This document shows, piece by piece, positions 1 through 64,000 of a stretch of DNA of 64,000 bases. Source of the DNA: an uncultured Actinomycetota bacterium (GTDB lineage Bacteria > Actinomycetota > Acidimicrobiia > Acidimicrobiales > Bog-793); the NCBI GenBank assembly GCA_963735115.1, contig CAVTJR010000003.1, positions 1,352,641 to 1,416,640 on the forward strand, given 5' to 3'. Positions within the stretch are counted from its first letter, which is position 1. Each line of letters begins with the position of its first letter. The notes under the pieces were generated by a model. The model saw only the letters and a program-made list of their open reading frames with translations, searched no databases and was not told where the DNA came from. The position numbers and the translations under genes were made by a program.

Positions 1-1251
1 GAGGCCAAGGCCGGCAACGGCAGGCCCGACTCGGATACGCACCGTCGGTGGCGAGAGCACATTGGTGAGTCGGGGGAGGGTCGAGGAGCGTGGCCAGACC
101 GCTTCGGTGTTCCAGAGCCCGACGGGGATGACGGCGGCACCCGTGCTGGCGGCCAAACGGGCCGCTCCCGTCTTTCCCTTCAGCTCGGGTTCGAAGAAGG
201 CCTTTCCTCGCGGGATCGTCCCCTGCGGGAGCACGACGATGCCCTCGCCCGCTCGCAGTACGCGCTCGGCCGGCCCGAGCGAGCTGGCAGGGTCGCCGGC
301 TCGCTCGACCGAGATGCCTCCGAGCGCCCGGGCGATCTGGCCGACGATCGGGGCGTCGAACACCTCCTTCTTGCCGAGGAACCTCGTCGGCCGGCCCTTC
401 TTCTGAACGACGAGGGCTACTGCAGCGACGTCGAAATAGCTGCGATGGTTGGCGACGAGGATGAACCCCCCTGTGTCGGGGATGTTCTCGACACCGTCGA
501 TGTCGAAGCGGGCGTAGGGGAACAGCTCGGGGCGAACGACCACCTTGGCGGCGTCGAATGCCTCCATCCCGGCGAGCGTCGCCACGCCCGGCGGGACGTC
601 GAGGTGAAGCACGGGCCAGCGCCGCAAGGTGGCGAGGGCGTGCAGGGCAAGATCGGGGTTGACAGCAGAGGGGTGTCCGACGGCTGACAGCATTGGGAGG
701 TCGTTGATGCTGTCGGAGTAGGCGAAGCTCTCTGAGAGGTCGACGTCGTTGCGCTCAGCCCACTTCCGCAGCGCAGTCAGTTTCCCGAAACCCCACACGA
801 ACCCGCCGTCCAGCCTCCCCGTGTAGACACCGTCGGTCCACGCATAGCGGGTGGCGACGACGTCGTCCATGCCGAGCTGCTCGGCGAGGGGCCGAACCAG
901 GTCCTCGGGTGTCGTCGTGGCGAGCACGAGGACGTGACCCGCTCGCCGGTGCTCCTCTAGCAGCCCGGGTACGTAAGCGGCCAGGTCATTGATGAGCAGC
1001 TCGGCAGCCTTGCGTCCCGCCGCCCGCAAGCGGTCCACCGGCCAGCCCCGCACGGCGAGCGCCGCCGCCCGGACGAACGCCATGCCGAGCGGGTTCTCCC
1101 CGAACAATTCGTAGGACTTGTAGAGCAGCCCCTCTCCGGGGACCTTGGTGCTGCGGAGCCCGAGCTCGGTGAGAGCCTCGTTGATGAGCGGTCCGCTCGC
1201 GCCGCGCAACAGCGTGCGATCGAGGTCGAAGATGGCGGCGGTACGGCCCAT
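1..1251 (-). CDS. HAD-IB hydrolase / 1-acyl-sn-glycerol-3-phosphate acyltransferase (PlsC-like) fusion; 3' end runs off the window
   Basis: Absent from the ORF track because it has no stop in the window. My reverse translation from ATG (1251-1249) reads MGRTAAIFDLDRTLLRG (HAD motif I) ... GFILVANHRSYFD (acyltransferase HX4D) ... VVLPQGTIPRG, and stays open to position 1. Mycobacterial bifunctional PlsC has the same two-domain layout. Confidence 0.8.
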   Translation of the reverse strand, partial: MGRTAAIFDLDRTLLRGASGPLINEALTELGLRSTKVPGEGLLYKSYELFGENPLGMAFVRAAALAVRGWPVDRLRAAGRKAAELLINDLAAYVPGLLEEHRRAGHVLVLATTTPEDLVRPLAEQLGMDDVVATRYAWTDGVYTGRLDGGFVWGFGKLTALRKWAERNDVDLSESFAYSDSINDLPMLSAVGHPSAVNPDLALHALATLRRWPVLHLDVPPGVATLAGMEAFDAAKVVVRPELFPYARFDIDGVENIPDTGGFILVANHRSYFDVAAVALVVQKKGRPTRFLGKKEVFDAPIVGQIARALGGISVERAGDPASSLGPAERVLRAGEGIVVLPQGTIPRGKAFFEPELKGKTGAARLAASTGAAVIPVGLWNTEAVWPRSSTLPRLTNVLSPPTVRIRVGPAVAGLGL

Positions 1252-1286
1252 GATCACGACAGTAGTGGCCGACGCCGCGACACAAT

Positions 1287-1694
1287 GTGGCCATGGCACG
1301 GCAATTACCCGAGAAGGACGAGGCCGCTTCCGCCCGCCAGGAGCTTCGCCGGTTCGCCCGCTCTTTGCCGGAGAGCTACGAGGAGTTCCCCTGGGGCGAG
1401 GTCGTCGCCAAGGTCAACAAGAAGGTATTTGTCTTCCTCGGAGCCGAGCCGGGAACGCCGGATACACCCGCGCTTTCCTGCATGAGCCTCAAGCTCGACG
1501 AGTCCCGCGAAGCGGCGCTGGCGGTGGAGGGAGCCGAGCCGACGCATTACGGCCTCGGCAAGCATGGTTGGGTATCCGTGCCCTACTCGAGCCCCGGTGG
1601 TCCGCCCATTTCCGTGCTGAGCGACTGGATCGAGGAGAGCTACCGCTTAGTGGCTCCAAAACGCCTGGTCAAGCTGCTGGATACCCGCTCCTGA
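1287..1694 (+). CDS. MmcQ/YjbR family DNA-binding protein
   Basis: The 135-aa ORF carries family-typical segments: EEFPWGEVVAKVNKKVFVFLG ... GKHGWVSV ... WIEESYRLVAPK. Confidence 0.75.
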   Translation: MAMARQLPEKDEAASARQELRRFARSLPESYEEFPWGEVVAKVNKKVFVFLGAEPGTPDTPALSCMSLKLDESREAALAVEGAEPTHYGLGKHGWVSVPYSSPGGPPISVLSDWIEESYRLVAPKRLVKLLDTRS

Positions 1695-1868
1695 TCGAGC
1701 CCGGACGCGAAGAAGGGGCCGGCGGGGGGGGTGCCGACCCCTTCTCAAGACTCAGCAGGGTCGGAGGGGGGGTCCGACGTGATCCTGTGGTCTGTACGCC
1801 AACTAGTTTGCGCTTTCCTTCACAATCCGTCAAGGATATGAGGGCGATATCGAGTATCGTTTTTTCCG

Positions 1869-2831
1869 ATGGAACTTCGCCAACTCAACGCCCTCGTCGC
1901 AATCGCCGACCACGGTTCTTTCTCCGCCGCCGCGGACGCCTTGCTCACCGTGCAGTCGAATGTCTCGGCTCACATCAAGAAGTTGGAGCGCGAGCTCAAC
2001 ACGACCCTCATCGACCGCTCGACAGGAAGCCTGACGAGCACCGGTGACCTCGCCGTTGCCCGGGCGAGGCGGATCCAGGCCGAGATCGACGCCCTCGAGG
2101 CCGACGTCCGAGCCCTTCAGCATGAGGTCGCCGGCACCGTTCGCATCGGCATCATCGGGACCACCGCCCGCTGGCTCGTCCCGCAACTGCTCGATGTCGC
2201 CCCCGCGAGGTTTCCAGACCTTCGGCTCATCTTCGTCGAGTCGACGACGACGACCCTCGAGTCCCAGCTCGACAGCGGTTACGTCGACATCGCCGTCCTC
2301 AACCTGCCCCATACCTCCCACGATCTGTTGCTCACGCCGCTGTTCGAGGAGGAGCTCGTGCTCGTGACGTCTCTCGACCACCCACTGGCTGCGGCCAAGG
2401 AGATCAGCGTCCGCCAACTGCGCGACATTCCCATCCTGCTGCCTTATCGAGGAACGGCCTTCCGCCAGGAGCTCGACGATGCCGTCGCCCCGCTCGGCAT
2501 GACGCTCGTTCCTCGCGCCGAGGTCGACTCCACGCGGCTCATCGCCTCGCTCACCTTCGAAGGCTATGGCCCGGCGATCCTGCCGGCGACGGCGGTGCCC
2601 AAGTACTTGGAGGATCGCTGGGCGACGGTGCGGATTCGCGGAATCCCCCCGCGGATCGTCGGCGTGGCCCAGCGTCCCCGCACCCTGCCTTCGGCACCCG
2701 TACGAGCCGCCCTCGACATGCTCACCGAGCTCGTCTTCGACATCGGGGTGCTGCCCTGGGGGCTGCGCCCTGTGCCGCCGGATCGGGTCAGGCCCGGCTC
2801 GGTCAGCCCCCGCCCGGCTCCCGCCACATGA
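1869..2831 (+). CDS. LysR family transcriptional regulator
   Basis: N-terminal HTH MELRQLNALVAIADHGSFSAAADALLTVQSNVSAHIKKLEREL, followed by a LysR substrate-binding-type region. Confidence 0.9.
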   Translation: MELRQLNALVAIADHGSFSAAADALLTVQSNVSAHIKKLERELNTTLIDRSTGSLTSTGDLAVARARRIQAEIDALEADVRALQHEVAGTVRIGIIGTTARWLVPQLLDVAPARFPDLRLIFVESTTTTLESQLDSGYVDIAVLNLPHTSHDLLLTPLFEEELVLVTSLDHPLAAAKEISVRQLRDIPILLPYRGTAFRQELDDAVAPLGMTLVPRAEVDSTRLIASLTFEGYGPAILPATAVPKYLEDRWATVRIRGIPPRIVGVAQRPRTLPSAPVRAALDMLTELVFDIGVLPWGLRPVPPDRVRPGSVSPRPAPAT

Positions 2832-3420
2832 GCCAGAGTTTCGTCTCGGTCCGAGGGACGAGAACCTCCTCGACGATCTCGTAGCCGTGCTCGTGGTAGA
2901 AGGCAAGGTTCTCTTGCTTGGACGATTCGAGATAGCTCGGGATCGACTCGTTGTCGCATCGGCTGAGAACGACCCGCAACAGCGCAGATCCGTAGCCCTT
3001 CCGTTGCACGGCTGGATCTGTCCCGACGGTGCCGAGGTAGAAATGCGGCACGCGCGGATGGTGGGATTCGAGCACCTGCATGAGGCGGAGCGCCCTGCCG
3101 GTTCGGCGACCGAGGATGACAACCACCGGAAGTTGTGACACGCCTTCTGCCATCGAGGGCGGCCATTGGTTGGGCGGCACCCACAGCGAAGCTGCGTCAA
3201 GGCTCGGCGTCGTCCACGCCTCCCCCCTCGGAAGGAACATGGTCCGGATCTGAAAGCGGAAATAACGCTCGAGGCGCTTGATGCGGCGGTGATCTTCCGG
3301 GAAGAGATAGCGCGACACCGGGTCGTCGTAAAAGGCCCGCGCCAGCGACTCGCTCAGCTTCGAGATGTCAGCCGGCAGGACCGGACGCACCTCGACACCG
3401 GTAGCGGGGCGCTCAGCCAC
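2803..3420 (-). CDS. GNAT family N-acetyltransferase
   Basis: The acetyl-CoA motif region is VGTDPAVQRKGYGSALL and the C-terminal end is FYHEHGYEIV. The track ORF extends to 3627, but that stretch is Arg/Ser-rich and overlaps the next gene. GTG at 3420 (VAERPATGVEVRPVLPADI) is a more plausible start; the start remains uncertain. Confidence 0.75.
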   Translation of the reverse strand: MAERPATGVEVRPVLPADISKLSESLARAFYDDPVSRYLFPEDHRRIKRLERYFRFQIRTMFLPRGEAWTTPSLDAASLWVPPNQWPPSMAEGVSQLPVVVILGRRTGRALRLMQVLESHHPRVPHFYLGTVGTDPAVQRKGYGSALLRVVLSRCDNESIPSYLESSKQENLAFYHEHGYEIVEEVLVPRTETKLWLMWREPGGG

Positions 3421-3604
3421 CAGCCGGATCGTAGTGGCCTGCCCACTCCGAACCGAATTGAGTACCGTCCGGTGCCGGGAGCGCCGTCGGCCCTCCGACG
3501 GGGCGACTCTGTCCGGCTGTCGGCCGCCGTTGGAGGGCAGCACGAATCGTCCGATCCGGACGCCGGCTTGGAATCCCTTGGCCCGGCGTGGCGTTGACCT
3601 CGAC

Positions 3605-4228
3605 GTGACCGATACTTTGCCATCCATCGCCCGAGAGTTCTCCGTGACGTGGGACTACCGCTGCCCGTTCGCCCGTAACGCCCACGAGCATCTGCTCACC
3701 GCCATCGAAGCCGGGGCCCCTTACGACGTCACATTCGTTCCCTTCTCCCTCAACCAGATGCATCTCGAAGAGGGAGCACCACCTGTGTTCGACGACCCGA
3801 CGCGGCACCGGGATCTCCTCGCCATGCTCGTCGGGATCGTCGTACGTGACCGCCGACCGGAGCAATGGCTTGCGGTCCACCGGGGGCTCTTCGCCCTCCG
3901 CCACGACGAAGGACGTGACCTCCGCGAGGAGCCGGAGCTTCGCTCCGTCCTCGAGAGCAACGGTGTCGACGCCGACTCCGTCTTCGGGGAGATCGCCAGC
4001 GGGTGGCCGCTCGACACCTTCCGCAAGGAGCACGACGCCGCCGAACGCGAGCATGCTGTCTGGGGTGTACCTACGTTCATCGTCGGCAATCAGGCGGCTT
4101 TCGTCCGAATCATGACGAGACCAAACGGTGAGGCCGCGACTGCGCGGCGCACGATCGACCGCATCCTCGGCATGCTCGAGGAGTTCCCCGAGCTGAACGA
4201 GCTGAAGCACACGTCCATCCCGAACTGA
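3605..4228 (+). CDS. DsbA-like thioredoxin-fold oxidoreductase
   Basis: The WDYRCPFARN active-site-like region and ...HAVWGVPTFIV... are typical of the DsbA / 2-hydroxychromene-2-carboxylate isomerase family. The track ORF begins at 3365. I place the start at in-frame GTG 3605 (or 3644). Confidence 0.7.
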   Translation: MTDTLPSIAREFSVTWDYRCPFARNAHEHLLTAIEAGAPYDVTFVPFSLNQMHLEEGAPPVFDDPTRHRDLLAMLVGIVVRDRRPEQWLAVHRGLFALRHDEGRDLREEPELRSVLESNGVDADSVFGEIASGWPLDTFRKEHDAAEREHAVWGVPTFIVGNQAAFVRIMTRPNGEAATARRTIDRILGMLEEFPELNELKHTSIPN

Positions 4229-4246
4229 GCCGGCGAGGGCTCGACC

Positions 4247-4609
4247 GTGTCGCAGGAGGAGGTGGAGGGGTACCTGGCGGCGCTCGACGAGCCAGGGCAG
4301 TCGACGTTGCGCGCCCTGCGTCAGATCATCGTCGAGATCGTTCCAGAGGCTGAAGAGTGCATCTCATACGGCATGCCCGCCTTCAGGTTTCGAGGCAAAG
4401 TGATTGCCGGGTTCGCAGCGTTCAAGAACCACCTGAGCTACTTCCCTCATAGCGGGTCCGTGATCCCGCTACTCCACGATGACGTTGCTGGTTACGCGAC
4501 GTCGAAGGGGACCCTTCAGTTCCCGATTGATCGTCCCTTACCGAAGGCGCTCGTCGAGAAGCTTCTTGCCGTGCGCCTACGGCAGGCCTTTCCGGACGCT
4601 GAGCGTTAG
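4247..4609 (+). CDS. DUF1801 (YdhG-like) domain protein
   Basis: The 120-aa ORF shows ...ECISYGMPAFRFRGKVIAGFAAFKNHLSYFP...GTLQFPIDRPLP..., the characteristic DUF1801 pattern. Confidence 0.8.
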   Translation: MSQEEVEGYLAALDEPGQSTLRALRQIIVEIVPEAEECISYGMPAFRFRGKVIAGFAAFKNHLSYFPHSGSVIPLLHDDVAGYATSKGTLQFPIDRPLPKALVEKLLAVRLRQAFPDAER

Positions 4610-5064
4610 CTCACCGGAGGCGGCTGGCGGTCGGCTACGTGCGAGTCCAGAAACAGCGTCAGTATGCCCGCGCATTGGCGTCCGTATTCCGGAACGAGGT
4701 CAAAAGCGTGGGGCGGGCCGTCGAAGATATGGATCTCCGCAGGCGCCTGGTCGTGAAGGTAGCCGAGGGCGGTGTGGACGTCGTCGATCTGCGCCGGCCA
4801 CTTGGCCTCATCGGCCAGCCGATACTCGCACGCCAGGCAGGTATATCCACTTCGCCCAAGGGCGATGCAGTAGCCACGAAGCTGGCGTCGGTCGCCCTGC
4901 GCGAAACCGCCTCCATGAATGAGCAGCACGCCGGCGCCCTTGGGCGCGGGCGGACGGTACAGGTCAGCGCAGAGATCGCGTGTGCCGCCCCGGCCCACGG
5001 TGACCGTCTCGAATGGGACGCGCTCGGACACGGACGCCTTTCTTCTGTCCAACGCAACCATCAA
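4606..5064 (-). pseudogene. Alpha/beta hydrolase (HSL-type esterase) remnant with an internal deletion
   Basis: The 152-aa ORF keeps the oxyanion HGGGF motif and the C-terminal ...FDGPPHAFDL... His region. The segment that normally carries the GxSxG nucleophile is missing between ...LGYLHDQAPA and EIHIFDG. Confidence 0.45.
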
Positions 5065-5163
5065 TGCCTGGCTCCCGCGTAAAAGCCCGTGGCCCTGATC
5101 TCAGGCGGATCTACGTCCGGTCTACGTGGCGGCGATCCGGCGCTACCCTGCTACCTCTGCAGT

Positions 5164-5242
5164 GACGACGGCGGCGGTCTCAGACTCGACCGTCCGGTGC
5201 CATCCTGAGGCCGCCCGAGGCTGACTCCCGCCGCCGGTCGTC
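5164..5242. other. Long imperfect hairpin in the noncoding region downstream of recA
   Basis: GACGACGGCGGCGG (5164-5177) pairs with CCGCCGCCGGTCGTC (5228-5242), with one bulged C. The stem encloses about 50 nt. No ORF is present. Confidence 0.5.
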
Positions 5243-5395
5243 ATGCAACCGTAACATTATGCGCTCGTGTCCCCATAATTGGTAGGGAGATTGCGCCGCT
5301 TGCTCCCCAGGTGCTCTCCTCCGCGTCGCCGCGTCAGAGCGAGCTACAACCTTCGTCTCGTGCAGTCGGCGTTTGTGCGGCGGTCACCCGGAAGG

Positions 5396-5441
5396 CGGTG
5401 AGGCCAAACAGGCACGGCCTCCTGCCCGTTGGCCCTCACCG
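5396..5441 (-). terminator. Candidate recA terminator hairpin
   Basis: CGGTGAGGCCAA (5396-5407) pairs with TTGGCCCTCACCG (5429-5441), about 29 nt after the recA stop. There is no U-tract, which is common in high-GC actinobacteria. Confidence 0.35.
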
Positions 5442-5469
5442 ACAGCCGGGTCCCCACCAGATCCCACGA

Positions 5470-6528
5470 CTAGCCCAACGAGATGGGTGCGTCCTCGTCG
5501 AGCTCACCGTTGAACTCCTCGTCGGCCGAGATAATGGCCGGCTCGCCCTGCACGCCCACCATCTCCCGAACCCGCTGATCGAGCTCGATCATCATTTCGG
5601 GCGTCGAGCAGAGGAACTGCTTGGCGTTCTCCCTGCCCTGGCCGAGCTGCTCACCCTCGTAGGTGTACCAAGCGCCCGACTTCTTCACGATGCCGAAGTC
5701 GACCGAAACGTCGAGAATCGAACCTTCCCGGCTGATGCCCTTGCCGTACATGATGTCGAACTCTGCCGAACGGAACGGCGGAGCGCACTTGTTCTTCACG
5801 ACCTTCACCCGCGTGCGGTTGCCGGTCATCTCGGCACCGTCCTTGATGGACTCCACCCGGCGGATCTCGAGGCGGATGGACGAGTAGAACTTGAGCGCGC
5901 GGCCGCCTGTCGTGACTTCGGGCGACCCGTAGGAGATGCCGATCTTCTCTCGCAGCTGGTTGATGAAGATGGCGATCGTGTTCGACTTCGACAGCGTTCC
6001 GGTCAGCTTCCGCAGAGCTTGGGACATGAGGCGCGCCTGCAGGCCGACGTGGGTGTCACCCATTTCGCCTTCGATCTCTGCCCGAGGCGTCAGGGCTGCG
6101 ACCGAGTCGATCACCACGACGTCGATCGCACCCGATCGGATGAGCATGTCGGTGATCTCCAGGCCTTGCTCGCCCGTGTCCGGCTGAGAGATCAGGAGCT
6201 CGTCGATGTCGACGCCGAGTGCCTTGGCATAGACGGGATCCATGGCGTGCTCTGCATCGATGTAGGCGCAGATGCCACCGTTCCGCTGCGCCTCGGCGAC
6301 GACGTGGAGGGCGAGAGTGGACTTGCCTGATGACTCCGGGCCGAAGATCTCGACGATCCGGCCGCGAGGCAAGCCTCCGATCCCGAGGGCCAGGTCCAGT
6401 GCCATCGCCCCGGTCGAGATTGCCGCCACACCAACTCCGGCGTGCTCACCCATCCGCATGATGGACCCCTTACCGAACTGCTTTTCGATCTGGCCGAGTG
6501 CCATGTCGAGTGCTTTGTCACGCTCCAT
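5470..6528 (-). CDS. recA: Recombinase RecA
   Basis: The sequence reads [27 protein letters not shown]...[13 protein letters not shown] (Walker A)...[19 protein letters not shown].... The start ATG at 6528 is preceded by GGAGA. The track ORF (to 6720) includes a non-RecA leader. Confidence 0.97.
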
Positions 6529-6677
6529 CGCCGTCAGTTCTCCTCTGTGCTCTACGTGTGGTCTCGGTCCGGTCCCGCTCTGTTCGGCTCCGGGCGATCC
6601 GATGTCCGGAACCATACGTATGGGGTGTGTCATTGCCCTCTGGCAGCTCCTCGAACGGTGCTCACAGCACTGTAGTT

Positions 6678-6692
6678 CCAAACACCTGTTCG
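6678..6692 (-). promoter_or_regulatory. Candidate LexA (SOS/Cheo-type) box
   Basis: The minus strand reads CGAACAGGTGTTTGG, against the Gram-positive/actinobacterial consensus CGAAC-N4-GTTCG. The left half is perfect and the right half matches 3 of 5. It lies about 150 nt upstream of recA in the recA/macro-domain divergent region. A TCGAAC half-site also sits at 6651-6656. Confidence 0.4.
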
Positions 6693-6761
6693 GTGGTGGA
6701 TTCCCCCCGACACCCCTCATACCTGTGCTGAGCAGGGCAAGCCGATTGTCCTGGGGATCGG

Positions 6762-7316
6762 GTGCTCGGCTGGATCGAGCCTTCGGGCAGAATGACGGCC
6801 GTGACGTCGCCGGAGAACTCGCTCCTGATCGTCCCTGTCCGGGGCGACATCACCGCCGAGGAGACCGACGTCGTCGTCAACGCCGCTAACTCGTCGCTCA
6901 TGGGGGGCGGCGGCGTGGACGGAGCCATCCACCGCGCGGCCGGCGCCGCTCAACTGCATGCCGCCTGCGCGGCCCTCGGTGGGTGCGCGACGGGTGAGGT
7001 GAAACTGACGGGGGGTTTCGCCTTGAAGGCGACGTGGATCGCTCATGCCGTCGGCCCCGTGTGGCGGGGCGGGGACCGGGGTGAGGCCGAGCTCCTCGCC
7101 AGCTGCTACCGGCGCAGCCTCGAGCTGGCCGACGAGGTCAGGGCGGTTTCGATCGCTTTCCCGGCCATCTCGACAGGCGCCTTCGGTTACCCGCCGCGCG
7201 AGGCGGCTCGCATCGCCGTCGACACCTTGCGCTCGACGCCGACGAACGTCAGGCTTGCTCGTCTCGTCGCCTTTGACTCGGAGACCTTCGCACTCTACGA
7301 AAGGCTGCTCGCATGA
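6762..7316 (+). CDS. Macro domain protein (O-acetyl-ADP-ribose deacetylase / YmdB-like)
   Basis: The sequence shows [34 protein letters not shown]...[14 protein letters not shown]. The start may instead be the ATG at 6792. Confidence 0.85.
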
Positions 7317-7954
7317 CCTTGTCTGGTATCGAGATCGACCTGCTCGGCCAGACCCGCAAGGACTACGACGATGCCGGCATCGTCGGGGCACACGCGTTCC
7401 ACCACGACCCGTTCTTCGTGTTCCTCGGTCCCCGGCCGGTGCAGCGGGCGCGCGGCCTTTCGTTGTTCTGCCGGGCCTACGTCTCGGTGCTCGGTGATGC
7501 CGGCTACGTGCTCGGCGCCCGGCAGGCTGGCGGGCGGCTCGTCGGTGTGGCGGCGTGGGTGCGGCCGGGTCACTACCCCGTCCCGGTTTCGGCCCAGCTT
7601 CGGCAGATGGGAACTGCCGTCTGGGCGCTCTCCAGCCGGCCGAGGGCGCTCGTCGATGGGACGAAGTACCTGCGGGCGATCGACAAGGTCCATCCGAAGG
7701 AGCGGCTCTGGTACCTGCAGCTCCTCGTGGTCGATCCACCATTCCAGCGGCATGGCCTTGGCTCCCTCTTGCAACGCCCAGGGCTGGCGCGAGCCGACGA
7801 GGACGGCCTGGCGTGCTACGTCGAAACCCAGAACCCGGACAACCTGCCGTACTACCGGCGCTTCGGCTACGAGGTCGTGGAGGAGCTGAGACCTGTCAAG
7901 AACGGCCCGCCGCTGTGGACGATGCGGCGCGAGCCGCAGGACCCGGGAACCTGA
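7313..7954 (+). CDS. GNAT family N-acetyltransferase, paralogue of 2803-3420
   Basis: Motifs are [15 protein letters not shown] and [10 protein letters not shown]. The C-terminal end LWTMRREPQ parallels LWLMWREPG of the other GNAT. An ATGA start/stop overlap links it to the macro-domain gene. Confidence 0.85.
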
Positions 7955-7968
7955 CACCCGGCGCCATC

Positions 7969-8565
7969 GTGACCGCTCCCCTGCTCGGCCGCCCGGAGGC
8001 GGCCATGCTGCTCGCCGTCGAGGGTGCCAACGGTGGCGAGCTGTCCGGTCTCGAACAGGTGCTCGTCGCTTTCGAGACTTTGTTCGACCGGCAGATGGAG
8101 CCGGAGGCCTACGCGCAGTCCTGCGCCTTGTTGTGCGAGGCGGGGCTCGTGGAGTTCGTCGAAGGGTGCCTCGGGCTCACGCCCGCGGGTCGCAAGCTCC
8201 TTCGCCGCACGGGTGTGCCTGGCAACCCGGGGCGGCCTCACAACGTCGCCGAGCAGCTCGCTCCCTTGGAGGAGCTCGATCTTGCCGGCGAGGGCTCGGT
8301 CCCCTCGCCCACGGTGGCGGCGTTCGAGGCGGCCGGCGCTGCTCTCAAATCGGACGGGGCAGCGGGCGACGCACCCTTGCTCGGCTCCGAGCTGGCGCCA
8401 CGGCCGCGGGGCATCCTCTCCGGCTACGGCGGGATCAACCAGGGGTCGACGCGGCGCTCGCCGCTCTTTCACGAGCACGACGCTCCTGTTCGGGACGCAC
8501 CCCGTGTCCGACCCGACGATTGGGACGAGCCGGAGCCGGGGCCGGGGCCGGGGCCGGACGGCTGA
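7969..8565 (+). CDS. Hypothetical protein
   Basis: This is the in-frame GTG start after the GNAT stop, inside track ORF 7555..8565. Composition is coding-like and the tail is acidic/Pro-Gly. I recognise no family. Confidence 0.4.
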   Translation: MTAPLLGRPEAAMLLAVEGANGGELSGLEQVLVAFETLFDRQMEPEAYAQSCALLCEAGLVEFVEGCLGLTPAGRKLLRRTGVPGNPGRPHNVAEQLAPLEELDLAGEGSVPSPTVAAFEAAGAALKSDGAAGDAPLLGSELAPRPRGILSGYGGINQGSTRRSPLFHEHDAPVRDAPRVRPDDWDEPEPGPGPGPDG

Positions 8566-8593
8566 GCCGGGAAGCTCAGACCGTTTCGCTCGA

Positions 8594-8643
8594 TTCTGGG
8601 TGGGTGAAAGGGACCGTCGCTGTCCCAAAGTGCGTCCAGAAGG
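8594..8643. repeat. 50-bp structured direct repeat, copy A
   Basis: TTCTGGGTGGGTGAAAGGGAccgtcgctgTCCCaaagTGCGTCCAGAAGG. It has nested inverted repeats (TTCTGG/CCAGAA and GGGAC/GTCCC). It ends 14 nt before the DUF559 gene stop. Confidence 0.9.
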
Positions 8644-8657
8644 CTGGCGATGACTCC

Positions 8658-9614
8658 TCAGGCCACGGTGCTCGACCGACCGAGTACCGCCTTCAGATCC
8701 GAGACGACCAGATGCGGTGCTTCGTGAACCGAAGCTGGCGTGGTCCGGAGCAGTATCCATCCGCTCGCCACGATCCGGTTGCCCCGCTCTCGGTCGTTGA
8801 CAAATGTCCGTGAGTCTGAGTGGTAGCGATAGCCGTCGAGCTCGAGCGCTACCCGCCGGTCGGGCCACGCCAGGTCGACGCGGCCCAAGAAACGCCCGCC
8901 GAGGCGGATCGAGTACTGCGTCTCCGGACGCTCGACGCCGGCGGTCACAAGCAGGTCGACCAGCCTGGCTTCCGCCACGCTGTCGACCTCACACAGACGT
9001 TCGACCACTCGCCGAAGACGGGCGAGCCCCTTTATGCCCCGTCCCGTAGATGACACGTACCTCTCGAGGCTGCGAATGCTCAGCAAGTGCTCGGCCACGC
9101 AATAGTCGAGGAACCCCTGTAACTGCTTGTCGTCGAGTGCCTCGCCGGCGATGTCGAGCATTGTGCGCAGGGGTCGCGTGACCTCAACTCCAGCGCGTCT
9201 CGTCGTAAGCCCTTCGAGGGTGCGGCGCGTCAGGTGAACGATCATGCCCGGCCGCCGGCACGGGTGGCATCCGTGTCGTACGGTCACGTGAATCGCCTCG
9301 CCTTCGAAACCCGCCCCGCGGTATCCCCACAGCTGGGCGGCAGTCTGGTGGGAGATGACCCCGCTGGTGTGGGTCGTCGCGACGAGCGCGCGTTCGGCGA
9401 GCCCCACCTCGGAACCGACGAGGCGGTAGACACCGTGGGCCTCTCTAATCAGCGCTCCCTTGGTCACGAGTCGCTGAAGTCGCTTCCGACTGATACCGAG
9501 GGCGGAGGCGGCGGTCGTCGTGACAATGCCTCGTGAACCGCCGGCCGCGTCCGCGAGCAGCTTCAACGGTTGCCGAACCGACTGCGCTTCGTCCACGCCG
9601 GCATCATCCCGCAT
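8658..9614 (-). CDS. AbiEi-like N-terminal HTH plus DUF559 (Vsr-like endonuclease fold) protein
   Basis: The N-terminal part is GIVTTTAASALGISRKRLQRLVTKGALIREAHGVYRL. The C-terminal part is RVDLAWPDRRVALELDGYRYHSD...ERGNRIVASGW. The start is taken at ATG 9614 (MRDDAG...), because the track start at 9653 lies inside repeat B. Confidence 0.8.
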   Translation of the reverse strand: MRDDAGVDEAQSVRQPLKLLADAAGGSRGIVTTTAASALGISRKRLQRLVTKGALIREAHGVYRLVGSEVGLAERALVATTHTSGVISHQTAAQLWGYRGAGFEGEAIHVTVRHGCHPCRRPGMIVHLTRRTLEGLTTRRAGVEVTRPLRTMLDIAGEALDDKQLQGFLDYCVAEHLLSIRSLERYVSSTGRGIKGLARLRRVVERLCEVDSVAEARLVDLLVTAGVERPETQYSIRLGGRFLGRVDLAWPDRRVALELDGYRYHSDSRTFVNDRERGNRIVASGWILLRTTPASVHEAPHLVVSDLKAVLGRSSTVA

Positions 9615-9630
9615 GGCTGTGTCACGCCGC

Positions 9631-9680
9631 TTCTGGGTGGGTGAAAGGGACACATAGCGTCCCTAACTGCGTCCAGAAGG
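9631..9680. repeat. 50-bp structured direct repeat, copy B
   Basis: TTCTGGGTGGGTGAAAGGGAcacatagcgTCCCtaacTGCGTCCAGAAGG. The 20-nt and 13-nt flanks and the stem bases are identical to copy A; the loop bases differ. It begins 16 nt upstream of the DUF559 start. Confidence 0.9.
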
Positions 9681-9735
9681 AGGCGGCGGCGGCGCGGCGG
9701 CCCGGCCGGCGGCGGCGGCGCGGCCGCGGCGGCGC
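9681..9735. repeat. GGC-rich simple-sequence tract
   Basis: aggcggcggcggcgcggcggcccggccggcggcggcggcgcggccgcggcggcgc lies between repeat B and the cinA stop. Confidence 0.7.
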
Positions 9736-10983
9736 TCAGTCGAGGTCGAGCAGCCGCTGGCGCACGACGTCGAGCACCGAGATCGTCGCCATCTGCCGTA
9801 TCCGGTCACGATCGCCCGGCACCCGCAACAGGACCGCCTCCGGCTCGCGCCCCGGCAGCGCCACGCCGGCGTACACCGTCCCCGGGGGCTGGTCGTCCTG
9901 GGAGGTCGGCCCGGCCACGCCGGTCACCGCCAGCCCAACGTCAGCCCCGAGTACCCGGCACGCCGCCGAGGCCATCTCGCGAGCGGCGGACTCGGAGACG
10001 ACGGGGCCCTCGCTGACGCCGAGGAGCGACCGCTTCACTTCGGTCGCGTAGGTCACGGCCGAACCGCGGAACCACACCGAGGCCCCAGGCACCGACACGA
10101 TGCGGGAGGCGACGAGCCCACCCGTCAGCGACTCGGCGAGCCCGATCGTCCAACCGCGATCGACCAGCAGCTGACCCACGACCGACTCCATCGTGTCGCC
10201 GTCGACACCGAAGACCGTGCGGCCGAGCAACGACTTGATCTCGGCGGCTTCGGCGTCGAGCGCCGCCGAGGCGCTCGCTGCATCGGCTGCCTTCACCGTG
10301 AGGCGGACCTTCAGACCCTCGATGCCGCTGGCGAGAAAGGCGATCGTGGGCACGCCGATCGCACCCTCGCCGAGCTTCTCGATGCGGGGGCCGAGCACCT
10401 CGGCCAGGCCCGACTCCGACATCCCCCAGGTACGCAGCGTGCGGCTGGCGATGACGGCGGTCTCGCCGGCCCGTGCACGCAGATCCGGCAGGACCGCCCG
10501 CTCCAGCATCTCGTGCATCTCGTAGGGAACGCCCGGCATGGCATAGACGACCTTCAGGCCGACCGGACAGATGAGACCCGGCGCCGTGCCCATCGTCTGG
10601 GGGATGAGAGTCGCCCCTTCGGGCACGTCGGCCTGCCGGCCGTTGTTGGCCGGCATCTCCCGCCGCCGCGAGGCGAACATCGCCCGGATGCGCTCGAGCA
10701 CCTCCGGATCGCGCCGGAGGGGGACGTTCATGACCTCGGCGATCGCCTCCCGGGTGATGTCGTCTTGCGTGGGGCCGAGGCCCCCGCACACGATGACGGC
10801 CTCACTGCGGGCAAGCGCTGTCCGCAACGCCAGCACGATGCGGGAGAGGTTGTCTCCGACTGACGTCTGGAAGTGGCAGTCGAGGCCCGAGGCCGCCAGT
10901 TGCTCGGCGATGTAGGCGGAGTTCGTATCGACGATCTGTCCGAGCAAGAGCTCGGTCCCGACAGCGACGATCTCGGTGCGCAC
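9736..10983 (-). CDS. cinA: CinA family competence/damage-inducible protein (MoCF-binding plus nicotinamide-nucleotide amidohydrolase domains)
   Basis: The sequence reads MRTEIVAVGTELLLGQIVDTNSAYIAEQL...VIVCGGLGPTQDDITREA..., with a C-terminal PncC-like half. Confidence 0.9.
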   Translation of the reverse strand: MRTEIVAVGTELLLGQIVDTNSAYIAEQLAASGLDCHFQTSVGDNLSRIVLALRTALARSEAVIVCGGLGPTQDDITREAIAEVMNVPLRRDPEVLERIRAMFASRRREMPANNGRQADVPEGATLIPQTMGTAPGLICPVGLKVVYAMPGVPYEMHEMLERAVLPDLRARAGETAVIASRTLRTWGMSESGLAEVLGPRIEKLGEGAIGVPTIAFLASGIEGLKVRLTVKAADAASASAALDAEAAEIKSLLGRTVFGVDGDTMESVVGQLLVDRGWTIGLAESLTGGLVASRIVSVPGASVWFRGSAVTYATEVKRSLLGVSEGPVVSESAAREMASAACRVLGADVGLAVTGVAGPTSQDDQPPGTVYAGVALPGREPEAVLLRVPGDRDRIRQMATISVLDVVRQRLLDLD

Positions 10984-11004
10984 TCGGCCGGCAGTGGCGG
11001 TGGA

Positions 11005-11601
11005 TCAGGCGGCGCCGGCGGGGCCGGCGGCCCCGGCGAGCAAGCGCCGCCCATCGTGGAGGTACTCGAGACCGGTGTACAGCGTGATTGCCACCGCGAC
11101 CCAGAGCAACCCCCTCACGAGGGCGATGTGGTGCTCGCCTACGAGCGGCATGAGGGCGAGCCCGACGACGATGTCCTGCAGCAGCGTCTTCACCTTCGCC
11201 GTCTGGCGAGCCGGGATCGACACGCCTCGTCTCGCCGCGTACGCCCGGAAGACGCTCATGGCGACTTCCCGGATGCCGATCAGAATGACCGGGAGCCAGG
11301 AGAGCTCATGAATCGAGGCGAGCGCCGCGAGCACTCCGAGGACGAGGAACTTGTCTGCCAACGGGTCGAGAAACGCCCCCGACCTCGTCGTCCCCTGCCG
11401 CCGCGCCACGTAACCGTCGAGGCCGTCGGAGCTGGCGCACACGAACCACACCCCGAACAGGGTCCACGTCGCCGGGCCGGTCAACACGACCATGGCCACC
11501 AGCACCGGGGTTGCCAGCAGGCGCGCGAGCGTCAGTACGTTCGCCGGCGTGGCGAGGGCGGACGGGCCGAAGGTCGACGTTGGCTTCTCGGCGGTGCTCA
11601 C
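11005..11601 (-). CDS. pgsA: CDP-diacylglycerol--glycerol-3-phosphate 3-phosphatidyltransferase
   Basis: The CDP-alcohol phosphatidyltransferase motif is DGLDGYVARRQGTTRSGAFLDPLADK. The GTG start at 11601 overlaps the rimO stop (GTGA). The track ORF's upstream extension is Arg-rich junk. Confidence 0.9.
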   Translation of the reverse strand: MSTAEKPTSTFGPSALATPANVLTLARLLATPVLVAMVVLTGPATWTLFGVWFVCASSDGLDGYVARRQGTTRSGAFLDPLADKFLVLGVLAALASIHELSWLPVILIGIREVAMSVFRAYAARRGVSIPARQTAKVKTLLQDIVVGLALMPLVGEHHIALVRGLLWVAVAITLYTGLEYLHDGRRLLAGAAGPAGAA

Positions 11602-12962
11602 GACACCACCATCGTGACAGGACTCAGGCGTCCCATGTCGAGCGTGGGCCGATCGCCGATCAGATCGGGGCCTTCCGCCGCGGTGACGACCACGTCGACG
11701 AAACCGCCGACGGCGAGGTGCTCCGGCACACGGACGATCCCGTCGATCTCCGGCGCCTCCCGGAAGCTGCGGCCGACGCCCGGGCGGTCGACGAGCACGG
11801 ACACGGTCGAGCCCACGAGCCGGCGCCGCCGCCGGGCCGTGACGAAGTCCTGCAACTCGGAGCACTCCCGCATGCGCTCGAGGGCGAGCTCGGGTGCGAT
11901 CTGCCGGTCGAGACCGGCGGCGTAGGTTCCGGCCTCCCTCGAGAACGTGAAGAAACCCGCCCAGTCCAGCTCCGCCTCCCCCAGGAAGGCGAGCAACTCG
12001 TCGTGATCCTCCTCGGTCTCGCCCGGGTAGCCGAGAATGAACGAGGAGCGCAGGGCCGCCTCGGGGGCCATCGCCCGAATCCTCCCGATCCGCTCGAGAA
12101 AGCGCTCCCCGTTCCCCCAGCGGCGCATCCTCCGCAGCAATGGGACGGAGACGTGCTGGAGGGAGAGGTCGAAGTAGGGCACGCCGGTGCCGAGGATCGT
12201 GTCGATCAACCTGTCACTGAGCGACGACGGGTAGAGATAGAGCAGACGTACTCGCTCGGTGCGGGCCGAGACCGCTTCCACGAGCTGCACGATGTCGCTG
12301 TCAACCGACGTGCCGACCGCCCTCGACTGATCGCGACCGAACGATGCGAGATCCTGCGCGACAAGGACGATCTCGCGTGCTCGCAGGGACTCGACCTCCG
12401 AAAGGATCGATGCCATCGTGCGGGAACGCTGCTTGCCTCGAAACGATGGAATGGCGCAGAAGCCGCACTTGCGGTCACACCCTTCGGCCACCTTGACGTA
12501 CGCCCATGGCGCCGTCGCCGGCGGGCGGGGCAGCTCGAGGAGGTCGAACGAGGGTACTTCGCCGCGGCGAAGGAGGCGCACCGGTTGGCGTTTCGTGGTC
12601 TCGTGCAGGCGGGTCGGCGAAGGCCCCCGAGCCGGACGCTGGAGGAAGTCCACGCCGAATCCGGCCACGACGTCGACCTCGGGCAGGGCTGCAGCCAGCT
12701 CGGGCCCGCTCCGCTCTGCCAGGCAGCCCGTCACCGCCAGGCGCGCCCCAGGTCGCCGGATCTGGCTGAGCTCGAGGATCGTGTTGATCGACTCCTCTCG
12801 TGCAGGCTCGATGAAGGCGCACGTGTTGACGACGACGAGATCGGCGTCACCGGGCTGGGACGTCTCGAGGTACCCCTCGGACTCGAGCAGCCCGACGAGC
12901 TTGTCCGAGTCGACGTCGTTCTTCGGGCAGCCCAAGGTCGCGATGAAGAAGCGTTGGGCCAC
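11598..12962 (-). CDS. rimO: Ribosomal protein S12 methylthiotransferase RimO (MiaB-family radical SAM)
   Basis: The sequence shows MAQRFFIATLGCPKNDVDSDKL...VVNTCAFI...EGCDRKCGFCAIPSFRG (radical SAM CxxxCxxC), with a C-terminal TRAM-like end. Confidence 0.9.
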   Translation of the reverse strand: MAQRFFIATLGCPKNDVDSDKLVGLLESEGYLETSQPGDADLVVVNTCAFIEPAREESINTILELSQIRRPGARLAVTGCLAERSGPELAAALPEVDVVAGFGVDFLQRPARGPSPTRLHETTKRQPVRLLRRGEVPSFDLLELPRPPATAPWAYVKVAEGCDRKCGFCAIPSFRGKQRSRTMASILSEVESLRAREIVLVAQDLASFGRDQSRAVGTSVDSDIVQLVEAVSARTERVRLLYLYPSSLSDRLIDTILGTGVPYFDLSLQHVSVPLLRRMRRWGNGERFLERIGRIRAMAPEAALRSSFILGYPGETEEDHDELLAFLGEAELDWAGFFTFSREAGTYAAGLDRQIAPELALERMRECSELQDFVTARRRRRLVGSTVSVLVDRPGVGRSFREAPEIDGIVRVPEHLAVGGFVDVVVTAAEGPDLIGDRPTLDMGRLSPVTMVVS

Positions 12963-13040
12963 TGCACGAGGCTACCCCCCTGGCCGGGCCACCCGATGCC
13001 CCCGCCGACCAGCCGCCACCTCAGGGTCCGCACGCGCCGC

Positions 13041-14192
13041 TCAGAGCGTGGCGATGACCCCGCTGTGGCGCAGCGACTCGACCCGGCTCTCTGGCACACC
13101 CCAGTCGAGGAGGGCGGCGACACCGCCTTCCCCGGGCCAGCCGGGACCGGCGGGGACCGTCGCCGGTTGCCGCCGGAAGCGGGGCGCCGGCGCCGGCTGC
13201 ACGACGCCGTCGACGTCGACAAAGGTGCCGCGGGCGAGGTTGTGGGGGTAGGCGGCCGCCTCCGTCATGGACAGGACGGGCGCCAGGCATGCGTCCTTGC
13301 CGGCCGCCAATTCCGCCCACTCGTCGCGCGTCTTGCGGCGGAAGACCTCGGCGTAGCGCCGCTTCGTCTCCGGCCAGTGCGAACGGTCCATCTGGGGCGG
13401 CTCAGCGTCGGCCGGAAGGCCCATGACCGCGAGCAGCTGGGCGAAGAACTGCGGTTCGAGAGCGCCGACTGCGACCATCTTCCCGTCCGCGCACTCGTAG
13501 GTGTCGTAGAAGGGCGCCCCAGTGTCCAACAGGTTGCTGCCGCGCTCGTCCCGCCAGACCCCGAGAGCCCGGAACGCCCAGGTCATCGTCATGAGCAGCG
13601 CCGCCCCGTCCACCATGGCGACGTCGATGACGTCCCCCTTCCCCGTCCGCTGGGCCGACCAGACGCCTGCCATGACCCCGAGCGCCAGCAGCATGCCGCC
13701 GCCGCCGAAATCCCCAACGAGGTTGAGCGGAGGCACCGGTCGCTCGCCGGTGCGGCCGATCGACTCGAGCACGCCGCCCACGGAGATGTAGTCGATGTCG
13801 TGCCCGGCGCGATCGGCCAAGGGCCCGGCTTGCCCCCAACCGGTCATGCGCCCGTAGACGAGCCGCGGGTTTCGAGCCAGGCAGGCGTCCGGGCCGAGCC
13901 CGAGACGTTCGGTCACGCCCGGCCGAAACCCCTCCACGAGCGCGTCCGCCTGCTCCGCCAATGCGAGCACGAGCTCGACGCCGTCACCCTGCTTCAGATC
14001 CGCCCCGATCGAACGCTTCCCCCGCTGGAGTAGATCCCAGGAGCTTCCTTCCGGTCGGGCCGCCGGCACGGCACCGGAGCGTTCGATCCGCAGCACGTCC
14101 GCGCCGAGGTCGGCGAGCACCATCGCCCCGAAGGGGCACGGTCCGATCCCGGCGAGCTCGACGACGCGCAGCCCGCTCAGCGGTCCGCTCAC
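13041..14192 (-). CDS. CoA-transferase family III protein (CaiB/BaiF, alpha-methylacyl-CoA racemase-like)
   Basis: The sequence reads LSGLRVVELAGIGPCPFGAMVLADLGADVLRIER...GRMTGWGQAGP...GHDIDYIS. A GTGA overlap links it to the upstream hydrolase gene. Confidence 0.9.
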   Translation of the reverse strand: MSGPLSGLRVVELAGIGPCPFGAMVLADLGADVLRIERSGAVPAARPEGSSWDLLQRGKRSIGADLKQGDGVELVLALAEQADALVEGFRPGVTERLGLGPDACLARNPRLVYGRMTGWGQAGPLADRAGHDIDYISVGGVLESIGRTGERPVPPLNLVGDFGGGGMLLALGVMAGVWSAQRTGKGDVIDVAMVDGAALLMTMTWAFRALGVWRDERGSNLLDTGAPFYDTYECADGKMVAVGALEPQFFAQLLAVMGLPADAEPPQMDRSHWPETKRRYAEVFRRKTRDEWAELAAGKDACLAPVLSMTEAAAYPHNLARGTFVDVDGVVQPAPAPRFRRQPATVPAGPGWPGEGGVAALLDWGVPESRVESLRHSGVIATL

Positions 14193-15094
14193 GAGGGCGC
14201 AGCGACGGGGCCCGACCGCTGCGCCTCCCCCTTGCGGGCGTTGCCGTCGACCTCATCGAGAATCTGATCCCAGACCTGCTCAGGAAGGTCGTGCCCCATA
14301 CCTTCGATCATCACGAGCTTGGCGCCCGCAATGGCCTTCGCCGTCGCCTCGCCGCCGGACGGGTTGACGAGAGGATCGGCGGTTCCGTGAATGACGACTG
14401 TCGGCACCGACACCGTAGCGAGGCCATGAGTGCGGTCGGGCGAGCCCAGGATCGCACCCATCTGCCGGGAGATGCCGGTCGGCTCGCTCGAACGGTCGTA
14501 GGCCTCCGCCGCCAAGCGACGCAGTCGGTCCTCGTCGGGAGGGAAGCCGGGTGATCCGATGATCTCGAACACCTTCGTGGCGAGATCGATCGATTCCTCC
14601 CTCGAAGTTGGGTTGAGGGAGAGGAGGGCTTCGGCGGCGGCTTGGGAGGGCTGCCCGACGTGGGGGTTGCCTGTGGTCGACATGATCGAGGTGAGGCTGC
14701 GCACCTTCGCCGGGTGATCGATGGCGAGCTGCTGAGCGATCATGCCACCCATCGAGATCCCAAGGACGTGGATCGACTCGATCCCAAGCGCGTCGAGCAG
14801 TCCGGCGACGTCGTCGGCCATGTCGCTCAAGAGGTAAGCGATGTTGGGGTCCTCGCCCCTCAGCAGCGCCAGCAGGTCGGGCACGCCGCACTCGACGAGG
14901 TGGGTGGACAGGCCAGCGTCGCGATTGTCGAAGGCGACGACGAAGTAGCCCTTGGCGGCCACGTTACTGATCCAATCGGAGCCCCAACTGACCATCTGCA
15001 TGCCGAGACCACAGATCAACAGCAGCGGTGGATGAGACTCGTCTCCGGCGGTCTCGTAGTAGAGATCGATCCCGTTCACGTGGGCAGTCGGCAT
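14189..15094 (-). CDS. Alpha/beta hydrolase
   Basis: The sequence reads MPTAHVNGIDLYYETAGDESHPPLLLICGLG...HVLGISMGGMIAQ (GxSxG)...IEGMGHDLP. The start is taken at ATG 15094, whereas the track ORF starts at 15232. Confidence 0.85.
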   Translation of the reverse strand: MPTAHVNGIDLYYETAGDESHPPLLLICGLGMQMVSWGSDWISNVAAKGYFVVAFDNRDAGLSTHLVECGVPDLLALLRGEDPNIAYLLSDMADDVAGLLDALGIESIHVLGISMGGMIAQQLAIDHPAKVRSLTSIMSTTGNPHVGQPSQAAAEALLSLNPTSREESIDLATKVFEIIGSPGFPPDEDRLRRLAAEAYDRSSEPTGISRQMGAILGSPDRTHGLATVSVPTVVIHGTADPLVNPSGGEATAKAIAGAKLVMIEGMGHDLPEQVWDQILDEVDGNARKGEAQRSGPVAAPS

Positions 15095-15188
15095 GACGGA
15101 ATGCTTCCCTGCAGCGGCGAAGCGGTCAAGCTGGCGGCCGCCCGCTTGGGCGCCCGGCAAGATCGACCGACCGTGGCACGATGTGTCG

Positions 15189-16634
15189 ATGCCCGGCTTG
15201 CTCGGCGATTCGTTCCGTTTCGGGGTGGCCACGGCGGGCTTTCAGGTCGAGGGCGGTTTCAACGGTCCAGGCGAACCGCGCAACAACTGGTACGAGTGGG
15301 AGACCGAAGGACGCGTCGAGGTGTCGGGGATCGCTCTCGACTTCTGGAACCAGTTCGAGCACCACCTCGATAAGGCCGCCGCCCTCGGCATCGACTCGTT
15401 TCGGCTGTCGCTCGAGTGGGCAAGGTGTGAGCCGAGCGAGGGCCGCTACGACGACGATGCCTTCGAGCGCTACCGCAGCATCCTCACCGCCTGCCGGGAG
15501 CGCGGGATGGAACCGCTATTGACACTGCTGCACTTCACCCATCCGGCCTGGCTAGGCGTGGACTTCTGGTCGAGGGCCGATTCTGCGGAACGCTACGCGG
15601 GCTTCGCAGCCGAGGCGGTGACACGGCTGTCGTCGGAGTGCCAGAACTGGGTGACCCTGAACGAGATCAACGTCCTCGCCCTCATGAGCTTCTTCCTCGG
15701 TGGTTTCCCGCCCGGGAGGCGCCTCGACGGACCGACCACCCTCAAGGCGGCCGACCTCCTCTTGTCGGCCCACGTCCTCGCCTACGAGCGCATCAAGCGG
15801 CTGCAACCCGCCGGCGTCGTGAGCACGAACAACTGCAGCTTCTCGATCTACGAGCTCGACCGACTCCTCATCGACCTGCTGCTCGCTCGCTCACGCGGGG
15901 TCGACCGCGACGACCTCGATGCCCACCTCGCCGAGCGCCGCACCGACTTCTACGCCAGCGATGCCGGCAAGGGAGTACCCGGCCCGAGCGGGAGCACGCG
16001 CCGCTGGGCGACGGGCGAGGAGGCGCTCCGACGTCTCGCCCGGCAGCTCGTGCACCCGGTGCAGGCCTTCGCCCGGACGATCGAAGCTGTCTACGCCAGC
16101 CCACACGAGCGCACGCTCGACGTCACCCAGCTCGACTATTACGACCCCGAGACCGCGAGCCATCTGCAGCCCCCCTTCATGCCGACGGCGGGCGGGCGAT
16201 GGCCTCTGCCGCAGCGCCCCCTCTGGGACGACCCTGCCAACCCGCCCGGGCTGTCGGCCTACTGCGCCGTCAACACCGAAACTGACCTCGACCTCTGGAT
16301 CGTCGAGAACGGTCTCTGCAACCGCGTGCGCCGTGGCCGCGCTTTTCCCCGCCTCGACGGATGGGACCGTCCCCGCTATCTCCGGGAGAACCTGGCGGCT
16401 GTTCTGACATCAATTTCCGCCGGGATCCCAATTTCTGGTTATTGGCACTGGTGTTTGGCCGATAACTACGAGTGGGGTAGCTACGAGCCCCGATTCGGCA
16501 TATATGGCATCGACCGGGAACGGTCCTGCCGATGGGACGAACTTGATTCGATGGGTAAGGACTCGGCCGGTGCGTACCGGCGGATCATCGAGGGACTGCG
16601 AGCCGGCGATACCTCCGTGCTCAGCGACCGGTAG
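15189..16634 (+). CDS. Glycoside hydrolase family 1 (beta-glucosidase)
   Basis: The sequence shows FRFGVATAGFQVEGG..., TLNEINV (acid/base) and LWIVENGL (nucleophile). The start is taken at the internal ATG 15189. Confidence 0.9.
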   Translation: MPGLLGDSFRFGVATAGFQVEGGFNGPGEPRNNWYEWETEGRVEVSGIALDFWNQFEHHLDKAAALGIDSFRLSLEWARCEPSEGRYDDDAFERYRSILTACRERGMEPLLTLLHFTHPAWLGVDFWSRADSAERYAGFAAEAVTRLSSECQNWVTLNEINVLALMSFFLGGFPPGRRLDGPTTLKAADLLLSAHVLAYERIKRLQPAGVVSTNNCSFSIYELDRLLIDLLLARSRGVDRDDLDAHLAERRTDFYASDAGKGVPGPSGSTRRWATGEEALRRLARQLVHPVQAFARTIEAVYASPHERTLDVTQLDYYDPETASHLQPPFMPTAGGRWPLPQRPLWDDPANPPGLSAYCAVNTETDLDLWIVENGLCNRVRRGRAFPRLDGWDRPRYLRENLAAVLTSISAGIPISGYWHWCLADNYEWGSYEPRFGIYGIDRERSCRWDELDSMGKDSAGAYRRIIEGLRAGDTSVLSDR

Positions 16635-16641
16635 CCCGGCG

Positions 16642-17721
16642 ATGCAGGCACGCGAGCCGAGGTCAGACGGTCGCGGCGACGGCCCGATCGAGGCCGTGAC
16701 GGCGTTCGCACCCGGGCGGGTCACCCTCATCGGCGATCACACCGACTACACCGGTGGTCTCGCCCTGCCGATCGCGATCAACCTCGGCACCGAGGTCGTC
16801 TTCCACCCGGATGCCACCGCCGACTGCATCGAGCTCTCCTCCTCCCTCGAGCCGGAGAGCGCCCGCATCCCGCTCGCCGTCCCTGCCAACCCTTGGGATC
16901 TGGGGATGATCCTGCCGGAGTGGGGTCGCCACGTCGGCGCGATCGCTTCGATCGTGCGCCCGCGGTACGGCGGCAAGGGCACGATCACCACGACGCTGCC
17001 GGTCGGGGCGGGCCTCTCCTCGAGCGCCGCCCTCGAGATCGCCGTAGCGCTGGCGCTCGGTTATGCGGGCGACGCCCTCTCCCTCGCGCAAGCTTGCCAA
17101 CTCGCCCAGCAGGTAGCTTCGGGTGTCCGCACTGGCATCGTCGATCAGCTGGCGATCACCCTGGCGGAGGCGGGTCACGCCATGCTGCTCGACTGCTCCA
17201 CGCTGCGGGCGACGGCGGTGGCGATCCCCGAGGAAGTCGAGGTCATCGTCGCCCATTGCGGCGTCGTGCGATCCATCGTCGCATCGGCCTACGCCGAACG
17301 CAGGGCGGAGTGCGAGGCGGCCGAGCGCCTGGTCGGACCGCTCCGCTCGGCGACGCCGTGGGAGGTGGACCGGCTGTCCGACCCCGTCCTCCGGCGCCGT
17401 GCGCGCCACGTCGTGAGCGAGAACGCCCGCGTGCGCCAGTTCGTCGCAGCCCTCCAGCGGAACGACCTCCGCGCTGCCGGCCAGCTCATGAACGACAGCC
17501 ACGCCAGCCTCGCCGCCGACTTCGAGGCATCGATCCCGGAGCTCGACGGGTTGGCCGAGCGACTCCGGTCGATGAGTGGGGTGTTCGGGGCGAGGATGAC
17601 CGGGGCCGGATTCGGCGGCTGTGTCGTCGCCCTGGCCGAGCGCGGCTCTGTCCGGCTGCCGCTGCGAGGCGTGCAGGCGTGGCGGACTCTTCCGTCCGAG
17701 GCTGCGCGGCGACGCTCGTAG
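16642..17721 (+). CDS. galK: Galactokinase (GHMP kinase)
   Basis: The sequence shows FAPGRVTLIGDHTDYTGGLALP (galactokinase signature) and LPVGAGLSSSAALE (GHMP motif). The start is taken at ATG 16642, after the GH1 stop. Confidence 0.9.
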   Translation: MQAREPRSDGRGDGPIEAVTAFAPGRVTLIGDHTDYTGGLALPIAINLGTEVVFHPDATADCIELSSSLEPESARIPLAVPANPWDLGMILPEWGRHVGAIASIVRPRYGGKGTITTTLPVGAGLSSSAALEIAVALALGYAGDALSLAQACQLAQQVASGVRTGIVDQLAITLAEAGHAMLLDCSTLRATAVAIPEEVEVIVAHCGVVRSIVASAYAERRAECEAAERLVGPLRSATPWEVDRLSDPVLRRRARHVVSENARVRQFVAALQRNDLRAAGQLMNDSHASLAADFEASIPELDGLAERLRSMSGVFGARMTGAGFGGCVVALAERGSVRLPLRGVQAWRTLPSEAARRRS

Positions 17722-17744
17722 ACCAAGGCGGGAGGACTCGCCCG

Positions 17745-18692
17745 TCAGCGACCTTCGAGCAGCTCCCGCCGCTTGGTTTCGTACTCGGCGTTCGTGATCA
17801 CCCCTAGCCGGAGCAGCTCGTCGAGCCGCGTCAGCTCCTCACTCGACGATGACGGCAGCGAGTCAGCCGGCGCCGGAACCGGCTGGGCGGCTGGAGGCGC
17901 GACCGGAGGCGGGGCGTACTGCTGGGACACCTGCTGCTGCGGGTACTGGGGCGAGGGTTGCTCGGGTAGCGGTGACGGCGTCGGGTAGGTCGGAGGTTGC
18001 GGTTGCACCGGGTGCTGCGCTGGCTCGTACCGGGGTGGTTGGTACTGGGGCGGCTGGTACTGTGCCGGCTGGTACTGGGGTTGCGGGTTCGGCTGGGCGT
18101 ACTGGGGTGGAGGCTGGTTCTGCGCCGGCTGGTACTGGGGTTGCGGGTTGGGCGGGGCGTACTGGGGCTGCTCGTAGGCGCCCTGGGGTGGGTACGCGCC
18201 AGCGCCGTAGCCCGCCGCTGGGGGCGAGATCAGCCGGTTCATCAGCGACTGAACGGCGGCGGGATGCCGTATGTCCGGGAACGGCTCCTCGCCTCCGGCG
18301 CCGGCTGACTGAATCGTCAGGCTGCCGGCACCCACGAGGCGCTCGACGATGCTCTGCGAGTACGTCACGTCTTGCACGCGGTCGAGGGGGATCTCACGAC
18401 CGAGACGGCGCAGGACACCCGTTCGATACACGACCCGCCGGTTCGTGAGCACGAGCGTGGTGGAGCGCCACACGCCGATCTTGCCGAGCACCCAGAGGAA
18501 GAACACACCGGCGATGCCGAGAAGCACCCAGCCCACCCACAGTGGAGCATGTGTCCACTCCACCACGACGGTGACAGAGGCGGCGACGACCAGCAGGAAC
18601 AGCGACACGCGAGGGACGAGGATCGACCAGTTCGGGTGCGCCTCAAGGACGATGTCCTCGCCCGGGGCGAGGAGCTTGCGAGGAAAGGCCAT
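17745..18692 (-). CDS. Membrane bPH_2 (YdbT-like PH) domain protein with a P/Q/Y-rich linker and C-terminal SHOCT-like domain
   Basis: The N-terminal part MAFPRKLLAPGEDIVLEAHPNW has two TM helices, followed by TNRRVVYRTG...IPLDRVQDV. Then comes a long QPQYQP-type low-complexity stretch. The C-terminal end is LTRLDELLRLGVITNAEYETKRRELL. Confidence 0.8.
   Translation of the reverse strand: MAFPRKLLAPGEDIVLEAHPNWSILVPRVSLFLLVVAASVTVVVEWTHAPLWVGWVLLGIAGVFFLWVLGKIGVWRSTTLVLTNRRVVYRTGVLRRLGREIPLDRVQDVTYSQSIVERLVGAGSLTIQSAGAGGEEPFPDIRHPAAVQSLMNRLISPPAAGYGAGAYPPQGAYEQPQYAPPNPQPQYQPAQNQPPPQYAQPNPQPQYQPAQYQPPQYQPPRYEPAQHPVQPQPPTYPTPSPLPEQPSPQYPQQQVSQQYAPPPVAPPAAQPVPAPADSLPSSSSEELTRLDELLRLGVITNAEYETKRRELLEGR
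18061..18167. repeat. Tandem ~60-bp duplication inside the PQ-rich linker coding region
   Basis: tgYgccggctggtactggggttgcgggttSgg..gggcgtactgggg occurs at 18061 and again at 18121. It encodes QPNPQPQYQPAQ-type repeats. Confidence 0.8.
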
Positions 18693-18708
18693 TGGGCTGT
18701 CTCTTCGC

Positions 18709-19917
18709 TCAGCCGAGCTTGCCGGAGATCGCACCGGCGCCCCGCAGCACCGTCCCGTCGGCCCCTGCGACCGAGAAACTCACCGACGGCCTTGCGATCG
18801 CCTCCCCCAGCAGATCGAGCAGCAACCTGGCGAACGGCACGGGCGGGTCGATCCAGAGATAGCGGGCGAGCGAGCCCGGGATCGTGTTCACCTCGTTCAC
18901 GAAGACCGCCTCGCCGTCGGACAGGAAGTCGATGCGGGCGACACCGCGCACGCCGACAAGATGCGCCACCTCGGGCGCGATGGTACGGAGCTCTCGTTCG
19001 AGCTCGGGGCTGATGCGCGCGGGTAGCTCGCGCGGCGCCGTCGTCATCCCCTCCGGCCCGACGTACTTGTCCGAGTAGGCGAGGATCTCGCCGGCTCGCG
19101 TCCGCAACGGCTTCTCGATCGCCGAGAGCTGCACTTCGGGCCAGAGGCGCACTCCGATCTGCAGGTCGAACAGCTCCGGTTGGTACGGCTCGAGGACCGC
19201 CCCGCGTTTCAAGTGCGGGTTCACCCGCAGGCGTGCACGGGCCGTCTCGTAGTCCGCCACGACCTCGACGCCGATCGACGAGCCACCGAAGCGGGGCTTC
19301 ACGATGTAAGGCCCGGGAAAGCTGGGCGGGGGGACGGCCTCGGACAACGGGACCCTGGGAAGCATCTGCATCCAGGCGGAGGCGGCCATGGCGCTGAACA
19401 CGAGCTTGTCCATCCCGATGAGGGCCCCGGCCATGTTTGGGCCCGTGTACGGCAGGCCGATCATGTCGAGCGCCCCCTGCAACGAGCCATCCTCACCGGG
19501 TCCCCCGTGGCAGCAGACCAGCACGGCGTCGACTTCGATGAGCTGCTCCTTCGATCCGAAGCGTCCTCCCCGCTGAGCGAAGAAACCCCCACCCGCCCCC
19601 ACCACCAGCCGCAACGGCCCGGCACCGGCGGGTACGCCCTGAACGAAGGCAGACGCCTCGAGGTTCGTGGGCACCTCGAACCACTCGCCCGTCTTCGACC
19701 AGTAGAAAGAGTGCAGCTCACCGATGTTGGGCACCTGGTTGAAGCCCCGCAACACCTGCAGGCCCGTCAGGATCGAGACGTCGTGCTCCGGGGACGGCCC
19801 GCCGAAGACGACGGCGATCCGAGCGAGCGCCCCTCCGCTGCGAAGCCCGACCGCCCCCGTGATCCCGAGCGCGCCGCGTTCGTCGAAGGTGAGCCGGCGG
19901 CCCCTGTTCAAACCCAT
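18709..19917 (-). CDS. ddl: D-alanine--D-alanine ligase family ATP-grasp enzyme
   Basis: The sequence shows RIAVVFGGPSPEHDVSILTG..., GEDGSLQGALDMIGLPYTG, YIVKPRFGGSSIGV and RIDFL...VFVNEVNTIPGS. The start is either ATG 19917 or GTG 19929. Confidence 0.85.
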   Translation of the reverse strand: MGLNRGRRLTFDERGALGITGAVGLRSGGALARIAVVFGGPSPEHDVSILTGLQVLRGFNQVPNIGELHSFYWSKTGEWFEVPTNLEASAFVQGVPAGAGPLRLVVGAGGGFFAQRGGRFGSKEQLIEVDAVLVCCHGGPGEDGSLQGALDMIGLPYTGPNMAGALIGMDKLVFSAMAASAWMQMLPRVPLSEAVPPPSFPGPYIVKPRFGGSSIGVEVVADYETARARLRVNPHLKRGAVLEPYQPELFDLQIGVRLWPEVQLSAIEKPLRTRAGEILAYSDKYVGPEGMTTAPRELPARISPELERELRTIAPEVAHLVGVRGVARIDFLSDGEAVFVNEVNTIPGSLARYLWIDPPVPFARLLLDLLGEAIARPSVSFSVAGADGTVLRGAGAISGKLG

Positions 19918-20018
19918 TGCGGCGCTCACTCTAGCGGCAGCTAGCAGGTTGTAAGGGGATCGAAAGGGCGTCTCGGGGGGTTTCGGACGGACGACGAGAT
20001 GCGGGCTGACGAGGGCGA

Positions 20019-21572
20019 TCAGGGGAAGTGATCGGGCAGATCGTTCTCGTAAAGGACGGCGTCTCCAGGGCCGAGATTCTGGCGGGCCCAGGCGACCGCT
20101 TCGTCGAGTCGATCGACAAGAAGCACCGAGGCGCCATCGGCTCGGCGGCGTGCCCCTTCGGACAGCGCCCGGCGGTTCGTGCGTGCCACGACGACAAGGT
20201 CGGAGACGACAGCGGCGGCGGCCTCGGCCAGGGCGGCATTCTCGTAGGCCTGCTGCCTGCCGAGCTCCACCATGCCGGGCGTCACGAGCACTCGGCGGCC
20301 CCGCGGTGCCTCGAGCTGCAAGCGGGCAAGAGCGAGGCGGGCGCCCGCCGGATTCGAGTTGAAGGTGTCATCGAGCACGACATAGCCGGCCTCGGCGACG
20401 TAGCGCTGCAGCCGGTTGGCCGGCACGGGCAGGGTGGCCAGCCTCGGCAACAGCGTCTCCGCCTCGACACCCAGCTCCAGAGCGACGCCGGCGGCGCAGG
20501 CGGCGTTCGAAAGGGCCGTAGGCCGGTCCGCCACCGCTGTCATGGCCGTCCCGAGGCGCCGCCCGCCAACGCGAAGCTCGATGCCGTCCGGCACCGCCAG
20601 CACGGCGACGTCGGCTTCCGAGCTGCAGCCGGAGGCGCCCACGACGTGCTTGCCGGCGCTCACGAGCTGCTTGGCCAGGCCGGCGAGCCGTTCGTCGTCG
20701 ATGTTGAGCACGACAACGCGTGCCCTCTCGGTGATCTCCGCCTTCGCCTTCAGCGTGCGATCGAGGCTCTTGAAGCGCTCGAGGTGAGCAGGACCGATCG
20801 CCGTGATGACGGCGATCTCCGGCGGCATCCAGGTGCAGAGCTCGGCGATCTCACCTGGCCCGTAGGCGCCCATCTCGGCCACGAGCACCTCCGTGGCCGG
20901 TCCGAGGTGCTCATTGATGGTACGCGACAAGCCGGCGCGGTTGTTGTAGCTCTGCGGGCTGGCCAGCGTGTCCTTGGCGGCGCTCACGAGATGGGCGATG
21001 TAGCCCTTCGTGGTCGTCTTGCCGTACGAACCGGTGACGGCGACGACGACCGGGTGCACCCGCTCCAGCCGAGCGGTTGCCTGACGAACGTAGGACGTGG
21101 CGAGGCGGGTTTCGATCGGGCGCGTGACGGCGAGACACAGGTCGAGCGCGACTGGCGCCAGCAGGCACAGGCATGCGGCCGCAACGACCGCTCCGTGCAG
21201 GCCGGCGATGGCGGCGCCGAGGGCGACGGCCAACCCCTCGAGGAGGCCCACGGCCAACGCGAGCGCCGTGAGCCGACGCGTCCAGACGAGCCTCGACGTC
21301 CGCCCGCGGACGCCAAGGCGCCGGGGTGCGGCGATGGCCACGGCGGCGGGGAGGACGGCGGCCGGTGCGACGAAGGCCGAAGCGACGATGCCGAGGACGC
21401 CGGCGAGCGAGAGGATGGCGTCAACCGGCGTGCTCTGCCACCAGCGGAGGGCGAAACGTGTGGCGGACCCCGCCAAGTAGTGCTCCCGCTGGGCCACCCG
21501 CAGCCACTTCAGCGAGCCGACGATGGTGCCCGCCAGGGCGACCGCCAGGCTGACGCTGGTGATCGCCGTCAC
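20019..21572 (-). CDS. Mur ligase family protein, MurF-like, with an N-terminal multi-TM domain
   Basis: The first ~150 aa are hydrophobic helices. They are followed by VAVTGSYGKTTTKGYIAHL (P-loop), SPQSYNNRAGLSRT, VITAIGPAHLERF and DDTFNSNPAGARLAL (MurF-like). The GTG start overlaps the upstream hydrolase stop (GTGA). Confidence 0.85.
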   Translation of the reverse strand: MTAITSVSLAVALAGTIVGSLKWLRVAQREHYLAGSATRFALRWWQSTPVDAILSLAGVLGIVASAFVAPAAVLPAAVAIAAPRRLGVRGRTSRLVWTRRLTALALAVGLLEGLAVALGAAIAGLHGAVVAAACLCLLAPVALDLCLAVTRPIETRLATSYVRQATARLERVHPVVVAVTGSYGKTTTKGYIAHLVSAAKDTLASPQSYNNRAGLSRTINEHLGPATEVLVAEMGAYGPGEIAELCTWMPPEIAVITAIGPAHLERFKSLDRTLKAKAEITERARVVVLNIDDERLAGLAKQLVSAGKHVVGASGCSSEADVAVLAVPDGIELRVGGRRLGTAMTAVADRPTALSNAACAAGVALELGVEAETLLPRLATLPVPANRLQRYVAEAGYVVLDDTFNSNPAGARLALARLQLEAPRGRRVLVTPGMVELGRQQAYENAALAEAAAAVVSDLVVVARTNRRALSEGARRRADGASVLLVDRLDEAVAWARQNLGPGDAVLYENDLPDHFP

Positions 21573-22354
21573 GGAAGCAGGCGTTCGATGGCAGCCCGTA
21601 GCTCACCGGGCACGCTCATCGGCGTCATGTGTCCGGCACCTTCGCACACGACGAGATGGGCACCGCCCGGAATGGCGGCTTGGATCTTGTGGGCGACCGC
21701 GAGCGGCACAGCCGTGTCGTCGTCACCCCACACGAGCTCGACGGGACATGCGATCTGCGAGAGCGCCTCGGTGTAGTCCTCCTGCACGAGGGTCACGAAG
21801 ACGTCCCGCATCACACCGCTGGCCGCTTTGTAGTCGGCCGAGCCGTACCGCTGGCGATGCTGCTCGAGGCGCCCTTCCGAGACGAGGCCGACACCTGCCA
21901 ATCTTTTGACGACCCTGAAGCGGAGGGGCGAACGGCGGGCAGCCGCCGAGCGGAACAGCGGGACTCCCGTGAGCACGAGGCCGCCGATGCGCTCCGGGGC
22001 GATGGCTGCCAGGTGGACACCCACCCGCCCGCCGAACGAATGGCCGATCACGACCACCCGGGCCTGCATCTCCTCGAGCAGCGGCAAGAGCGCCTCTGCG
22101 TAGCGGGGTGACCCCCACACCTCCGCCGGAGGTGGCGTTCCCCCGAAGCCGGGCAGGTCGAGGGCGATAGCGTCGAGCGCCGGCTCGGGTTCGGTGAGCG
22201 TGGCGACGAAGTCCTGATGGTCTCGACGCCAGCCGTGCAGCGCTAGCACAACGGGGGTACCGGCCCCGTAGGACTCACCAAACAGCTGTGCGCCGGCAAA
22301 GGAGGTCAGCACCGCTTGGAACATACCTGAGGCGAGGCCTCGCCCCGGTGACAC
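21569..22354 (-). CDS. Alpha/beta hydrolase
   Basis: The sequence shows VVLALHGW..., VVVIGHSFGGRVG (nucleophile elbow) and ...CEGAGHMTP. The start may instead be ATG 22324. Confidence 0.85.
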   Translation of the reverse strand: MSPGRGLASGMFQAVLTSFAGAQLFGESYGAGTPVVLALHGWRRDHQDFVATLTEPEPALDAIALDLPGFGGTPPPAEVWGSPRYAEALLPLLEEMQARVVVIGHSFGGRVGVHLAAIAPERIGGLVLTGVPLFRSAAARRSPLRFRVVKRLAGVGLVSEGRLEQHRQRYGSADYKAASGVMRDVFVTLVQEDYTEALSQIACPVELVWGDDDTAVPLAVAHKIQAAIPGGAHLVVCEGAGHMTPMSVPGELRAAIERLLP

Positions 22355-22376
22355 AGTCCCGCGGTACCGTCATCAT

Positions 22377-24240
22377 GTGGCCGACGATCGGAGCACTCGC
22401 GACTGGACGCGCCCGGCGGGCGACCTCCTCGCCGGATGCGACCCCGAGCAGATCGAGGCGATCACCACCACGGCGACGCCGCTGTGCGTGCTGGCGGGAG
22501 CCGGCTCGGGCAAGACGCGGGTGCTCACCCGACGGATCGCCTGGCGGGTGACGAACGGCTCTGCCACCGCCGCTCATGTCCTCGCCCTCACCTTCACCCG
22601 CAAGGCAGCCACCGAGCTGCGATCGCGGCTGGCGACACTCGGGCTTCCGGAGGCCGTCACGGCCGGGACGTTCCACTCCGTCGCGCTCTCCGAGCTGAAG
22701 CGCCTCGCCGCCGAGCAGGGGCGGCGTCCGCCGGTCGTGCTCAGCTCCAAGGTGCGCATGTTGATGAACGTGCTCGACGACGCCGGCATGCCTGCCCGCA
22801 TATCACCCAAGCGGCGAGCGGCCGGGAGCGCGCCGGCTCGGGGCGCTCAGAGGTCCGTGGCGGATTCTCGCCTCCGAGATCGAATGGGCGAAGTCGCGCT
22901 GCCTGCGTCCCGACGAGCTCGTGCGGGCGTCCGCCTTTGCCGGTCGACGGGGCACCTGGGACCCCACGGAGGTGGCAGAGGTGTGGGAGCGCTATGAGCT
23001 CCACAAGCACCGCCGCGGCGTGCTCGATTTCGAGGACCTGCTCGATCGCTGCACCCAGCAGCTGCTGAGCGATCACGAGTTCGCCGCGTCCGCTCGCTGG
23101 CGCTTCCGGCACCTGTTCGTCGACGAGTATCAGGACGTCAACGACGCTCAACAACGCCTCCTGCGCGCCTGGCTCGGCTCCAACGACGATCTCTGCGTCG
23201 TGGGCGATCCACATCAGGCGATCTACTCGTGGAACGGGTCGAACCCGCGCGCCATCACCGATTTCGGCGAGGACTACCCGGCGGCCTCGATCCTGCGGCT
23301 GTCGATCAACTACCGCTCCACACACGAGGTGCTGACGGTTGCCGGCGCCGTCCTCGGGCAGACACGGGCGGCGCAGGCGGGAGGGGTGCGCCCCGAGGGG
23401 CCGATCCCGACGGTCGTTTCCTATGCCGACGAGAGGGCGGAAGCAGCCGGGGTGGCCGAGGTTGCCCGGCGCGCCAAGCGACCCGGGCGGTCCTGGTCGC
23501 AGATCGCCGTGTTGGCGCGCACGAACGCCCAACTGGGCGCCTTCGAGGAGGCGTTCTCCTCTCGCGGTGTTCCCTGCCATGTCGTCAGTGCGGCCGGTCT
23601 GCTCGGAAAGCCGTGGGTGCAGGAAGCGGTGAGAGCGGCCGCTCATACGCCGGACACGGCTGCGCTCGCCGCCTGGACCGCCGACCTCGCCTCGAGCGTG
23701 AGGGCAGGGCACGACGACGAGCAATCGGACGAGGAGGAGGCCGTTCAAGACGACGCTCGGCTCGATCTGTCGGCGTTGGTCCGCCTCGCCGGCGAGTACT
23801 TGGCGGAGGATGTCTTTGCGAACGGGGCGGGTTTCAGGAATTGGCTCGAGGCCGCCCACGGGCGCGAGCAGGATCCCGTGCGCCGCGATGCCGTCGAGCT
23901 CACGACATTCCACCGCGCCAAAGGACTCGAATGGGCCATCGTCTTCGTCACCGGCCTCGAGGACGGTTATGTCCCCATCGCCCACGCCCGTGATCCTGAC
24001 GCCCTCGCCGAAGAGCGCAGGCTGCTGTACGTCGCCTGCACACGCGCTGAGGAGGAGCTGCATTGCTCGTGGGCGGCCGAGCGCTCCTTCGCCTCGAGCG
24101 GGCCGATCCCGCGTGTTCCCTCGCCCTGGCTCTGCGCAATCGAAGCCGCTCACCGGGATCTGCAGCGTTTGCGCAGAGCTGCCCCAGAGGCGGCCCGACG
24201 GGCCCTGGCCGACAGCCGGCGCGCCCTCGAGGGAGCGTGA
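22377..24240 (+). pseudogene. UvrD/PcrA-family helicase, frame-disrupted
   Basis: Frame 0 (22377-~22800) reads LCVLAGAGSGKTRVLTRRIAW...LTFTRKAA...AGTFHS. Frame +1 (open from ~22765, recognisable helicase sequence from ~22860) reads ILASEIEWAKSRCLRPDEL...HLFVDEYQDVN...VVGDPHQAIYSWNG...INYRST...TFHRAKGLEW...LLYVACTRAEEEL. A one-nucleotide shift is needed between ~22790 and 22865. Confidence 0.75.
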
Positions 24241-24455
24241 CGCATCGCCGTCGATATCGGTCGAGCGCACTTGCCGGCGTCTTCAGCCCATTGTTCTCCG
24301 CGGGGGTGTCCGGCGGTTGTAGGCTGTTCACGCGAAGTGACGGCTCGGCTACTCAGAGCCGTAGATGTGTGAGTGTACGGCGGGCTCGCATGAGGCGTCG
24401 TATGGTCGACCTCCAAGTGGCGCGCTAGCGTTGGGGATCGGGAGGAGGATGCCGG

Positions 24456-24944
24456 ATGGCGAATGCTGACACGAGAGCGGCAGACCTTGAGGCGCGCAAC
24501 CAGTACCTGGGAATCATCGACGACGCCTGGGAGATCTACCGGGAAGCCGTCGAGCGGGCCTGGGATGCATTCGAGACCGCCCTCGATCCCGCCCGAGTCG
24601 CCTACGAGCAGATGCAGTCGACGGCCGAGAGCACGCACGGCCAGCAGATCGACGAAGCATGGGCGTTGTACAAGCAGGCCGTCGCCAACGCCCCATCGAC
24701 CATGCGCCGTGACATCGTGGCCCAGGCGAGAGCGACCTACAACGAGACGGCGGCGCAGGTTCGCAAGACCTACAACGAGAACATGGCGATCGCCAGGGAC
24801 GACTACCTACGCAACGTGAACGACGCCCGCAACACCTACCGGGCGGCCGTCGATGGTGAGCTGGACGCCCACCGCGAGGCCGTGCGGGGTGCTTGGGGCA
24901 ACTACCTCGAGATGGTCGATTCGCACCTCATGGTCGACGACTGA
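24456..24944 (+). CDS. Hypothetical helical-repeat protein
   Basis: The 162-aa ORF is preceded by GGGAGGAGG. It has internally repetitive A/Y/W-containing helical segments (DDAWEIYREAVERAW, DEAWALYKQAV, ARATYNETAAQVRKTYNENMA, ARNTYRAAV). I recognise no family. Confidence 0.55.
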   Translation: MANADTRAADLEARNQYLGIIDDAWEIYREAVERAWDAFETALDPARVAYEQMQSTAESTHGQQIDEAWALYKQAVANAPSTMRRDIVAQARATYNETAAQVRKTYNENMAIARDDYLRNVNDARNTYRAAVDGELDAHREAVRGAWGNYLEMVDSHLMVDD

Positions 24945-24989
24945 GGAGACTTCAACTCCGCCCACTCGCACAAGTGCACATAATTCGGG

Positions 24990-25457
24990 TTGAATGCTGG
25001 TGTGCACATCTCTGCCCGGGTCGAATATGCCCTTCGAGCCCTCTGTACCCTCGCTGCCCGAAACGGTGAACCGCTCACCGCAGAGGAGCTCGCCAATGCT
25101 CAAGGCCTCCCCGTACGCTTCCTGCGAGCCATTCTGAACGAGCTTCGTCGCGTCGGCATCGTCACCAGCCAGCGGGGCAACGAGGGCGGCTACCAGCTCG
25201 CTCGGCCGGCGTCGGAGATCACGATAGGCGAGGTCTTTCGTCGCCTGGAGGGTCCTCTCGCCGAAGTGCGCGGAGTCCGCCCGGAAGCGACCACCTACGA
25301 AGCGGCCGCCGAGCACCTGCAGTCCGTCTGGGTGGCCGTGCGAGCCTGCCTGCGTAACGTCCTCGACGAAGTCAGCCTCGAGCAAGTGGTGACTGGCGAC
25401 CTGCCGGAACACGTGCGCAAGATGCTCGCCCAACCGGACGCCTGGGACCCCCGCTGA
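24990..25457 (+). CDS. Rrf2 family transcriptional regulator
   Basis: The sequence reads ISARVEYALRALCTLAARNGEPLTAEELANAQGLPVRFLRAILNELRRVGIVTSQRGNEGGYQLARP. It has no three-Cys Fe-S ligand cluster. Confidence 0.9.
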   Translation: MNAGVHISARVEYALRALCTLAARNGEPLTAEELANAQGLPVRFLRAILNELRRVGIVTSQRGNEGGYQLARPASEITIGEVFRRLEGPLAEVRGVRPEATTYEAAAEHLQSVWVAVRACLRNVLDEVSLEQVVTGDLPEHVRKMLAQPDAWDPR

Positions 25458-25493
25458 GCCGTCTTGCAGCACTGCCGCCCGGCGGCGAGACGC

Positions 25494-26744
25494 TCAGACC
25501 GCGCGCAGTTCGAACGCCGGCTCGCTTCGCCAACCCGGCTTGGCAAGCACGATCTGCACGTCGCTGATGTGGCGCTCCAGGAAGGCTGCTTCGCAGTAGC
25601 ACAGGTACAGATCCCAGAGGCGCTGGAAGCGCTCATCGAGCCCAGCATCCCGCAGGCGAGACCGGCCGGCTCGAAGGGCGATGTCCCAACGGCGGAGGGT
25701 TTCTGCGTAGTGGCGGCCGATGTCCTCGAGGTCGATGACGATGAGGTCCGTGGCGCGACGTGCAGAGCGGACGATCGCCTCGATCGACGGGATGCACCCG
25801 CCAGGGAAGATCATCTTGCGGATGAAGTCGTCGTGGAGCTTGGCGCGCTCGTAGCTACGGTCAGCGATCGTGATGGCCTGCAGTGCCATCAACCCCTGCG
25901 GGCGCAGCAGTCGCGAGCAGGCTCCGAAGAACGCGTCGTGCGCGCGCCAGTCGACAGCCTCGATCATCTCGATGGAGACGAGCTTGTCGTATCGCCCTTC
26001 GAGCTCCCGGTAGTCGCGTCCGAGCACCGTCACACGGTCCGCTAGCCCCGCTTCTGCCACCTTCTTGGCGGCCACCTCCCGCTGGGCGTCGGAGATGGTC
26101 GTCGTCGTCACCCGGCAGCCGTAGCGCTCGGCCGCGTGGATGGCGAAACCACCCCATCCCGTTCCGATCTCGACGACATCGTCCTCCGGGCGGAGTCGCA
26201 GCTTGCGGCAGAGCCGGTCGAACTTCGCCCGCTGGGCCTCGGCCAAGGTGACGCCCGGTCGTTCGAAAACGGCACACGAGTACGCCATCGTCTCGTCGAG
26301 CATGACTTCGAACAGTTCGCCCGGGAGGTCGTAGTGAGCCTGCACGTTGCTGCGGTCCTGGGCGGCCGTCCGCGGGCGCAGCTTCGCCAGCTGATCCACG
26401 AGCGGCGTGGCCGCCTGCCCGAGACCGTCGAGGGCCGACCGGAGCGTCGAGGTGTTGACGATGAGGATTCGCACGAGATCGGTGAGGTCATCGGCATCCC
26501 ACCAGCCCTCTACGTAGCCCTCTCCAAGCCCGACGGAGCCCTTCCTGAGCAGACCCGACCACGCCCGTTCGTCGTGGATGGTGACGTTGACGACTGGTTC
26601 GCCGTCCCCGAGTTTCCAGTGATCGCGGCCGTCCTCGACCACGACGGTTCCGCCGCGAAGGCGCCGACCGAGCAACCGGATCATCCTCGAGGCCTGTGGC
26701 ACACCGTGACGATAGGACCTCAGACCGATCGCCCGCACTGGCAA
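25494..26744 (-). CDS. cfa: Cyclopropane-fatty-acyl-phospholipid synthase family SAM-dependent methyltransferase
   Basis: The sequence reads HYDLPGELFEVMLDETMAYSCAVF...VVEIGTGWGGFAIHAAERYGCRVTTTTIS...IEMIEAV. Confidence 0.9.
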   Translation of the reverse strand: MPVRAIGLRSYRHGVPQASRMIRLLGRRLRGGTVVVEDGRDHWKLGDGEPVVNVTIHDERAWSGLLRKGSVGLGEGYVEGWWDADDLTDLVRILIVNTSTLRSALDGLGQAATPLVDQLAKLRPRTAAQDRSNVQAHYDLPGELFEVMLDETMAYSCAVFERPGVTLAEAQRAKFDRLCRKLRLRPEDDVVEIGTGWGGFAIHAAERYGCRVTTTTISDAQREVAAKKVAEAGLADRVTVLGRDYRELEGRYDKLVSIEMIEAVDWRAHDAFFGACSRLLRPQGLMALQAITIADRSYERAKLHDDFIRKMIFPGGCIPSIEAIVRSARRATDLIVIDLEDIGRHYAETLRRWDIALRAGRSRLRDAGLDERFQRLWDLYLCYCEAAFLERHISDVQIVLAKPGWRSEPAFELRAV

Positions 26745-26967
26745 GGACGGGCTCGAACGGCTGCGACGGCTGCGATTGCCGAATCAGTCGTCCGCAATGT
26801 GCAATTCAACGGAATCCGAAGGCCCGGCGCGCACTTCTCTGCGTTTTTCACGTGACGGCGCCGGTCGGGCGGGCTATGGTTTCCCGGAACTCCAGGGGTG
26901 AGCGGAACGAGCGTGCCGTGGCACGGCCGAGTCACACCTGATCTCGCGTCGCAGGGGGAGGGGCGAA

Positions 26968-28554
26968 GTGGCTTCAGTTGTGGTGGAACCCGCCAGTGAA
27001 GCACCGAAGAAGGGCCTGAAGGGCGGAGCGCTCGGGCTCATCTCGAGCGTCGTCATCGGCGTCGCCTCGACGGCCCCGGCGTACAGCCTGGCGGCCACGC
27101 TCGGATTCGTCGTGGCCGTCATCGGCTTCCAGGCGCCCATCGTCACGATCCTGGCCTTCATCCCGATGTGGTGCATCTCGGTCGGCTACAACGAGCTCAA
27201 CAAGGCCGACCCGGACTGCGGTACGACCTTCACGTGGGCGACGAGAGCCTTCGGGCCGAAGACGGGCTGGTGGGGCGGTTGGGGCATCATCGCTGCCGAC
27301 GTCATCGTCATGGCCAGCCTCGCTCAGATCGCCGGTCAGTACGTCTTCGACCTCTTCAACACCACGAGCATCGGCGACGTCCCCTCGAGCGGCTGGGTGC
27401 TACTCGTCGGCATCCTCTGGATCGTCCTCATGACGGCGATCTGCTACGTCGGAATCGAAGTGTCGGCCAACTTCCAGAAGGCTCTCCTCGGCATCGAGCT
27501 GACGATGTTGACGCTGATGTCGGTGTTCGCCCTTGTCAAAGTAGGTAACGGCTCTGCCCCGGTCGGGCACCTCACGCCCGCCTGGAGCTGGTTCAACCCG
27601 CTCGACGACCACGTCAGCAACCTGATCGTCGGCTTCTCGCTCATGCTGTTCATCTACTGGGGGTGGGACACGGCTGTCGCCTGCAACGAGGAGACAGCCG
27701 ACGCAGAGACTGTGCCCGGCAAGGCTGCCGTCCTCTCGACGTTCATACTGCTCGCCATCTACGCCCTTGTCGTCCTCTCGGTGCAGTCCTTCGCCGGGCT
27801 CGGTACGACGGGAATCGGTCTCAGCAACCCGAACAATGTCAACGACGTCCTCTCCGTCCTCGGGCCGGCCATCTTCGGCCACTCCCACCTGGCCTCCATC
27901 CCCGTCCACTTGCTGTACCTGATGATTCTGTCTTCAGCGGCAGCGTCCACACAGACCACGATCCTGCCCACGGCACGCACGACGTTGTCGATGGCGGTGT
28001 ACAGGTCCATCCCGTCGAAGTTCGCCCAGATGCACAAGCGCTTTCTCACACCCACGTTCTCGACGCTGGTCATGGGCCTGGTTTCGATCGTGCTCTATGT
28101 CATCATGAACTACCTCTCCCAAGGGCGGGTCATCGGCGACGCCGTCTCGGCGATCGGCGTGTGGATCGCCTTCTACTACGGACTCACCGGCTTCTCTTGC
28201 GTCTGGTACTACCGATCGACGCTGCGTGAAAGCACCCGCAACCTCTTCATGAGAGGAATCGTCCCCGCCTTCGGTGGCGTGGTGCTGTTCTTCATCCTCG
28301 GTTGGAGCTTCTGGTACTACTGGAGCGCCTCTCGTAGCGGCAGCTACACGTCGTTCACGCTTCCGTTCCCGCCACACGAACAGGTGAGCGGCGTCTTCGT
28401 GATCGACGTTCTCACGATCGTCGTCGGGATCATCCTGATGTTCGTTTACAAGGCCATCGCCCCGGCCTTCTTCCGCGGCGAGACGCTCAACCGGGACTCG
28501 GCGACCCTCGTTACGGAAGACTTCCTCGCCAGACAGGGCGCCCCAGAGCAGTAG
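26968..28554 (+). CDS. APC family amino acid/polyamine permease
   Basis: The 528-aa protein is polytopic and hydrophobic. The N-terminal part LKGGALGLISSVVIGVASTAPAYSLAATLG is typical of the APC superfamily. Confidence 0.9.
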   Translation: MASVVVEPASEAPKKGLKGGALGLISSVVIGVASTAPAYSLAATLGFVVAVIGFQAPIVTILAFIPMWCISVGYNELNKADPDCGTTFTWATRAFGPKTGWWGGWGIIAADVIVMASLAQIAGQYVFDLFNTTSIGDVPSSGWVLLVGILWIVLMTAICYVGIEVSANFQKALLGIELTMLTLMSVFALVKVGNGSAPVGHLTPAWSWFNPLDDHVSNLIVGFSLMLFIYWGWDTAVACNEETADAETVPGKAAVLSTFILLAIYALVVLSVQSFAGLGTTGIGLSNPNNVNDVLSVLGPAIFGHSHLASIPVHLLYLMILSSAAASTQTTILPTARTTLSMAVYRSIPSKFAQMHKRFLTPTFSTLVMGLVSIVLYVIMNYLSQGRVIGDAVSAIGVWIAFYYGLTGFSCVWYYRSTLRESTRNLFMRGIVPAFGGVVLFFILGWSFWYYWSASRSGSYTSFTLPFPPHEQVSGVFVIDVLTIVVGIILMFVYKAIAPAFFRGETLNRDSATLVTEDFLARQGAPEQ

Positions 28555-28595
28555 CTCACGGCAACCGAGCCAGCGAACCTGCCGTCCTACCCAAC

Positions 28596-28640
28596 CTGGT
28601 AGTGAGTTAGGTACCAATTTCGACCGAAACCCACTACCAG
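28596..28640 (+). terminator. Hairpin downstream of the permease gene
   Basis: CTGGTAGTGAGTT (28596-28608) pairs with AACCCACTACCAG (28628-28640), with one mismatch and an AT-richer loop. Confidence 0.45.
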
Positions 28641-28734
28641 AACTCTCCCCGCGCCAGCTTCGGGAGGCGGCGTCGGCCGCTGAGTGGGGAACGGGCGCGC
28701 ACCGACCAGGCGTCGGCCGCCGAGCGCCGGCCGC

Positions 28735-29874
28735 TCAGGCGAGCGCCTGCGCGAGATCGGCTACGAGGTCGCCGACGGACTCGAGACCGACGGACAAGCG
28801 AAGCAGGCCGGCATCGACGGCGAGCGGTGAGCTCGCAACGGAGGCGTGCGTCATGCGCGCCGGGTGCTCGATGAGGGATTCGACCGCTCCGAGCGATTCG
28901 GCGAGCGTGAACAGCTTCGTCCTGGCGGCCACCTCGAGGGCCGTCACCTCGCCGCCGGCGAGTACGAACGACACCATGGCGCCGAAGTCCCGCATCTGGC
29001 GCTTGGCGACGTCGTGTCCGGGGTGGGAGGCGAGACCCGGGTAGCAGACTCGTGAGACGGCCGGGTGCTCGACGAGGAACTCAGCCACGACACGAGCGTT
29101 GGCGCACTGCCGGTCCATGCGGACGGCGAGGGTTTTGAGGCCGCGTTGCACGAGATAACAGTCGAAGGGGCTCGGCACCGCCCCGGCGGAGTTTTGGATG
29201 AACGCCACGTGCTCCGCCAGGGCTGCGTCACTGGTGAGCACGGCCCCACCGACGACGTCGGAGTGGCCGCCGAGATACTTCGTGGCCGAGTGCACGACGG
29301 CATCAGCCCCGAGCGCGAGCGGCTGCTGGAGGTAGGGAGTCGCGAAGGTGTTGTCGACCACGCACCAACCCTGACGAGAATGAGCGACGTGGGCGAGCGC
29401 CTCGATGTCGGCGATCCGAAGCGTCGGGTTGCTAGGGGACTCGATCCATACGAGCTTCGTCGACGGCTGCCAGGCGGATGCCACGGCATCCGGGTCGGTG
29501 ACATCGACCGGCGTGTGCGAGATGCCGTACTCGCCAAAGACGCGGGCAATGAGGCGCCAGGTCCCCCCGTAGGCGTCCTCCGGAATCAGCAGGTTGTCCC
29601 CGGGCCGCAGGCGCCGCAAAAGAGCGTCCTCGGCCGCCATCCCGCTCGCGAAGCAGAAGCCGTGCGCCGCCCCCTCGAGCGCCGCCAGCGTTCCCTCCAG
29701 CGTGGCGCGCGTCGGGTTGGCCGTCCGGCTGTAGTCGAAGCCCTTGTGCTCGCCGACGGCACGCTGGGCATAGGTCGTCGCCAGATGCACCGCCGGGATG
29801 ACGGCCCCGGTGGCTGCATCGGGAGGTTGGGCGGCGTGGATCGCCAAGGTCTCGAACCCGAGCTCTGCAGTCAT
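28735..29874 (-). CDS. Cystathionine gamma-lyase/gamma-synthase family PLP enzyme
   Basis: The sequence reads ETLAIHAAQ...YSRTANPTRATLE...HSATKYLGGHSDVVGGAV (PLP-Lys region). A 4-nt overlap (29871-29874) links it to the upstream CBS gene, consistent with reverse transsulfuration. Confidence 0.9.
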   Translation of the reverse strand: MTAELGFETLAIHAAQPPDAATGAVIPAVHLATTYAQRAVGEHKGFDYSRTANPTRATLEGTLAALEGAAHGFCFASGMAAEDALLRRLRPGDNLLIPEDAYGGTWRLIARVFGEYGISHTPVDVTDPDAVASAWQPSTKLVWIESPSNPTLRIADIEALAHVAHSRQGWCVVDNTFATPYLQQPLALGADAVVHSATKYLGGHSDVVGGAVLTSDAALAEHVAFIQNSAGAVPSPFDCYLVQRGLKTLAVRMDRQCANARVVAEFLVEHPAVSRVCYPGLASHPGHDVAKRQMRDFGAMVSFVLAGGEVTALEVAARTKLFTLAESLGAVESLIEHPARMTHASVASSPLAVDAGLLRLSVGLESVGDLVADLAQALA

Positions 29875-31583
29875 CTGCCCTTCTCCCCCGTCCGGTTCGC
29901 CTGGGCAAGAAACCCAAGGGCGTCCGTTCTCGTCAACACCCCGACCGGGTGCCCGTGGTCGATCACGAGCACGGCCGGCGCCTCCTCGAGGCGGTGGATG
30001 GCCAACTCGACGCTCTCGCCACTGCCGACGGTCGGCAGTGGCACGCTCATGACCTCGCGTACCGACCGGTCGAGGAGGGAAGCGTCCTCGAAGGCACGCT
30101 GCATGAGCTCGCGTTCGTGCACGGCCCCGATGACCTCCGCCTCGGCGAGCGGTGGCTCCGCCTGCACGACCGCCAACTGCGAGACCCCGAACTCCTGCAT
30201 GATGCCGATCGCCTCCCTAGCCGAGTCGTCCGGGTGGACATGGATCAGCTCCGGCAGCGTCGCCCCTTTGCGCTCCAACAGATCTGCCACCGTCTGCCCG
30301 ATCTCGCGAAGGAAGCCGTGGTCGGCCATCCACTCGTCGTTGTAGAGCTTCGACAGGTAGCCGCGGCCGGAGTCGGGGATCAACGTGACGACGACGTCGT
30401 CTGCGTGCAGCTCGGGTGCGAGATGCAACGCAGCCCAGAGCGCGGTGCCCGTCGAGCCGCCGACGAGGATCCCTTCCTCCACACCGACCCGCCTCGCCAT
30501 CAGGAAGGAGTCCGTGTCCCTCACCATGATCACCCGGTCGACGACGTCCGGGTCGTAGGTCGTCGGCCAGAAGTCCTCGCCGATCCCCTCGACAAGGTAG
30601 GGCCGGCCCGAACCGCCGGAGTAGACCGAGCCCTCCGGGTCCGCGCCGATGATCTGCACGTCCGGGTTCTCCGACTTGAGATAGCGGCCGATCCCGCAGA
30701 TCGTGCCGCCCGTGCCGATTCCGGCGACGAAGTGCGTCACCCGGCCGGCTGTCTGGCGCCAGATCTCCGGGCCGGTCGTGCGTACATGTGAGTTCGGGTT
30801 CTCCGGGTTGTGGTACTGGTCCGGGTGATAGGCACCCGGGATCTCCTCAGCAAGGCGAGCCGTCACCGAGTAGTACGACTCCGGGTGGTCCGGCGGCACG
30901 GCGCTCGGGCACACGACCACCTGTGCGCCGTAGGCGCGCAAGAGGGTGATCTTCTCCGCCGACATCTTGTCCGGCATCACGAAGATGCAGTGGTAACGAC
31001 GGCGTGCTGCCACGATGGCAAGGCCGACGCCGGTGTTGCCCGAGGTGCCCTCGATGATGGTCCCCCCCGGCTTGAGGAGGCCGTCGCGCTCGGCTTGATC
31101 GATCATCGCCAGGGCGGGCCGGTCTTTCACGCTTCCCCCGGGGTTGAGGTGCTCGAGCTTGGCCAGGAGCGGGCACGGGAGGTCCTTGCCGATGCGATCG
31201 AGTCGGACGAGCGGCGTGTTGCCGACCAGCTCGAGCAACGAGCCGACCACGTCCATGGGCGCCCCGCGGTCGCTGAGCGGGAGCACCTCGACGCCGGCGA
31301 GGCTCGGCCGGCCGGTGACGTCCTCGTCGGTATGCAGGCGTACCGGCAGCCCGGCGCGGTGCAGACGAGCCGCCACCTCCGGGGCGAAGGGACCCACGAC
31401 AGTGACGCGCTTTGGCAGGCGTGCCCGCAGGTCCGTCATGACGAGCGGCGACACCTCGGCGTCGGGCAGATCGACGACGCGGGTGTTGCGGGCGATAAGG
31501 AAGTCGGGCACCGTCGCCTGACCTGCGATCACGAGTACTTCCATTGCCCCATGTTGCCGCGTGCGGGCTGTCAGTGTCGCCAT
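29871..31583 (-). CDS. Cystathionine beta-synthase (PLP domain plus CBS-pair) with an in-frame ~95-109 aa N-terminal extension
   Basis: The core from ATG 31256 reads MDVVGSLLELVGNTPLVRLDRI...LNPGGSVKDRPAL...GTSGNTGVGLA, with a C-terminal CBS pair. The frame stays open upstream to 31583 with coding-like codon usage. Confidence 0.9.
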   Translation of the reverse strand: MATLTARTRQHGAMEVLVIAGQATVPDFLIARNTRVVDLPDAEVSPLVMTDLRARLPKRVTVVGPFAPEVAARLHRAGLPVRLHTDEDVTGRPSLAGVEVLPLSDRGAPMDVVGSLLELVGNTPLVRLDRIGKDLPCPLLAKLEHLNPGGSVKDRPALAMIDQAERDGLLKPGGTIIEGTSGNTGVGLAIVAARRRYHCIFVMPDKMSAEKITLLRAYGAQVVVCPSAVPPDHPESYYSVTARLAEEIPGAYHPDQYHNPENPNSHVRTTGPEIWRQTAGRVTHFVAGIGTGGTICGIGRYLKSENPDVQIIGADPEGSVYSGGSGRPYLVEGIGEDFWPTTYDPDVVDRVIMVRDTDSFLMARRVGVEEGILVGGSTGTALWAALHLAPELHADDVVVTLIPDSGRGYLSKLYNDEWMADHGFLREIGQTVADLLERKGATLPELIHVHPDDSAREAIGIMQEFGVSQLAVVQAEPPLAEAEVIGAVHERELMQRAFEDASLLDRSVREVMSVPLPTVGSGESVELAIHRLEEAPAVLVIDHGHPVGVLTRTDALGFLAQANRTGEKGR

Positions 31584-31658
31584 CTCCCCGCCCGGAGCCC
31601 GCTCTCGGCCGGTGAGAGCGTCCGTCGTCTGCTCCGGCAGGCCAGGCCGCCGCTCGGA

Positions 31659-33629
31659 TCAGTCAGGCCTGAAGACGACGACCTGGTCGCGACCCCGCGC
31701 CTTGGCGCGGTACATCGCCAGGTCCGCCTCGTGCACGACTTCCTCCAGCGACGGACCGTGCGTCGGGAAGAGCGCCACGCCGATCGAGGCGGTCACGCTC
31801 CCAAGCCCCGCGCAGGTGGGCGGGAGGGCAGCCAAGGTCTTGCGTACCATTTCGGCCACGCGCTCAGCCCCGCGGGCATCAGCGCCGTGCAACACGAGCA
31901 GGAACTCGTCGCCGCCGAAGCGCACGGCAGCATCACCCGACCGCACGGCGCCGGCCAGCACGCGGGCGGCGTTGCGCAGCGTCACGTCTCCCACGGCGTG
32001 CCCGCAGGTGTCGTTCACGCGCTTGAAGTGATCGAGATCCACGAGGAGGATGGCCAGCTCGGAGCCCATGCGCAGCGCCTGGGCGGCTTCTCTGGGCGCC
32101 AGCTCGTCCCACCAGCGCTTGTTGAGGAGGCCCGTCAGCTTGTCGGTGAGGACTCGCTGCTCGAGCTCGGAGTAGAGCTGGGCATTCCGCCACGCGGCTG
32201 CGGCCAAGTATCCGATGAGAGCGCAGCGCTCGACCTCTTCCTCGCTGAAGCGGTCGAGGCCGTCGCGCCAGACGTCGAGCGCTCCGAGCCGCTGGTCGCC
32301 GGCGATCAACGGGATGACCACGATCGACTCGTCATAACGTCCGCCGGTGCTGCCGGGGATGTGGGCGGCCTCCGCATGGGTGAACGTGTCGCCGCAGTTG
32401 TAGGGCTCGCCCCGGAGAAACGCCCAGCCCGTGATGCCCGTATCCATGAGGTCGTCGACGTCGGCGAGCCCCTCCAACCCCTCGCCTTTCACAACGAGGG
32501 GGCGCAGCGTGTAGTGGTTCCAGTCAGCCTCGAAGATCGCCAAGCGGTCGACGGGCAGCACGCGGGGCAGCAATTCGGCGACGGTCTCGAGAATGTGGAG
32601 CGGATCGTGCTCGGCTTGCAAGGTCCGCGCCGCATTGCCAAGGGCGCGGGCGAACTCACGATCGTCGGCGGCAACCTTCGAGCTCGACAGGGGGGAGTAG
32701 GAGACGGGAATCCGCTCCCGGTCGTGCCGCCCGAGCACGCGCACCGAACGCTCACGGAACCACGATCGATTGACGACCTGGTCGCCAGCCTCGGCGAGCC
32801 ACGGATCGAGCACCACAGGTGGGTGCAGGTAGGTGCCGATGCCGACTTGCTGGCCCAGCTCGATCCAGAGCTGGGCGGCGTGCTCGTCGTCCACCTTGCG
32901 CACGACGATCCTCGTCCCGAGCCGGCCGAAATACGACATGAGCGCCGCCACCTCGGCTCGTGCCCGCGGCTCGGCGCGGATCCGGTCAGCAAAGCTGCCC
33001 TGCAGCATGGCAAAGGCCGGCTGCAATTCCGCCACCTCGGCACTGGCGAGCGACGACACGTCGATCTCGTCGAGGGCCAAGGCGAAACCCATCTTCGAGA
33101 GCCAGTGCGCCCGCTCGAGGCTCCGAGCAGGCGACTCATCGGGCCGCCTCGCCGGCAGCAGCCACACGAGCTCAGCCGGCATGACGCCCGCAGCCGCCGT
33201 CATGGCAGGCAGGTCCTCTCCCACGTCCAAGAACAGCCGCTCGTCCGCCGGCACCACCAGGACGGCCGGGTTCACGATCGGCACGAGCTCGAGCGCCCGG
33301 GCGAAGTCCTCGACGGGCTGCGACGGGCCGTGCAGAGGTCGGCGCAGCACCTCGTAGCCGACGGCGCTCCGGTCGCCGATCTCCAGCAGCGGCTGCAGAG
33401 CGATGCCCTGTTTCAGTAGCTGATTGCCCTCCGAGCTGCCTGAATGCGGGCGCGCGGCGTCAAGCTGAGCCATTTGCACAGAGGAGCCGCCCGAGCCTTC
33501 GCTCTCGGGCGCCGGTATGCCCACGGGCGCAAGAGTACCGGGGGAGGAAGGCACGCTGTCGACTCCGCACCGTCGCTCCTGGTCGCCGCTTCCCGGCACG
33601 CTGTCGGGCATCGCCGCCGGGAGGGTCAC
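31659..33629 (-). CDS. Degenerate EAL - GAF - GGDEF signalling protein (diguanylate cyclase)
   Basis: The N-terminal part is LQPLLEIGDRSAVGYEVLRR (EAL-like, with later metal-binding motifs degenerate). The middle is a GAF-like region. The C-terminal part is LTGLLNKRWW...DLDHFKRVNDTCGHAVGD...RFGGDEFLL...ADLAMYRAK. Confidence 0.85.
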   Translation of the reverse strand: MTLPAAMPDSVPGSGDQERRCGVDSVPSSPGTLAPVGIPAPESEGSGGSSVQMAQLDAARPHSGSSEGNQLLKQGIALQPLLEIGDRSAVGYEVLRRPLHGPSQPVEDFARALELVPIVNPAVLVVPADERLFLDVGEDLPAMTAAAGVMPAELVWLLPARRPDESPARSLERAHWLSKMGFALALDEIDVSSLASAEVAELQPAFAMLQGSFADRIRAEPRARAEVAALMSYFGRLGTRIVVRKVDDEHAAQLWIELGQQVGIGTYLHPPVVLDPWLAEAGDQVVNRSWFRERSVRVLGRHDRERIPVSYSPLSSSKVAADDREFARALGNAARTLQAEHDPLHILETVAELLPRVLPVDRLAIFEADWNHYTLRPLVVKGEGLEGLADVDDLMDTGITGWAFLRGEPYNCGDTFTHAEAAHIPGSTGGRYDESIVVIPLIAGDQRLGALDVWRDGLDRFSEEEVERCALIGYLAAAAWRNAQLYSELEQRVLTDKLTGLLNKRWWDELAPREAAQALRMGSELAILLVDLDHFKRVNDTCGHAVGDVTLRNAARVLAGAVRSGDAAVRFGGDEFLLVLHGADARGAERVAEMVRKTLAALPPTCAGLGSVTASIGVALFPTHGPSLEEVVHEADLAMYRAKARGRDQVVVFRPD

Positions 33630-34414
33630 GCTCCGAAGATTACGGCTCCTTTGCTGGTGTACCAGTCGAGCACCTTCACGACGAGCCTTCCCGCCCGAAC
33701 GGCCGGATCGTCCTCCGCCAGCAGGCGGGCCGTTTCCCGCGATCCGGTCTCGTACAGGCCGATACCGCGCATGGACTCGCCGTCTTCGCCCGCAAGTGGG
33801 CCGGCCACACGCAGGTAGCCAGCCGCTCGCATCTTGGCGAGATGCCCTAGGTGCAGGCTCTGCAACGATGCCAGCTCCTCCTCGGACTCGTCGGGGAGAT
33901 CGTCGGGGCGGATGAGAAGGACGAGCTCATAGCGGTCGAACTCGGCGGGCGGCTCCCCGGGCTGCAGCACTTCCAGCGCGCGAAGCTGCTCCCGGTGAAG
34001 ATCCAGGTGGAAGCTTGCGTTGCCCTCGCAGAGAGACCCGATCGGCGTCGGCTGATCGACCACGACCACTCCCCCGTCCCGAATCATCGCCGGCACTGGC
34101 GTCGTCGCCTTCGCGCCGAGGGCGGTGTGGGCGGCGGCCAGGCGGGCGGCGGAGCGCTCGACAGCGTCGGCCAGCTCGCCGAGCCCGCCGGAAGCCAGTG
34201 CCTGCAGTCGGTCGTCGTCGACCGCTGGGGCGTTGTCGTAGCTCGGATGCTCCCCTGCCATCACCCGCTCGGCCACCTCGGCGATGAGGTCGTTGTTCAC
34301 AGCCACGTGGGCGGCGATGAGCCCTGCGGGCCAGCCCTCCTCCGGCGTGTTGAAGGAGCCCGCTCGCAGGCTCGCGATGAACGGGGCATAGGCGGCTTCG
34401 ATCGTGTCGCTCAT
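33626..34414 (-). CDS. DinB/MDMPI-like N-terminal domain fused to a YciI-like domain
   Basis: The start ATG at 34414 is preceded by GAGGAAGAGGAG. The sequence MSDTIEAAYAPF...HVAVNNDL... is DinB-like. The C-terminal part YELVLLIRPDD...HLGHLAKMRAAGYLRVAGPL...DDPAVRAGRLVVKVLDWYT is YciI-like. A 4-nt overlap links it to the GGDEF gene. Confidence 0.7.
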   Translation of the reverse strand: MSDTIEAAYAPFIASLRAGSFNTPEEGWPAGLIAAHVAVNNDLIAEVAERVMAGEHPSYDNAPAVDDDRLQALASGGLGELADAVERSAARLAAAHTALGAKATTPVPAMIRDGGVVVVDQPTPIGSLCEGNASFHLDLHREQLRALEVLQPGEPPAEFDRYELVLLIRPDDLPDESEEELASLQSLHLGHLAKMRAAGYLRVAGPLAGEDGESMRGIGLYETGSRETARLLAEDDPAVRAGRLVVKVLDWYTSKGAVIFGA

Positions 34415-34650
34415 CCGGTGCTCCTCTTCCTCGAGGTGGGAAGAGCCCGAGGCGGACGTTTCCTGGGCCCTGTTGACCTGGACACTGTCAAGCGGGCGGG
34501 ACCATGTCAATGGCCACTGACGAGCGGGCGGCGAGGACGTCGGTTCCGGCTCCGGGCGACCGCAACAGCTTGATGATCTGACTGAGCTACCGTTTGGGAG
34601 CGCCTCGGCCTTCCTCGGGTCGAGTGTTGGCGCAAAAGGAGGCGGTACCG

Positions 34651-35751
34651 ATGTCGCATGCAACGACGAGCCGTTCGGAACGGGCACGGCGGCGCAAGAG
34701 GCAGTCGGTGGCGGCGTCGACCCTGACTGCGGGCTTGCTCCTCGGTGCGCTCGTGGCGGCGAGTCCCGCCGGCGCGGCGCTTCGAAGCACCCATCCCAGC
34801 TCGAAGAGGCCAGGCGACTACCGCTTCAACGCCCCTGACGCAGCCGCAGTCGCCGGCGCGGACCTGTTCGTCGCCAACAGGATGGGTAACTCCATCACCG
34901 AGGTGAGGGCCTCCAACGGAGCCTTCGTCAGGCTCATCGAAGGCTCGAGATACCGCTTTGACGAACCAAGCGCCCTGCTCGTGCTCGGCAAGGACCTCTT
35001 CGTGGCGAACGCGAAGGCTGGCGTGACCGAGCTCGCCATCAGCAACGGTGCTCTCGTGCGAACATTCCGGGGCGCCAGGTACTTCTCGGGCGCGGTCGCC
35101 CTCGCCACGGACGGCTCCAACGTGTACGTCCTTAATGCCGGCGGGTCGGGCTCGGTCACCAAGCTCGCCGCGGGCACCGGGAAGATGAGCGTGGCCAAGT
35201 TCCGGTTCGATGTGCCGACAGCAATCGTCTCGGTTGGCACCGAGCTGTTCGTGACGAACAGCAGGGGCAACTCCGTCACCGAGATCGACGCCACCACCAT
35301 GACGTCGAACACCCTGAAAGCTTCCAGGTATCAGTTCGAAGAGCCGACCGGGATGGCCGTTGACGGCGGAGCCGTGTGGATCACCAACTACCTGGGCCCG
35401 ACGGTGACGGTGATCTCCGCCAGCACCGGCGAACTCGTGAAGGTGGTTCCGGACATGGACGGCAACCTGCCGAATCCCGGCCCGATCATCTTCGCCGACG
35501 GCAACTTCTATGCCGCCAGCCCGCCTGGGTCCTCCCCCATGATCACGAGGGTCCAACCAGGTAACACAGTGATGATGCCCTGGATGATGTGCAACACCAA
35601 CGGTCCCTACGAATTCAGCAATCCGCAAGCTTTGGCGGTCGCCGGGAGCACACTGTGGGTGGTCAACGAAGGAGGGCTCAATGCGCCCTACGGCCCGTCT
35701 CTGACGGAGATGAACGCCAGTTCCGGGGCCTTGATCCGGACGATCTCTTAG
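34651..35751 (+). CDS. Secreted beta-propeller repeat protein (NHL/YncE-like)
   Basis: AAGGAGG lies upstream of ATG 34651. The signal-like N-terminal part reads SRSERARRRKRQSVAASTLTAGLLLGALVAASPAGA. The repeated motif is ...LFVANxxGNSVTEI.... Confidence 0.75.
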   Translation: MSHATTSRSERARRRKRQSVAASTLTAGLLLGALVAASPAGAALRSTHPSSKRPGDYRFNAPDAAAVAGADLFVANRMGNSITEVRASNGAFVRLIEGSRYRFDEPSALLVLGKDLFVANAKAGVTELAISNGALVRTFRGARYFSGAVALATDGSNVYVLNAGGSGSVTKLAAGTGKMSVAKFRFDVPTAIVSVGTELFVTNSRGNSVTEIDATTMTSNTLKASRYQFEEPTGMAVDGGAVWITNYLGPTVTVISASTGELVKVVPDMDGNLPNPGPIIFADGNFYAASPPGSSPMITRVQPGNTVMMPWMMCNTNGPYEFSNPQALAVAGSTLWVVNEGGLNAPYGPSLTEMNASSGALIRTIS

Positions 35752-35861
35752 CTCGTAGTCAGGAGCCCTCGGGCGCCAGCCTCGGATCGTCTTTCTCTCG
35801 AGGTGTCGATATCGCCTCGCCTCGTTCGTCGTGATGGCAACGAGCGACTAGAGGAGGATCC

Positions 35862-36213
35862 ATGCGATACCTACTGATGATCTGTGGCGACGAGGCCGGC
35901 CTGGCGAGCTTGAGCCCGGAGGACGACTCCCGCATGTCGAGCGGGTACGAGGACTTCGGCAAGGAGATGGCTCAGCGCGGCGTCCTGCAGGGTGGCGAGC
36001 GCCTGCGGCCTTCAACCGACGCCACGACGGTGCGCGTGCGCAATGGCGACATCATCACGTCCGACGGCCCATTCGCCGAGACGAAGGAGCAAGTCGGTGG
36101 TTACTTCGTCGTGGACTGCAAGGATCTCGACGAGGCCATCGAGGTGGCGTCCAAGAATCCCCGGGGCACAATCGGGATCGATCGAAGTGAGGCCTATCTG
36201 GGAGATGACGTAG
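35862..36213 (+). CDS. DGPF / YciI-like protein; the canonical C-terminus is only reached by a +1 shift near 36153
   Basis: The sequence reads MRYLLMICGDE...SDGPFAETKEQVGGYFVVDCKDLDEAIEVAS in the 35862 frame. The family-typical end RIPGAQSGSIEVRPIWEMT plus stop (36211-36213) lies in the +1 frame, matching the tail of track ORF 35992..36213. Confidence 0.7.
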
Positions 36214-37448
36214 CAGCCGACGTCGCTACGGCCGTTGCCGATGCCTTCAGCGGCGAATGGGGACGGGTGGTTGCCACCCTGATCCGCGCTACGGGCGACT
36301 GGGACGTGGCCGAGGAGTGCACGCAGGATGCCTTCGCGCTGGCGCTGGAGCGATGGCCGCGCGACGGCATCCCGCGCAACACGGGTGCATGGCTCACAAC
36401 CGCAGCCCGCAACCGCGCCATCGACCGGGCGCGCAGGGCGGCCACCGGTGCGGCCAAGCTGCAGGAGGTGGCGGTCTTGTCGTCTCGTAACGACGCGCCG
36501 GACGATGAGGACAGCGGTGTCGCAGACGACCGGCTCCGGCTGATCTTCACCTGCTGTCACCCGGCCCTGTCGATCGAGGCGCAGGTCGCCCTCACACTTC
36601 GAACCCTCGCGGGGCTGACCACCGCCGAGATCGCACGAGCGTTCCTCGTGCCCGAGGCCACGATGGCCCAGCGCCTCGTGAGGGCGAAGCGAAAGATCCG
36701 CAACGCCGGCATCCCCTACCGGGTGCCGCCTGGCCACATGCTGCCTGAACGCACCGGAGCCGTTCTCGGCGTCCTCTACCTGCTGTTCAACGAGGGTTAT
36801 TCAGCCACTGCGGGCACCGACCTCATGCGCCAGAACCTCTCGGGCGAAGCCGTCCGGCTTGGCCGCGTTCTCGCCCGCCTCATGCCGGACGAACCGGAGG
36901 CGCTCGGCCTGCTCGCTCTCATGCTCCTCCACGACGGCCGACGCAACTCGCGCGTGGACGCGGCCGGCGATCTCATCCCCCTCGAGGAACAGGACCGCAG
37001 CCGCTGGGACCGGGCTTCGATCGACGAAGGACTAGCCGTGCTGGCCGGGGCGCTCCGTCGCGCCCGTCCGGGTCCGTACCAGGTGCAGGCCGCCATCGCC
37101 GCCTGCCACGCCACCGCCGCACGAGCGGACGAGACCGACTGGGTGGAGATTGCGGCCCTGTATGACCGGCTGGCGGTCATGGTGCCCTCCCCCGTGGTCG
37201 AGTTGAACCGCGCCGTCGCCGTCGCCATGGCAGAGGGACCTCGCGCCGGGTTGGTCCTCCTCGAGTCGCTGGAGGTCTCCGGTGCGCTCGCCGGATACCA
37301 TCTGCTTCCCGCCACGCGGGCCGACCTGCTCCGTCGCCTCGACCGCCCTGTCGAGGCGGCCGAGGCGTATCGCCAAGCGCTCGAGCAGGCGCCGACGGCG
37401 GCGGAACGCCGCTACCTCGCCCGTCGCCTGGCGGAGACGACGGGCTGA
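36198..37448 (+). CDS. ECF sigma factor with a long C-terminal TPR-like extension (ECF42-type)
   Basis: The sequence reads EWGRVVATLIRATGDWDVAEECTQDAFALALERWPRDGIPRNTGAWLTTAARNRAIDRARR...LAGLTTAEIARAFLVPEATMAQRLVRAKRKI, followed by ~230 aa of helical repeats. The start is unresolved: there is no ATG or GTG in frame between the DGPF region and GTG 36267, and CTG 36198 is possible. In the window the frame is continuous with 35862. Confidence 0.8.
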   Translation: MGDDVAADVATAVADAFSGEWGRVVATLIRATGDWDVAEECTQDAFALALERWPRDGIPRNTGAWLTTAARNRAIDRARRAATGAAKLQEVAVLSSRNDAPDDEDSGVADDRLRLIFTCCHPALSIEAQVALTLRTLAGLTTAEIARAFLVPEATMAQRLVRAKRKIRNAGIPYRVPPGHMLPERTGAVLGVLYLLFNEGYSATAGTDLMRQNLSGEAVRLGRVLARLMPDEPEALGLLALMLLHDGRRNSRVDAAGDLIPLEEQDRSRWDRASIDEGLAVLAGALRRARPGPYQVQAAIAACHATAARADETDWVEIAALYDRLAVMVPSPVVELNRAVAVAMAEGPRAGLVLLESLEVSGALAGYHLLPATRADLLRRLDRPVEAAEAYRQALEQAPTAAERRYLARRLAETTG

Positions 37449-37487
37449 GGGCCGACTGAACCTGCAGATGAGCTTTTCCGAAGGCGG

Positions 37488-39032
37488 TCAGCCGATGTCG
37501 ATCACGGTGGACTTCAGCGCCCTGCGTCCGCCGTTGCGGCTGACCGTCTGACCCGTGAACACGACCGAGGTCGAAGTGCCGAGCGAGTCCGTCACGACGA
37601 GGGTGATCGTGTACTTGCCCTTCTTGGCATAGGTGTGGCTGGTTGTCGGGCCTTGGCGGGACGTCGCCCCGTCGCCGAACCTCCAGCTGTAGCGGGCGAT
37701 CGTGCCGAACCAGGCCGAGGAAGAGCTGGCGTTGAGACTGACGGTGAGGCCGGAGACTCCCACGGTGAATTCCGCCCTGGGTGCCTGATCCGGTGTGATG
37801 GCAATGGCGGAGATCTGTGAGACGCCGTCGGCCAGCACGATCGGTGCGGACGGCGACGCCGTGGCGACGACCGCGGGCGCGATGACCGCCTCGGAAGCGC
37901 CACAGAAGAAGGCGGTTCCGCCGGCGGGCTCAACGGCGCCCGCGTCGACCTGCAACGGTACGTCAGTGGGGTCGACCAGTGGGATCCTGGTGACGGCATG
38001 GGAGCCGCTGAGCGTGACGCGGTCCGCTCCGTTGGCTGGCGATCCGAGCGCGGCGAAGGCGTAGGCACCGTTCGGCGCGATCGACAGGTCGATCGGCGAT
38101 GCGCCCAGCCTCACCTTCTTGCCCACCTTCGATGTCGCCAGATCGACGGGGACGAGGTCGTCGTCCAGGCTGTTGGCGACCCAGAGGGTTGTGCCGTTCG
38201 GCGTCACCGCCAGCGACGTCGGAAAGGCACCGACGCTGATCGGCTTGCCGGCCTTGCCGGTCCTCGCCGAGATCGGGGTGACGGTGCCGTTCTCGGCGCT
38301 GCTGACCCACACGGTGCGCCCGTCGGGGGTGATCGCGAGCCCTCCTGCGCCGGCGCTTTCGAGCGGGCCGACGCGGACCGCCTTGCCGGTGCTGCGGTTC
38401 GAGGTGTTGATCGCCACGACGCTGGCGTGCTGAAGGTTCACAAAACCGAGCACGTAGGCGTGCGACCCGTTCGGCGTGACCGCCACCGAGACCGGCTCGT
38501 TGCCGACCTTGATCGGGTTGCCGAGGGTTTGGTTCGTCAAGTCGATGGGCAGCACCTCGCGCGCCCACTCGACGGCGAGGTAGGCCGTCTGCCCGTTCGG
38601 GGTGATCGCCAGCTCACCGGCCGTCCCGCCGACGTTGTCTCCGATGGAGTCCGGGATCAGGATGCTCGCGACGATTGCGTCCGTCGCGACGTCGATCCCC
38701 ACGAGCTCGGTGGAACCCCCCGGGCTCCACAACGTCCATGCCGTCGGCTCCGCCGGCACGAGCGAGCTGCGCGGGACGCCGGCCACCGCCGGACCGGCCG
38801 TCAGGGCGACGACCAGCACGCAGGCGAGGGAGGCCGTTGCCACCCTCGCCGCCCGGACGCCGTACCTACCGGCTCCTCGTGGCCGCAGCCGCGGCGGCAC
38901 CTTGGTTGCTCTGTCCTGTTGCACCGTTTCTCCTTTGCTGGGGCGACGGAGTGCCGCCATCCGTACTTCGGTTTTGGAGCACTCTCGAGCGCTCAACGGG
39001 CCTCGGCCCTTCGTCGTCATCGCCGCGTTCAT
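37488..39032 (-). CDS. Secreted YVTN-family beta-propeller repeat protein with a C-terminal PKD domain
   Basis: The repeats are of the form ...AITPNGQTAYLA... / VAVTPNGSHAYV / LAITPDGRTVWV / LAVTPNGTTLWV. The C-terminal part is YSWRFGDGATS...HTYAKKGKYTITLVVTD (PKD). ATG 39032 overlaps the DUF4242 stop (ATGA). Confidence 0.85.
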   Translation of the reverse strand: MNAAMTTKGRGPLSARECSKTEVRMAALRRPSKGETVQQDRATKVPPRLRPRGAGRYGVRAARVATASLACVLVVALTAGPAVAGVPRSSLVPAEPTAWTLWSPGGSTELVGIDVATDAIVASILIPDSIGDNVGGTAGELAITPNGQTAYLAVEWAREVLPIDLTNQTLGNPIKVGNEPVSVAVTPNGSHAYVLGFVNLQHASVVAINTSNRSTGKAVRVGPLESAGAGGLAITPDGRTVWVSSAENGTVTPISARTGKAGKPISVGAFPTSLAVTPNGTTLWVANSLDDDLVPVDLATSKVGKKVRLGASPIDLSIAPNGAYAFAALGSPANGADRVTLSGSHAVTRIPLVDPTDVPLQVDAGAVEPAGGTAFFCGASEAVIAPAVVATASPSAPIVLADGVSQISAIAITPDQAPRAEFTVGVSGLTVSLNASSSSAWFGTIARYSWRFGDGATSRQGPTTSHTYAKKGKYTITLVVTDSLGTSTSVVFTGQTVSRNGGRRALKSTVIDIG

Positions 39033-39307
39033 GGCGCCGAGTAGAAGTAGGGGTCGAGAACGCGGATCTCGGTGATCTGGTCGACGGGCAGATGGTTGAG
39101 GGCTGCCGCCTGGCGCACGGCCTCCGGCGAAGGACCGTCGTAGATGCAAAACGACTTGCGACGGTCGGCGCTCACGTAGGAATGCAGCCAGGTCACGTCG
39201 GCGCGGGCGTTGCGCTCGGCGACGACTCGACAGGCTTCGTAGCCGTCGGCTGCCGCCGGCAGAGGGAGACCGTCGTCGAACGAGCGCTCTATGAGATAAC
39301 GGGGCAT
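39029..39307 (-). CDS. DUF4242 domain protein
   Basis: The sequence MPRYLIERSFDDGL...VTWLHSYVSADRRKSFCIYDGPSPEAVRQAA...ITEIRVLDPYFY shows the characteristic DUF4242 pattern. Confidence 0.85.
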   Translation of the reverse strand: MPRYLIERSFDDGLPLPAAADGYEACRVVAERNARADVTWLHSYVSADRRKSFCIYDGPSPEAVRQAAALNHLPVDQITEIRVLDPYFYSAP

Positions 39308-39435
39308 CGGGCCTCCTAGCCATTAATCGCCAGTGGTCACCGTACGATTGCGGTGCGCCCGCAACATCGGGGCCTGCCCCTATTTTTCCGAGTGCCTACC
39401 CTTAGGTTTCGTGCCCGTCCTCGACCCACGAGGCG

Positions 39436-42159
39436 CTATCGCCCGCCGGCCCCGCCCTCGGATTCGCCATCGCCCGAGAGAAACCCGCGCCTGCGTGCCT
39501 CCGCCAGCGCCGCCGTCCGGTTGCGGGCCCCGAGCTTCGACAGCACCGCACTCACGTGGTGCTCGACGGTCTTCACGGAGACGAACAACCGCTCGGCTAC
39601 CTCCGCGTTCGTCAAACCGTCTGCAACGAGGTAGAGCACTTCCAGCTCACGGCGGGTGAGCTGGGAAGGGTTGCGCTGGGTTTCTTTGCGAGCGCCGCGA
39701 GGCACGCTGCGGACACCGTGCTCCCGCAGGCGTCTTGCCGCCACGGTGGCTGCCAGGCGCGCGCCGAGGCGCTGCAGCTCCTCCACCGCCCCGCGGCGCT
39801 CCGCGTCGCCGCCCTCCTCGCTCCAGGCAAGCGCCACAGCGGCTTCATAAGGACAACCAATGGCGTGCCAGGCGTCCGCCGCCGACTGGGCGTCTCCGCA
39901 CAGCTCCAATCGCCAGGGCTCGGCCACAGGCGTCGTCACCTCCATCGGAGCGCCGGCGCGAGCGAGCCACACGTGGAGCTCGCCGGTCAACCAGGGCGAG
40001 GCGCGCTCCTGGGCGAGCCGCAGCGTCGCCGCCGCCGCTGGTACGGCGTCCTCCGACCGCACTCCAAGGAGCAGGCAGGCCTCAAGACGGGCGACTGCCA
40101 CCGGCCCGAGATACTGCACCTCTGCCTGCCGGCCTGCCAACTCCCACGCCTCGTCGAGCGCCTCCCACACGCCGGGGTCGCCGCGCAGCGTCCTCACCCG
40201 GCCGAGCACCGTGAGCGCTGACACACGTGTGTCCTGTGCTTCTGTCCGCCGGAGGCAGTCAGTGGCGGCGGCCGACGCCACCTCGAGATTCCCGGTCTCG
40301 AGATCGAGTCGCGCCCGCTCGGCACGCATCATCATTCCCAAAGCGTCCCGTCCGCGCTCGTCGCAGAAGGCGATGCCTTCGTCGAAGGCGGCACGGGCGA
40401 GCGTGTACTGACGGTGCAGGAGATGGACGACACCGAGGTTGAGCAGGCCCCTGCCGAACTGTTCCTCCTCGCCGGCGACCTTGGCGCGCAGGATCGCCTC
40501 TTCGAGGCGCCGCTGTCCGGCGGCGTTACCGGTTCGCTCGAATTCCGACGACCCGACAGTGACGAGCGAGTAGATCAAGATCGCCTCCTCGCCGAGCTCG
40601 TCAGCCAGCTCGACGGCGCGCTCCCCGTAACTGATGACGTCGTCGTACTCGTTCGCCCTCATGGCGATCCGCGAGCGGGTACTGAGGGCCATGGCGAGCT
40701 CCGGCCCGGCCGGAACAGCCTCGAGCACGGCGATGGCCGCATCTGCGGCCTGCCTTGCTTCCGTTCCGTGCCCGTACGTCAGCAGCACGCGAGAAAGCTG
40801 TTGCAGCGTGTCACCGGTTTGGGCGGCATCGCGGAGCCCCTCCCAGATGGCCAGTGCTCGTCGATAGAGCGCCAGCGCCGCCGAGTGCTGGTCGCTCACG
40901 TTGCACTCATAGGCTTGGCGGCTCAGCAAACCGGCGAGCTCAGCCGGCAGAAGGCGACCGTCGCCAGCTTCGACTGCCGCCGCTAAATGGGCGGCGGCTT
41001 CTCGGTGTGCACCCAGCTCAGCGGCACGGCGCGCCGCCAATGGGGCGAACTCGAGCAGGGCAACAGCGTCGCCCGCGCCGATGGCATGGTGGACGACTCG
41101 TGGCAAAGCCCGGTCGTCCCCACGGGAACGCAACCACGCCAACGCCTGTCGGTGCAACATTGCCCGACGGGCCGCCGGCAGGTCGGATTCGATGGCGCTG
41201 CGGGCGAGCTCGTGGCGAAACCGCAGCCCGAACCCGTCGGCGACGAGCATGCCGCGCCGCTGACATTCGTCGATGGCAGCCTCCGAGTCTGGTCGCATCG
41301 TCAGCAGGAGATCGAGCTCGATGTGGAGAGGGACGACGGCAGCCGCCTCGAGCACAGCCCGGGCGCCGGGAGACAGCCGTGACGCCCGAGCGAGCACGGC
41401 GTCCCGAACCGCCTCCGGCAACTCCTGCCCGCCCGCTGCCAACACCTCCGTGACGAAGAAGGGGTTGCCTCCCGTTCGGCGACACAGATCCGCGGCGTCA
41501 ACAGCGTGTCCGGCAGCGAGGGCGGTGACGGCCGCCTGGGAGAGGGGGTGGAGAGACAGGCGCACAAGGCTGTCGGCACCGGACAGCTCCCCGAGCAGGG
41601 CGCGCAGCGGGTGGTGCTCGTCGAGTTCGTCGTTTCGATACGTGCCCAAGAGGACCGCATGGGTCGATCCGATCCGACGGGCGAGGTAGCGGATCAAATC
41701 GAGTGTGGCCGCGTCCGCCCACTGCAAGTCCTCGAGCACGACGAGGCAAGTGGCCCGCGACAGCAGCTCGAGATAGGCGCCGAACACTTCATGTCGGCGT
41801 GGTGCTCCTTCGAGGATCTGCAGGAGATTGGCGTCGCCGACCTCGGCGGCAATGTCACGGAACGGACCGAGTGGCCGCGGTGTCGCCAAGGCGTCGCAGG
41901 CTCCAATGAGCACGGAGATGCCTTGTTCCTGCGCATCGCGGGAGGCCACATCGGCGAGGGCGCTCTTTCCGACGCCCGCCTCACCGCCGACGAGCACGAG
42001 CGACCCGCGGCCCTCTGACGCAGCCGTCAGCCGCCCGGCAATGGCGGCAGCAGGCTCTTCCCGTTCGAGCAGCACGGTGGCCACGTCTCGATCAGCCTCG
42101 TGCCCAGACGGCGCCAGCGGGCGCCGGACGAACGACCACTCGCTCGCACGGGCGAGCAC
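39436..42159 (-). CDS. LuxR-family regulator with N-terminal AAA ATPase and TPR region (LAL/MalT-like STAND)
   Basis: The Walker A region is [13 protein letters not shown], followed by a long helical-repeat middle. The C-terminal part is [44 protein letters not shown]. Confidence 0.9.
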
Positions 42160-42348
42160 GCATTGCGGTGGTCTTCATCGACTCGCCTTACCTCAGGATC
42201 CTTCGGACGGCAGGGGTGATTGGCCAGAACCATCGCGGACGCATAGAGCGTATCTGCCGAGGAAGGTGCGACCCGGCTTGCGTATCTCCGACTACCAACT
42301 CGGTGACAGGTCCGCCCGGGCCGCCCGGCGGCGCTGCCGGCAGTCTCC

Positions 42349-42387
42349 GATCTCTCGCGACATCCGTCTCCGGTGTCGCGAGAGATC
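42349..42387 (-). terminator. Perfect 14-bp inverted repeat just 3' of tRNA-Arg
   Basis: GATCTCTCGCGACA (42349-42362), an 11-nt loop, then TGTCGCGAGAGATC (42374-42387). It sits 4 nt from the tRNA 3' end. Confidence 0.5.
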
Positions 42388-42391
42388 ACAG

Positions 42392-42468
42392 TGGCGCCCC
42401 CGGCACGACTCGAACGTGCGACCGTCTGCTTAGAAGGCAGCTGCTCTGTCCAACTGAGCTACGGGGGC
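42392..42468 (-). tRNA. tRNA-Arg (anticodon TCT), CCA encoded
   Basis: The reverse complement GCCCCCGTAGCTCAGTTGGACAGAGCAGCTGCCTTCTAAGCAGACGGTCGCACGTTCGAGTCGTGCCGGGGGCGCCA folds as a cloverleaf. The anticodon loop is CTTCTAA. Confidence 0.95.
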
Positions 42469-42611
42469 ATTCATACAGCTTGTGACCTGCGGGTTTCAGG
42501 CTATCTCCCGATCGATCCATGCTTGCACACCGCTCCGACAGAGGTTGCCCTTTGCGAAAGAGAGCCAACGAGGGCCAGTTTGGTGGCGCCAGGAGCGCGG
42601 CGCCCCGACCC

Positions 42612-45600
42612 TCAGTCCGGTACCTGCTCGAGCCTGGCCGCATGGTTGAGCCGCTCCAGGAAGGGCTTGGCTCCCAGCTCGGTGAAGATGTCCCGGGCTT
42701 CCTTGGCCATCGTGGCGTCCGGGTGATCGGGACCGAGGAGCAGGACGCGGTCGAGCTCGCACAGGGCCAGGTCGAGAGTACAGTCGAGCGCCCGCCACGC
42801 CTCGACCGCCTTTCGGTAGGTCTCGGCCGCCTCCTGCACTCGACCTTCGAGCGCAGCCAATCCGGCCTCCATCGTCAGGCGCTCGGCCGTCATCCACCGG
42901 CCGCGAAAGGGCCTCATCGCCAAAAGAGCCTCTTGCACACCGACGGTGTCACGCAGCCACAGGCAGGCGCGCGCGCGAATCGCTAGAGCATGCCGACTGT
43001 TTGTCCCAGCCGGTTCGAGGGCCACGGCATCGCCCGCCTCCCGCTGGGCCGCGTCGAGGTCACCGGCCGCCAGGCTCACCAGAGAGCGATCCACCAAGTA
43101 CGTGGTGCGCGCGGCCAGGAACTCGCTCGACGCCGCCACTTGCTCACCGGCCTCTTTGAGGGCGGCCGCGGCCGTGGCGGACTCTCCGGTGAGCGCCGCC
43201 AGCATCGCCTTGCGGATGGGCAACGTGACGCGCCTTACAGACGTGGGCTCTCGCTCTTCCAGCTCAGCGATGGCGGTCCGTGCGCGACCCCAGTCGCCTA
43301 GGAAAAGCGATCCTTCGGCAGTGTCGCCCAGCTTCCACATCTCGAGGAGTCGGTCCCCAGCCCGCCTCGCCAGATCAGCCGCCTCCATCGTGGCGAACAG
43401 CGACTCTCTGGGGTTTTCTTCGAAGACAAGGAGGCCCAGAAGACTCTGAGCCAGAGCGAGGTCTCGGAGGGAACCGGCCGCCTCGGCGAGGGCGACATGC
43501 CCTCGAGCGAGTATGACGGCCTCGAGGTGGCGACCGAGGTTGTACAAGGCGTACGACTTGGAGACGATCGTCTGTGCCACGAGGGCAATGTCGTCGAGCT
43601 GCTCGGCGAGGACGAGGGCGGTCTCGGACCACTCGAGGGCGCGCGCGGGCGAGCCCGAGTTCGCGTGAGCGACCGTCAGCTCGCAGGCGAGACCAGCCCT
43701 GACGCGCTCCTCGCCTTCGTCGCCTAGGGCCTCGAAGGCCCGCTCGACCCGCTCGATGGCCTCCGAGTAGCGGTCCAAGCCGCCGAGCGCGCGAGCCAGC
43801 GCGGCGGTGGCACGACCGGCGGCATCGTGGTCGCCGGCCGCGTCGTAGTAGGCAATGGCCTCCTCGAGACGGGCCATCGCCTTTTCGTAGGCCATCGCGC
43901 GCCCTCCAGCCTCGCCGGCGGCCTCGAGGAGCAAGGCGTGCTCGGGCCCGGCCGGTGTCATCTCGAGGGCCTGTTCGAAGAAGGCGAGCGCCTGCTCGGG
44001 CGAGCCGAGGGAGAGGGCGCGCTTTCCTGCCCGCGAGAGCCACTCACGGGCACCGACGGCGATCTCGGTGGCCTCGGTTTCCGGGGCGGCCCGCTGTGCC
44101 TCGACGTAGTGGGCGGCCACGAGGCCGGTGAGCTCCTCGTCGCCGAGGGATTCAAGGTGGCGAGCGACTGCGAGGTGCTTGGCGCTGCGGTCGTGCCTCG
44201 CGAGGGTGGCAGCGGCAACCTCGGCGATGATCCCCTGCACGAAGCCGTGCTGGCCTCGCTGGGGTGAGCGGGGGGCGGTCTCGAGGTAGAGGAACTCCTT
44301 TCGCACGAGGTCCCGCAGCTCAGGCTCGAGGCTGGCGGCGGTCTCCCCGCCGTGCAGGGCGGCCAGGGCCTCGGTCGGAAAGGTCCGCCCGACGACGGCG
44401 GCGTCCTGCAGGAGGGAGCGCTCCTCTGGCGAGAGGGCGTCGAGGCGGGCGGCGACAAGGGCGTGCAGGGTGTCTGGGATCTGGAGAGAGCCAAGTTCGC
44501 CAACAAGGCGGTAGCTGCCGTCCTCGCGCACGAGGACGCCCCGGTCGACGAGCATGCGCACCGTCTCGACGCCGTAGAGGGGGACGCCCTCGGAGCGTGC
44601 CCGCACGGCTTCGACCACCTCGTCCGGCACACCTTCGACGAGGCCGTGGAGGAGGTCGCCCATTTCGGTCTCCGAGAGCGGCTCGAGGTGAAGGGCGGCG
44701 AAGCTGTGCTGCCCGGCCCCCCAGGCGGGCCGACTGTCGAGCAGCTCGGGTCGGGCGAGGGTCACGACCAGGATCGGGTGGTTTGAGGACCACTCGAGGA
44801 TCGACTCGACGAAGTCGATGAGCCCCGCATCAGCCCACTGCAAGTCCTCGAAGACCATGACGGTGGTCGCCGTGTCGGCGACGGCCTCGAAGAAGCTCCG
44901 CCAGGCGGAGAAGAGCTCGTTGCGGTCGCCCGGCGGGGCCTCACCGATGCCGAGGAGGTGGGCGAGGGACGCCCCCACCCAGCGGCGGTCGCGTTCGTCA
45001 GCGACGAACTCGGCCACACAAGCCGAGAGCTTGGCCCTCGAGGAGCCGGGCTCTTCTGACTCGCCGATGCCCGCGCGCATGCGCACCATCTCGCCAAGTG
45101 CCCAGAAGGTGATGCCGTCGCCGTAGGCGGGCGAGCGTCCCTCATGCCAGTGAACCGGCTCGACGAGTCCGTCGGTGTACTTGGCGAACTCCCACACGAG
45201 CCGGGTCTTGCCGATGCCGGGGACACCCATGACCGACAGCAGTCTTGCGCGGTGCTCGCGTTCGGTCGCCGCCAAGAGGTCCTTCATGAGCCGGAGCTCC
45301 TCGGCCCGGCCGACGAAGGGGGCTTCGAGCGCTTCCGAGCGCCCTACGCCTCGTCGCTGGGCGACGACGCGAAGCGCCCGCCAGGCGGTGACGGGCTCGG
45401 ACTTACCCTTCAGCTGAAGCTCCCCCACCTCCGAGAAGCCCCCAGACGGCCATGACGGCGTCACCGATGAACTTCTCCACCGTGCCGCCGTAGCGGGCGA
45501 TGACCCGCTCGGCACGCCCGAAGTAGTCCGAGAGCAGCTCGCGTACCTCCTCCGGGTCGCGCTTTTCCACGAGCGGTGTGAAGCTGACGAGATCTACGAA

Positions 45601-45804
45601 GAGCACCGAGCAGAGACGCCGCTCGGCGACAGGACCCTCAGCAGCCTCGGGCGCGGAGACAGCTGCCCCGCAGTCAACACAGAAGCGGTTGTCCGCCTCG
45701 AGGGGTGCCCCACAGGCCGGGCAGGCGGCGGCGAGCGAGCCGCCGCAGTGCTTGCAGAACCGTTTCCCCTCGGGGGTCTCGCCTCCACAAGCTGGGCAGC
45801 GCAT
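42612..45804 (-). pseudogene. Zinc-ribbon - class III adenylate/guanylate cyclase - AAA ATPase - TPR protein, with the cyclase domain internally deleted and frameshifted
   Basis: GAGGAGG lies upstream of ATG 45804. The sequence MRCPACGG...CPACGA...LCSVLFVDLVSFTPL...GGTVEKFIGDAVMAVWG then changes frame directly into GFSEVGELQLKGKSEPVTAWR (the cyclase C-terminal end). It continues ...VMGVPGIGKTRL (P-loop) with a long TPR-like tail (track ORFs 45403..45852 and 42612..45515). Confidence 0.75.
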
Positions 45805-45995
45805 ATCTACCTCCTCTTCGAAGGCTACGACGCTGCCGGTAGTACCGCACACCCTGCCGGCTGTGACGCTGTCCGGCTTTGGGGCTTCAGGTGCGCCCGA
45901 CTCGTGATGTCCACCTCAACGACAGGAGACAAGTGTGCGACCTTCGCTCGCGTCTGTCCTGGTCAAACACTAAGTAGTAGCCGCTCAGCCCGGAG

Positions 45996-46026
45996 TGCTT
46001 AGAAGGCAGCTGCTCTGTCCAACTGA
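45996..46026 (-). repeat. 31-bp exact copy of an internal tRNA-Arg segment (D-loop through anticodon arm)
   Basis: tgcttagaaggcagctgctctgtccaactga is identical to 42427-42457 in the same orientation. The flanking bases differ on both sides. Confidence 0.9.
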
Positions 46027-46262
46027 AGGTCGCTATGCCGCCATCAGAGCGGCGTCCTCGACTTCAGGGCTGACTCGGGTCGGGCAAGTTCTCGGGGCTC
46101 GCCTTTGCCCGTGACGGCACCCTGCTCGCGGTTGCCCAGGAGAACGCTTTGGCGACCGTCTGGTCGCTCCAGTCACGGAGGGAGACCGAAGCCCTGGTAG
46201 GACGGGCGGCCTCGATCGTATCCAGCCGCGACCGCAGGTAACTGGGCCACGCGGATAGTAAA

Positions 46263-46303
46263 GAACCCGACTCGGGAAGGCACTGCCCTCCCGAGTCGGG
46301 TTC
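46263..46303. terminator. Strong hairpin, likely a bidirectional terminator (SBP gene on the minus strand)
   Basis: GAACCCGACTCGGGA ... TCCCGAGTCGGGTTC form a perfect 15-bp stem. On the minus strand it is followed by TTTACTATCC. It lies 31 nt after the SBP stop. Confidence 0.6.
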
Positions 46304-46333
46304 TCTCGTCAAGTCTTGACTGCTAGATCCCGT

Positions 46334-48343
46334 CTACGACTTGAAGTACCAGTACTCGGGATTGAGGTTGTCGAGGGCGTTGACCGGAAGCACTCCACCG
46401 ATCCTGTTGGAGACCTCGACGGCGGTTGCCGCCAGTGGCTGCCAGATGACGGGCAGCTGCTGGGCGAGGTAGTCCTCCCACTGGTAGAAGACGCTCAGGC
46501 TCGAGTTCTCGTTCGTCTCCCGGATCAAGGTGTCGTTCTGGGCGTTCGAGTAGTCGCCCTGGTTCGAGCCGGCACCGGTGGCGAAGATCTCCTCGCCGGT
46601 GGGCAGGTAGTCGGGCGAGTAGAGCCAACCGCCGCCCCAGTTCGCCATGTCCCATGCGTGGCAGGCCGCCGTGGCGGTCGGGTAGCAGGAGACGGCGTCC
46701 TTGAGGACGTTGTCGAACGGCTCAGCCTTGAGGCTGACCTTGATGCCCTCCTTGGCCCACTCGGACACCTCGTAGTCGACCGCCTGCGTGAGCGACTGCG
46801 TGCCGCTGGCATACACCTCGGTGAAGGTGAGCGGCGTGCCGCTCGGGATGCCTGCGCCGCACTCACCGGCGCCTGACCCGGGCTTCGTGCACGTCGTCGT
46901 GCCTCCCGGGACGACGTTCCAGCCGTTGGCCTTCAACGTGGCCGCCGCCGTCGTGGGGCTGAAGGGGTAGGGACCACCCGTCTTCAGCTCGACGCCGTGG
47001 GCGAAGTTGTTCGGTGGGTAGACGGGCGCCGGGCCGTAAGTGGGCACGCCGTAGCCCTTGAAGTAGGTCGAGATGATGCCCGTCTGGTCGACCAGCTCCT
47101 GCAGCACCTGGCGGAAGTACAGCTGCTTGAAGACCGCACCGGCGTGACCGCCCGCTCCCAGCGTGGAGTTGAAGTTCTCCGGGAAGTAGTTGATCTGCCA
47201 GGACTCGGTCTGCGTGATCCCGTACGTGCTCGTAAGGGCGGTGGCGTTGGCCCCCGCCGTTGTCGGCCCGAGGTTGGCCGCCTTCTGCGGCAGGTTCTGC
47301 GAAGGCAGGTAGCCGACGTCCGGAGCGGTGCTGCCTCCGGCGGCGAGGGCGTTGTACTCGGCGGTGTCGGAGGTGTAGGGCACCTCGACGAACTCGGAGA
47401 GGATCGGCTTCTGCGGTCCGCTGTAGGCCGGGTTCGGCACGAAGGTCGACTGCCCGGTGGAGGCATCGAATGCGCTCAGCTTCCAGGGACCGTCGACGCC
47501 GTCTGCCCACAGCTTGTTGGAGGCATAGGTGGCAAGGTCACCGGACATCTGCGGGTGCTTGGAGGTGGCGTTGTTGTCCGTGTCGAAGGTCCACACGGCC
47601 ACGCAGGCTTTCGTCACTGCCTTGCTCGGGAGGCTGGCGGTCTTCGTGGCAACCCCGCAACCACCGGACCCAGGGGCGGCCGTCAAGGAGGTGATGTCCC
47701 AGGCTTCGGCCATCGGGTAGATCTGCGAGAGCTCGTTGTACTGGAACCACGTCGTGCTGAAGGTGCCGTCGAGGTTGATGACGACGGTGTTGCCCGTGGG
47801 TCCGTCAGGCGCCGAGTAGCTCTTGATGTTGCCCGGCCACTGGTTCGGGCCAGGAGCCGTGCCGGCCCAGTTGGCGGACTCGGCTTCGATCATGTTCAGC
47901 CAGAAGATGACGCTCTGGGCGTCGACGCTCTGGCCGTCGGCGAACTTCCAGGGCTTCAAGGTGATCGTGATGGTCTTGTCGCCGTTCGACCACACGGGTG
48001 CGTTGCCGGGCGAGAGCGAGTAGTCCACGTCCGGGGACGTGCTCGTGGGGGAGCCGAACCAGTAGAGCGGCCGGTACAGGAGGAACTCGAACTGCTCTTC
48101 GTTCGCCACCGAGAAGAACTGCAGACTCGAGAACGGGAAGATCCAGTCGGGTGTCACCTGCGGCGCCATCGCCCAGTAGGCCGTGCCACCCTTCAGATGG
48201 CTCGAAGGCGTCGAGGTCGCCGACGGGCTCGTGGTGGTCGTTGACGAGGACGTGCTGCTTCCGCAGGCCGCCAGCACGAGCGCGCCTACGGCGAGCCCTG
48301 CTCCTATTTTCCAGGCTGCTCTCAGTCTCGGTTTCCGTTGCAT
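46334..48343 (-). CDS. ABC transporter substrate-binding lipoprotein, family 5 (peptide/nickel type)
   Basis: The signal plus lipobox is GAGLAVGALVLAACGSS, followed by an S/T linker. The body reads ...FEFLLYRPLYWFG.... No permease or ATPase genes lie adjacent. Confidence 0.85.
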   Translation of the reverse strand: MQRKPRLRAAWKIGAGLAVGALVLAACGSSTSSSTTTTSPSATSTPSSHLKGGTAYWAMAPQVTPDWIFPFSSLQFFSVANEEQFEFLLYRPLYWFGSPTSTSPDVDYSLSPGNAPVWSNGDKTITITLKPWKFADGQSVDAQSVIFWLNMIEAESANWAGTAPGPNQWPGNIKSYSAPDGPTGNTVVINLDGTFSTTWFQYNELSQIYPMAEAWDITSLTAAPGSGGCGVATKTASLPSKAVTKACVAVWTFDTDNNATSKHPQMSGDLATYASNKLWADGVDGPWKLSAFDASTGQSTFVPNPAYSGPQKPILSEFVEVPYTSDTAEYNALAAGGSTAPDVGYLPSQNLPQKAANLGPTTAGANATALTSTYGITQTESWQINYFPENFNSTLGAGGHAGAVFKQLYFRQVLQELVDQTGIISTYFKGYGVPTYGPAPVYPPNNFAHGVELKTGGPYPFSPTTAAATLKANGWNVVPGGTTTCTKPGSGAGECGAGIPSGTPLTFTEVYASGTQSLTQAVDYEVSEWAKEGIKVSLKAEPFDNVLKDAVSCYPTATAACHAWDMANWGGGWLYSPDYLPTGEEIFATGAGSNQGDYSNAQNDTLIRETNENSSLSVFYQWEDYLAQQLPVIWQPLAATAVEVSNRIGGVLPVNALDNLNPEYWYFKS

Positions 48344-48479
48344 GTGGCTCAGTTACCTCCCTGATCTCAACGACGCTGTTGGCACCGGCGCGCTCAGGTC
48401 CCCCTTCTACGGGAAACCACAGCCCGCGGCACTGTAGCGCATCCGTAATGTTTCGTACATCGAATGGCACCGAGACGGA

Positions 48480-48640
48480 GCGAGCTGAAGCTGGCTAACC
48501 GGGGCCGAACCGCCCACCTCCGGGATCAACCGACTACGAAATGTCGGGCATCAACCGAACTTCCCGGCCACCTCGGTGACGCTGAACCCGTCACGAATGA
48601 CGCCCATGACGGCGTAAACCCATCGGACGCAGCGGGTATC
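48480..48640 (-). mobile_element. Highly degraded IS481-like transposase 5' remnant
   Basis: The minus-strand translation RWVYAVMGVIRDGFSVTEVAGKFG(stop)...RSRLIPEVGGSAPV parallels the N-terminal HTH region of the better-preserved remnant at 49943-50235. The DNA is also similar (gccacctcggtgacgctgaacccgtcacgaatgac vs gccgcctcggtgacggtcattccgtcccggatgac). Confidence 0.4.
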
Positions 48641-48977
48641 CGTTCAAAGCCGCTGACGAGGCGCTGATCTTCGGAGATTGGGCCTGTCAGGAGTGCCCGA
48701 TGACAGGTCAAAGCTCCACTTCAGCGGTTGCGGAGCGCGCTGCCGAGGCCGCGGCGACCTCCGTAGCAACCGCTTTTATCGTCGATGGCAGTTGCCCGCG
48801 CACTCACACACAGGGCGGGCACACCACCGACAGTTCGTCGCGGCGTCCACCCTCGAGCCAGAGCTTCGAGGATTGTGTTTGCTCATCCATGGCCGCAGCC
48901 TCGCCGAGGGGTGTATCACTGCCATTCGCCAGGGATCCGGCCCAGTTTCCGAGACTCACCCGATCGGTACCCAGCGA

Positions 48978-49693
48978 TCAGGACAGCGTGACCATGCCTG
49001 TGCCCGTCAGGCTGGGCAGACCCGACGACCTGCAGGTGCTGAGGACTCCCTTCTCGGTCATGTCCGTGTAGGAGGATGCACTGGAGCCCGCGCCGTGGTC
49101 ACTGCCTGCAAAGGAACCCGTCACGGAGGCCGTGCCCCCGCTGTTGGGGAACACGAACCCGACGTCACCAGCGCTGTTGGTCACGATGCGGTGGCCCGAG
49201 AAGGTGACCATGCTGTTCGCAACAGAACTCGGGGTCCACCGCGCCGTCCACGTCGGGGGCCCCGACGCGGAGTTCGACGTCCCGAGAACGCGGCAGGCGT
49301 TGGACGCGAGGTGAATCGTCAGCGTGGAGGTGGCGCCGGTTACCTTGGAGACGTTCGACCCGCTCGTCGTGCAGGTGGAAGCTGCGATCGTGATCGTCAC
49401 CGTCTCAACAGGGCTGGTGCCACTCTTTTGCAGTGGCGGGTCGAACGTCACCGTGCCGGTTCCGGAGCAGCTGATGCCGCCCGTGGCGACCGTCGGCGCA
49501 CTCGTCGACGAACTAGTGGACGTCGAACTGCTCGTGGCAAGCGGGACGTGGAAGTGGACGTGGAAGTGGACGTAGAAGCTGTCGTCGGCTTGTGGCTACT
49601 CGAACAGGCCGACATGAAGACCAAGGAGACCACCAGGACGACGCCGGCTACGGCCAGAGACCGGTCTCGCAATGAGAATCGCATACGAGGCAT
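48978..49693 (-). pseudogene. Lipoprotein gene with a frame break after a Thr/Ser-repeat linker
   Basis: The signal/lipobox MRFSLRDRSLAVAGVVLVVSLVFMSACSSS plus TSTSTSTS lies in the frame of ORF 49448..50107. The body (PLATSSSTSTSSSTSAPTVATGGISCSGTGTVTFDPP...) lies in the frame of ORF 48978..49451. The shift occurs near 49530-49545, next to a 12-bp tandem repeat. Confidence 0.5.
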
Positions 49694-49942
49694 TGTCTGC
49701 CGCAGCCTCGGCTCGATCCAGGGGCTTTCGTCACATGAGACACGAACTCCAGGGCCGCGAGTCCAGCACCAGAGTTTGACGGTATGCCGCCGTGGACTGA
49801 AAGCAGACTCAGATGACGTGGCTGATCGTGGGGACACAGAACGACGGAGGCACCGGACTCGCGGGTCGGCGCGTATTCGGCGACTGGCGAAGGCGGCGAG
49901 GCGGGAGACGACGAAGCGCGCCGGTGTGGCGGGCGGGGAGGC

Positions 49943-50235
49943 CCGCTCCAGCTGGTGCCGGAGGCGCAGCGGCCGCCAGCTCGGATGTTGCCGACGCAGT
50001 TCCAAGACGCGGGCCTCGAACACCGCCGGCATCTGATGCGGGACGCGTTTAGGCCGATGCGAGCGGTCGACGAGGGCTTCGAGGCCGCCGGCCTCGTAGC
50101 GCGACATCCATCAGTAGAGCGTCTGGCGGCTGACTCCGTACTTCTCTGCCGCCTCGGTGACGGTCATTCCGTCCCGGATGACCGCGACGACGGCGTCGTA
50201 GCGCTGCTCCACTTTGGTGAGCTCCTTGATCACTC
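49943..50235 (-). mobile_element. IS481-like transposase N-terminal remnant (in-frame stop; catalytic core absent)
   Basis: From GTG 50235 the sequence reads VIKELTKVEQRYDAVVAVIRDGMTVTEAAEKYGVSRQTLY(TGA at 50111-50113)WMSRYEAGGLEALVDRSHRPKRVPHQMPAVFEARVLELRRQHPSW.... Similarity to transposases is lost after ~95 aa and no DDE region follows. Confidence 0.7.
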
Positions 50236-50385
50236 CGGCCACCTCCCTCCCACTCGGAGGCGGAGGACGGTGGGGCCGAGGTGTCAAGCGTCAGCTGTTA
50301 CAGGGTCACGGATCACCCGTTACTGCGTTCCACATCACGCGTTATCGATCTGTGACAGATCAGGCGTGGTCTTACAGCTGATCGG

Positions 50386-50459
50386 TGCGCCCCCTGGGAC
50401 TCGAACCCAGAACCTGCGGATTAAGAGTCCGTTGCTCTGCCAAATTGAGCTAGAGGCGC
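50386..50459 (-). tRNA. tRNA-Lys (anticodon CTT)
   Basis: The reverse complement GCGCCTCTAGCTCAATTTGGCAGAGCAACGGACTCTTAATCCGCAGGTTCTGGGTTCGAGTCCCAGGGGGCGCA folds as a cloverleaf. The anticodon loop is CTCTTAA. Confidence 0.9.
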
Positions 50460-50557
50460 CTGCCGGCAGGCCAGACTAGTCGCTCCGGCCGACGACGGAG
50501 CTGAACCGCACTCGGGCACCACAAACTGCAACCGAGGCGCGACTCGACATCGAAACG

Positions 50558-50631
50558 GGTGGCCGAGGGGACTTGAACCCCCGACTTCCAGGACCACAAC
50601 CTGGCGCTCTGCCAACTGAGCTACGACCACC
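50558..50631 (-). tRNA. tRNA-His (anticodon GTG) with an encoded G-1
   Basis: The reverse complement is GGTGGTCGTAGCTCAGTTGGCAGAGCGCCAGGTTGTGGTCCTGGAAGTCGGGGGTTCAAGTCCCCTCGGCCACC. The anticodon loop is TTGTGGT, and the extra 5' G pairs with C73. Confidence 0.9.
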
Positions 50632-50805
50632 ATGGGAGCCGGCACCGTCGGGCGCACCGACGGCGTCGACCCTTCCAGCATGGCACATCGACCGAGGGTG
50701 AAAAAAGCAACCGGCTGCGGCGCCGGTCGCGTCCCAACCAGCTTGTGGGCACCGAATTCCCAGCATCCCGGGTATGCCGCACCCCTCGTTACCTACGTGC
50801 CAAAC

Positions 50806-50834
50806 TTGACCGCTTCGCCTGCTTCGCCTAATTT
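50806..50834 (+). promoter_or_regulatory. Candidate sigma70-type promoter of the pst operon
   Basis: TTGACC (50806-50811), a 17-nt spacer, then TAATTT (50829-50834), about 58 nt before the GTG start. The spacer is a tandem GCTTCGCCT GCTTCGCC repeat, and the region is locally AT-richer. Confidence 0.3.
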
Positions 50835-50892
50835 CATAGTTTCAGTAGCAAATCAGGCCGTGCCCGACGGCCGCCGACAAAGGAGATACAGC

Positions 50893-52179
50893 GTGCCGAA
50901 TCAACGACGCCGCCGAGCGCGGGCCGGTCTCATCGGGGGGGTCTCGGTGCTGGCAGCGGTTGCCTGCATGAGCCTCACCGGCCTCGTAACGGCGAGCGCA
51001 TCCAACCTGCCGCCAGGTAACACCGTCATCATCGGAAGCGGATCACAGACCGCTTACAGCTTGATGACCGGCCTCGACGACCTCTTCAACTCCTCGCAAG
51101 GCTGCAACGAGATCGCCGCCGCCGGAACCTCCGAGGTCCAGTCGTTGAGCTTCAACTGTGCAGCCGGTCCTGCCGGCGCGGTCGGCTTGCCCGCCGCCAA
51201 CGGCGAGAACCCCCTCAATGACGTCGCCCTGCAGGAGCCGCCTCTCGGCGGTTCGAATGGCCTGAAGCAGCTCGAAGGGCAAGTTCCCGTGCTCGGGACC
51301 GAACCGATCAGCTTCGCCACGACGGTGCGAAACCCAACCGCCTCTGATCCGCAGGGCCTCAACTTCGTGAACTACGCCGACGACGCCATCTCCTGGTTCC
51401 ATTTCACCAAGGTGGGCAAGAAGGCGACCCCGTCGGCGAAGATCAAGTCGCTCACGATCTTGCAGCTGGAGAACATCTGGCTCGGGAACATCACCAACTG
51501 GAAGTCGCTCGGCGGCAAAAGCGCTCCCATCAAGGTGTACGTCACGAACTCGGGCTCAAGCTTGCTGACCATCTGGAATACCAGTCTCGGGAACATCAAC
51601 TCCCAGACGTACCCGGAGACAGAAGGTCCCTCCTACGTCATCGAGCAGAACGAGGACGCTTCGATCATCAAGAACGGCAACGAGGCTGACGCCATCTTCT
51701 TCTTCTCTCGCGGCCGCTTCCTGCAGACTTGTGACGAAGGCACCTGTGGTGGCTCGCGAATCCCTGGCGGTGGTACCACCGCCCTCGGCGAGATCAACGG
51801 GGTCAAACTCACCAACGCCAACATCTTGAGCGGCTTGTGGCCCGTCCGGGTCTTCCTGTCGAACGTGTACTCGGACGGCTCGAACTCCAAGATCCCGGCC
51901 GCCAACCAGGCGACGCTCAACTACGTGAGCGAAGACGGTTTCTTGTGCAAGTCGCAAACGTCCCACGGCAAGCGCATCCTCGACCCGCTCACAGGCGTGT
52001 GGTACCGCACCGAGATCGACAACCTCATCGCCGCCGATGGCTTCGTCCCGATACCGATCGGCTCAGAAGGGCTCGTCACGAACCCCGCAGTGCCCGGCTC
52101 GCCCTACAGCGGATACGACTCTTCCGGCAGCGACCCGAGGGGCTACTGCAAGGTGAGCACGACGGACGGGAACGCCTGA
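50893..52179 (+). CDS. PstS-like (PBP_like_2) substrate-binding protein, atypical
   Basis: AAAGGAG lies upstream of GTG 50893. The signal-like N-terminal part is RRRRARAGLIGGVSVLAAVACMSLTG. The body reads VIIGSGSQTAY...ADDAISWFHF...LTILQLENIWLGNITNWKSLGG...VTNSGSS. Codon usage looks AT-richer than in neighbouring genes. Confidence 0.75.
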   Translation: MPNQRRRRARAGLIGGVSVLAAVACMSLTGLVTASASNLPPGNTVIIGSGSQTAYSLMTGLDDLFNSSQGCNEIAAAGTSEVQSLSFNCAAGPAGAVGLPAANGENPLNDVALQEPPLGGSNGLKQLEGQVPVLGTEPISFATTVRNPTASDPQGLNFVNYADDAISWFHFTKVGKKATPSAKIKSLTILQLENIWLGNITNWKSLGGKSAPIKVYVTNSGSSLLTIWNTSLGNINSQTYPETEGPSYVIEQNEDASIIKNGNEADAIFFFSRGRFLQTCDEGTCGGSRIPGGGTTALGEINGVKLTNANILSGLWPVRVFLSNVYSDGSNSKIPAANQATLNYVSEDGFLCKSQTSHGKRILDPLTGVWYRTEIDNLIAADGFVPIPIGSEGLVTNPAVPGSPYSGYDSSGSDPRGYCKVSTTDGNA

Positions 52180-52213
52180 TCTCGACATCACAGCGACCAG
52201 GTGCGCAACTTCG

Positions 52214-52250
52214 CCCGGGTTCGGCTCTCTCCCTCGGAGCCGAATCCGGG
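52214..52250 (+). terminator. Intercistronic hairpin after the first pstS-like gene (attenuator or processing candidate)
   Basis: CCCGGGTTCGGCTC ... GAGCCGAATCCGGG form a 14-bp stem with one mismatch. More stems follow: CTCCGGCC/GGCCGGAG near 52396-52417 and CTGTCG/CGACAG just after. Confidence 0.4.
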
Positions 52251-52447
52251 CGACCGCACTGAGCAAGTGGAGGATCGAACATTCGAATCGCCTACAACCG
52301 AGCGGGACTCCCGCTGAACCTGAGGAAAGCGGGCTTTGCCGGTGGCGGGACTCGAGAATCCGGACTGATGAAAGCCACATTGCACCGAGCGACACTCCGG
52401 CCGAGGACGGCCGGAGCTGTCGCGTTGAAACGACAGTCGAGAGACGC

Positions 52448-53461
52448 TTGAGCAAGAGCACTGAGATGACCCCAGAAGGTGATGGCAGGTCGAGCGGACG
52501 GGACACGGCGGCGATGCCGCGGCCGGTCACGAGCGAGCACCGCTTGGACGATCGCCTGTTTCGCGGGGGCACGCGGAGCGTCGGACTTGCTGTCTTCGGG
52601 CTCTTGTTCGCCATCGGTGCCTTCCTGTTGTGGAAGTCCATGCCGGCCTTCGACAAGAACGGCCTCATCAGCTTTCTCACGACGACCGGCTTCACTACGA
52701 GCGGCGTCGCCCATCCGGTCTTCGGCGTGGCCGCCCTCCTCTTCTGGACAGTCGTCATCGCCCTCATCGCCGCCGTGATCGGTGTCCCCATCGCCGTCGG
52801 CACTGCGCTGTTCATCGTCGAATTCGCCCCGGCGCGGCTCCGACGCGTCCTCATCGCCGTAATCGACCTGCTGGCGGTCGTTCCCTCGATCATCTTCGGG
52901 CTGTGGGGAGTGTTCTTCCTGCAACCCCGGATGGTGGGCTTCGAGCAGTTCCTCTCCGCTCACCTGAGCTTCATCCCCATCTTCGCCACGACCTCGGCCG
53001 TGCTGAAAGGATCGGCATTCATCGCCGGCACGGTCGTTGGGATCATGATCGTGCCCATCGTCACCTCGATCACTCGCGAGATCTTCTCCCTCGCGCCGCA
53101 AGGAGAGCGAGAGGCGGCGCTCGCACTCGGCGCCAGCAAGGCATCGATGATCCGGGCCGTCGTGCTGCCGTTCGGACGCGGCGGCATGATCGGGGCGGTC
53201 ATGCTCGGGATCGGGCGGGCGATGGGAGAGACCGTCGCCGTGGCCACGATCATCTCGACCATCTTCGTCATCAACCCGCACATCTTGCAGGTGGGCGCCA
53301 ACTCGATCGCGGCCTTCATCGTGCTGCGCTTCGGAGCAGGCGGACCGCTTGGCTTGTCGGCGCTGATGGGGATCGGCTTCGTGCTCTTCTGCTTCACGTT
53401 GCTCGTGAACCTGGCTGCGTCCTTCATCGTGAACCGCTCGCGCACCGGAGCGAGCGCCTGA
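52448..53461 (+). CDS. pstC: Phosphate ABC transporter permease PstC
   Basis: The 337-aa polytopic protein reads ...REIFSLAPQGEREAALALGASKASMIRAVVLPFGRGGMIGAVMLGIGRAMGET.... Confidence 0.9.
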   Translation: MSKSTEMTPEGDGRSSGRDTAAMPRPVTSEHRLDDRLFRGGTRSVGLAVFGLLFAIGAFLLWKSMPAFDKNGLISFLTTTGFTTSGVAHPVFGVAALLFWTVVIALIAAVIGVPIAVGTALFIVEFAPARLRRVLIAVIDLLAVVPSIIFGLWGVFFLQPRMVGFEQFLSAHLSFIPIFATTSAVLKGSAFIAGTVVGIMIVPIVTSITREIFSLAPQGEREAALALGASKASMIRAVVLPFGRGGMIGAVMLGIGRAMGETVAVATIISTIFVINPHILQVGANSIAAFIVLRFGAGGPLGLSALMGIGFVLFCFTLLVNLAASFIVNRSRTGASA

Positions 53462-54606
53462 TGTCGATCGCCACACTCGAGAGAGCCGGGGCCACACCGC
53501 CCAACGAGCAGCCGAGCCCTCGCGACCTCCACCGGCGACGTCCCCGCCAATTCACCGGCACGGATCTCGTCGTGCTCGTCTCCTCGGCTCTGGCAGCAAT
53601 CAGCTTCGTGTGGATCGTCTTCTACCAGCTGACGCTGCTGGCCGGCGGCTCCGGCTTCGTGATCTGTGCCCTGCTGTCGTTCCTCGTCATCTACTACCTT
53701 GCGAATCGCAGCCTTTTCGGCCACATGGCGGCCGTCAATCGCGTGATCGGGGCGCTCGTGACCTCGAGCGCAGTCGCAGTCACCATCGCCCTCGCCCTCG
53801 TCGTGGTCTTCCTCGTCTCGCGCGGCTATCACCTCATCAGCCTGCACTTCCTGACCCACGACCAGGGTGACGTCACCCAGACGGCGCCGGCGAGCGCCGG
53901 TGGCGTCAGCCACGCGATCGTGGGCACGCTCGAACAGGTCGGTCTGGCAGTCGTCATCGGCGCCCCGGCAGGCATCATCACCGCCATCTTCATCAACGAG
54001 GTCGGCGGCCGCGTCACCTCCCTCGTGCGCACGGTCGTCACGGCCATGAGCGCCTTGCCGACGATCGTGGCCGGGTTGTTCATCTACGTCATCTACATCT
54101 CAGCCACCCATCACGGCTTCTCAGGCCTCGCCGGCTCCCTCGCATTGTCGATCATGCTGCTCCCGAACGTCACCCGCACCACTGAGGAGGTGCTGAAAGT
54201 CGTGCACGGGTCGCTGCGGGAGGCCTCCATGGCTCTCGGTGCACCGCAATGGCGGACCGTCTGGTCCGTCGTTCTGCCGACGGCGCGCGCCGGCATCGCC
54301 ACGGCGGTGCTGCTCGGCATCGCCCGCATCGTCGGAGAGACGGCCCCGCTGATCGTGACGATCTTCGGCAGCACCTTCATGCAGACGAACCCTCTGCATG
54401 CTCAAGAAGCCCTTCCCTTGTTCATCTGGCAGAGCTATGGCCTCCCCCGCCAGGCGGACATCGAGCGCGCCTTCGCCGCCGGCCTCGTCCTCGTCGGCCT
54501 CGTCCTCATCCTGTTCGTCCTCGCCCGTCTCGTCGCCTCCATCCGCCCGGGGGCGGTCCACCGCATGGTCACGAGGCTGCGCCCGAGCCGTCTGGAGGCA
54601 TCGTGA
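53461..54606 (+). CDS. pstA: Phosphate ABC transporter permease PstA (long N-terminal region)
   Basis: ATG 53461 overlaps the pstC stop (TGATG). The sequence reads ...TEEVLKVVHGSLREASMALGAPQWRTVWSVVLPTARAGIATAVLLGIARIVGETAPL.... Confidence 0.9.
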   Translation: MSIATLERAGATPPNEQPSPRDLHRRRPRQFTGTDLVVLVSSALAAISFVWIVFYQLTLLAGGSGFVICALLSFLVIYYLANRSLFGHMAAVNRVIGALVTSSAVAVTIALALVVVFLVSRGYHLISLHFLTHDQGDVTQTAPASAGGVSHAIVGTLEQVGLAVVIGAPAGIITAIFINEVGGRVTSLVRTVVTAMSALPTIVAGLFIYVIYISATHHGFSGLAGSLALSIMLLPNVTRTTEEVLKVVHGSLREASMALGAPQWRTVWSVVLPTARAGIATAVLLGIARIVGETAPLIVTIFGSTFMQTNPLHAQEALPLFIWQSYGLPRQADIERAFAAGLVLVGLVLILFVLARLVASIRPGAVHRMVTRLRPSRLEAS

Positions 54607-55457
54607 GCACGACCGAAGACTTCGTCTCTTCCGGCACCCTCTCGTCCCCCTACGACTCGGCGGCGCCCGCGGCCGCCTCGCACGCCTCCGAGCTCGTGGC
54701 CGAGGACGTCTCGGCCTGGTTCGGCGGCCACCTCGTCTTGGAGCGGGTGAGCCTTTCGATGGAGCGCTCCAAGGTGACGGCCCTCATCGGGCCTTCCGGC
54801 TGTGGCAAGTCGACGTTCTTGCGCATCTTGAACCGCATGCACGAGGTCGTGCCCGGGGCCGAGCTCGGCGGCCGGGTGCTCCTGGAGGGCGAAGACGTCT
54901 ACGGGCCGCAGATGCGCGCCACCGAGGTGCGCAAGCAAATCGGCATGGTCTTCCAGAAGCCCAACCCCTTCCCCGCCATGACCATCGAGCACAACGTGCT
55001 CGCCGGCCTGCGCTTTGCCGGCACGAAGGTGCGCGCCGCCGACCGCCGTGAGCTCGTGCAGGAGATGCTCGTGAAGGCCGGCCTGTGGAACGAGGTGCGC
55101 AACCGCCTCTCCGCCCTCGGGGGCGAGCTCTCCGGTGGCCAGCAGCAGCGCCTCTGCATCGCGCGGGCCCTGGCGGTGCGCCCGAACGTCTTGTTGATGG
55201 ACGAGCCCTGCTCGGCCCTCGACCCCACCTCCACGCGGCGCATCGAGGAGACGATCCGCGAGATCGCCGACGACGTCACCGTCGTCATCGTCACCCACAA
55301 CATGCAGCAGGCCCAGCGGGTGAGCCACGCCTGCGCCTTCTTCCTGGCGGCCGAGAACCAGCCGGGCCGCATCGTCGAGTCCGGCACGACCGAGCAGATC
55401 TTCGAGAGCCCGAGCGACGAGAGGACGGCGGACTATGTCCATGGGCGCTTCGGCTGA
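54603..55457 (+). CDS. pstB: Phosphate ABC transporter ATP-binding protein PstB
   Basis: GTG 54603 overlaps the pstA stop (GTGA). Motifs are GPSGCGKSTFLR (Walker A), LSGGQQQRLCIARA (signature), LLMDEPCSALDP (Walker B) and ...ADYVHGRFG. Confidence 0.95.
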   Translation: MSTTEDFVSSGTLSSPYDSAAPAAASHASELVAEDVSAWFGGHLVLERVSLSMERSKVTALIGPSGCGKSTFLRILNRMHEVVPGAELGGRVLLEGEDVYGPQMRATEVRKQIGMVFQKPNPFPAMTIEHNVLAGLRFAGTKVRAADRRELVQEMLVKAGLWNEVRNRLSALGGELSGGQQQRLCIARALAVRPNVLLMDEPCSALDPTSTRRIEETIREIADDVTVVIVTHNMQQAQRVSHACAFFLAAENQPGRIVESGTTEQIFESPSDERTADYVHGRFG

Positions 55458-57193
55458 GGGCTCGGCCGCGGCCGGCGGCCTCTCCCGCGGGATCGGTTGC
55501 GATCTCGCTCCTGGCGGCTCTGGCATTCGTGACCGTGTCGGCTCAGAGCGTCGGCATGACCCGGGCGCTCGCAGCCGGTCCGGAGGTCACCGGCGCAGGC
55601 TCGAGCTACGCCGCGCTCGCCATCAACAACTGGGACGCTCAGATCTCCACGGTCTACGGAGACACCGTCGACTACAGCACGTCCTCCTCCGTCATCGGCC
55701 TCAACCTGTTCGCCCAGAACCAGGTGACCTTCGGTGCCTCCGAGATCGGCTACTCGACCGGGCAAGCCAACTACACGCCCACGACGCCCTACCAGTACCT
55801 GCCCGACATCGCCGGGGCGACGTGCCTCATGTACAACGTCAAAGGCCGGCTGGGCAACCAGGTTCGATCGCTCAACCTCGACTCGCGGGTCCTGGCAGAG
55901 ATCTGGACGGGCACGATCACGAAGTGGGACGACCCAGCCATCGCCGCCATCAACCGAGGTGTCGACCTGCCGAACGCGCCCATCATCGCCGTCTTTCGCA
56001 CCGATGCGTCCGGGGAGAATTACGTCTTCTCCCAGTACCTCGACTACCTGCAGCCCGCCATCTGGGTGCCTTTCGTGAAGGCACTTCAGGCCGGCTCGCC
56101 CGTGAGCGCCGACTTCCCGCAGGGCAGCAGCAGCTCCCGCCGGTACCACCTCTCCAACTTCTTCGGTCAGAGCGGATCGGACGGCACCTCTGACCTCGTC
56201 GCCAGCACGAACGACGCCGTCACCTATGTCGAGACCGGCTATGCCATCTTGCACCACATGCCGTGCGCCTACGTGGAGAACGCCAGCCACAACTGGGTGC
56301 AGCCCTCGGAGGAGACCGACGCCGTCGGACTCGAGCGCGCCGAGCTGCTCCCCGACCTCGAGCAGAAGCTGCAAGGCGTCTACTCGAACCCGCTCCCGAG
56401 CGCCTACCCGATCTCCGCCTACAGCTACCTCATCACGCCCAAGGGCCCTGGTTCGATGTCGCCGGCGGAAGGGGCCGTCCTCGGCCAGTACATCCGCTTC
56501 TTCGCCTGCACGGGTCAGCAATCGGCCGGAACGCTCGGGTACTCGCCTCTTCCGCCCAACCTCGTTGACGCCGACTTCGCCGCCATCAACCGCATCCCCG
56601 GCGCAGCCAGAGCGCCGGCCGCCGCCACGGCGGCGAACTGTCCGGATCCATATGTCGACGGCCAAACCGTCCTCCCGGGCGAACCCTGCATCGTCGGGCA
56701 GCCCTGCCACTCCTCGGGCGGCGGCACGACGCCTCCGACCACGTTGCCCACCGCCACCATCACGACGACCACGACGGCGCCCACCAGCGGTGTCCCTCAC
56801 CACAAATCGGGCGGCTCCAAGCGCCACAACGCCGGCCACACCAAGCCAGCTCGCTCAGGTCAGCACTACGGCGGGGGCGGGAGCAGCGGCAGCGGGGGCG
56901 GCGGGACGACGAAGCCCGGGTCTCCGTCGCTCGCCAACGGACAATGGCCGGGCAAGAAGATCGTCCCTGGGGCGCAGCCGGGTGCCAACCTGCCGAATGG
57001 GCAGACCCTCGGCAATGAGCTCGCCACAGAGGACTTCACGTTGCTCGGTGTGAGAGTCTCGCCCGCGACGATGTGGGGCTCGGTCGCCTTGCTGATCCTC
57101 CTTCTCGCCGTCCCGCCCACCCTGGCCCGCGTGCGCAGGCGCCGGAAGCTCGGTCGCTTGGCCACGACGGACTCTCGTGGAGCTCGACAATGA
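55454..57193 (+). CDS. pstS: PstS-type phosphate-binding protein with a Thr-rich stalk, Gly/basic tract and C-terminal TM anchor
   Basis: The sequence reads GAGSSYAALAINNWDAQIS...FGASEIGYS...LAEIWTGTITKWDDPAI...TDASGENYVFSQYL. The C-terminal part is TTPPTTLPTATITTTTTAPT...GGGGSSGSGGGGTT...WGSVALLILLLAVPPTLARVRRRRK. The start is inferred as CTG 55454 overlapping the pstB stop (CTGA), because the frame has no ATG, GTG or TTG before the signal peptide. Confidence 0.75.
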   Translation: MRARPRPAASPAGSVAISLLAALAFVTVSAQSVGMTRALAAGPEVTGAGSSYAALAINNWDAQISTVYGDTVDYSTSSSVIGLNLFAQNQVTFGASEIGYSTGQANYTPTTPYQYLPDIAGATCLMYNVKGRLGNQVRSLNLDSRVLAEIWTGTITKWDDPAIAAINRGVDLPNAPIIAVFRTDASGENYVFSQYLDYLQPAIWVPFVKALQAGSPVSADFPQGSSSSRRYHLSNFFGQSGSDGTSDLVASTNDAVTYVETGYAILHHMPCAYVENASHNWVQPSEETDAVGLERAELLPDLEQKLQGVYSNPLPSAYPISAYSYLITPKGPGSMSPAEGAVLGQYIRFFACTGQQSAGTLGYSPLPPNLVDADFAAINRIPGAARAPAAATAANCPDPYVDGQTVLPGEPCIVGQPCHSSGGGTTPPTTLPTATITTTTTAPTSGVPHHKSGGSKRHNAGHTKPARSGQHYGGGGSSGSGGGGTTKPGSPSLANGQWPGKKIVPGAQPGANLPNGQTLGNELATEDFTLLGVRVSPATMWGSVALLILLLAVPPTLARVRRRRKLGRLATTDSRGARQ

Positions 57194-59577
57194 GCCGGCT
57201 GGCGCGCCTGCTTGCCGCTGCCGGCCTGGCAACGCTCGCGATCGCAGGACTGACGCTCGGGGCGACAGCGGCGCGGGCAACCCCGATGGGCGGTGCTGCC
57301 GGCGCCCGATCTGGGGCGACGCCGAAGCGGGCGTGTGCCCCCGGCGCCACCTGCGTGACGATCCCCTCCCCGTGTCCGTCCGGGTCGAGGTGCCCGACGG
57401 TGTCCGTAGAGCCGTCGAACGGCCTCGGCCAGAACCAGTGGATCTACCTGAATTTCTCCGACTTCGCCGCCGGAAGCGTCGCCCAGATTTACTACTGCGA
57501 GAACCAGACGCCGCTCACCGCCACCAGCCCGCCCTACTGCGTCCTCGAGGGCACGCCCACCTTCACCTACCCCAACCAGGAGCTCCCGATCTCGGCGAAC
57601 GGCAGCGGGGCGATGAGCTTCCAGACGCTCGACGACCCCAACGTGGCGGGTGACACCGCCCTCGTCGGTCAGATCCCGGGCGACACGACGGCGCCGCCGC
57701 AGAACTTCTATTGCGGCGACACCGCCGACCAGTGCTCGGTCGACGTCGTCGACTGGTCGCTCCTGAGCTCGCCGCGTCCGAGCAACATCGCCATCCCACT
57801 GCCGTCTGACACGGCCGTCATCCCGCTCGGATTCGCCCCACAGAGCAACGGCTGCCAGCAGGCGACGTTGGTGTCGACCTTCAGCGACAACAGCATCGAA
57901 TGGCTCATCCCGCACGAGTCGCCGGTCGTGTGCAAACAACAGCATGCCGCCGTCGCACTGAACACCTCCACGAGCACGTCGTTGATCCTGGGCTCGCTGC
58001 AAAACGGCAACGTCGTGTTCCTGGACGATCCGCAGGCGGCCGATGTGCGGGCGGCGCTCTCCAAGGTCCATTACGCCGTCGTACCGGTCGTGGCCTCTGC
58101 CGTCGTCATGGGATACGTCGCCGCCATGGAACAGCAAGGCCTCAGCTACCCGTTCAACGACTTCCGCCTGACGCCCAACGAAGTGGCCGGACTTGTCACC
58201 TATGCCTATCAGGGCCCTTACGACGGCGACCTCGTGAAATGCAAGGGCGGTCCGTGCTCCGCCCTGCAGGGCCTGAACTCCGTCCGGGGCTTCGTGGGCG
58301 CCGGCCAGTACGGGGTATTCATCCCCTCGGAGACAACAAGTGTCACCGAGACAATCACGAACTGGGTGTGCAACGCCCCAAACGTTCCCTTCGTGCTGAA
58401 CGGCAAGCTCATCACGGACCCGAACAGCGCCCAGAAGACGTTCACGACCTCGGTCAACCAGCGCCCGTGGCCGATCACCAGATGCACGACCTTCGACCAA
58501 TTCCCGGCGCTCAAGCCCTTTGCGACCTTGTTCGAGCAGGCGGCCGACCCGATCCATGCCGTGAAGTACCTCCGCACCTTCGCCGTCCCGCCCCAGTTCC
58601 AGCCCTCGCCCGTGGCAGGGTTCGCACCCATCGACTGGGGAGACGCCCGTTACTACGGCCTCGACGCTGCTGCCTTGCAGAACGCCGCCGGACAGTTCAT
58701 CGCCCCCAGCACGGCCTCGGTGCAGGCCGAGATAGCGGCCGAGCCTCTCTCGAACGCCGGCTACCCCCTTCCGGACGCCAAGCTGCGCGTGAGGGGCGGC
58801 TACCCGATGTCGACGGTCATCGACGCACTCGTGCCGGAAGGCCCGCTCCCAGCTACCCAATCGAAACCCATCGCCCAGATGATGACCGATCTCCTCGACT
58901 ACACGACGACGGCGCCCCTACCCGACGGCTATGTCCGGCTGCCGGCAAAGCTGAGGGCCCTCGCCCACCGGGAGCTCACGAACGCCCTGGAAGCTGAGAC
59001 GGGGGCGGTGACGAGGACGCGCGCCTTGATCCGGCCGACGTCGGTGACGCAGGGACACCCCGTCAGATACGTGGCGAAGGTGTCGTCAGCCCGCCGCAGC
59101 CCGACGGGGAACGTGACGTTCACGACGGGAGCGACAACGCTCTGCAGCGCCCAGCTGACAAGGGGGAGGGCGGCGTGCACGGCCTCGGACGCCCCGGTCG
59201 GCTTCGACAACGTGACGGCAAGCTACGCAGGTACCGTCAGTTTCGGTCCTTCGGTGGCCACGGCCACGCTCGACGTCTCGGCCCCTCCCCCGCCGCCTAC
59301 GACCGTCGTGACGGTCACCACGATGCCGCCGCGTTCGCGGACGACCACCACGACGACGACGGTGCGCTCGACCGTGCCCTCGACGGTGCCGTCCAAGGCC
59401 AAGGGGTCCGGCCCGAGCACGCTGTCGGTCGCCGACGTCAGGCTGGCGGCCGCAGCCGACAGCGTCGCCCTCCCGATTGCGCTCGCGGCGGGAGGGGCCT
59501 TGATCGCACTCAGTCTCGGACTGTCCTTCGTCGGAGTCCTTCGACGTCGCCACGCAGGTCGTACCGAGGGTGCCTGA
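57190..59577 (+). CDS. Large Cys-rich secreted protein with a PstS-like-looking core, Ig-like segment, Pro/Thr stalk and C-terminal TM anchor
   Basis: ATG 57190 overlaps the upstream stop (ATGA). The signal is MSRLARLLAAAGLATLAIAGLTLGATAARA. An Ig-like stretch reads GNVTFTTGATTLCSAQL...ASYAGTVSFGPS. The C-terminal part is PPPPPTTVVTVTT...TTTTTTTV... then ALPIALAAGGALIALSLGLSFVGVLRRRH. Confidence 0.7.
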   Translation: MSRLARLLAAAGLATLAIAGLTLGATAARATPMGGAAGARSGATPKRACAPGATCVTIPSPCPSGSRCPTVSVEPSNGLGQNQWIYLNFSDFAAGSVAQIYYCENQTPLTATSPPYCVLEGTPTFTYPNQELPISANGSGAMSFQTLDDPNVAGDTALVGQIPGDTTAPPQNFYCGDTADQCSVDVVDWSLLSSPRPSNIAIPLPSDTAVIPLGFAPQSNGCQQATLVSTFSDNSIEWLIPHESPVVCKQQHAAVALNTSTSTSLILGSLQNGNVVFLDDPQAADVRAALSKVHYAVVPVVASAVVMGYVAAMEQQGLSYPFNDFRLTPNEVAGLVTYAYQGPYDGDLVKCKGGPCSALQGLNSVRGFVGAGQYGVFIPSETTSVTETITNWVCNAPNVPFVLNGKLITDPNSAQKTFTTSVNQRPWPITRCTTFDQFPALKPFATLFEQAADPIHAVKYLRTFAVPPQFQPSPVAGFAPIDWGDARYYGLDAAALQNAAGQFIAPSTASVQAEIAAEPLSNAGYPLPDAKLRVRGGYPMSTVIDALVPEGPLPATQSKPIAQMMTDLLDYTTTAPLPDGYVRLPAKLRALAHRELTNALEAETGAVTRTRALIRPTSVTQGHPVRYVAKVSSARRSPTGNVTFTTGATTLCSAQLTRGRAACTASDAPVGFDNVTASYAGTVSFGPSVATATLDVSAPPPPPTTVVTVTTMPPRSRTTTTTTTVRSTVPSTVPSKAKGSGPSTLSVADVRLAAAADSVALPIALAAGGALIALSLGLSFVGVLRRRHAGRTEGA

Positions 59578-60550
59578 CGCGAGGCTCACCAAAGAGTCGC
59601 CACTCGTAGAAGACGTGCCTGACGCCCTTCCTGCCGAGGAAGCCACTGATGACGGCGAACCGGTTACGACCAGCTCCAGCGTGCCGGCGGGGACGGACTC
59701 CCGCAGGGGGCGCCGACGCCACCAGCCAGGCTCCATCGTCTTCACGGCTGCGGTCATCACCGCCGGCATGGGCCTTCTCGTGGCGGGCTTCGCCGTCTAC
59801 CTGTTCGGCTTCACGAGCCTGGAGGCCTTCCACGCCCAGCATCGCCTCGCTGAGCAGTTGGCCGGCTCGGCCGGCCTGGCCGCCCTCAATGGCACGACAC
59901 CGCCCGAAGGCGAGGCTGTCGCCATCCTCGACATCCCCACGATCGGGATCCGCCAAGTCGTGGTGGAGGGTACGTCGTCAGAGGATCTGGAAGCGGGCCC
60001 CGGCCTCTTGATCGGTTCCGCGCCGCCGGGGACGGGCGGCGACGTCGTCATCGCCGGGCGGCGCACGACCTACGGCTCCCCCTTCGCGCGCCTCGACCGG
60101 CTGAAGAACGGCGACACGGTCATCCTCACGGGTGCGCTCGGGGAATTCCGCTACACGGTGTCGACGACGCGGGTCGTCCGTCCCGGGTCCCCACTGCCGG
60201 CGAGCCCGACCAGCGCCGGCCGGTTGACGCTCGTCACCTCGACACCGGCTGTGGAGGCGTCGTCCCTCCTCGTCGTTACGGCCGATCTCGCCGGCAAGCC
60301 CGTCGCCTCCGTGCCGCTCAGCGACGCGGCGCTTCCCTCCACGCAATTCGGTCTGGCGGGCGACGGCGCCGCCGTGGCTCCGGCCATCGGCTGGGGCGGT
60401 GCCCTCATCGGCGTTCTTCTCTGTGCCTGGTACCTGTTGCGCAGGTCGAGAAAGACGTGGCTCGTCTACGGACTGGCAACCCCGATCGTGATCGCCGCTG
60501 CGATCCTCTGCTACGCCAACGTGGCGGCGCTGTTGCCTGCGACGTTGTGA
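59570..60550 (+). CDS. Class E sortase-fold membrane protein lacking the His/Cys/Arg catalytic triad
   Basis: It has an N-terminal TM helix. The sequence reads GEAVAILDIPTIGIRQVVVEGTSSEDLEAGPG...DVVIAGRRTTYGSPFARLDRLKNGD (sortases have AGHR here)...RLTLVTSTP (sortases have TLxTC)...SLLVVTADL (no Arg). Two additional C-terminal TM helices follow. Confidence 0.8.
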   Translation: MPDARLTKESPLVEDVPDALPAEEATDDGEPVTTSSSVPAGTDSRRGRRRHQPGSIVFTAAVITAGMGLLVAGFAVYLFGFTSLEAFHAQHRLAEQLAGSAGLAALNGTTPPEGEAVAILDIPTIGIRQVVVEGTSSEDLEAGPGLLIGSAPPGTGGDVVIAGRRTTYGSPFARLDRLKNGDTVILTGALGEFRYTVSTTRVVRPGSPLPASPTSAGRLTLVTSTPAVEASSLLVVTADLAGKPVASVPLSDAALPSTQFGLAGDGAAVAPAIGWGGALIGVLLCAWYLLRRSRKTWLVYGLATPIVIAAAILCYANVAALLPATL

Positions 60551-61083
60551 ACCCCGCCTTCGGCGGCGCGCCCAGCCGCTCGCACGGGCGGCGGCGCCTG
60601 GCGCTCGCCGCGGCCATCGCCGCGGTGTGCTTCGGCACCGGTGCCTGCTCCTCCGGCTCGAGGGCTGCTTCGTCGCCCCACGAGAGCACGACCTCCTCGA
60701 GGGTGCCCTCGAGCTCGACCGTCACTATGACAACGGTGCGCTATTCGGGATACGTGACCATCAAGGGCAAGAAGGTCGGCATCCCGGAGGAAGGCACGAC
60801 TCCGATCAGCCTGGTCGAGAACGTCGGCGAGCAGATCATCATCACGCCGAGCCGCATCGAGCCACACCTCCTCTTCGCCCAGGTCGACTACCGACTGACG
60901 TTCACGAACCTGACGTCGGCTCCCCAGCGGCTGCGTTTCGTGAACGACGGCAACTGGCGCTCACCCGCTATCCCGCCCGGCGGGACGTGGCACTACACGC
61001 CCCGCGACGGCATCTCCTACTACTTCGTCACCAGCACCGGGCTGCAGGCAACGTTCCAGGCATCCCCCGCCGGCGCCCCGTAG
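60547..61083 (+). CDS. Lipoprotein with a small beta-sandwich (cupredoxin-like?) domain
   Basis: GTG 60547 overlaps the upstream stop (GTGA). The signal plus lipobox is LALAAAIAAVCFGTGACSSG, followed by an S/T linker. The domain reads ...LTFTNLTSAPQRLRFVNDGNWRSPAIPPGGTWHYTP... The fold assignment is tentative. Confidence 0.65.
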   Translation: MNPAFGGAPSRSHGRRRLALAAAIAAVCFGTGACSSGSRAASSPHESTTSSRVPSSSTVTMTTVRYSGYVTIKGKKVGIPEEGTTPISLVENVGEQIIITPSRIEPHLLFAQVDYRLTFTNLTSAPQRLRFVNDGNWRSPAIPPGGTWHYTPRDGISYYFVTSTGLQATFQASPAGAP

Positions 61084-61092
61084 TCGGCCGGC

Positions 61093-61599
61093 TCAACCCG
61101 AGGCGACGGCCGCCCGCACGGCCTCCACGTCGCGGTGCATCTGCTCGATCAGCTGCTGGCTGTCGTCAAAACGCCCCTGGCCCCGCACGATGTGCCCTAC
61201 ACCCAGCCGCACGCGCTCCCCGTAGAGATCACCGTCGAAGTCGAGCAGGTACGCCTCAACGAGCCGGGCGCCCCCTTCGCCATAGTACGTAGGCCGCGTA
61301 CCCACCGAGATGGCCGCCACGAAACGACTGCCGTCCGCCCGCTCGAACCAGCCGGCGTAGACGCCATCGGCCGGGAGCACGCTGGTGCCGGGCACTTCGA
61401 CGTTCGCCGTCGGGAAGCCGAGCTCCCTCCCCCGCCCGTCGCCGTGCACGACCACACCTTCGAGCACGAGCTCCTCACCGTCGAGCACCGCCTTCGAGGC
61501 TACCGTCCCTCGACTGCCCGCTATCGTCCCGACCGTGCCCGGGAGCCGACCACTGTCACATGATCGAGACCTCGGTTCCCTGCCCGAGACCGTCGTCAT
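61093..61599 (-). CDS. Riboflavin kinase domain protein (monofunctional, no FAD synthetase domain)
   Basis: The sequence reads GVVVHGDGRGRELGFPTANVEV...DGVYAGW...ISVGTRPTY...VEAYLLDFDGDLYGERVRL. The real start is probably internal (for example GTG 61503). Confidence 0.8.
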   Translation of the reverse strand: MTTVSGREPRSRSCDSGRLPGTVGTIAGSRGTVASKAVLDGEELVLEGVVVHGDGRGRELGFPTANVEVPGTSVLPADGVYAGWFERADGSRFVAAISVGTRPTYYGEGGARLVEAYLLDFDGDLYGERVRLGVGHIVRGQGRFDDSQQLIEQMHRDVEAVRAAVASG

Positions 61600-62488
61600 C
61601 CGAGAGGTCGGACCTCGAGACGGGCTCCAGTCCGAGCCGCCCCTGTCAGCTCAGGATCGTGCGGCCATCATCGACCGGCTCGCCGGCGCCGGGTGCAAGC
61701 GCATCGAGGCCGTCAGCTTCGTCTCCGAGCGGATCGTGCCCGCGATGGCGGGCGCTGCCGAGGTACTGGCAGCGCTCACGACGCGCGGGACGTTCCGCCT
61801 CACGGCTCTCGCGGCCAACCTCCGCGGTGCGGAGTCGGCCCTCGCCGCCCGAGTGGACGAGATCACCGTCACGATCTCGGTTTCGCCGACGTACAACGAG
61901 CGCAACGTTCACCGCCCCGTCGCCGAGTCGCTGCAGGAGGTTGCGAGGGTGTGCGAGCGGGCGAGCGAGGCGGACGTGCCCGTCGACGCCGTCGTGTCCT
62001 GCGCCTTCGGCTCTCCCTACGAGGGCGACATCGGCGCCCGAGACGTGCACGAGCTGTGCCATCGCCTCGGGGACGCCGGCTGCACCGCCATCACGCTCGC
62101 CGACACGACCGGAATGGCGACACCGCGCCTCCTCGCCGAACTACTCGCCCTCACCGGGAGCGACGTGGGTCTCCATCTCCACGAGACCCGTGGGACCGGC
62201 CTCCTCAACGCCTACGCCGGCCTACAGGAGGGCGTGCGCCGCTTCGACACCGCTGTCGGTGGTCTGGGTGGCTCCCCATTCGCGGCAGGGGCGGCAGGCA
62301 ACCTCGCCACCGAGGACCTCGTTGCCCTCCTCGACGACCTCGGGGTCGCCTCGGGCATCGATCTCGACGGCATGATCGCCGCCGCCCGCTTGGTCGCCGC
62401 CCTCGTGGGTCACCCCGTGCCGAGCAGGGTCTCGGCCGTCGGCCCGCGCACGCAGCTTGTCACGCCCGCCGTCACGCCGGAGGACTGA
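61535..62488 (+). CDS. Hydroxymethylglutaryl-CoA lyase family (HMGL-like) protein
   Basis: The sequence reads VVIREVGPRDGLQSE...EAVSFVS...ITLADTTGMATP...GLHLHETRGTGLLNAYAG...FDTAVGGLGGSPFA.GAAGNLATEDL. The start is uncertain: GTG 61535 is in frame, while the track start at 61385 overlaps the opposite gene. Confidence 0.85.
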   Translation: MPGSRPLSHDRDLGSLPETVVIREVGPRDGLQSEPPLSAQDRAAIIDRLAGAGCKRIEAVSFVSERIVPAMAGAAEVLAALTTRGTFRLTALAANLRGAESALAARVDEITVTISVSPTYNERNVHRPVAESLQEVARVCERASEADVPVDAVVSCAFGSPYEGDIGARDVHELCHRLGDAGCTAITLADTTGMATPRLLAELLALTGSDVGLHLHETRGTGLLNAYAGLQEGVRRFDTAVGGLGGSPFAAGAAGNLATEDLVALLDDLGVASGIDLDGMIAAARLVAALVGHPVPSRVSAVGPRTQLVTPAVTPED

Positions 62489-62623
62489 CGGCGCTCGGGC
62501 TCGGGTCCGGTTCAGCATCCGCCACATGGCGACCGAGCGGCGTTAACCTCGATTTGCAGGGTGCGATGAGCCGCCGGTCTCTTCCGCATCGAGACGTGTC
62601 GGCCTCGTGAAGGAGCAGGTGGA

Positions 62624-63730
62624 TTGGAGCAAGAGCGGTCGAGCTTCCGGGCCCGCATGACCGACCACCTCCCCATAGCCGTCGGCACGACCCATGGGCT
62701 CTTCTTCGTGAGTGACGGCATCGCCGACGGCCCGTTCTTCAAGGGCAGCCGGGTGCCGGCCTTCTTACAGGTGGGGGTTCGCTACTACGCCGCTACCGTC
62801 GACCCGGGCGGGCGGTCGGCCTTGCAGACGAGCGACGACGACGGGCAGAGCTGGAGCACCCAGGGCACGTCGGTCACCTTCCCGGACGATATCGGCGCCA
62901 CCGTGGCGCAGATATGCCAAATTCAACCCGACCACGCCTCACCGCCCTCGGCGGGCAGATCCGCCCTCCTCGTGGGCGTCGAGCCGGCGGCACTCTTCCG
63001 CTCCAGCGACGGCACGAGCTTCGAGCTCCTACGCGGCCTCTGGAACCATCCGGATCGCCCGGTCTGGCAGGCGGAAGCTGGCGGTGGACTCGACACGGTG
63101 CTGACCCATCAAGATCGGCCAGGCAGGATCATCGTCGCCATCGCCGCCGGAGGTGTCTACCGCTCCGACGACGACGGGCAGACCTGGCTGGCGCGAAATG
63201 GTGGCATCGCCGTGCGCCCGGCTGACGTGTGGAGCGGCCCCCGGCGGCGTGTTCACAAGCTGGCCTTGGACGCTGCAAGCCCGGACTCGCTCTTCGCGCA
63301 GACTAATACCGGCACCTATCACTCCGACAACGCCGGCGACAGCTGGACCCGAGTAGGTCGAGTCGAGGAGGAGGATGGCCTCGCCTCGGACTTTGGGTTT
63401 CCCGTCGTTGCCCACCCGGTGGAGCCGGGCACGGCCTTCGTGTTCCCGCTCGAGTCTGAGTCGTACCCCTGCAGTCCCGAGGGTCGCCCCCGCGTCTACC
63501 GTACGACCGACGGCGGTGCCCACTGGGGGATGCTCGACGACGGTCTGCCGCGTGAGAATGCCCACGTGACAGTCCTTCCCGATGCCTTCACGATCGGCCA
63601 GAGCTCTCCGTACCCCCTCGTGTTCGGCACGAAGGCAGGGCAGCTGTTCGCCTCCCTCGACCATGGCGACAGCTGGCGACTGTTCGCCTGGGGGCTTCCG
63701 CCAGTGCTCTGCCTCCGCCTCCTCGAGTAG
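62624..63730 (+). CDS. BNR/Asp-box repeat beta-propeller protein (sialidase-like / Ycf48-like fold)
   Basis: Five Asp-box motifs (SxDxGxxW) are present: SDDDGQSW, SDDDGQTW, SDNAGDSW, TTDGGAHW and SLDHGDSW. Confidence 0.8.
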   Translation: MEQERSSFRARMTDHLPIAVGTTHGLFFVSDGIADGPFFKGSRVPAFLQVGVRYYAATVDPGGRSALQTSDDDGQSWSTQGTSVTFPDDIGATVAQICQIQPDHASPPSAGRSALLVGVEPAALFRSSDGTSFELLRGLWNHPDRPVWQAEAGGGLDTVLTHQDRPGRIIVAIAAGGVYRSDDDGQTWLARNGGIAVRPADVWSGPRRRVHKLALDAASPDSLFAQTNTGTYHSDNAGDSWTRVGRVEEEDGLASDFGFPVVAHPVEPGTAFVFPLESESYPCSPEGRPRVYRTTDGGAHWGMLDDGLPRENAHVTVLPDAFTIGQSSPYPLVFGTKAGQLFASLDHGDSWRLFAWGLPPVLCLRLLE

Positions 63731-63733
63731 CCA

Positions 63734-64000
63734 TCAACCGAGCGGCACCGACTGAGGGAACCTGAACACGTCGTCAGGGTCGTAGGTGCCCTTCACCGTC
63801 TCGAGACGCCGCAGGTTGGAGCCGTAGTAGGCGTTGGCCCAGTCCGTCAGCTCCGGGTCCGGGTAGTTCTGATACGCCTGGCCGCTGACGTAGGGCCGCA
63901 TCGACTCCCAGGACGATCGCAACCAGCGGCGATTTTGCCGCACCGTCGAGGGTGGTGCGCCTTCCGGCCAGCCGGCGCTGTACTGCAGGGTGCAGCGGGC
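63734..64000 (-). CDS. FAD-linked oxidase, berberine-bridge-enzyme-like C-terminal end; 5' part beyond the window
   Basis: The C-terminal part ...YVSGQAYQNYPDPELTDWANAYYGSNLRRLETVKGTYDPDDVFRFPQSV matches the BBE C-terminal domain pattern. The frame stays open to the window end. Confidence 0.7.
   Translation of the reverse strand, partial: ARCTLQYSAGWPEGAPPSTVRQNRRWLRSSWESMRPYVSGQAYQNYPDPELTDWANAYYGSNLRRLETVKGTYDPDDVFRFPQSVPLG

Follow-up and report, generated by a model that had tools for sequence, protein, structure and literature searches.

The window analysed here, a 64-kb stretch of DNA from an uncultured Acidimicrobiales bacterium, encodes a sortase homologue from which the cysteine, histidine and arginine of the catalytic triad have all gone, and which belongs to a large family that is, on the present alignments, defined by loss of the cysteine alone. 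We consider it probable (about 0.6) that this pseudo-sortase was recruited to partner, without covalent attachment, the tail-anchored PstS-like proteins encoded beside it, a reading drawn from genetic linkage and from the exclusion of catalysis.

A sortase fold without the sortase triad

The original prediction, of a class E sortase homologue with a well-kept fold, is borne out by profile and by structure. Pfam Sortase (PF04203) matches at 70.2 bits (E=1.7e-19), above its gathering score of 26.6, the match running over residues 120-240 from position 1 to position 124 of a 125-position profile, and TIGR01076 (sortase_fam) scores 54 bits against a cutoff of 39.35. The AlphaFold2 model (pLDDT 83.8 overall and >90 over most of the sortase domain, pTM 0.75) has the eight-stranded sortase beta-barrel, for which Foldseek returns a probability of 1.00 to more than 100 sortase chains, with TMt up to 0.83. 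The gene start is backed by three homologues (P0006, P0009 and P0011) that align from residue 1 with 100% coverage.

The best structural match is a class D sortase, SrtD of C. perfringens (4D70, TMt 0.83, rmsd 2.9 Å over 157 columns), but the class D model NF033746 reaches only 57 bits (cutoff 165), and the window's protein lacks the catalytic residues and is built differently in the membrane; the PGAP label ‘class D sortase’ on its protein cluster is an over-annotation. The best sequence matches in both the PDB and NCBIfam are class E sortases, which have the same fold (5GO5/5GO6 of S. avermitilis, 5CUW or SrtE1 of S. coelicolor, and 9IOK of T. fusca; TMt 0.63-0.78, the highest value being for 5go6) and with which the pseudo-sortase has in common the motifs VVEGT…GPG…PG…G…IAG-x-R…G-PF…L…GD and L-T-L-x-T-x. 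Even here, the best NCBIfam model, class_E_sortase (NF033747), gives 84.7 bits against a cutoff of 160, and the tyrosine of the beta3/beta4 loop, the class E signature (GPGHY region; PMC5148588), is missing from the window's protein, which reads GPGLLIG.

The catalytic columns were assigned by phmmer alignment to the class E crystal sequences 5go6/5go5 (E=2e-12), where AGRRTTYG stands against AGHRRTYG, LTLVTSTP against LTLVTCEP, and SSLLVV against SHRLIV. The three replacements are thus those originally proposed, i.e., His to Arg, Cys to Ser and Arg to Leu, and they are in frame, as the codons CGG, TCG and CTC read directly from the sequence. Residues 105-262 of the ectodomain contain no cysteine and no histidine, hence none at shifted positions. 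Sortases are treated as obligate cysteine transpeptidases, and a protein with these replacements, under purifying selection (dN/dS 0.17-0.29) and conserved across lineages, has the operational marks of a pseudoenzyme. The features of the locus are collected in Table 1.

Table 1. Features of the pseudo-sortase locus (positions in the 64-kb window)
Feature	Position	Strand	Remarks
Third PBP_like_2 protein	50632..52179	+	no C-terminal anchor
Pst-type permease region (pstC/pstA-like, BPD_transp_1)	52630..54606	+	syntenic in related loci
pstB-like ABC ATPase	54603..55457	+	Pfam ABC_tran E=7e-33; ORF open from 54249, GTG at 54603 likely start
PstS2, PstS-like binding protein	55085..57193	+	stop overlaps Big start (ATGA); 5′ bound provisional
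Big, 795 aa	57190..59577	+	stop overlaps pseudo-sortase start (GTGCCTGA)
Big juxtamembrane motif (LSVADVRLAAAADSVALPIAL), TM helix and RRRH	59422..59553	+	alignment of 49 C-termini; AF2 helix 760-788
Pseudo-sortase CDS	59570..60550	+	GTG start, 326 aa; N-terminal TM, sortase-fold ectodomain, C-terminal TM hairpin
TM1, residues 53-87	59726..59830	+	hydropathy scan; AF2 helix 54-98; preceded by basic patch RRGRRRH (cytoplasmic side)
Sortase-fold ectodomain, residues 113-241	59906..60292	+	phmmer alignment to 5go6/5go5; pLDDT
Arg164, catalytic His column	60059..60061	+	codon CGG; phmmer alignment
Ser224, catalytic Cys column	60239..60241	+	codon TCG; phmmer alignment
Leu233, catalytic Arg column	60266..60268	+	codon CTC; phmmer alignment; clade-specific loss
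TM2, residues 266-290	60365..60439	+	hydropathy, AF2; conserved GLAGD before, cytoplasmic RRSRK loop after
TM3, residues 295-326	60452..60547	+	hydropathy, AF2; ends in conserved C-terminal LLPATL
Small secreted, probably lipoprotein-like protein	60547..61083	+	GTG start overlaps pseudo-sortase stop (GTGA)

Across 264 relatives, all from metagenome-assembled genomes (MAGs) of uncultured Acidimicrobiales, the Cys column holds Ser in 201, Ala in 40, Thr in 11, Gly in 8, Met in 2, and Leu and Val in one each, and the ectodomain is wholly free of cysteine in 257. In the suggested survey of homologues for the same triple substitution, only the loss of the cysteine proved to define the family: the His column stays basic in 261 (R225/H26/K10/S3), whilst the Arg column (R148/L54/T13/F9/A9/V8/Y7) retains its arginine in 56%, with losses in two large clades and Arg-to-Leu being, as aligned, specific to that of the window, where GPGHY has also become GPGLL and the serine is invariant. 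His146 is kept in 163 of the 264, and of the ionisable residues in the ectodomain only E133, R164, R165 and Y195 reach a conservation of 85% or more. Cys-less clusters at 50% identity that match the profile over its full length number at least 142. In the same scan, His-Cys-Arg was found in 17 of 18 control sortases of other phyla (the Arg column being unaligned in the 18th).

The closest enzymes are genuine class E sortases of the Acidimicrobiales themselves, with His-Cys-Arg in 119/119 and the HY of the GPGHY region in 114/119. Their architecture is that of the pseudo-sortase (TM1, Q-x-x-L helix, G-x-x-GD, TM2, RR loop, and TM3 ending in LLP-x-x-hydrophobic), and since these catalytically intact sisters have both C-terminal helices, the TM hairpin is ancestral and not, as first thought, an extra of this protein. 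Enzymes end in LLPANF or LFPANI, against LLPATL in the window; the pattern [LFMVAIC]-P-x-x-hydrophobic closes 260 of 269 pseudo-sortase relatives, and R292, in the loop after TM2, is kept in 92% of the family. By the positive-inside rule, both the ectodomain and the C-terminus are predicted to face outside.

Partners and neighbourhood

The gene directly upstream encodes a large protein, here called Big, with a signal peptide, a neocarzinostatin-like sandwich, a divergent PstS-fold domain, an Ig domain matching Pfam Big_3_5, a disordered Thr/Pro stalk, a TM anchor and an RRRH tail. Its model (AF2, pLDDT 73.6) finds PstS structures as top Foldseek matches (7xg8, TMt 0.78), and hhalign relates it to the neighbouring PstS-like protein with a probability of 99% (E=4.8e-18), in an alignment where the phosphate-binding Arg/SGT signature of PstS is lost from Big. 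That neighbour, PstS2, is closer to the canonical form (TIGR00975 PstS at 195 bits, cutoff 205; PBP_like_2 at E=2.8e-21; PDB PstS 8ods at E=5e-29), has Glu at the positions aligned with what we take to be Asp56 and Thr141 of E. coli PstS, and continues through a Gly/Thr-rich linker into a C-terminal TM helix with VPP and an RVRRRRK tail.

Both proteins are laid out like sortase substrates, with a signal peptide and a low-complexity stalk before the TM helix and its basic tail. However, a scan for LPXTG/LAXTG patterns in all ORFs of the 64-kb window returned no such motif ahead of a TM helix and basic tail, the only match in a coding ORF being ALPIAL in the tail of Big, which lacks the Thr-Gly; the tails of PstS2 and Big from more than 25 loci contain neither LPXTG nor LAXTG, and the two proteins have no conserved cleavable motif in common. 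What is conserved in Big is the segment just outside the membrane, with the consensus V-x-L-x(3,4)-A-R-x-L-L-P-x-x-L in the 49 aligned C-termini and SR(F/L)ILP still present at two distant loci (L052 and L054); it is the candidate for the segment recognised by the pseudo-sortase.

The linkage is tight, although not to the two upstream anchored proteins equally: only Big is invariant. A Big-type PstS-fold protein of 600-1000 aa lies directly upstream of the pseudo-sortase in 34/34 loci, usually with overlapping stop and start (the overlap being of 4 bp in L046, L047, L052, L054 and L056), and the reciprocal search from Big again finds the sortase gene downstream. As for the suggested survey of linkage to pst genes, 31 of the 32 loci with flanking sequence have genes of a Pst-type ABC transporter next to the pair, in several gene orders; the pair survives their being reordered, divergent or downstream. 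Of 26 loci from Acidimicrobiales genomes, 23 have the order pstC/A - pstB - PstS2 - Big - pseudo-sortase, which is kept down to 36% identity, the exceptions being two in which the upstream flank is cut (L004 and L018) and one with two binding-protein genes in its place (L024). The third PBP_like_2 protein has its homologue downstream of the pseudo-sortase in other clades, whilst the small secreted protein, which matches no Pfam family, is conserved downstream only in the closer clade. Genes for PPK2, CHAD/CYTH and NUDIX-His_Phos_1 proteins adjoin the module in L046, L049 and L054. Unlike class E sortases, the pseudo-sortase sits in a pst operon with no LAXTG substrate nearby; the sole enzyme locus with a long flank (L057) adjoins ccm genes, and a short enzyme contig (L050) has neither a pst nor a Big neighbour.

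What the Cys-less fold may bind

On the preferred reading, a catalytically dead, three-TM paralogue of the Acidimicrobiales class E sortase has settled in a Pst-type phosphate-uptake module as its last core gene. With the ectodomain tethered at both ends, by TM1 and TM2, the former sorting-signal groove would lie near the outer face of the membrane, where it could bind, without cleaving, the conserved juxtamembrane segment of Big (…A-R-x-L-L-P…) and possibly also the anchor of PstS2, whilst the TM bundle would pack against the TM anchors of both. In this manner the pseudo-sortase would assemble or position the stalk-anchored binding proteins beside the PstCAB transporter, a fold for recognising substrates having turned into a permanent tether or an assembly factor. 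As the partner motifs are unlike known sorting signals, placing them in the old groove is an extrapolation. More tentatively still, and at somewhat less than even odds, the fold may serve as the receptor of an uncleaved anchor that resembles a sorting signal, holding it non-covalently, and may build with Big a phosphate-capture assembly that is tethered to the membrane, spans the wall and feeds or regulates the Pst transporter.

A non-catalytic fold might instead bind something other than the anchors of its partners, which we regard as doubtful: either lipid II or the peptidoglycan stem peptide, the second substrate of sortases, which would give the Pst module its place in the wall, or an anion (phosphate or polyphosphate, for instance) held by the dibasic R164/R165 (and R233) site, in which case the protein would be a sensor or regulator. 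The near-fixed basic residue at the His column, the conserved R165 and the Arg233 of most members could mean a non-peptide ligand such as an anion or a cell-wall precursor; the surroundings are phosphate-related, with pst genes everywhere and the three further gene types named above, and Big, having lost the PstS signature, need not make the pair a simple binding protein. Yet what never varies is adjacency and translational coupling to Big, not to the transporter, and this speaks for a protein as partner. R165 is inherited from the enzymes (which read AGHR), two large clades do without Arg233, and nothing points to a ligand pocket.

That the protein is still an enzyme is less probable again and, in our opinion, quite unlikely. 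Ser224 would then be the nucleophile of a serine-type transpeptidase or protease, assisted by Arg164, and would process the upstream proteins' anchors at a site that is new and not of the LPXTG type, as the prevalence of serine at the Cys column, the nearly fixed Arg or Lys at the His column and the substrate-like layout of the partners would allow. Against this, the residue at the Cys column is Ala, Thr, Gly, Met, Leu or Val in 63 of the 264, and among intact ORFs in conserved synteny the count is Ser 13, Ala 9, Gly 1 and Met 2 (with Ala in L009, L013, L017-L020, L022 and L026, Gly in L012 and Met in L047), so that serine is not a required nucleophile; nor is there a conserved His or Lys to act as general base, the oxyanion and substrate-binding Arg233 is also lost in the window's clade, and the partners have no common cleavable motif. 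The pseudo-enzyme proposed at the outset is therefore upheld, although some residual chemistry may persist in the window's clade, where the serine is invariant.

That the replacements are sequencing errors in what is really a class E sortase, or that the gene is a pseudogene drifting after inactivation, is refuted by the family survey and retains a negligible probability, for although frameshifts interrupt the gene in some long-read MAG loci (L019, L023, L024, L027 and L053), the frame in the window is intact with two base changes needed for each substitution (CGG against CAY, TCG against TGY), the 90%-identity cluster of the window's protein holds 14 near-identical sequences from independent assemblies (NCBI, ENA, JGI and Logan), more than 250 homologues down to ~30% identity keep the whole architecture together with substitutions of this kind, and selection on the gene is purifying.

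Likeness to other systems and significance

The preferred reading, of a non-covalent partner of tail-anchored proteins, has parallels of concept. Pseudoproteases of the iRhom/Derlin type have a protease fold, in or next to the membrane, without catalysis, keep client recognition and act as chaperones or scaffolds for TM-anchored clients; the concept is the same, but they are eukaryotic, of rhomboid fold and without homology to the pseudo-sortase. In Streptococcus pyogenes, SipA/LepA is signal-peptidase-like, lacks the catalytic residues and is needed for sortase-mediated pilus assembly (PMC4049620). It too is a membrane-anchored, catalysis-dead protease homologue in an operon with the clients it is thought to bind, an analogy of mechanism only, as its fold is that of the unrelated signal peptidase I and its setting the pilus islands of Firmicutes, where real sortases cleave and polymerise the clients; in the present case it is the sortase homologue itself that is dead, and the clients are proteins of the solute-binding type. 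The genes around the pseudo-sortase are those of PstSCAB systems, for permeases and an ATPase of Pst type and for a binding protein like PstS; canonical Pst systems, however, are not known to include a component of sortase fold or a second, giant protein of PstS fold, and the binding proteins here are anchored by a C-terminal TM helix and not by a lipid.

Members of the family are labelled ‘sortase A’, ‘class D sortase’ or ‘sortase’ in public databases, which inflates inventories of sortases and surface proteins in the Acidimicrobiales. This large Cys-less branch, kept by selection and tied to a partner of PstS fold, indicates that a fold for recognising sorting signals can be reused without its chemistry and, with so clearly defined a partner, offers a tractable case for the evolution of pseudo-proteases from housekeeping enzymes. 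The branch also suggests that phosphate acquisition in this abundant, mostly uncultured order of soil and freshwater actinobacteria has an accessory component that had gone unrecognised. If the phosphate-capture assembly with Big is real, it would be a previously undescribed accessory module of Acidimicrobiales phosphate uptake, and its sortase-fold member the first functional pseudo-sortase.

Catalytic columns and fold of the pseudo-sortase

The pseudo-sortase was originally predicted, from its sequence, to be a class E sortase homologue with a substituted catalytic triad, and homology does place it in the sortase superfamily, closest to class E. Pfam Sortase matches it with E=1.7e-19 over essentially the entire model, the best curated subfamily is class E sortase (84.7 bits, below the 160-bit cutoff), and the class E sortases 5go6/5go5 rank first among PDB sequences searched with phmmer (E about 1e-12). 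In the phmmer alignment AGRRTTYG stands opposite AGHRRTYG at the His column, LTLVTSTP opposite LTLVTCEP at the Cys column and SSLLVV opposite SHRLIV at the Arg column, which, together with the codons, confirms the proposed changes of His to Arg, Cys to Ser and Arg to Leu. These are in-frame substitutions and not frameshifts, as had been claimed, since the reading frame is intact and CGG and TCG each lie two base changes away from the His and Cys codons. The rest of the fold is as well conserved as was thought: the AlphaFold2 model built with 30 homologues is confident (pLDDT 83.8, pTM 0.75) and consists of a long N-terminal helix (54-98), a beta-barrel domain and two C-terminal helices (266-292 and 296-321), and Foldseek matches it to sortase crystals with probability 1.00 (class D 4d70, TMt 0.83; class E 5go6, TMt 0.78).

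The ectodomain (residues 105-262) contains neither Cys nor His, so the catalytic residues have not been relocated, and shifted residues as a way of rescuing the triad are ruled out. By none of the marks of a sortase enzyme (Cys, His, Arg, a cognate sorting signal) does this protein qualify as one; because of this, and of its score below the class E cutoff, it should not be filed under class E or class D sortase, as databases do.

Features of the module and its surroundings in the window
Feature	Position	Strand	Remarks
AAA_16 regulator gene, large	42612-45515	-	some 5 kb upstream of the first module gene
PBP_like_2 protein	50632-52179	+	first in module
Pst-type permeases	52630-54606	+	
PstB-like ATPase	to 55457	+	
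PstS-like protein (PstS2)	to 57193	+	C-terminal TM anchor
Big, 795 aa	57190-59577	+	directly before pseudo-sortase
Pseudo-sortase, 326 aa	59570-60550	+	ORF reading
Arg164 codon CGG	60059-60061	+	read from sequence
Ser224 codon TCG	60239-60241	+	read from sequence
Leu233 codon CTC	60266-60268	+	read from sequence
Pseudo-sortase C-terminal motif, L-L-P-x-x-hydrophobic	60530-60547	+	family-wide comparison
Small secreted protein	60547-61083	+	after pseudo-sortase

A Cys-less family and its ancestry

The pseudo-sortase belongs to a 90% cluster of 14 sequences, drawn from NCBI, ENA, JGI and Logan assemblies and carrying the annotation Acidimicrobiales bacterium MAG, and a word-indexed search found 130 homologues. 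In a profile search of 1.84 billion representatives each of the top 150 hits extends almost to the end of the profile, and His-Cys-Arg is read in just one of the 143 that were new. The 2132 representatives reaching E<=1e-30, of which only the top 150 were inspected, should not be taken as the size of the family, because genuine class E enzymes probably also reach this threshold; the top hits alone fall into no fewer than about 140 clusters at the 50% identity level. Every family member found comes from an uncultured Acidimicrobiales source.

Counted over 264 non-canonical members, the His column reads R 225, H 26, K 10 and S 3, the Cys column S 201, A 40, T 11, G 8, M 2, L 1 and V 1, and the Arg column R 148, L 54, T 13, F 9, A 9, V 8, Y 7 and S 4; in 257 of the 264 the domain is entirely Cys-free. 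The hallmark of the family is the loss of the thiol in favour of a small residue, with the His column still basic and Arg mostly retained. Of the triple change looked for in homologues, the His and Cys changes are indeed widespread, whereas the window protein's Arg to Leu is an additional, clade-specific loss; loss of Arg233 co-varies with LLPNLL tails in one clade only. In a quick neighbour-joining tree rooted on His-Cys-Arg relatives, His-retaining and Arg-bearing members are intermingled, and Cys never occurs together with Arg at the His site, a pattern that fits the Cys having been lost first. At five loci (L019, L023, L024, L027, L053; MAG assemblies, apparently long-read) frameshifts break the pseudo-sortase gene; these are probably assembly errors and not true pseudogenes, since neighbouring genes there are also fragmented.

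The two C-terminal TM helices, originally described as extra, are present but not extra, as five His-Cys-Arg relatives align with the pseudo-sortase end to end, both helices included. A search with one of these relatives (P0097) gave 4207 matches, the best 119 of which are all His-Cys-Arg proteins of about 300 aa, with coverage of 96-100%, GPGHY in 114, and in many cases the name "class E sortase [Acidimicrobiales bacterium]". Since these genuine enzymes share it, the architecture of three TMs, a Q-x-x-L helix after TM1, G-x-x-GD before TM2 and a terminal LLP-x-x-hydrophobic is inherited from Acidimicrobiales class E sortases, of which the pseudo-sortase is a paralogous offshoot. Neither of two sister-enzyme loci has a pst operon setting: one adjoins genes for cytochrome c maturation, and the second lies on a contig of just 2.9 kb and has no pst or Big neighbour.

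The exact L-L-P-x-x-hydrophobic terminus occurs in 260 of 269 relatives, a set that takes in the five with an intact triad. Pseudo-sortases mostly end in LLP(A/S/G)TL, or LLPNLL in one clade, and the best 119 sister enzymes in LLPANF, LFPANI or LLPANV, Asn to Thr being the sole change specific to pseudo-sortases. That sister enzymes share the tail points to an ancestral membrane-interface feature, and we have accordingly downgraded the idea that LLPATL is a built-in, LPXTG-like pseudo-substrate. The C-terminus would lie at the outer membrane face, in a position strictly conserved across the family.

Linkage to Big and the pst genes

Stop and start codons overlap at ATGA 57190-57193 (PstS2, the PstS-like binding protein, and Big), GTGCCTGA 59570-59577 (Big and pseudo-sortase) and GTGA 60547-60550 (pseudo-sortase and small secreted protein), and a four-gene chain of this kind is suggestive of translational coupling and joint production. 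When one genome per species was scanned, with a 12-sequence alignment as profile, 26 Acidimicrobiales loci emerged, and Big lies directly upstream of the pseudo-sortase in all of them, down to 36% identity. PstS2, pstB and pstC/A precede Big in 23; in L004 and L018 the flank ends with the contig, and L024 has two binding-protein genes there. Among six more distant members looked up singly, five keep the pair intact, with pst genes reordered (L046, L049), divergent (L047, L052) or downstream (L054); the overlap measures 7 bp in L049 and 4 bp in the remaining four. In the sixth, L053, frameshifts abound, and ABC and PBP fragments still lie upstream. Searching reciprocally from Big, we find a Sortase-family gene next after the distant homologues P0295 and P0301 as well, and the triad sites of these genes read R-S-W and H-S-R. 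Adjacency to Big is therefore obligatory, usually with overlapping stop/start codons, and the linkage to pst genes that was to be surveyed is found in 31 of the 32 loci with flanking sequence; L055 has neither permease nor ATPase genes of the pst type next to the pair. PPK2, CHAD/CYTH and NUDIX-His_Phos_1 genes flank the module in three loci of distant members (L046 1-887; L049 9947-12408; L054 10171-12569), polyphosphate and phosphate-metabolism neighbours that reinforce a putative phosphate-related role.

Other neighbours vary. The small secreted protein, a signal peptide followed by Cys and belonging to no Pfam family, is kept only in the closer clade, a PBP_like_2 gene taking its place in other clades, and in the database protein P0070 (449 aa) a pseudo-sortase reads through into its homologue, by fusion or frameshift. 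The permease region is a single 658-aa ORF with an internally repeated BPD_transp_1 domain, and related loci have two separate permease genes (about 340 and 370 aa), so that either pstC and pstA are fused here or the single ORF is an artefact of ORF calling. A gene encoding AAA_16 and a GerE DNA-binding domain adjoins the module in L052 (1-1604); that AAA_16 genes occur near the module both there and in the window may be coincidence.

Big, the 795-aa 'Ig-like domain-containing protein', matches no PDB entry by sequence. By hhalign, residues 304-633 of its longer reading (the 834-aa ORF from 57073) match the neighbouring PstS-like protein (probability 99%, E=4.8e-18), and a fold search with its AlphaFold2 model (pLDDT 73.6) ranks PstS structures first (7xg8, TMt 0.78; 4lvq, 0.75), the N-terminal domain matching neocarzinostatin-type sandwiches. 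Its layout is a signal peptide, beta-sandwich, divergent PstS fold, Big_3_5 Ig domain, disordered Thr/Pro stalk of about 60 residues, TM helix (760-788) and RRRH, with seven invariant Cys and four further nearly invariant ones. Because the Arg/Ser-Gly-Thr phosphate-binding stretch of PstS is not conserved in the hhalign alignment, and so apparently lost, Big may be a pseudo binding protein in its own right, or a non-canonical one.

PstS2 aligns with crystal PstS proteins and scores 195 bits against the PstS equivalog (cutoff 205). Read at 55550-57190 of the forward strand, it has Glu at both positions aligned to the phosphate-binding Asp56 and Thr141 of E. coli PstS, and its ligand specificity may differ from that of standard PstS. 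Its signal peptide (…SVAISLLAALAFVTVSAQS) lies before 55529, pstB ends at 55457, and there is no ATG, GTG or TTG in its frame over 55085-55529 (+); the start is either a non-canonical codon or lies at 55085, with a pstB overlap of about 370 nt. At its C-terminus a linker leads into a TM helix, which carries a conserved (V/G)PP close to the cytoplasmic end, and RRRR follows.

Both proteins are thus laid out like sortase substrates, and neither contains LPXTG or LAXTG. Candidate relics before the PstS2 anchor ("LATED", "LASSG", "LASPN") and at the start of the Big anchor ("ALPIAL", "LLPALV") are unconvincing by eye, because register and residues misfit and the composition is rich in Ala, Ser, Thr and Leu. 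Big does have a juxtamembrane motif, V-x-L-x(3,4)-A-R-x-L-L-P-x-x-L across 49 tails, recurring as SR(F/L)ILP in distant loci.

A putative tether and its alternatives

By the positive-inside rule (RRGRRRH before TM1, RRSRK between TM2 and TM3) the ectodomain would lie outside the cell, tied to the membrane at both ends, where the juxtamembrane segment of a tail-anchored protein would emerge. This placement favours a role as tether or assembly factor, in which the old sorting-signal groove and the TM bundle would keep the anchor of Big, and perhaps that of PstS2, in place beside the transporter. We consider it very probable that the protein is a sortase paralogue that is conserved, non-catalytic and coupled to Big, and the specific hold on the anchor region is a tentative proposal; to the two combined we assign a confidence of 0.6.

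It is unlikely that the pseudo-sortase serves to bind some other ligand instead, for example a precursor of the cell wall, or an anion that would sit at R164/R165/R233. Residual catalysis through Ser224 is more doubtful still. Serine does prevail at the Cys column of loci with the same neighbourhood (Ser 13, Ala 9, Gly 1, Met 2), yet all these ORFs are intact, so that an essential nucleophile is rejected at the level of the family; moreover, among the ionisable residues of the ectodomain only E133, R164, R165 and Y195 reach a conservation of 85% or above, which makes a Ser-His or Ser-Lys dyad impossible. As an internal control, 18 sortases of other phyla in the same scan have His and Cys in all 18 and Arg in 17, the Arg column of L041 being unaligned. 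Sequencing error or pseudogene has a negligible chance, ruled out by the separate sources of the 90% cluster, by the columns of a substituted family of more than 250 members and by dN/dS of 0.17-0.29 against L001 and L002 (dS near 1), that is, by purifying selection. With the Cys lost family-wide, Ala, Gly or Met in its place in intact syntenic genes, and this selection, the original reading as a pseudo-enzyme stands.

The pseudoproteases iRhom and Derlin are a conceptual parallel. In function, the closest described analogue to turn up is SipA/LepA of S. pyogenes, a homologue of signal peptidases that is catalytically inert and is required in pilus assembly (PMC4049620). The open-access papers searched yielded nothing relevant on pseudo-sortases, Cys-less sortase homologues, Acidimicrobiia sortases or links between sortases and PstS/Pst.

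The observation is real and reproducible, and grows from one protein to a sizeable family. Within the sortase superfamily this family forms a branch of pseudo-enzymes whose partner and pathway context are defined and whose function we infer. Such a Cys-less branch would surprise a sortase specialist, and the hypothesis is open to direct testing.
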